Source: a virus
Lineage: Duplodnaviria > Heunggongvirae > Uroviricota > Caudoviricetes
IMG/VR virus record: IMGVR_UViG_2734482779_000001
Strand: one strand, 5' to 3'
DNA length: 5,532 nucleotides
Shown here one piece after another: positions 1 to 5,532 of the stretch. The notes under the pieces are model-generated. The model saw nothing but the letters and a program-made list of their open reading frames with translations, did not search any database and had not been told where the DNA came from. The position numbers and the translations under genes were made by a program. Numbering within the stretch: position 1 is the stretch's first letter; each line of letters begins with the position of its first letter.

Positions 1-131
1 GTGGCGCATAGCACTGCCAGATGAATAACACATCCCCGTCAATACGGCCCTCGCTGTACGCTTACACCTGTAATCAGGTTTCCGCTTTTTCAGTTGGCTG
101 GTCGTTTAACCGACATAGTTAACCCATTAAT

Positions 132-419
132 CTAGTTGCCGGATGTTGGTGGATTTTCGCGTTTTAGTTGTTCATAAAAGTGCACAGCTTTAACCAATTC
201 TTCTGATGTAACCGGGACTGGTGAGGCAGTGAATAAGGCCTGAATTTGATAGTTCGGCCTGTCGTTACAATCCTCTTTTTTCGGTACATATTTCCAGTCA
301 CCAGACCACTACTTCCCCTGAAAGTCCGTAACGCCTTTTTTCACGTAGCGATATCGCCATGTCACTGGTTTTGCTTGCCCCGCCGTTTCATGCCCTTCCT
401 GATAATTAATCTCGCTCAT
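132..419 (-). pseudogene. Small leftward phage ORF interrupted by an in-frame TAG (36 codons, TAG at 309-311, then 58 sense codons to TAG at 132-134)
   Basis: Hand translation of the minus strand. ATG at 417-419 overlaps the TGA of the upstream small ORF (ATGA junction). The 58-codon continuation after the first TAG has no ATG and only a late in-frame GTG, so it is unlikely to be an independent gene. Not in the ORF track because each piece is under 60 aa. Confidence 0.3.
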
Positions 420-607
420 TCATCGCCCCACTCATCACAATATGCTTCGACCGGAGTTTTTCCCGCTTCATAGTCATCACGCTAGGATTCGACATCAGCA
501 GCACTTCCACCGCGTAACTCACCATAGTCCATTAATAGTTCATCCCGCTCTTCAAAACTGATGTTATATTTAGCTGAACAAAAATCAGCCACTTTGTTCT
601 TCCTCAT
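416..607 (-). pseudogene. Small leftward phage ORF interrupted by an in-frame TAG (41 codons, TAG at 482-484, then 21 sense codons to TGA at 416-418)
   Basis: Hand translation: MRKNKVADFCSAKYNISFEERDELLMDYGELRGGSAADVES, TAG, RDDYEAGKTPVEAYCDEWGDE, TGA. The terminal TGA forms an ATGA overlap with the start of the next ORF, typical of translational coupling. No convincing Shine-Dalgarno upstream. Confidence 0.3.
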
Positions 608-1029
608 CGTCTTTTATTTCGTGGTATGAGTAATTGCAGTAGTTAAAGAAAATTTCTTATGCTCCGTCATGAATTTCATCAGGTGTTGCGTCATCGTCCA
701 CTTCGAATACATCCTCAAAATCTCCACCAGCTATTCCCGTTTCAATAATAATTTTGAACTTTCGCATTTCACTACCGCCCTTTCGGGCGGCCTCCTGATG
801 TTCTGAGGGTGCAGAAATCCATCCGGTTAAGGATTAAGTTTTATTTACAGAACTGAATTTAATTATTCAGATATACGTATCTGTAACCTTACGAATCTAC
901 TCACTGGATGCCTCTTTCATAAAAATAATCCAGTGGGTTTTATCGTTTTTTCCCTGTTCGTTGACAGATAACAGGCTTTCTATCTGTCAGTGCCAGAATC
1001 TGGCTTACCGGTATTTGCGTTTCATTCCA

Positions 1030-1386
1030 TTAAAAAATCAGAACGCCGTGCGGCCTCAACACCCGAAAAGCTTCTTTAAATCTCTGTCGCAAATCATCAC
1101 GCCAGGCATCTTTATTCAGCCGTCCATATTTCTTTCCCATCCAGGCGTTATCACCAACACGCTCAAGATGCGGAGGGTCTAATACAACCATCGAAAAAGA
1201 TGCGTCTGCAAATGATAATGCACGAAAATCTGCGATAATGTCAGGGCTGATAATCAAGCGTCTCCCATTGCGTAATGTGTATCCTTCTTTTCTGATATCG
1301 CTAAATATCGCCCGTTCGTCAGACTTATCGAACCAGAACATGCGGCTGCCACAGCACATATCAAGAATGGTTGCCGGTGCACTCAC
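1030..1386 (-). CDS. Putative SAM-dependent methyltransferase-like protein, short (118 aa), possibly a C-terminally truncated remnant
   Basis: ORF track 1030..1386. Contains ILDMCCGS (glycine-rich motif I-like), VLDPPH (DPP[YFHW]-type catalytic motif) and RVLRPHGVLIF (LKPGG-like strand) in gamma-class order. Start codon is GTG at 1384-1386, overlapping the TGA of the upstream gene (GTGA). Only 118 aa, so a complete Rossmann fold is doubtful. Confidence 0.55.
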   Translation of the reverse strand: MSAPATILDMCCGSRMFWFDKSDERAIFSDIRKEGYTLRNGRRLIISPDIIADFRALSFADASFSMVVLDPPHLERVGDNAWMGKKYGRLNKDAWRDDLRQRFKEAFRVLRPHGVLIF

Positions 1387-1805
1387 TGCGCCACGTCCTG
1401 AAAATTACCCTGATAGAAAGCCAGTATGCGCTGCATAACTTCGCTCTTCCGGCACTCGCGACAGATTATGTTTAGGCGACTGTCGTAGCGACGTATTTCT
1501 CCGTCAGGTGATGACCAGATAAGGTCCGGATCAACCACAGCAGGTTTCTTCACCTTTGCCCTCGAGAGTTTTTTGCGGGCGTTTTGCCAGTCCTTACGCG
1601 CCTGTTCAGAGGGGAATAACCCGTAGCCGGAGTTGTATACATCGCCACTGGCTACCAGCTCTCTGGCAAGAACGCTCATCAGATATCTAGTCGCACCTGT
1701 TTTAGCTTCCAGTTGCCGTAACGTCTCACGGCCGCTCTGGCGCACGAGTTCCACCACCTGCCATTTAATTTTTTCCCGCTCTTCTTGTGTAAAAACTTTT
1801 GCCAC
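1383..1805 (-). CDS. Hypothetical phage protein, 140 aa
   Basis: ORF track 1383..1805. GTG start at 1803-1805 preceded by a strong Shine-Dalgarno (AAGGGGGA) at about 5 nt. Stop overlaps the start of the downstream methyltransferase-like ORF. I recognise no family. Confidence 0.7.
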   Translation of the reverse strand: MAKVFTQEEREKIKWQVVELVRQSGRETLRQLEAKTGATRYLMSVLARELVASGDVYNSGYGLFPSEQARKDWQNARKKLSRAKVKKPAVVDPDLIWSSPDGEIRRYDSRLNIICRECRKSEVMQRILAFYQGNFQDVAQ

Positions 1806-1845
1806 AAGTCCCCCTTAAAATTACCTCATGACCTGAAATCAACAC

Positions 1846-2811
1846 TTATCCTCTGAAACCAGGCGGAATTTCTGTATCCGGTTCAGAAATATGATTAACA
1901 CAACGCTGCACAGGTGAACGTCCCAGGCGGATGACCAGTTCGTCCCATTTTTCGCGGAGCTTTGACGGGCTCATGATGTTTTTTACCCAGAATGGATCTC
2001 GCTGAACCCGACCAAACATTTCGCAAATTTGTCTGTGGCTTCTGCCATCCAGCATCCGCATTGTGCGCACGTCATTGGCCCAGGCAGTCCAGTTAGGCTC
2101 TTTTGGTCGCATGATCTCGCCATCATCACTGGCTGCCTGTTCGTAGAGACCCACGATCCGCCCCCAGATCCACTGCGCACACGCCAAATCCTCCCTGCTA
2201 CCCCACTGGCGTTTTTTCGCACTAAACACAACCGCGTCGGAGTTCCGGGTTAAAAAATCCTGTTCAGTCGTCTGCGGGTCCGGTTGCGAAGCTTCCGGAC
2301 GAAAAGTGTTTTTATTCTCTGTAGTAATCTCTGTTGTATTCTCTGTAAGATCATCAGGCCATTTTGACCCGATGACATTGGGTCGTTTTGAACCAATGGA
2401 GCGTTTCATTTTGACCTCTTCCATCGTGTCATTTTGACCTGATGGAGCGGCGCATTTTGAACCGATGGATTCGCTCAATTTGCCACCATCTAAAAGCTCG
2501 CTCCCATAGTTGATCGTGTAGAAATTGGTCATATCGCGCTTTGATTTATTGAGCTTTTCACAACGCAAAAGCCCCAGCGTTTTCAGACTTGCAAACGCGC
2601 GCTTTAACGTTGACTCTGACCAGAATGGGAACTGTTCCAGCCATTGTTCCGTTGTGTTATAAATCCAGCGAACACCATCACATTCCATGCCGGAGTTGGT
2701 ATCTCTCAACCAGTAGTGCAGTTGTTGCAAAACAATGGCTTCGTTTAAGCCAATTTTCATTGCCAGCTGCGTGTTTATAACCAGTGGGCGTTCAGCAAAA
2801 AGAAGGCTCAT
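1846..2811 (-). CDS. Phage replication initiator / replisome organiser (lambda O-like), with origin iterons inside the gene
   Basis: ORF track gives 1846..2865, but the codon at 2863-2865 is TTG. The first ATG (2809-2811) has a GGATGGA Shine-Dalgarno about 6 nt upstream, so 2811 is the preferred start (321 aa). N-terminal region looks like a winged-helix replisome-organiser domain; the middle is a low-complexity linker with repeated IGSK encoded by the iteron DNA; a conserved-looking C-terminal domain follows. Position after the cro-like and second early genes matches lambdoid layout. Confidence 0.8.
   Translation of the reverse strand: MSLLFAERPLVINTQLAMKIGLNEAIVLQQLHYWLRDTNSGMECDGVRWIYNTTEQWLEQFPFWSESTLKRAFASLKTLGLLRCEKLNKSKRDMTNFYTINYGSELLDGGKLSESIGSKCAAPSGQNDTMEEVKMKRSIGSKRPNVIGSKWPDDLTENTTEITTENKNTFRPEASQPDPQTTEQDFLTRNSDAVVFSAKKRQWGSREDLACAQWIWGRIVGLYEQAASDDGEIMRPKEPNWTAWANDVRTMRMLDGRSHRQICEMFGRVQRDPFWVKNIMSPSKLREKWDELVIRLGRSPVQRCVNHISEPDTEIPPGFRG
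2360..2468. repeat. Five direct repeats (iterons) at about 23-bp spacing, putative phage origin of replication
   Basis: Copies starting 2360, 2384, 2407, 2430, 2453: CATTTTGACCCGATG, CGTTTTGAACCAATGG, CATTTTGACCT(cttccatcg), CATTTTGACCTGATGG, CATTTTGAACCGATGG. An AT-rich stretch with short direct repeats (ATTCTCTGTA) lies at 2300-2350, immediately downstream in gene orientation, as in lambda ori inside O. Confidence 0.6.
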
Positions 2812-3313
2812 AATTCCATCCAGCTTTTTGTTGGTATTGCTGTCGATACGCAAGCTTGAAAGCAATTGCTTTTTCTATAAGTTCGTCAGTTTCACGATCC
2901 ACTACGGCAGGATCAGCAAAAAGCAGTCCGGACTCCACCACATCGCCATATTCTTTGTTTAACCCGGCGATCATGCACGTGATGCTTTTTCCGTCAGTAA
3001 TTTCACGATACAACCTGAAATCACTAATCCGGATAGCCTCCATAATCGCAGGCACTAGCGCCGTGAACTTTTCACGCTTATCCCTGGTGTCGATAGCCTT
3101 CCAGCGTTCGAATATCTTCACTCGATTAACACCAAGCGCTCGCTGATCAACCGCGCCACCTTCATCTGTGACACGCTGAACATCGATGTTCGGGCGCTCT
3201 TTCAAAGCCCAGAATGCTTCAGTGATTAATATCGTCGCCTGCTCCTGTGTCATTCCTGGTCGACATATCCAGGCATCCAGAGCCTCACGAGCCTGTTCAG
3301 GAGTGATTTTCAT
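2792..3313 (-). CDS. Phage early protein, 173 aa, in the cII position; possibly YdaT-family
   Basis: ORF track 2792..3313. ATG at 3311-3313 overlaps the dicC stop by 17 nt, and its stop overlaps the replication initiator start. The YdaT-like call rests on gene position and general resemblance from memory, not on an alignment. Confidence 0.7.
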   Translation of the reverse strand: MKITPEQAREALDAWICRPGMTQEQATILITEAFWALKERPNIDVQRVTDEGGAVDQRALGVNRVKIFERWKAIDTRDKREKFTALVPAIMEAIRISDFRLYREITDGKSITCMIAGLNKEYGDVVESGLLFADPAVVDRETDELIEKAIAFKLAYRQQYQQKAGWNYEPSFC

Positions 3314-3527
3314 TGTTCAACCGCCCCGCCCGCTTCGTCTTACGATATTCATCATAAACTTTGGGATCATACTGAAGCTCCCCGCCAGATGCCTCCTGTA
3401 GACGCATCGCGCGACCTTCGGGAACTAAATCCCCTTTCCAGCTATAAAGCGAAGCCAAACGAATACCTGCTGCTTGTGCAAGTTTTGTTTTTGAACCGAA
3501 ATACAAAAGAGCGTCAGTTTTAAGCAT
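3297..3527 (-). CDS. dicC: DicC, cro-like repressor of the dicB division-inhibition operon (76 aa)
   Basis: ORF track 3297..3527. Translation MLKTDALLYFGSKTKLAQAAGIRLASLYSWKGDLVPEGRAMRLQEASGGELQYDPKVYDEYRKTKRAGRLNNENHS matches my recollection of E. coli K-12 DicC. AAGGTG Shine-Dalgarno about 8 nt upstream; divergent from dicA. Confidence 0.9.
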   Translation of the reverse strand: MLKTDALLYFGSKTKLAQAAGIRLASLYSWKGDLVPEGRAMRLQEASGGELQYDPKVYDEYRKTKRAGRLNNENHS

Positions 3528-3610
3528 TTAAAACACCTTTATTGTTAGTCATAACTAACAAGATAGATGTTAACAAAAACATAGTCAATACGATTTAGCA
3601 TTAGCTAACT
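3528..3610. promoter_or_regulatory. Divergent dicA-dicC control region with operator-like palindromes
   Basis: Perfect 20-bp palindrome TTGTTAGTCATAACTAACAA at 3542-3561 and 14-bp dyad TTAGCATTAGCTAA at 3595-3608, sharing the core TTAG(T/C)-N4-(A/G)CTAA. Additional short dyad ATGTT-N6-AACAT at 3568-3583. The 83-bp spacer between divergent start codons must carry both promoters. Confidence 0.6.
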
Positions 3611-4018
3611 ATGGAAACAAAAAATTTAACTATCGGCGAACGCATCAGGTATCGTCGGAAAAACCTCAAACACACCCAAAGGTCTCTTGCTAAAGCCCTG
3701 AAAATCTCCCATGTGTCTGTATCACAATGGGAACGGGGTGATAGTGAACCTACAGGGAAGAACCTTTTTGCCCTCAGCAAAGTATTGCAATGCTCACCAA
3801 CATGGATTCTATTTGGCGATGAAGACAAGCAACCAACACCACCTGTTGAGAAGCCAGTTGCCTTATCCCCCAAAGAACTAGAGCTCCTTGAGCTGTTTAA
3901 TGCACTGCCAGAATCAGAACAGGATACCCAGCTCGCCGAAATGCGAGCTCGAGTAAGAAACTTCAATAAACTCTTTGAAGAATTACTAAAAGCCCGTCAG
4001 CGGACAAATAAAAGATAA
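3611..4018 (+). CDS. dicA: DicA, XRE/HTH-family repressor of dicB operon (135 aa)
   Basis: ORF track 3611..4018. Translation (METKNLTIGERIRYRRKNLKHTQRSLAKALKISHVSVSQWERGD...) matches my recollection of K-12 DicA. HTH motif near the N-terminus. Confidence 0.93.
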   Translation: METKNLTIGERIRYRRKNLKHTQRSLAKALKISHVSVSQWERGDSEPTGKNLFALSKVLQCSPTWILFGDEDKQPTPPVEKPVALSPKELELLELFNALPESEQDTQLAEMRARVRNFNKLFEELLKARQRTNKR

Positions 4019-4078
4019 CATCATCAATGAGTTATCTTTTACCACATCAATTATGTTAGCTATAGCATACAAAATCAC

Positions 4079-4107
4079 TTGACCGATATGTTAGTCATGG
4101 CTAATCT
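4079..4107 (+). promoter_or_regulatory. Putative dicB-operon promoter with overlapping DicA operator-like dyad
   Basis: TTGACC (-35-like) at 4079-4084; TAAT-containing -10 candidates at 4100-4107; dyad TTAGTCATGGCTAA at 4091-4104 matches the operator core seen between dicA and dicC. Lies between dicA and ydfA, where the DicA-repressed dicB promoter is known to sit in K-12. Confidence 0.5.
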
Positions 4108-4184
4108 TGTTTGCATCAACACACCGCACGGTGTTCTCAGCAAACAGTTCCGCTACCCCAGCGTTAAGGGGAAATGAGGTCAGC

Positions 4185-4340
4185 ATGGATACTATCGATC
4201 TTGGCAACAACGAATCTCTGGTGTACGGCGTGTTTCCAAACCAGGACGGTACGTTCACCGCGATGACGTATACCAAAAGCAAAACGTTTAAAACCGAAAA
4301 TGGTGCCCGTCGCTGGCTGGAAAGAAACTCAGGTGAGTGA
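4185..4340 (+). CDS. ydfA: YdfA, Qin-type prophage small protein (51 aa)
   Basis: Internal ATG at 4185 within track ORF 4107..4340, preceded by GAGGT Shine-Dalgarno at 4176-4180. Product MDTIDLGNNESLVYGVFPNQDGTFTAMTYTKSKTFKTENGARRWLERNSGE, 51 aa, matching K-12 YdfA length and order. Confidence 0.85.
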   Translation: MDTIDLGNNESLVYGVFPNQDGTFTAMTYTKSKTFKTENGARRWLERNSGE

Positions 4341-4341
4341 T

Positions 4342-4470
4342 ATGGATTTCGACACAATCATGGAAAAGGCTTACGAAGAATACTTCGAAGGTCTTGCCGA
4401 CGGCGAAGAAGCTCTCAGCTTCAACGAATTTAAACAGGCGCTTTCCAGTTCGGCAAAATCTAACGGCTGA
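4342..4470 (+). CDS. ydfB: YdfB, Qin-type prophage small protein (42 aa)
   Basis: Not in the ORF track (under 60 aa). Hand translation MDFDTIMEKAYEEYFEGLADGEEALSFNEFKQALSSSAKSNG, TGA. AGGTGA Shine-Dalgarno upstream; starts 2 nt after the ydfA stop. Confidence 0.8.
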   Translation: MDFDTIMEKAYEEYFEGLADGEEALSFNEFKQALSSSAKSNG

Positions 4471-4499
4471 TAAGCGAAACAGCACCGCGAGGAATCAGT

Positions 4500-4718
4500 A
4501 TGCAGAAACGAGAACCCGTCATCATCGCGCCAGACTATACCGATGATGAACTTTATGAGTGGATGCGCCAGAAAATTAATGCAGCGCAGGATCTGAAATG
4601 GGCCAATGAAGCCAGGGCTAAGCAGGCTGAAAATCTGTCCGCTCTGGAGCAGGATATCACCAATCTGGAAAAAGCAGCGGCATTAAGCATTGCCAGAATG
4701 ATTACATACCCGCGTTAA
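4500..4718 (+). CDS. ydfC: YdfC, Qin-type prophage protein (72 aa)
   Basis: ORF track 4500..4718. GAGGA Shine-Dalgarno about 9 nt upstream. Length and position match K-12 YdfC. Confidence 0.85.
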   Translation: MQKREPVIIAPDYTDDELYEWMRQKINAAQDLKWANEARAKQAENLSALEQDITNLEKAAALSIARMITYPR

Positions 4719-5058
4719 TAGCTAACCAACGAAGCTAAGGTTGGTAATTAAGGAGTTCTCCACGGGTGAGGTGGAGTGCGTGCGCCGGACACGGGTGAGC
4801 ATCCGGCACTGACAGTTTACTGAAAGGATATTTCCCTGAAAAGTCAGACCATAACGCGAAAGCGCACGGTGAGGTAGCTGGTTCATAGATAGCCTGTCGT
4901 TAAATTTTCGTCGACCGTGCGCTTCCGGTTGTGGCAACCCGCGAAATGGTGCGGCGGTAAGTATGGCGGGGTTATTTCTTCCCCGTTGAGGACACCGGGT
5001 TGTCAGGTTGACCATACGCTTAAGTGACAACCCCGCTGCAACGCCCTCTGTTATCAAT

Positions 5059-5111
5059 TTTCTGGTGACGTTTGGCGGTATCAGTTTTACTCCGTGACTG
5101 CTCTGCCGCCC
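5059..5111 (+). ncRNA. dicF: DicF small regulatory RNA (53 nt), ftsZ-targeting division inhibitor, followed by T-run 5112-5116
   Basis: Sequence TTTCTGGTGACGTTTGGCGGTATCAGTTTTACTCCGTGACTGCTCTGCCGCCC followed by TTTTT matches my recollection of K-12 DicF. Located between ydfC and dicB as in the dicB operon. Confidence 0.85.
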
Positions 5112-5285
5112 TTTTTAAAGTGAATTTTGTGATGTGGTGAATGCGGCTGAGCGCACGCGGAACAGTTAAAACCAAAAACAGTGTTATGGGTGGATTCTCT
5201 GTATCCGGCGTTAATTGTTAACTGGTTAACGTCACCTGGAGGCACCAGGCACTGCATCACAAAATTCATTGTTGAGGACGCGATA

Positions 5286-5390
5286 ATGAAAACGTTATTA
5301 CCAAACGTTAATACGTCTGAAGGTTGTTTTGAAATTGGTGTCACTATCAGTAACCCAGTATTTACTGAAGATGCCGGCTTTGTTGAATAA
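5286..5390 (+). pseudogene. dicB: dicB disrupted by insertion: first 30 native codons (5286-5375) fused to 4 IS-derived codons, then stop
   Basis: ATG at 5286 with GAGGA Shine-Dalgarno. MKTLLPNVNTSEGCFEIGVTISNPVFTEDA matches the N-terminus of K-12 DicB (62 aa as I recall). From 5376 the sequence is the IS903 terminal inverted repeat, giving GFVE then TAA. Confidence 0.75.
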
Positions 5391-5532
5391 ATCGAACTTT
5401 TGCTGAGTTGAAGGATCAGATCACGTATCTTCCCGACAACGCAGACCGTTCCGTGGCAAAGCAAAAGTTCAAAATCACCAACTGGCCCACCTACAATAAA
5501 GCCCTCATCAACCGTGGCTCCATAACTTTCTG
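5376..5532 (+). mobile_element. Left end of an IS903-group insertion sequence (IS5 family), inserted in dicB; continues beyond the window
   Basis: GGCTTTGTTGAATAAATCG at 5376-5394 matches the IS903 terminal inverted repeat, and the next ~140 bp match the IS903/Tn903 end known from kanamycin cassettes, with several substitutions (a variant such as an IS903B/IS102-like copy). Right end and target duplication are outside the window. Confidence 0.85.
5453..5532 (+). CDS. IS903-family transposase, N-terminal fragment (start uncertain: GTG 5453 or TTG 5408)
   Basis: Frame open from 5387 to the window end encodes ...LPDNADRSVAKQKFKITNWPTYNKALINRGSITF, matching the IS903 transposase N-terminus as I recall it. 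No in-frame ATG in the window, so the start codon is uncertain. Confidence 0.5.
   Translation, partial: MAKQKFKITNWPTYNKALINRGSITF

Follow-up and report, generated by a model that had tools for sequence, protein, structure and literature searches.

Amber codons inside two small coupled genes of a Qin-type Escherichia coli prophage are most probably ordinary nonsense mutations

Introduction

Amber codons at positions where relatives carry glutamine or tryptophan are found in the amber (sus) mutants of phage lambda and in phages that have recoded TAG to glutamine (genetic code 15). In bacteria, conserved in-frame stops with dN/dS below 1 have been argued to be common, the nonsense codons being shared by many genomes (Belinky et al. 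2021, PMC7918605). The locus described here can be set beside these cases and beside two closer relatives, the dicA-dicC-dicF region of the Qin (Kim) cryptic prophage and an intact DUF7167 / phrog_519 / phrog_660 gene cassette carried by vB_EcoS-689R5, vB_Apl-pPE4, E. coli 05-3629 and 2020S05-013-17.

The DNA analyzed is a 5,532-nt stretch (IMG/VR record IMGVR_UViG_2734482779_000001, Caudoviricetes), referred to as the window, in which two small coupled leftward reading frames, ORF1 and ORF2, are interrupted by in-frame TAG codons. Its sequence is identical to that of the Qin region over positions 66-1500. The copy of that prophage in strain IAI1 has the same dicC / ydaT-like / O-like / DUF977 order and the same internal stops, and in both the DicF RNA lies on the other side; unlike the known Qin copies, the window has an IS66-family insertion at 65/66. 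With the intact cassette it shares the three genes, their order and their overlapping stop/start junctions (ATGA; ATGGCTGA / GTGGCTGA) at 80-93% nucleotide identity, but where the window copies are interrupted and truncated, those of the cassette read a sense codon (TGG; CAG or CCG) and retain their full C-termini. Like the sus mutants and code-15 phages, the window has TAG where relatives have Gln or Trp; unlike them, it has no suppressor tRNA in the window, carries non-amber stops and frameshifts, and shows relaxed selection, and the affected genes belong to the early accessory set of a defective prophage. Its nonsense codons are common to many genomes, as in the conserved-readthrough cases, but here they are shared by descent in a young haplotype, with downstream indels and a dN/dS nearing 1. 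Most probably the TAGs arose by ordinary nonsense mutation in accessory genes, now dead, of a Qin-type cryptic prophage.

Identity and context of the locus

Over 66-1500 the window matches E. coli IAI1 and many other natural isolates at 100% identity. The IAI1 annotation lists dicC, dicA and ydfA-C alongside the pseudogenes, and synteny with it yields the divergent dicA/dicC repressor pair with ydfA-ydfC next to dicA that is characteristic of Qin-type prophages (Table 1). The DicF antisense RNA confirms a Qin-type dic region. The stretch as a whole represents the immunity and early region, with dicA, dicC and DicF, of a cryptic lambdoid prophage of the Qin type in E. coli.

In all likelihood, window 66-1386 consists of four dead accessory genes, namely a methyltransferase gene, a DUF7167 gene, ORF1 and ORF2. 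This block is the most distal part of the cro-side early operon (dicC, ydaT-like, O-like, DUF977 and others), and the adjoining genes, encoding DUF977, an O-like replication protein, a YdaT-like protein and DicC, are intact. PGAP, the NCBI annotation pipeline, flags three pseudogenes in IAI1 (ECIAI1_RS25525, RS25915 and RS08200): ORF2 ('hypothetical protein; frameshifted; internal stop'), the DUF7167 gene ('internal stop') and the SAM-dependent methyltransferase ('frameshifted; internal stop'), with no feature annotated on ORF1. Pseudogene decay at this locus is already known in the sense that standard annotation flags it in hundreds of strains.

A record deposited as 'Escherichia phage PhiR42_1, complete genome' (PV340562.1) is 99% identical to the window region and has the same stops in a dicA/dicC/flxA context. 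Judged by this content, PhiR42_1 resembles a defective prophage of the Qin type more than it does a functional phage.

Table 1. Features of the window
Feature	Position	Strand	Remarks
IS66-family (ISEc8-like) element end, terminal 65 bases	1..65		In 3' part of ORF2 pseudogene
ORF2 pseudogene	66..419	-	Ancestral 119-171 aa; phrog_660, function unknown
A6 homopolymer run, slippage site	336..341	-	ORF2 codons 27-28; length varies between lineages
ORF1 pseudogene	416..592	-	Ancestral 58 aa; phrog_519, function unknown
DUF7167 pseudogene	585..767	-	Ochre TAA 657-659; ancestral AAA Lys, codon 37
SAM-dependent methyltransferase pseudogene	897..1386	-	TAA 1030-1032 (ancestral AAA); +1 frameshift near 950-955
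dicC counterpart	3297-3527	-	Synteny with IAI1 annotation; identity measured over window 66-1500 only
dicA counterpart	3611-4018	+	Synteny with IAI1 annotation; identity measured over window 66-1500 only
DicF antisense RNA	5060-5111	+	Rfam RF00039, 76.7 bits (gathering score 48); Qin-type feature

Homologues of ORF1 and ORF2 cross the amber codons

On the minus strand, the two frames run as an earlier sequence-only reading had described them: 41 codons, TAG (482-484), 21 codons and an ATGA junction (416-419) into ORF2, which reads 36 codons, TAG (309-311), 58 codons, TAG (132-134), 13 codons and TGA (90-92). That reading regarded the segments beyond the stops as protein-like, and both profile and homology searches agree. 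Masked at its stop, ORF1 matches the phrog_519 profile HMM over residues 1-58 (E 1.6e-13); ORF2, with its stops masked, matches phrog_660 over residues 2-93 (E 1.4e-27). Homologues spanning the stops were found by tblastn in 166 phage records for ORF1 and 78 for ORF2, rather than separate short genes ending at the TAGs. The 58-codon segment of ORF2, said to lack an internal start, indeed has no ATG, although in-frame GTG and TTG codons occur in it.

These matches bear on the proposal that the frames are not genes and that the stretches after the TAGs are open by coincidence. Both ORFs are short, and neither has a Pfam family; Pfam and NCBIfam searches with the intact homologues of both returned no family, only PHROG families of unknown function matching. 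Against chance stand the stop-spanning HMM matches, with E values of 1e-13 and 1e-27, and hundreds of intact phage and prophage homologues under purifying selection. Coincidence is excluded by these matches, its probability being negligible.

The homologues have a sense codon at each amber position: TGG in ORF1, CAG, CCG or CTG at the first TAG of ORF2, and CAG at the second. Two features of a nonsense pseudogene are seen here, a sense codon one substitution away at each stop and homology continuing in frame beyond it. As read from the alleles, the comparison shows the TAGs to be single-transition nonsense changes, TGG to TAG at codon 37 of ORF1 and CAG to TAG both at codon 37 of ORF2 and at its second stop. 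Dcm (CCWGG) deamination hotspots were considered as the source of the CAG to TAG changes and rejected; the contexts AAGCAGTGG, AATCAGGTT and GCATGGCG are not CCWGG sites.

The amber codon of ORF1

The ATG at 605-607 had been taken as the start of ORF1. Intact copies of the same allele place the ancestral start at GTG 590-592 instead, where it overlaps the stop codon of DUF7167, the gene upstream; homologues have ATG or GTG at this position. Counted from it, TAG 482-484 is codon 37, ancestrally TGG (Trp), and the original TGA (416-418) overlaps the ORF2 ATG, as in intact copies of 58 aa. Every intact copy has TGG at codon 37, where the window lineage has TAG. The GTG start and the many N-terminal amino-acid differences of the window copy were both considered as signs of decay and rejected; they are allelic, because an intact gut-metagenome copy, P0001, uses the GTG start and carries the same unusual N-terminus, which makes this a mosaic allele. 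The 21 codons 3' of the TAG encode a protein sequence identical to that of intact homologues.

The window and the metagenome contig ERZ27268133, otherwise 99% identical, differ at 13 positions, and 7 of these fall within 29 nt (window 464-492) that include the TAG. Such crowding points to a short tract of recombination or to mutation in a cluster. The immediate origin of the ORF1 TAG would then be such an event and not a simple isolated point mutation, which counts against a simple-decay reading. Every 'VES' haplotype recovered in the protein search has the stop, either as truncated proteins (P0029, P0033) or as 'VESQ' calls; among the latter, the DNA of P0004 was inspected and reads TAG.

Phage vB_EcoM-606R7 also has TAG at the Trp-37 codon of its ORF1 (428-614 of its locus), on a different haplotype (GCC GAT GCA TAG, against GTC GAA TCC TAG in the window). 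Given the flanking differences, this codon was probably struck independently in 606R7. Strains of the EC590 type have a separate IS66-family insertion inside ORF1.

ORF2 carries stops, a deletion and an IS junction

The first TAG of ORF2 is codon 37. Intact alleles are 119 aa (689R5, pPE4, 606R7, 2020S05), 104 aa (RIVM_C039205) or 171 aa (05-3629) long. In alignment with the 171-aa allele, TAG 132-134 replaces a CAG of strain 05-3629, and a 4-bp deletion near window 101-103 brings TGA 90-92 into frame. The earlier statement that no interruption is a frameshift is therefore wrong for the tail of ORF2, whose original C-terminus runs out of frame after the deletion until the IS cut at 65/66. The same alignment has a 90-bp in-frame gap near 145-160, between two NPP-encoding repeats; this gap may reflect allelic variation instead of damage.

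Window 1-65 is 98.5% identical to ISEc8/IS66 ends. All strain matches begin at position 66, and the minus strand across the junction reads ...ACAGGT|GTAAGCG.... None of the 5,426 RefSeq complete E. coli genomes contains the junction, and a search of GTDB species representatives with window 46-85 gave no match.

The A-run of ORF2 is a further variable site: the 640R1-type lineage has A8 there, and strain 58-3 lacks 1 nt next to the run. The 85-aa ORF annotated in phage 640R1 was considered as a real alternative protein and rejected as the +2-shifted frame that follows the A6 to A8 change; its product matches phrog_660 over residues 2-31 only, i.e. before the shift. A programmed -1 frameshift at the run was also rejected: the zero frame reads GTG AAA AAA GGC, which puts A AAA AAG out of register, and no alternative-frame product is conserved, the homology of the 640R1 product ending at residue 31.

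Non-amber lesions in the neighbouring genes and the genetic code

The two genes upstream of ORF1 are broken by lesions of other kinds. The DUF7167 gene matches Pfam PF23768 (E 1.9e-13; 50.7 bits against a cut-off of 24.4) when its TAA is read as K in a conceptual translation, and the methyltransferase lesions were defined by alignment to the Stx2c phage EH0430. Over the 1.3-kb block the tally is three TAG, two TAA, two frameshifts and one IS insertion. The earlier claim that all internal stops are amber is thus right for ORF1 and ORF2 and fails for their neighbours, where both stops are TAA. The two ochre stops, 657-659 and 1030-1032, are the same change, AAA (Lys) to TAA, an A-to-T transversion.

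This mixture weighs on amber-suppressor dependence, which the earlier reading had listed as an option. Under this option, a supE/supF-type host tRNA or a phage suppressor tRNA would insert Gln, Tyr or Trp at the TAGs, giving full-length ORF1 and ORF2 proteins. All three stops inside the two frames are TAG, two of the three replace CAG (Gln), as in TAG-to-Gln recoded phages, and a public gene caller translated them as Q. However, TGG and CAG are mere transition neighbours of TAG, and the two TAA, two frameshifts and the IS truncation of the block are beyond repair by an amber suppressor, which could restore none of the four genes except ORF1; past 132-134, ORF2 is frameshifted anyway. ARAGORN found no tRNA gene at all, and hence none with a CUA anticodon, in the 5.5-kb window. 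Amber suppressors are generally laboratory mutations, and the haplotype is present in about 460 diverse natural isolates. The TAG-bearing alleles also show relaxed constraint and stacked lesions. Suppression or recoding is accordingly highly improbable, and neutral decay of dispensable genes most probably accounts for the stops instead.

The Q translations deserve separate mention. Public calls P0003, P0004, P0026 and P0032 have Q at TAG positions, and under table 11 such proteins mismatch their own DNA, which for P0004 reads TAG; the idea that these 'VESQ' proteins are revertants was rejected for P0004 on that ground. On Logan contig SRR14369142_2348619, in-frame TAGs within 205-399 and 396-725 were called as Gln, giving 64-aa and 109-aa products, and the 109-aa call, the neighbour of P0004, is exactly the read-through frame described in the sequence-only reading. 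The Q calls are apparently an artefact of alternative-genetic-code gene calling on an amber pseudogene cluster in a short contig. Such clusters can mislead alternative-code gene callers into false TAG-to-Gln recoding, and false recoded products of this locus are already in public protein collections.

Distribution and order of the lesions

Of the 5,426 complete E. coli genomes, 457 contain the exact 91-nt patch around the ORF1 TAG. For the 81 nt around the codon-37 TAG of ORF2, 487 genomes match exactly and a further 718 at 95-99% identity; sampled members of the latter class are of the A8 type and have the TAG as well. By extrapolation from these sampled representatives rather than a direct count, the ORF2 codon-37 TAG is estimated to occur in about 1,200 genomes. 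Nonsense decay in a cryptic prophage, another option of the earlier reading, is upheld by the sense codons of the homologues, the Qin-type locus and the PGAP-flagged pseudogenes; its description as recent needs qualifying, as the stops are fixed in a widespread haplotype and not very recent.

The distribution of stops among alleles also gives their order. The ORF2 codon-37 TAG is common to three diverged lineages (window, AST262 and 640R1 types), two of which, AST262 and 640R1, keep ORF1 and DUF7167 intact and lack the DUF7167 TAA. ORF2 therefore broke first, because its TAG spans lineages in which the other two genes are intact. Contigs ERZ27268133 and ERZ28575876 have the DUF7167 TAA together with the ORF2 TAG or TAGs, yet TGG in ORF1, which places the DUF7167 TAA before the ORF1 TAG. 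As reconstructed from these alleles, the decay is shown to be stepwise, passing from ORF2 to DUF7167 and then to ORF1. Seen across E. coli strains, the intermediates of this decay form a clear, ordered series. The locus carries little biological weight, being a textbook example of how a defective prophage loses dispensable genes step by step.

Constraint is relaxed on the amber-bearing alleles

A comparison of 16 loci from phages and E. coli chromosomes and 4 metagenome contigs provides further evidence. Every codon-37-TAG allele of ORF2 examined has additional lesions, whereas all six sense-codon alleles are intact. The window type and AST262 have the second TAG and the 4-bp deletion; the 640R1 type has the A6 to A8 change (PGAP, 'frameshifted; internal stop'); strain 58-3 has a 1-nt deletion; and contig ERZ28575876 has two 1-nt deletions. 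IS elements have entered TAG-bearing ORF2 twice, an IS3 in strain 142 and the IS66-family element in the window. Among the alleles examined, indels and the IS3 and IS66-family insertions occur on TAG alleles only. The frame 3' of the TAG is not maintained, with frameshifts in the 640R1-type, 58-3 and ERZ28575876 alleles.

Substitution patterns point the same way. Nei-Gojobori dN/dS is 0.17-0.30 for intact alleles and 0.65-2.1 for TAG-bearing ones, the latter on only 1-2 synonymous and 5-8 nonsynonymous differences. In the segments 3' of the TAGs, the counts are again small and dN/dS is 0.26 for the window against both 640R1 and F5505 (Sd 2 / Nd 2) and 0.8-1.4 for AST262 pairs. These ratios suggest purifying selection on the intact relatives of ORF1 and ORF2 and relaxed constraint on the TAG-bearing copies. 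Synonymous divergence among the TAG-bearing alleles is about 0.02-0.06, so the protein-like look of the sequence 3' of the TAGs can be put down to the little time that has elapsed.

The same data address the possibility that the in-frame stops are leaky and kept as expression dampers, with low readthrough giving a little functional protein and the frame under selection. The TAG alleles are widespread and stable, and the 21 codons after the ORF1 TAG are protein-identical to intact homologues. Low divergence explains that conservation, however, and the frames 3' of the TAGs are not kept: independent indels and IS insertions have accumulated on TAG alleles only, and dN/dS is about 0.7-2 on them against about 0.2 on intact alleles, with small counts. 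A full ORF2 product would also need readthrough of two TAGs and correction of a frameshift. Maintained leaky stops are very unlikely.

Neutral decay is also sufficient for the number of stops. Window-lineage-specific changes in DUF7167, ORF1 and ORF2 comprise 13 nonsynonymous, 7 synonymous and 1 nonsense; this count leaves out the ORF1 TAG, which is common to 606R7, and rises to 2 nonsense with it. Random mutation would be expected to give about 1.1 nonsense changes in that many substitutions, so one or two observed need no cause beyond neutral decay.

This expectation tells against adaptive inactivation, in which ORF1, ORF2 or both harm the lysogen (cf. kil-type early genes) and null alleles are positively selected. 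The best hint of such selection is the 606R7 TAG, probably independent and at the same ORF1 Trp codon on a different haplotype. There are, in addition, five nonsense mutations in about 1.3 kb, an estimated 1,200 genomes have the ORF2 codon-37 TAG, and ORF2 is broken in the phage records 640R1 and 813R8. A 58-codon gene nevertheless has few codons one step from a stop, which makes a repeat hit not very unlikely, and intact alleles persist under purifying selection in many prophages. We consider adaptive inactivation unlikely. Taken as one proposition, non-neutral null alleles, whether recurrently selected as the small proteins harm the lysogen or kept as leaky dampers, appear distinctly unlikely from these allele patterns.

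Expected consequences for expression

If the stops are ordinary nonsense mutations, they would have arisen and become fixed in genes that were dispensable and probably unexpressed in a repressed defective prophage. Release factor 1 would end translation at each TAG, leaving peptides of at most 36 aa. The coding-looking sequence 3' of the TAGs would go untranslated and would keep its protein-like character only for lack of time. The ATGA overlap and the overlap with DUF7167 would be remnants of translational coupling in an intact ancestral operon. Trace readthrough at the TAGs is conceivable alongside decay. Within the element itself, none of the eight intact window genes ends in TAG, and so its use as a terminator was not seen there.

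Broken copies also occur in phage records, of ORF2 in 640R1 and 813R8 and of ORF1 in 606R7. If these records represent viable phages, this fits dispensability of both genes for phage growth.

Upstream of DUF7167, the minus strand contains a hairpin, GGCCGCCC-GAAA-GGGCGGT (window 774-796), flanked by an AGGAGG motif and by the start codon of DUF7167 (765-767). The hairpin is invariant in all four aligned sequences (the window, IAI1, PhiR42_1 and 640R1). It might bring the Shine-Dalgarno sequence near the start codon, or it might be a processing or termination signal.

Follow-up and report, generated by a model that had tools for sequence, protein, structure and literature searches.

Judging from its sequence, an array of 23-bp repeats together with an adjoining A+T-rich block, both situated in the DNA that codes for the linker of a replication initiator, is very probably the origin of replication of a lambdoid phage of the Qin type. 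The array lies in a 5,532-nucleotide stretch of DNA (the window), which is an E. coli prophage of this type. The placement of an origin within the initiator gene is known from phage λ and some plasmids; in the window it belongs to a large, uncurated initiator family and is accompanied by no helicase-loader gene.

Repeats in the linker-coding part of the initiator gene

The initiator gene (1846..2811, minus strand, with the ATG at 2811) is an open reading frame of 321 aa. Its product was assigned to PHROG 391, 'replication initiation O-like' (1e-91), and its RefSeq names are 'hypothetical protein' or 'phage replication protein O'. The protein consists of an N-terminal winged-helix domain (2488..2811, minus strand), a disordered linker, a λ-O-like C-terminal domain and a DnaT-like tail. 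In the AF2 model, the winged helix is confidently predicted, with a putative recognition helix (residues 66–78) followed by the wing (β-strands 82–85 and 96–100), and the linker and the tail are disordered. The linker (residues 109–178; pLDDT 26–39 over residues 111–180) is encoded by 2278..2487 on the minus strand, and it is this DNA that would serve as the origin. In a comparison with the sister Qin module L176, the linker DNA was the best-conserved part of the gene (0.90–0.92 versus 0.58–0.85 elsewhere, the divergent tail end excepted).

The initial annotation had described five copies of a repeat at 23–24 bp spacing, and these were recovered: they start at 2360, 2384, 2407, 2430 and 2453, and are spaced by 24, 23, 23 and 23 bp. 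Tandem Repeats Finder reported 3.7 copies with a period of 23 at 2386–2469. A search with the annotated motif, allowing up to three mismatches, gave 4 matches, all within the repeat block, versus 0.49 expected, and none of 200 shuffles reached 4; the fifth copy, at 2407, lies beyond these four and has a degenerate right arm. When viewed as 23-bp units, the array is contiguous from 2352 to 2490 and has six positions, five of them clear (coordinates of single units are given without strand). The promoter-proximal unit, which is position 1 in gene order (GATGGTGGCAAATTGAGCGAATC, 2468..2490), is degenerate in E. coli, yet it keeps the 23-bp register with the other units, and a good GGTCAAAGTGACC site occupies this position in Klebsiella and Enterobacter relatives. 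Two further units, iteron 2 (CATCGGTTCAAAATGCGCCGCTC, 2445..2467) and iteron 4 (GAAGAGGTCAAAATGAAACGCTC, 2399..2421), have only one good arm each. Iteron 3 (CATCAGGTCAAAATGACACGATG, 2422..2444), iteron 5 (CATTGGTTCAAAACGACCCAATG, 2376..2398) and iteron 6 (CATCGGGTCAAAATGGCCTGATG, 2352..2374) are internally palindromic, with the form CATCnGGTCAAAATGACCnGATG. The array has the at least three direct repeats at a fixed spacing by which iteron-type theta origins are recognised, here in a 23-bp phase.

The A+T-rich stretch with direct repeats, which had also been pointed out downstream of the iterons, was resolved into three tandem, TATTCTCTGTAG-like 12-mers with a GC content of 0.31, versus 0.48 in the whole gene. 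They can be written as (T)ACAGAGANTAC and occupy 2312..2348 on the minus strand (cores at 2336–2346, 2324–2334 and 2312–2322). The block is short (~37–50 bp) and, with 31% GC, only moderately A+T-rich. We propose that it functions as a DNA-unwinding and entry element. The 12-mer strings were not found in a phage context, nor was an origin for Qin found described, in the literature that we searched. No DnaA box with at most one mismatch was detected, and a scan with Rfam returned DicF only and no match at the origin.

The initiator protein, its neighbours and the state of the prophage

The gene order around the initiator resembles that of λ, with a cro-like gene, a cII-like gene and the O-like gene followed by a gene in the Ren position. 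The transcription unit upstream of the initiator (2792..3588, minus strand) reads through the origin; it contains a pR-like promoter (3560–3588), the cro-like dicC (3297–3527) and a cII-like gene of the YdaT family (2792–3313), all on the minus strand. Directly downstream of the initiator lies a gene of 140 aa (1383..1805, minus strand). Initially listed as unrecognised, it is in fact DUF977 (PF06163, E 5e-29; PHROG 142), for which the PHROGs label is 'Ren-like exclusion protein'. The observation that no P or DnaC-like gene follows the initiator was correct, DUF977 being the next gene. We considered DUF977 as a hidden helicase loader and rejected this, since it has no P-loop and in the sister module L176, whose initiator has a λ-like tail, it follows P at the ren position (initiator, Phage_lambda_P, DUF977). 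Searches of the initiator, the DUF977 protein and the YdaT-like protein with PADLOC gave no match.

A replisome-organiser N-terminal domain (Phage_rep_org_N, PF09681) and Phg_2220_C (PF09524) had been predicted for the initiator. Pfam detected neither of them in the window protein, for which it returned no family at E ≤ 10 except two chance-level matches; Phg_2220_C is present in Klebsiella and Hafnia relatives with the same N-domain. The C-terminal domain (residues 179–296; 1924..2277, minus strand) is a homologue of the λ O C-domain, as indicated by BLASTP (34% identity over 148 aa, E 1e-26, with only residues 147–294 aligned), by tblastn against phages and by an alignment with λ O in which invariant columns are shared. 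The N-domain belongs to a family of ~10,000 cluster representatives that has no Pfam model and no solved structure; a search of the PDB with the N-domain profile matched no chain.

The protein ends with the tail VQRCVNHISEPDTEIPPGFRG (1849..1911, minus strand; predicted to be disordered, pLDDT <50), which closely copies the final 21 residues of E. coli DnaT. The two share 14 of 21 residues (DnaT chain 2ru8), including the terminal IPPGFRG, and there is no similarity beyond the tail. With phmmer, the DnaT chains 2ru8, 6aep and 9zbt in the PDB were matched at E 0.013–0.044, and the sole NCBIfam match of the initiator was DnaT, again at the tail (E 0.006). A sequence search of the PDB with the whole initiator returned the DnaT tail plus a chance match to YteR. 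As the C-domain profile matched nothing in the PDB, DnaT included, the likeness to DnaT is confined to the 21-residue tail (E ~0.01). The tail motif [IV]P[PA]GFR[GSN] is common to initiators with different C-domains.

The type of the tail correlates with the presence of a loader gene: a P-like or P-loop gene follows the initiator in none of the 26 cases with a DnaT-like tail, versus 11 of the 62 without it. The P0155 initiator, with the tail ...DWNSADGWEDVL, is accompanied by a P gene. Phage HannyBb, as represented by its deposited genome, has the same module as the window, in the same gene order, and no loader gene; the N-domains of its initiator and of the window initiator share 99% identity. 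Beside the initiators of Klebsiella, Hafnia and Pantoea phages a loader gene was likewise not found. The term 'initiator-solo', which reportedly goes back to Weigel and Seitz 2006, was not found in the literature that we searched, and neither was a statement of the binding partner of the DnaT C-terminal tail.

Whether the origin is active in this particular prophage has to be considered separately from what it is by descent. The prophage is decaying: IS903B is inserted in dicB, and in close relatives the methyltransferase gene is frameshifted and is a pseudogene, with further pseudogenes and IS elements nearby. Moreover, the DicA repressor gene is intact. As DicA presumably represses a prophage that is decaying anyway, the origin may never fire here. 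It is conceivable, if rather doubtful, that we see an origin by descent that is inert in the window prophage and whose sequence is intact only through youth or hitch-hiking, a reading with which the lack of a detected loader gene would also agree. Against it stand the intact open reading frame of the initiator, its closeness to the HannyBb initiator, the several isolated phages that carry loader-free modules of the same type, and the presence of the origin segment in 1,956 of 5,426 complete E. coli genomes (36%), mostly at an identity of at least 95%. That the prophage keeps a cis-acting origin is shown at the level of an intact and conserved sequence, and the origin may or may not be active.

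Conservation of the sites and their covariation with residue 67

Relatives were collected from isolated phages and by scanning a single genome of each species with an alignment, and the sites in them were located by tblastn and mapping of MAFFT columns. A scan of viral contigs with a single N-domain query had yielded 80 copies, all of them identical and from E. coli. Whether the host group is Enterobacterales, Pseudomonas, Campylobacterales, Staphylococcus or Bacillus, the iterons of its phages and prophages lie at about nucleotides 329, 352, 375, 398, 421 and 445 of the gene. Across the family, the ACAGAGANTAC 12-mer matched 227 times within the zone, with 83 of the 88 genes represented, whereas the 102,512 positions outside it gave 0 matches. 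Sites were called in 81 genes; the 7 genes without called sites come from five Bacillaceae, one Proteus and one Desulfuromonas MAG. In Shigella phage VIT_AJPSC, the same C-domain is joined to an HTH_36 N-domain, and the gene contains 15-bp repeats and no 12-mers. It is with the N-domain that iterons and 12-mers are associated, rather than with the C-domain.

The variable part of the iteron is the third base of its arm, GGTCA in the window, and it varies together with one residue of the initiator. This is residue 67, which lies where the predicted recognition helix begins and is a serine in the window (codon at 2611..2613, minus strand). Serine was accompanied by T in 45/45 genes, aspartate by G in 26/26, lysine or arginine by A in 8/8, and asparagine by C in 1/1; residue and base agree in all 81 site-bearing genes, from Proteobacteria and Firmicutes, with zero exceptions. 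On a simple neighbour-joining tree, and with sites from our own site caller, parsimony placed 11 changes in each of the two characters, all on the same branches. In one example pair, the N-domains are 87% identical and differ as D/GGGCA versus K/GGACA. We propose that residue 67 reads the third arm base, and from the covariation we infer that the iterons would be specific for their cognate initiator.

Sites of this kind could also serve the initiator, or a regulator, in a role other than initiation, such as autoregulation, titration and incompatibility, or the exclusion of related phages. There are precedents: cloned λ origin iterons are known to inhibit related phages (PMC3349717, PMC4488673), and plasmid iterons serve in copy control as well (PMC5397158). 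Yet the sites lie in the middle of the gene, far from the promoter at 3560–3588, and they are always coupled to the conserved A+T-rich block of 12-mers; in λ, SPP1 and pSK41, experiments have established this architecture as an origin (PMC7466680, PMC6316719, PMC5703833). We consider it improbable that such a role accounts for the repeats, although they may have secondary roles beside initiation.

Another question was whether the repeats are selected as DNA or as peptide. They had been said to encode a repeated IGSK peptide, which is true of three of the five copies, the other two being read in other frames as SGQND and EEVKMK. The units are distributed over all three reading frames: iteron 2 is in the frame giving SIGSKC, iteron 3 in a different one giving PSGQND, and iteron 4 in the third, giving EEVKMK. 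The autocorrelation at lag 23 was 0.56, versus 0.38 ± 0.036 in synonymous recodings, and 0 of 20,000 recodings reached 0.56. Conservation by codon position was flat in the iterons (0.81/0.84/0.80) and highest at the third position in the 12-mers (0.90/0.77/0.91), versus the usual coding pattern of 0.81/0.91/0.55 in the folded N-domain. Although 221 of the 227 12-mer copies are in one frame, encoding T-E-x-T, six are out of frame. Moreover, the glutamate codon in the TExT motifs is GAG in 166/168 cases versus 47% elsewhere, the threonine codons are ACA or ACT in 329/336 versus 46% elsewhere, and in the AnT codon of the 12-mer the second position is free while the wobble positions are conserved. 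Selection acts on the repeats at the level of the DNA and not of the peptide: they occupy three frames, no recoding matches their periodicity, and the third codon position is conserved to the same degree as the other two. The initial annotation had named, as grounds for abandoning the origin, that the repeats might merely echo a repetitive peptide absent from homologous initiators; the frames and the recodings argue against this, and the homologues do carry the repeats. That the repeats arose only because the linker peptide is repetitive (IGSK, TExT), and have no cis-acting role as DNA, as the three IGSK-encoding iterons and the common frame of the 12-mers might suggest, is very improbable in view of the out-of-frame copies, the recodings and the codon usage, all the more so as the linker is predicted to be disordered and the equivalent peptide is dispensable in pSK41 Rep (PMC5703833).

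Known origins and a proposed mechanism of initiation

The comparison with λ ori within O that was drawn initially holds for the layout. In both systems, iterons and then an A+T-rich tract are located mid-gene, between the parts coding for the N-terminal DNA-binding and the C-terminal domains of the initiator (PMC7466680; λ sequence), with the iterons on the promoter-proximal side. The iteron core has a 5-3-5 geometry with a central A-tract in both, CCTCA-AAA-CGAGG in λ and GGTCA-AAA-TGACC in the window. There are also clear differences. The N-domain of the window initiator has no match to Phage_rep_O (PF04492) in Pfam; the window has five or six contiguous 23-bp units, whereas λ has four 19-bp iterons; the ACAGAGANTAC 12-mer repeat stands in place of the purine-rich tract of λ, which has no such 12-mers; no P gene lies immediately downstream; and the tail is DnaT-like, whereas that of λ O ends in ...DWIYGVDL.

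In the structural comparison, the top neighbour of the modelled N-domain was RepA_N (pSK41), and the domain appears to have a winged-helix fold of the RepA_N/DnaD-NTD type. The pSK41 origin is situated within the linker-coding centre of rep, and in the iterons of the RepA_N family, inverted repeats converge on a poly-A tract (PMC5703833, PMC7145576); a central origin with semi-palindromic iterons converging on an A-tract is also found in the window. In contrast to the Rep proteins of the RepA_N plasmids pSK41 and pTZ2162, the window protein has no match to PF06970 and none by sequence in the PDB. RepA_N replicons are plasmids, whereas the window element is in a phage or prophage, and its C-domain is λ-O-like, whereas the pSK41 C-domain resembles DnaD in its structure and binds DnaG primase. 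The 12-mer element has no description for RepA_N replicons in the literature that we searched. The oriL of Bacillus phage SPP1, in gene 38 (coding for the replisome organiser G38P), likewise combines direct repeats and an A+T-rich unwinding element inside the gene of the origin-binding protein itself (PMC6316719). SPP1, however, has its own loader (gp39) and helicase (gp40), and Phage_rep_org_N was not detected in the window protein by Pfam.

We propose the following course of events; the parts of it that we infer are the binding and melting steps, the way in which the helicase is loaded, and the activity of the origin in the window prophage. Transcription from the pR-like dicC promoter would make the initiator and pass through the origin. 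The N-terminal winged helix would bind the five or six 23-bp-phased, semi-palindromic iterons with the core GGTCA-AAA-TGACC, and the third arm base would be read by residue 67, where the recognition helix begins. The resulting nucleoprotein complex would destabilise the adjacent A+T-rich block, with the three ACAGAGANTAC 12-mers as the unwinding and entry element. The λ-O-like C-domain and the disordered DnaT-like tail would then bring in the host helicase machinery with no need for a phage P or DnaC-type loader. The likely route would be that the tail engages whatever host partner normally binds the DnaT tail. DnaT itself, a protein of the restart primosome, has been proposed to pass DnaB-DnaC on to the PriA-PriB preprimosome (PMC13377028).

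A more far-reaching reading, which we offer tentatively, joins these parts into a two-part origin grammar shared across phyla, a palindromic iteron read by residue 67 plus an invariant ACAGAGANTAC 12-mer, combined with DnaB loading by mimicry of the DnaT tail. The variable iteron would be read by a one-residue code at helix position 67 (S/T, D/G, K or R/A), and a conserved part of the same N-domain would recognise the 12-mer, perhaps as single-stranded DNA. In enterobacterial members with no P or DnaC-type loader, the tail would connect the origin, once melted, with the restart primosome of the host or with the DnaB-DnaC hand-off.

The initiator is mostly annotated as 'hypothetical protein', and the origin segment sits in 36% of complete E. 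coli genomes. The pattern of 23-bp-phased NNNCA-N3-TGNNN at about nucleotides 330–450 of the gene, followed by ACAGAGANTAC repeats, provides an annotation rule by which origins can be located in thousands of phages and prophages. The conservation of the 12-mer extends from phages of Staphylococcus and Bacillus to prophages of E. coli. A residue-to-base recognition code for origin specificity would bear on incompatibility, phage exclusion and the engineering of orthogonal replicons. Additionally, the DnaT-like tail offers a concrete handle on the recruitment of DnaB by loader-less lambdoid replicons: if its proposed role is true, exchanging the ~20-residue tail would be enough to convert a lambdoid replicon from P-dependent to P-independent initiation or back.

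The immunity and replication region of a Qin-type prophage

The window spans the part of a Qin-type lambdoid prophage of E. coli that governs immunity and replication. It contains dicA (3611-4018, plus strand), the cro-like dicC (3297-3527, minus), a cII-like gene of the YdaT family (2792-3313, minus), the gene of the 321-aa initiator (1846-2811, minus) and a DUF977 gene (1383-1805, minus), together with a methyltransferase fragment, ydfA, ydfB, ydfC, DicF and, in the 5287-5532 region, dicB interrupted by IS903B. In strain C11, the matching region lies within a prophage adjoining rspB and ynfA. The initiator ORF and the origin are both intact, and the origin segment was found in 1,956 of 5,426 complete E. 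coli genomes, but the prophage is decaying and its repressor gene is intact.

Several further features of the region were observed. The dicB gene is cut about 30 codons in by an IS903B end (GGCTTTGTTGAATAAATCG..., from ~5376), with IS903B continuing to the last base of the window; it is an uncommon insertion, as nearly all close E. coli matches stop at 5375. A full-length Rfam match (76.7 bits) places the DicF sRNA at 5060-5111 (plus), between ydfC and dicB. The SAM-dependent methyltransferase ORF (1030-1386, minus) is a fragment, whose RefSeq relatives are annotated as frameshifted or with an internal stop, and to its left (1-1030) lie more ORFs of the nin region in a decayed state, among them a DUF7167 pseudogene. 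The first 20 nt of the initiator gene (ATG at 2811) are shared with the end of the cII-like gene (2792-2811), and an identical overlap is annotated in phages HannyBb and PhiR42_1, which suggests that the two genes are translationally coupled.

Iterons and a conserved 12-mer within the initiator gene

The five repeat copies at 23-24-bp spacing reported in the initial annotation were recovered, with starts at 2360, 2384, 2407, 2430 and 2453 and a period of 23 in Tandem Repeats Finder. The pattern proposed there matched four times, always within the repeat block (0.49 matches expected; four in 0/200 shuffles). In the 23-bp register the array is contiguous over 2352-2490 and comprises six units, of which three form internal palindromes (CATCnGGTCAAAATGACCnGATG), two retain a single good arm, and the one nearest the promoter is degenerate.

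Such repeats could merely reflect a repetitive peptide. The peptide IGSK, which all copies had been thought to encode, is indeed encoded by three, and the other two encode SGQND and EEVKMK; since 23 bp is not divisible by three, neighbouring units are read in different frames, and all three frames are used. When the block was recoded in 20,000 synonymous versions with the protein held constant, lag-23 identity was 0.38 ± 0.036 versus 0.56 observed, a value reached by none of the recodings. Moreover, among 12 enterobacterial genes sharing the iteron class, conservation by codon position followed the usual coding pattern in the folded N-domain (0.81/0.91/0.55), was even across the three positions in the iterons (0.81/0.84/0.80) and showed the reverse pattern in the 12-mers (0.90/0.77/0.91), immediately downstream of which it dropped to ~0.6. 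The origin segment is also the gene's best-conserved DNA (0.90-0.92) relative to a sister module, despite coding for a predicted disordered linker. The frames, the recoding, the codon-position conservation and the sister-module comparison thus point to selection acting on DNA, and not to a mere echo of the peptide.

The AT-rich element with direct repeats, likewise anticipated beside the iterons, consists of three 12-mers at 2313-2348 (GC 31% versus 48% for the gene). Allowing one mismatch, ACAGAGANTAC occurs in 227 copies within nt 300-620 of 83 of the 88 distinct genes, usually two to four per gene at 12-bp spacing, and is absent from the 102,512 remaining positions of the same genes on both strands. 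Its position 8 is wholly degenerate, the adjoining positions are invariant, and six copies are out of frame. In a second test, motifs were chosen by the peptide T-E-x-T and not by DNA: Glu was encoded by GAG in 166/168 cases (47% elsewhere), Thr by ACA or ACT in 329/336 (46% elsewhere), and x by AnT in every case. As this bias persists in genes of 32% to 60% GC, the 12-mer is conserved at the nucleic-acid level across phyla. It goes with the N-domain: neither lambda nor Shigella phage VIT_AJPSC has it, and the latter shares the C-domain, but its N-domain is of the HTH_36 type and its repeats are 15 bp long. We found no description of the motif in the literature searched, most subscription journals being outside its reach. 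Its position and composition, and its analogy with the 13-mers of oriC and RK2, suggest that it would serve as an unwinding or entry element.

The initiator and its probable recognition of the iterons

The initiator matched no family in a Pfam search, and was classed in PHROGs as 'replication initiation O-like' (1e-91). Its C-domain (residues 179-296) is homologous to that of lambda O (34% identity, E 1e-26), and the lambda iterons, CCTCA-AAA-CGAGG, have the same 5-3-5 geometry. For lambda, iterons with an AT-rich tract midway through gene O are documented (PMC7466680), and the lambda-like layout first proposed for this gene is borne out; a corresponding arrangement is documented for SPP1 (PMC6316719). 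The plan also matches that of pSK41 Rep (319 aa), in which the NTD binds Rep boxes central in rep, the origin-encoded linker is dispensable and the CTD is host-specific (PMC5703833). By sequence, however, the window initiator falls outside PF06970, and its N-domain profile matched no PDB chain.

Relatives were gathered from 10 isolated phages and from 80 loci drawn from one genome per species. Genes sharing the N-domain bear palindromic 13-bp cores of the form abcCA-NNN-TGc'b'a' at near-fixed positions (~nt 329, 352, 375, 398, 421 and 445), in hosts that include Klebsiella, Citrobacter, Hafnia, Pantoea, Erwinia, Proteus, Xenorhabdus and Pseudomonas, as well as Campylobacterales, Staphylococcus and Bacillus. 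The arm varies by lineage (GGTCA, GGGCA, GGACA or ACCCA), and its third base is predicted without exception by residue 67 (W-S-E-S67-T in the window initiator): T with S (45/45 genes), G with D (26/26), A with K or R (8/8) and C with N (1/1); one gene has E, and its sites are mixed. Parsimony on a neighbour-joining tree of the N-domain, built with the residue-67 column left out, gave 11 changes for the residue, 11 for the base and 11 for the combined character, which means that residue and base always change together. One of the switches, from D/GGGCA to K/GGACA, lies between N-domains sharing 87% identity. In the AlphaFold2 model (N-domain pLDDT 80-90), residue 67 lies at the N-terminus of helix 66-78, which, with a beta-hairpin wing after it, has the position of the recognition helix of a winged helix. 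The covariation and the predicted position of residue 67 argue strongly, if indirectly, for binding of the repeats by the N-domain.

No such palindromes were found at the usual gene positions in loci L159, L165-L167 and L172 (Bacillaceae), L156 (Proteus penneri) and L141 (Desulfuromonas MAG), which may have iterons of other geometry or elsewhere. In the K67-type genes of L109, L149 and L150 (Pantoea and Mixta prophages), the majority of sites lack symmetry and read GGTCA...TGTCC, combining one T-type and one A-type arm, and half-site recognition may be non-equivalent there. Additionally, many relatives of 400-880 aa (among library matches P0240-P0327) have two N-domain-matched stretches, tandem or internal, an architecture absent from the phage initiators studied.

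A DnaT-like tail and the missing loader gene

As stated in the initial annotation, no helicase-loader gene follows the initiator gene; the next gene, described there as unrecognised, is in fact DUF977, labelled 'Ren-like' in PHROGs, and its product has no P-loop. The initiator C-terminus, VQRCVNHISEPDTEIPPGFRG (1849-1911, minus), is predicted disordered and is identical at 14/21 positions to the E. coli DnaT C-terminus, including the IPPGFRG end; NCBIfam also matches DnaT here. The motif [IV]P[PA]GFR[GSN] terminates family initiators with either a lambda-O-like or a Phg_2220_C C-domain. A lambda-P-like or P-loop gene follows 0/26 tail-bearing and 11/62 tail-less initiators (88 distinct genes, the counts being phylogenetically non-independent).

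One prediction was tested on the sister-module initiator P0155. This initiator is of the Qin type, its immunity genes and origin are the same, and its C-domain is ~70% identical in DNA. Its end, ...DWNSADGWEDVL, resembles that of lambda O (...DWIYGVDL), and Phage_lambda_P and then DUF977 lie downstream; thus, the tail type varies in step with the presence of P. In its deposited genome, phage HannyBb has a tail-bearing, P-less module with a gene order identical to that of the window. DnaT was described as a probable DnaB-DnaC recruitment factor in a preprimosome structure paper that gives its extreme C-terminus no role (PMC13377028), and we did not find a function of this tail stated in the literature examined. 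We hypothesize that the DnaT-like tail might mimic the host factor.

Judged from its sequence, the element is the origin of replication in a lambdoid replicon, with iterons and a conserved 12-mer AT-rich element in the linker-coding part of the initiator gene. Origins within initiator genes are already known from lambda, SPP1 and pSK41. The one described here is an uncurated variant, which joins an N-domain like that of RepA_N to a lambda-O-like C-domain with a DnaT-like tail, lacks a loader gene, and bears an origin 12-mer common to members from different phyla.

Follow-up and report, generated by a model that had tools for sequence, protein, structure and literature searches.

In a Qin-like prophage of E. 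coli, the cell division inhibitor gene dicB is cut immediately after codon 30 by IS903B, an insertion sequence, and the small RNA DicF, encoded upstream in the same operon, is intact. We refer to the whole stretch of DNA that was analysed, 5,532 nucleotides in length, as the window. The host element is a defective lambdoid prophage, which adjoins rspAB in the closest complete genomes. We think it probable that the arrangement arose by a simple insertion of IS903B that truncated dicB and left DicF in place. This is a new instance of a known event, and its anatomy is ordinary: a gene of a cryptic prophage has been pseudogenised by a very common insertion sequence (IS). The features of the window are as follows.

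1-65, no strand assigned: 65-nt terminus of an IS66-family element (ISEc8-like), 64/65 to the ISEc8 end in GPEC1446 (L006 3001-3065)
3297-3527, minus strand: dicC, Cro-like regulator, intact, 76 aa; protein identical to K-12 DicC, placed by K-12 annotation coordinates
3611-4018, plus strand: dicA, CI-like repressor of the dicBF operon, intact, 135 aa; K116R relative to K-12 in the compared translations
4185-4718, plus strand: ydfA (4185-4340), ydfB (4342-4470) and ydfC (4500-4718), with which the dicBF operon begins, from the ungapped K-12 alignment, annotation and open reading frames
5060-5111, plus strand: DicF sRNA, intact; Rfam RF00039, 76.7 bits, E 3e-16, model positions 1-52 of 52
5286-5375, plus strand: dicB codons 1-30, the 5' remnant; no mismatch to K-12 dicB nucleotides 1-90, Pfam PF05358 profile positions 1-30 of 62
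5286-5390, plus strand: fusion open reading frame (ORF) of 34 aa, DicB residues 1-30 followed by GFVE and TAA; from translation, also called on one Logan contig
5367-5375, no strand assigned: GAAGATGCC, the 9-bp stretch that simple transposition would have duplicated; single copy within the window
5376-5532, plus strand: left 157 nt of IS903B (IS5 family); 157/157 to the L002 copy, PGAP 'IS5-like element IS903B family transposase'
5376-5393, plus strand: 18-bp terminal inverted repeat (IRL), GGCTTTGTTGAATAAATC; found inverted at both ends of four complete 1,057-bp copies
5453-5532, plus strand: start of the IS903B transposase gene, GTG at 5453 (307-aa version); CDS offsets carried over from L001 and L002

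The junction between dicB and IS903B

Working from the letters alone, a first-pass annotation had proposed that dicB was cut after codon 30, that an IS inverted repeat began at 5376 and that a 34-aa fusion peptide stood in place of the 62-aa DicB. Alignment bore out all three points. The dicB ATG occupies 5286-5288 and the last base of codon 30 (GCC) is 5375. K-12 MG1655 and the window are identical base for base across 5150-5375 (100% identity), a segment that includes the 90 remaining nucleotides of dicB, and this identity ends exactly after codon 30. K-12 dicB then continues ATT AAC AAG... to complete a protein of 62 aa, whereas the window changes at 5376 to GGCTTTGTTGAATAAATCG..., the beginning of IS903B. 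The start of the 18-bp IRL thus coincides exactly with the loss of dicB homology.

Everything from 5376 to 5532 equals the first 157 nt of a complete 1,057-bp IS903B in E. coli Z1323CEC0004 (L002 6272-7328; match 6272-6428), which settles the IS903-group identity that had been put forward for checking by alignment. Thousands of plasmids, mostly of Klebsiella and Escherichia, carry copies with 100% identity to this end, many of them annotated 'IS5-like element IS903B family transposase'. Neither these matches nor those to dicB and DicF arose by chance. The window reaches IS position 157 only, and the right end of the element lies outside. Its transposase gene is oriented the same way as dicB. 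We placed the transposase start from two other copies (L001, IS start 6403 and CDS 6480; L002, IS start 6272 and CDS 6304); the start of the longer PGAP version would fall at 5408. The window holds the first 26 codons of the 307-aa version, too short a segment for a Pfam hit.

Translation of the interrupted frame yields MKTLLPNVNTSEGCFEIGVTISNPVFTEDA followed by GFVE, and the TAA at 5388-5390 lies within the IS inverted repeat. In the proposed mechanism, translation of dicB would run four codons into the repeat and then stop, and the C-terminal 32 residues would be missing. Against the Pfam DicB profile (PF05358), the 34-aa product aligns to positions 1-30 of 62 with 64.3 bits, and K-12 DicB aligns to positions 1-62 with 136.8 bits. 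Judged by this comparison, the product is a fragment of a DicB family member, below functional length.

Could the 34-aa frame instead represent a natural short variant of DicB that ends at codon 30? The frame is open and its product scores above the Pfam DicB threshold despite partial coverage, and nothing else speaks for such a variant. The Pfam match, however, stops at profile position 30 of 62, and the final four codons and the stop come from the IS903B inverted repeat. Every close relative continues INKRKQ..., with K-12, C10 and GPEC1446 doing so at the same nucleotide, and the 34-aa product was found on one contig among 153 billion gene positions. We give a natural short variant next to no probability and rejected it on the alignment, in which IS903B begins at 5376 and the relatives read on.

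A short contig with repeats at both ends is a typical setting for misjoins, and the junction might accordingly have been created in assembly, if a dicB contig was chimerically joined to an IS903B repeat from elsewhere in the genome. An exact look-up of the 34-aa peptide led to one Logan contig, from run SRR2239640, that represents this locus, spanning window positions 38-5404 and stopping after 29 nt of the IS; the run accession itself had no match in the literature. This independent assembly has the identical junction. Moreover, the break falls on the IS terminus to the base, which is the signature of transposition rather than of a random misjoin. An artefact is therefore highly improbable.

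We also surveyed how widely the junction is distributed. In 5,426 complete E. coli genomes, megablast with 5150-5532 as the query gave no single-piece match to the exact junction; three hits covered the full query, and in each of them IS903B was inserted at a different position. A degenerate pattern written for both the left junction and the predicted right one had no match in GTDB representative genomes, JGI metagenomes or IMG/VR. Absent from all these complete genomes and present in one sequencing run only, the insertion is a recent, strain-specific event; lineage specificity was a point that had been raised for comparison across strains.

On the minus strand, a mechanical ORF of 125 aa at 5087-5464 lies antisense to DicF and dicB and crosses the IS junction. 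Without the junction it would not exist, and it is almost certainly no gene.

DicF and the state of the prophage

DicF had been described as intact beside the broken dicB, and at the sequence level this holds. The Rfam match spans the full model, terminator-like 3' hairpin included, its 76.7 bits compare with a gathering score of 48, and all of its pairs are standard. K-12 and the window show no difference across 4978-5375, a stretch that covers DicF.

The genes dicC, dicA and ydfABC are intact as well. Between 3034 and 5375 the K-12 alignment (L003) is ungapped at 98.9% identity, with 25 substitutions and an offset of 851 nt. The gene order dicC-dicA-ydfABC-dicF-dicB is collinear with K-12, with the dicB remnant downstream of DicF in the DicA/DicC-controlled operon, and the reading frames of ydfA, ydfB and ydfC are open. 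The change at dicA codon 116 is a single SNP at 3957. DicA K116R is probably common to strain C10, because the C10 DicA accession also differs from that of K-12. The dicBF operon of the K-12 Qin prophage thus has the same order as that of the window, with DicF and the first 30 dicB codons identical; the K-12 dicB is whole, whereas that of the window is cut. The two prophages also differ upstream of dicC, where K-12 Qin has lost ydaT, a replication-gene homologue and DUF977, all of which the window prophage retains.

Published work places the determinants of DicF entirely upstream of dicB: RNase III and RNase E cuts set the DicF 5' ends, and a 1,146-nt ydfABC-dicF transcript terminates after dicF (PMC10448788). 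It is reasonable to infer that DicF production would continue upon derepression of the operon. A promoter and terminator consensus scan of 3200-5532 returned counts not above those of shuffled sequence and picked up neither dicBp nor an outward promoter.

At its left end, the window opens with the ISEc8-like terminus, which ends ...GTACGCTTAC. Homology to the uninterrupted prophage of C10 starts at position 66, within a gene that the C10 annotation lists as a pseudogene with a frameshift. Both ends of the window, a short-read contig, are thus breaks at IS repeats, and this prophage of the strain has at least two IS insertions. The prophage is degrading.

Within 600-1386, the genes upstream of DUF977 are decayed. 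A 118-aa methyltransferase ORF (1030-1386) and small ORFs at ~600-770 correspond to C10 pseudogenes with frameshifts or internal stops (SAM-dependent methyltransferase, DUF7167).

Insertion or rearrangement beyond the window

The proposed event is a recent transposition of the 1,057-bp IS903B, a member of the IS5 family, between dicB codons 30 and 31. The 9-bp duplication, the rest of dicB and ydfD would then lie beyond the IS. A simple insertion would put GAAGATGCC-ATTAACAAGAGA... past the right end of IS903B, and the predicted right junction would consist of the right inverted repeat (IS903B-IRR), GAAGATGCC and ATTAACAAG... in that order. The right end of IS903B reads ...CTGATTTATTCAACAAAGCC, and the flank expected of a simple insertion would read GAAGATGCCATTAACAAGAGAAAACAAG.... 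The first-pass annotation had named GAAGATGCC as the expected target duplication and located it at 5367-5375, where we find it.

Several observations argue for a simple insertion. Each of the four complete IS903B copies that we inspected in related prophages, one of them in dicB itself after codon 45, is 1,057 bp long and is a simple insertion with a perfect 9-bp duplication, and a 9-bp target site duplication has been reported for this element (PMC13618097). In addition, strain C10 and the window are 99.98% identical across 66-5375, with one mismatch in 5,310 bases, and C10 carries dicB, ydfD, an exonuclease gene, xis and int uninterrupted up to the rspAB junction. This near-identity to an intact prophage indicates that the event is very recent and that its background is otherwise unaltered.

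We weighed these observations against an IS-bounded rearrangement. The IS may have deleted DNA next to it, or two IS903B copies may have recombined to give a deletion or inversion. In that event the 3' half of dicB would have been lost or relocated, perhaps together with ydfD, the exonuclease gene, xis and int. The window stops inside the IS and leaves the other side unconstrained, and a contig that is IS-bounded at both ends suggests an IS-rich genome. Precedents exist in LCP22S3_I2 and DAX4, in which IS3-bounded truncations of dicB come with loss of adjacent DNA, and strains with IS903B bursts offer 15-39 matching places per chromosome as substrates for recombination. On the other hand, the perfect 9-bp duplications of all four complete copies inspected in such prophages speak against a rearrangement, as does a flank that is essentially identical to an intact prophage, which is what a fresh insertion predicts. 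We consider a rearrangement unlikely and continue to favour simple insertion. Under both, dicB is disrupted and DicF is kept.

We also looked for traces of the predicted right junction among proteins. The right-junction ORF, composed of IRR, GAAGATGCC and dicB codons 31-62, is in frame and has no start codon. By exact look-up, the 10 predicted contig-edge products of this junction (two dicB alleles by five start points) were absent from the protein collection.

Consequences and related IS disruptions

DicB is a MinC/ZipA-dependent division inhibitor and the main resistance determinant against phages that use ManYZ (PMC6832061). With half of its 62 residues absent, loss of function is very likely, and we infer that this dicB copy is almost certainly null for both MinC/ZipA-dependent division inhibition and ManYZ-linked phage exclusion. 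Our search of the literature found no published data on DicB truncations. The effect may extend to the lysis gene ydfD, whose ATG overlaps the dicB stop codon and which therefore probably depends on dicB translation; if the remaining operon lies past the IS, ydfD expression is probably reduced. Polar or outward-promoter effects of the insertion, which the first-pass annotation raised as possible, are speculative. Loss of the protein arm applies to this dicB copy only, as E. coli genomes hold up to six dicB-like places. Such sequence occurs in 4,198 of the 5,426 complete genomes, and the strain may hold further copies of its own.

The closest parallel comes from two Korean chicken isolates, Z1323CEC0004 (NZ_CP148483.1) and Z1323CEC0002 (NZ_CP148498.1), in which IS903B, oriented as in the window, interrupts the dicB of a related DicF/dicB prophage after codon 45. 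Their copy (L002 6272-7328) is complete at 1,057 bp and is flanked by a perfect duplication of 9 bp, AAAATATGC; the remaining part of dicB and then ydfD follow downstream. It is independent of the insertion in the window, lying 45 bp further downstream in a prophage that is 96.6% identical to the window and located next to tRNA-Ser/mtfA.

The swine isolate Z1324SEC0014 (NZ_CM135183.1) carries three complete IS903B copies within 6 kb of the immunity/dicBF region of a related prophage (L001 1267-2323, 3022-4078 and 6403-7459), each with its own 9-bp duplication. One lies in ydfD and one at the 3' end of a Cro-like gene. On this chromosome, 39 places match the query of dicB upstream region plus IS903B end, and the copies look like a burst.

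Other insertion sequences also disrupt dicB. In the ST131 strain NS30, dicB is interrupted by an IS3-family element (PMC12632120). NS30, DAX4 and LCP22S3_I2 thus share with the window the natural inactivation of a prophage dicB by an IS, though by an element of the IS3 family instead of IS903B. The 5' end of dicB is missing next to IS3 copies in DAX4 (L007). In LCP22S3_I2 (L008), an IS3 element connects the final 43 bp of dicB with the tail-fibre assembly gene tfaQ, and the strain has lost the whole immunity region at this locus together with DicF; the window, by contrast, keeps DicF and the regulators. Gene inactivation by IS903B itself is well documented, as in mgrB::IS903B. In Klebsiella pneumoniae, a cirA::IS903B disruption carries a 9-bp duplication (PMC13618097). 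Knockouts of the cirA type resemble the window in that the same element, with its identical 157-nt end and 18-bp inverted repeat, truncates a coding sequence, typically with a 9-bp target duplication. Their targets are resistance-related chromosomal genes, whereas the target in the window is a toxin gene of a cryptic prophage in E. coli.

Within ~250 bp of dicB-ydfD, we count three independent IS903B events: after dicB codon 30 in the window, after codon 45 in Z1323CEC0002 and Z1323CEC0004, and in ydfD in Z1324SEC0014. The transposase points in the operon direction in 3/3, an outcome with a chance probability of 0.25. These sense-orientation hits might be a sign that the target is a preferred one or that selection acts against the protein toxins. 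A more far-reaching proposal is that IS903B hits in dicB-ydfD are recurrent and selected, removing the toxic DicB and YdfD while keeping DicF, with the transposase placed under read-through from dicBp. If true, this read-through, controlled by DicA/Rem, would couple prophage derepression to transposition. We regard the proposal as very unlikely: the chromosomes of these strains each contain 15-39 places that match the query, mostly IS903B copies, and just two such events occur among 5,426 genomes.

For annotation, the 34-aa ORF becomes a dicB pseudogene and the contig ends become breaks at IS repeats. The window adds one more natural dicB null allele that leaves DicF in place, and its importance beyond strain annotation is small. 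Nonetheless, such a strain could serve as a natural genotype in which the sRNA arm of the dicBF operon is separated from the protein arm, and it provides an example of how a toxin gene of a cryptic prophage decays through IS activity.
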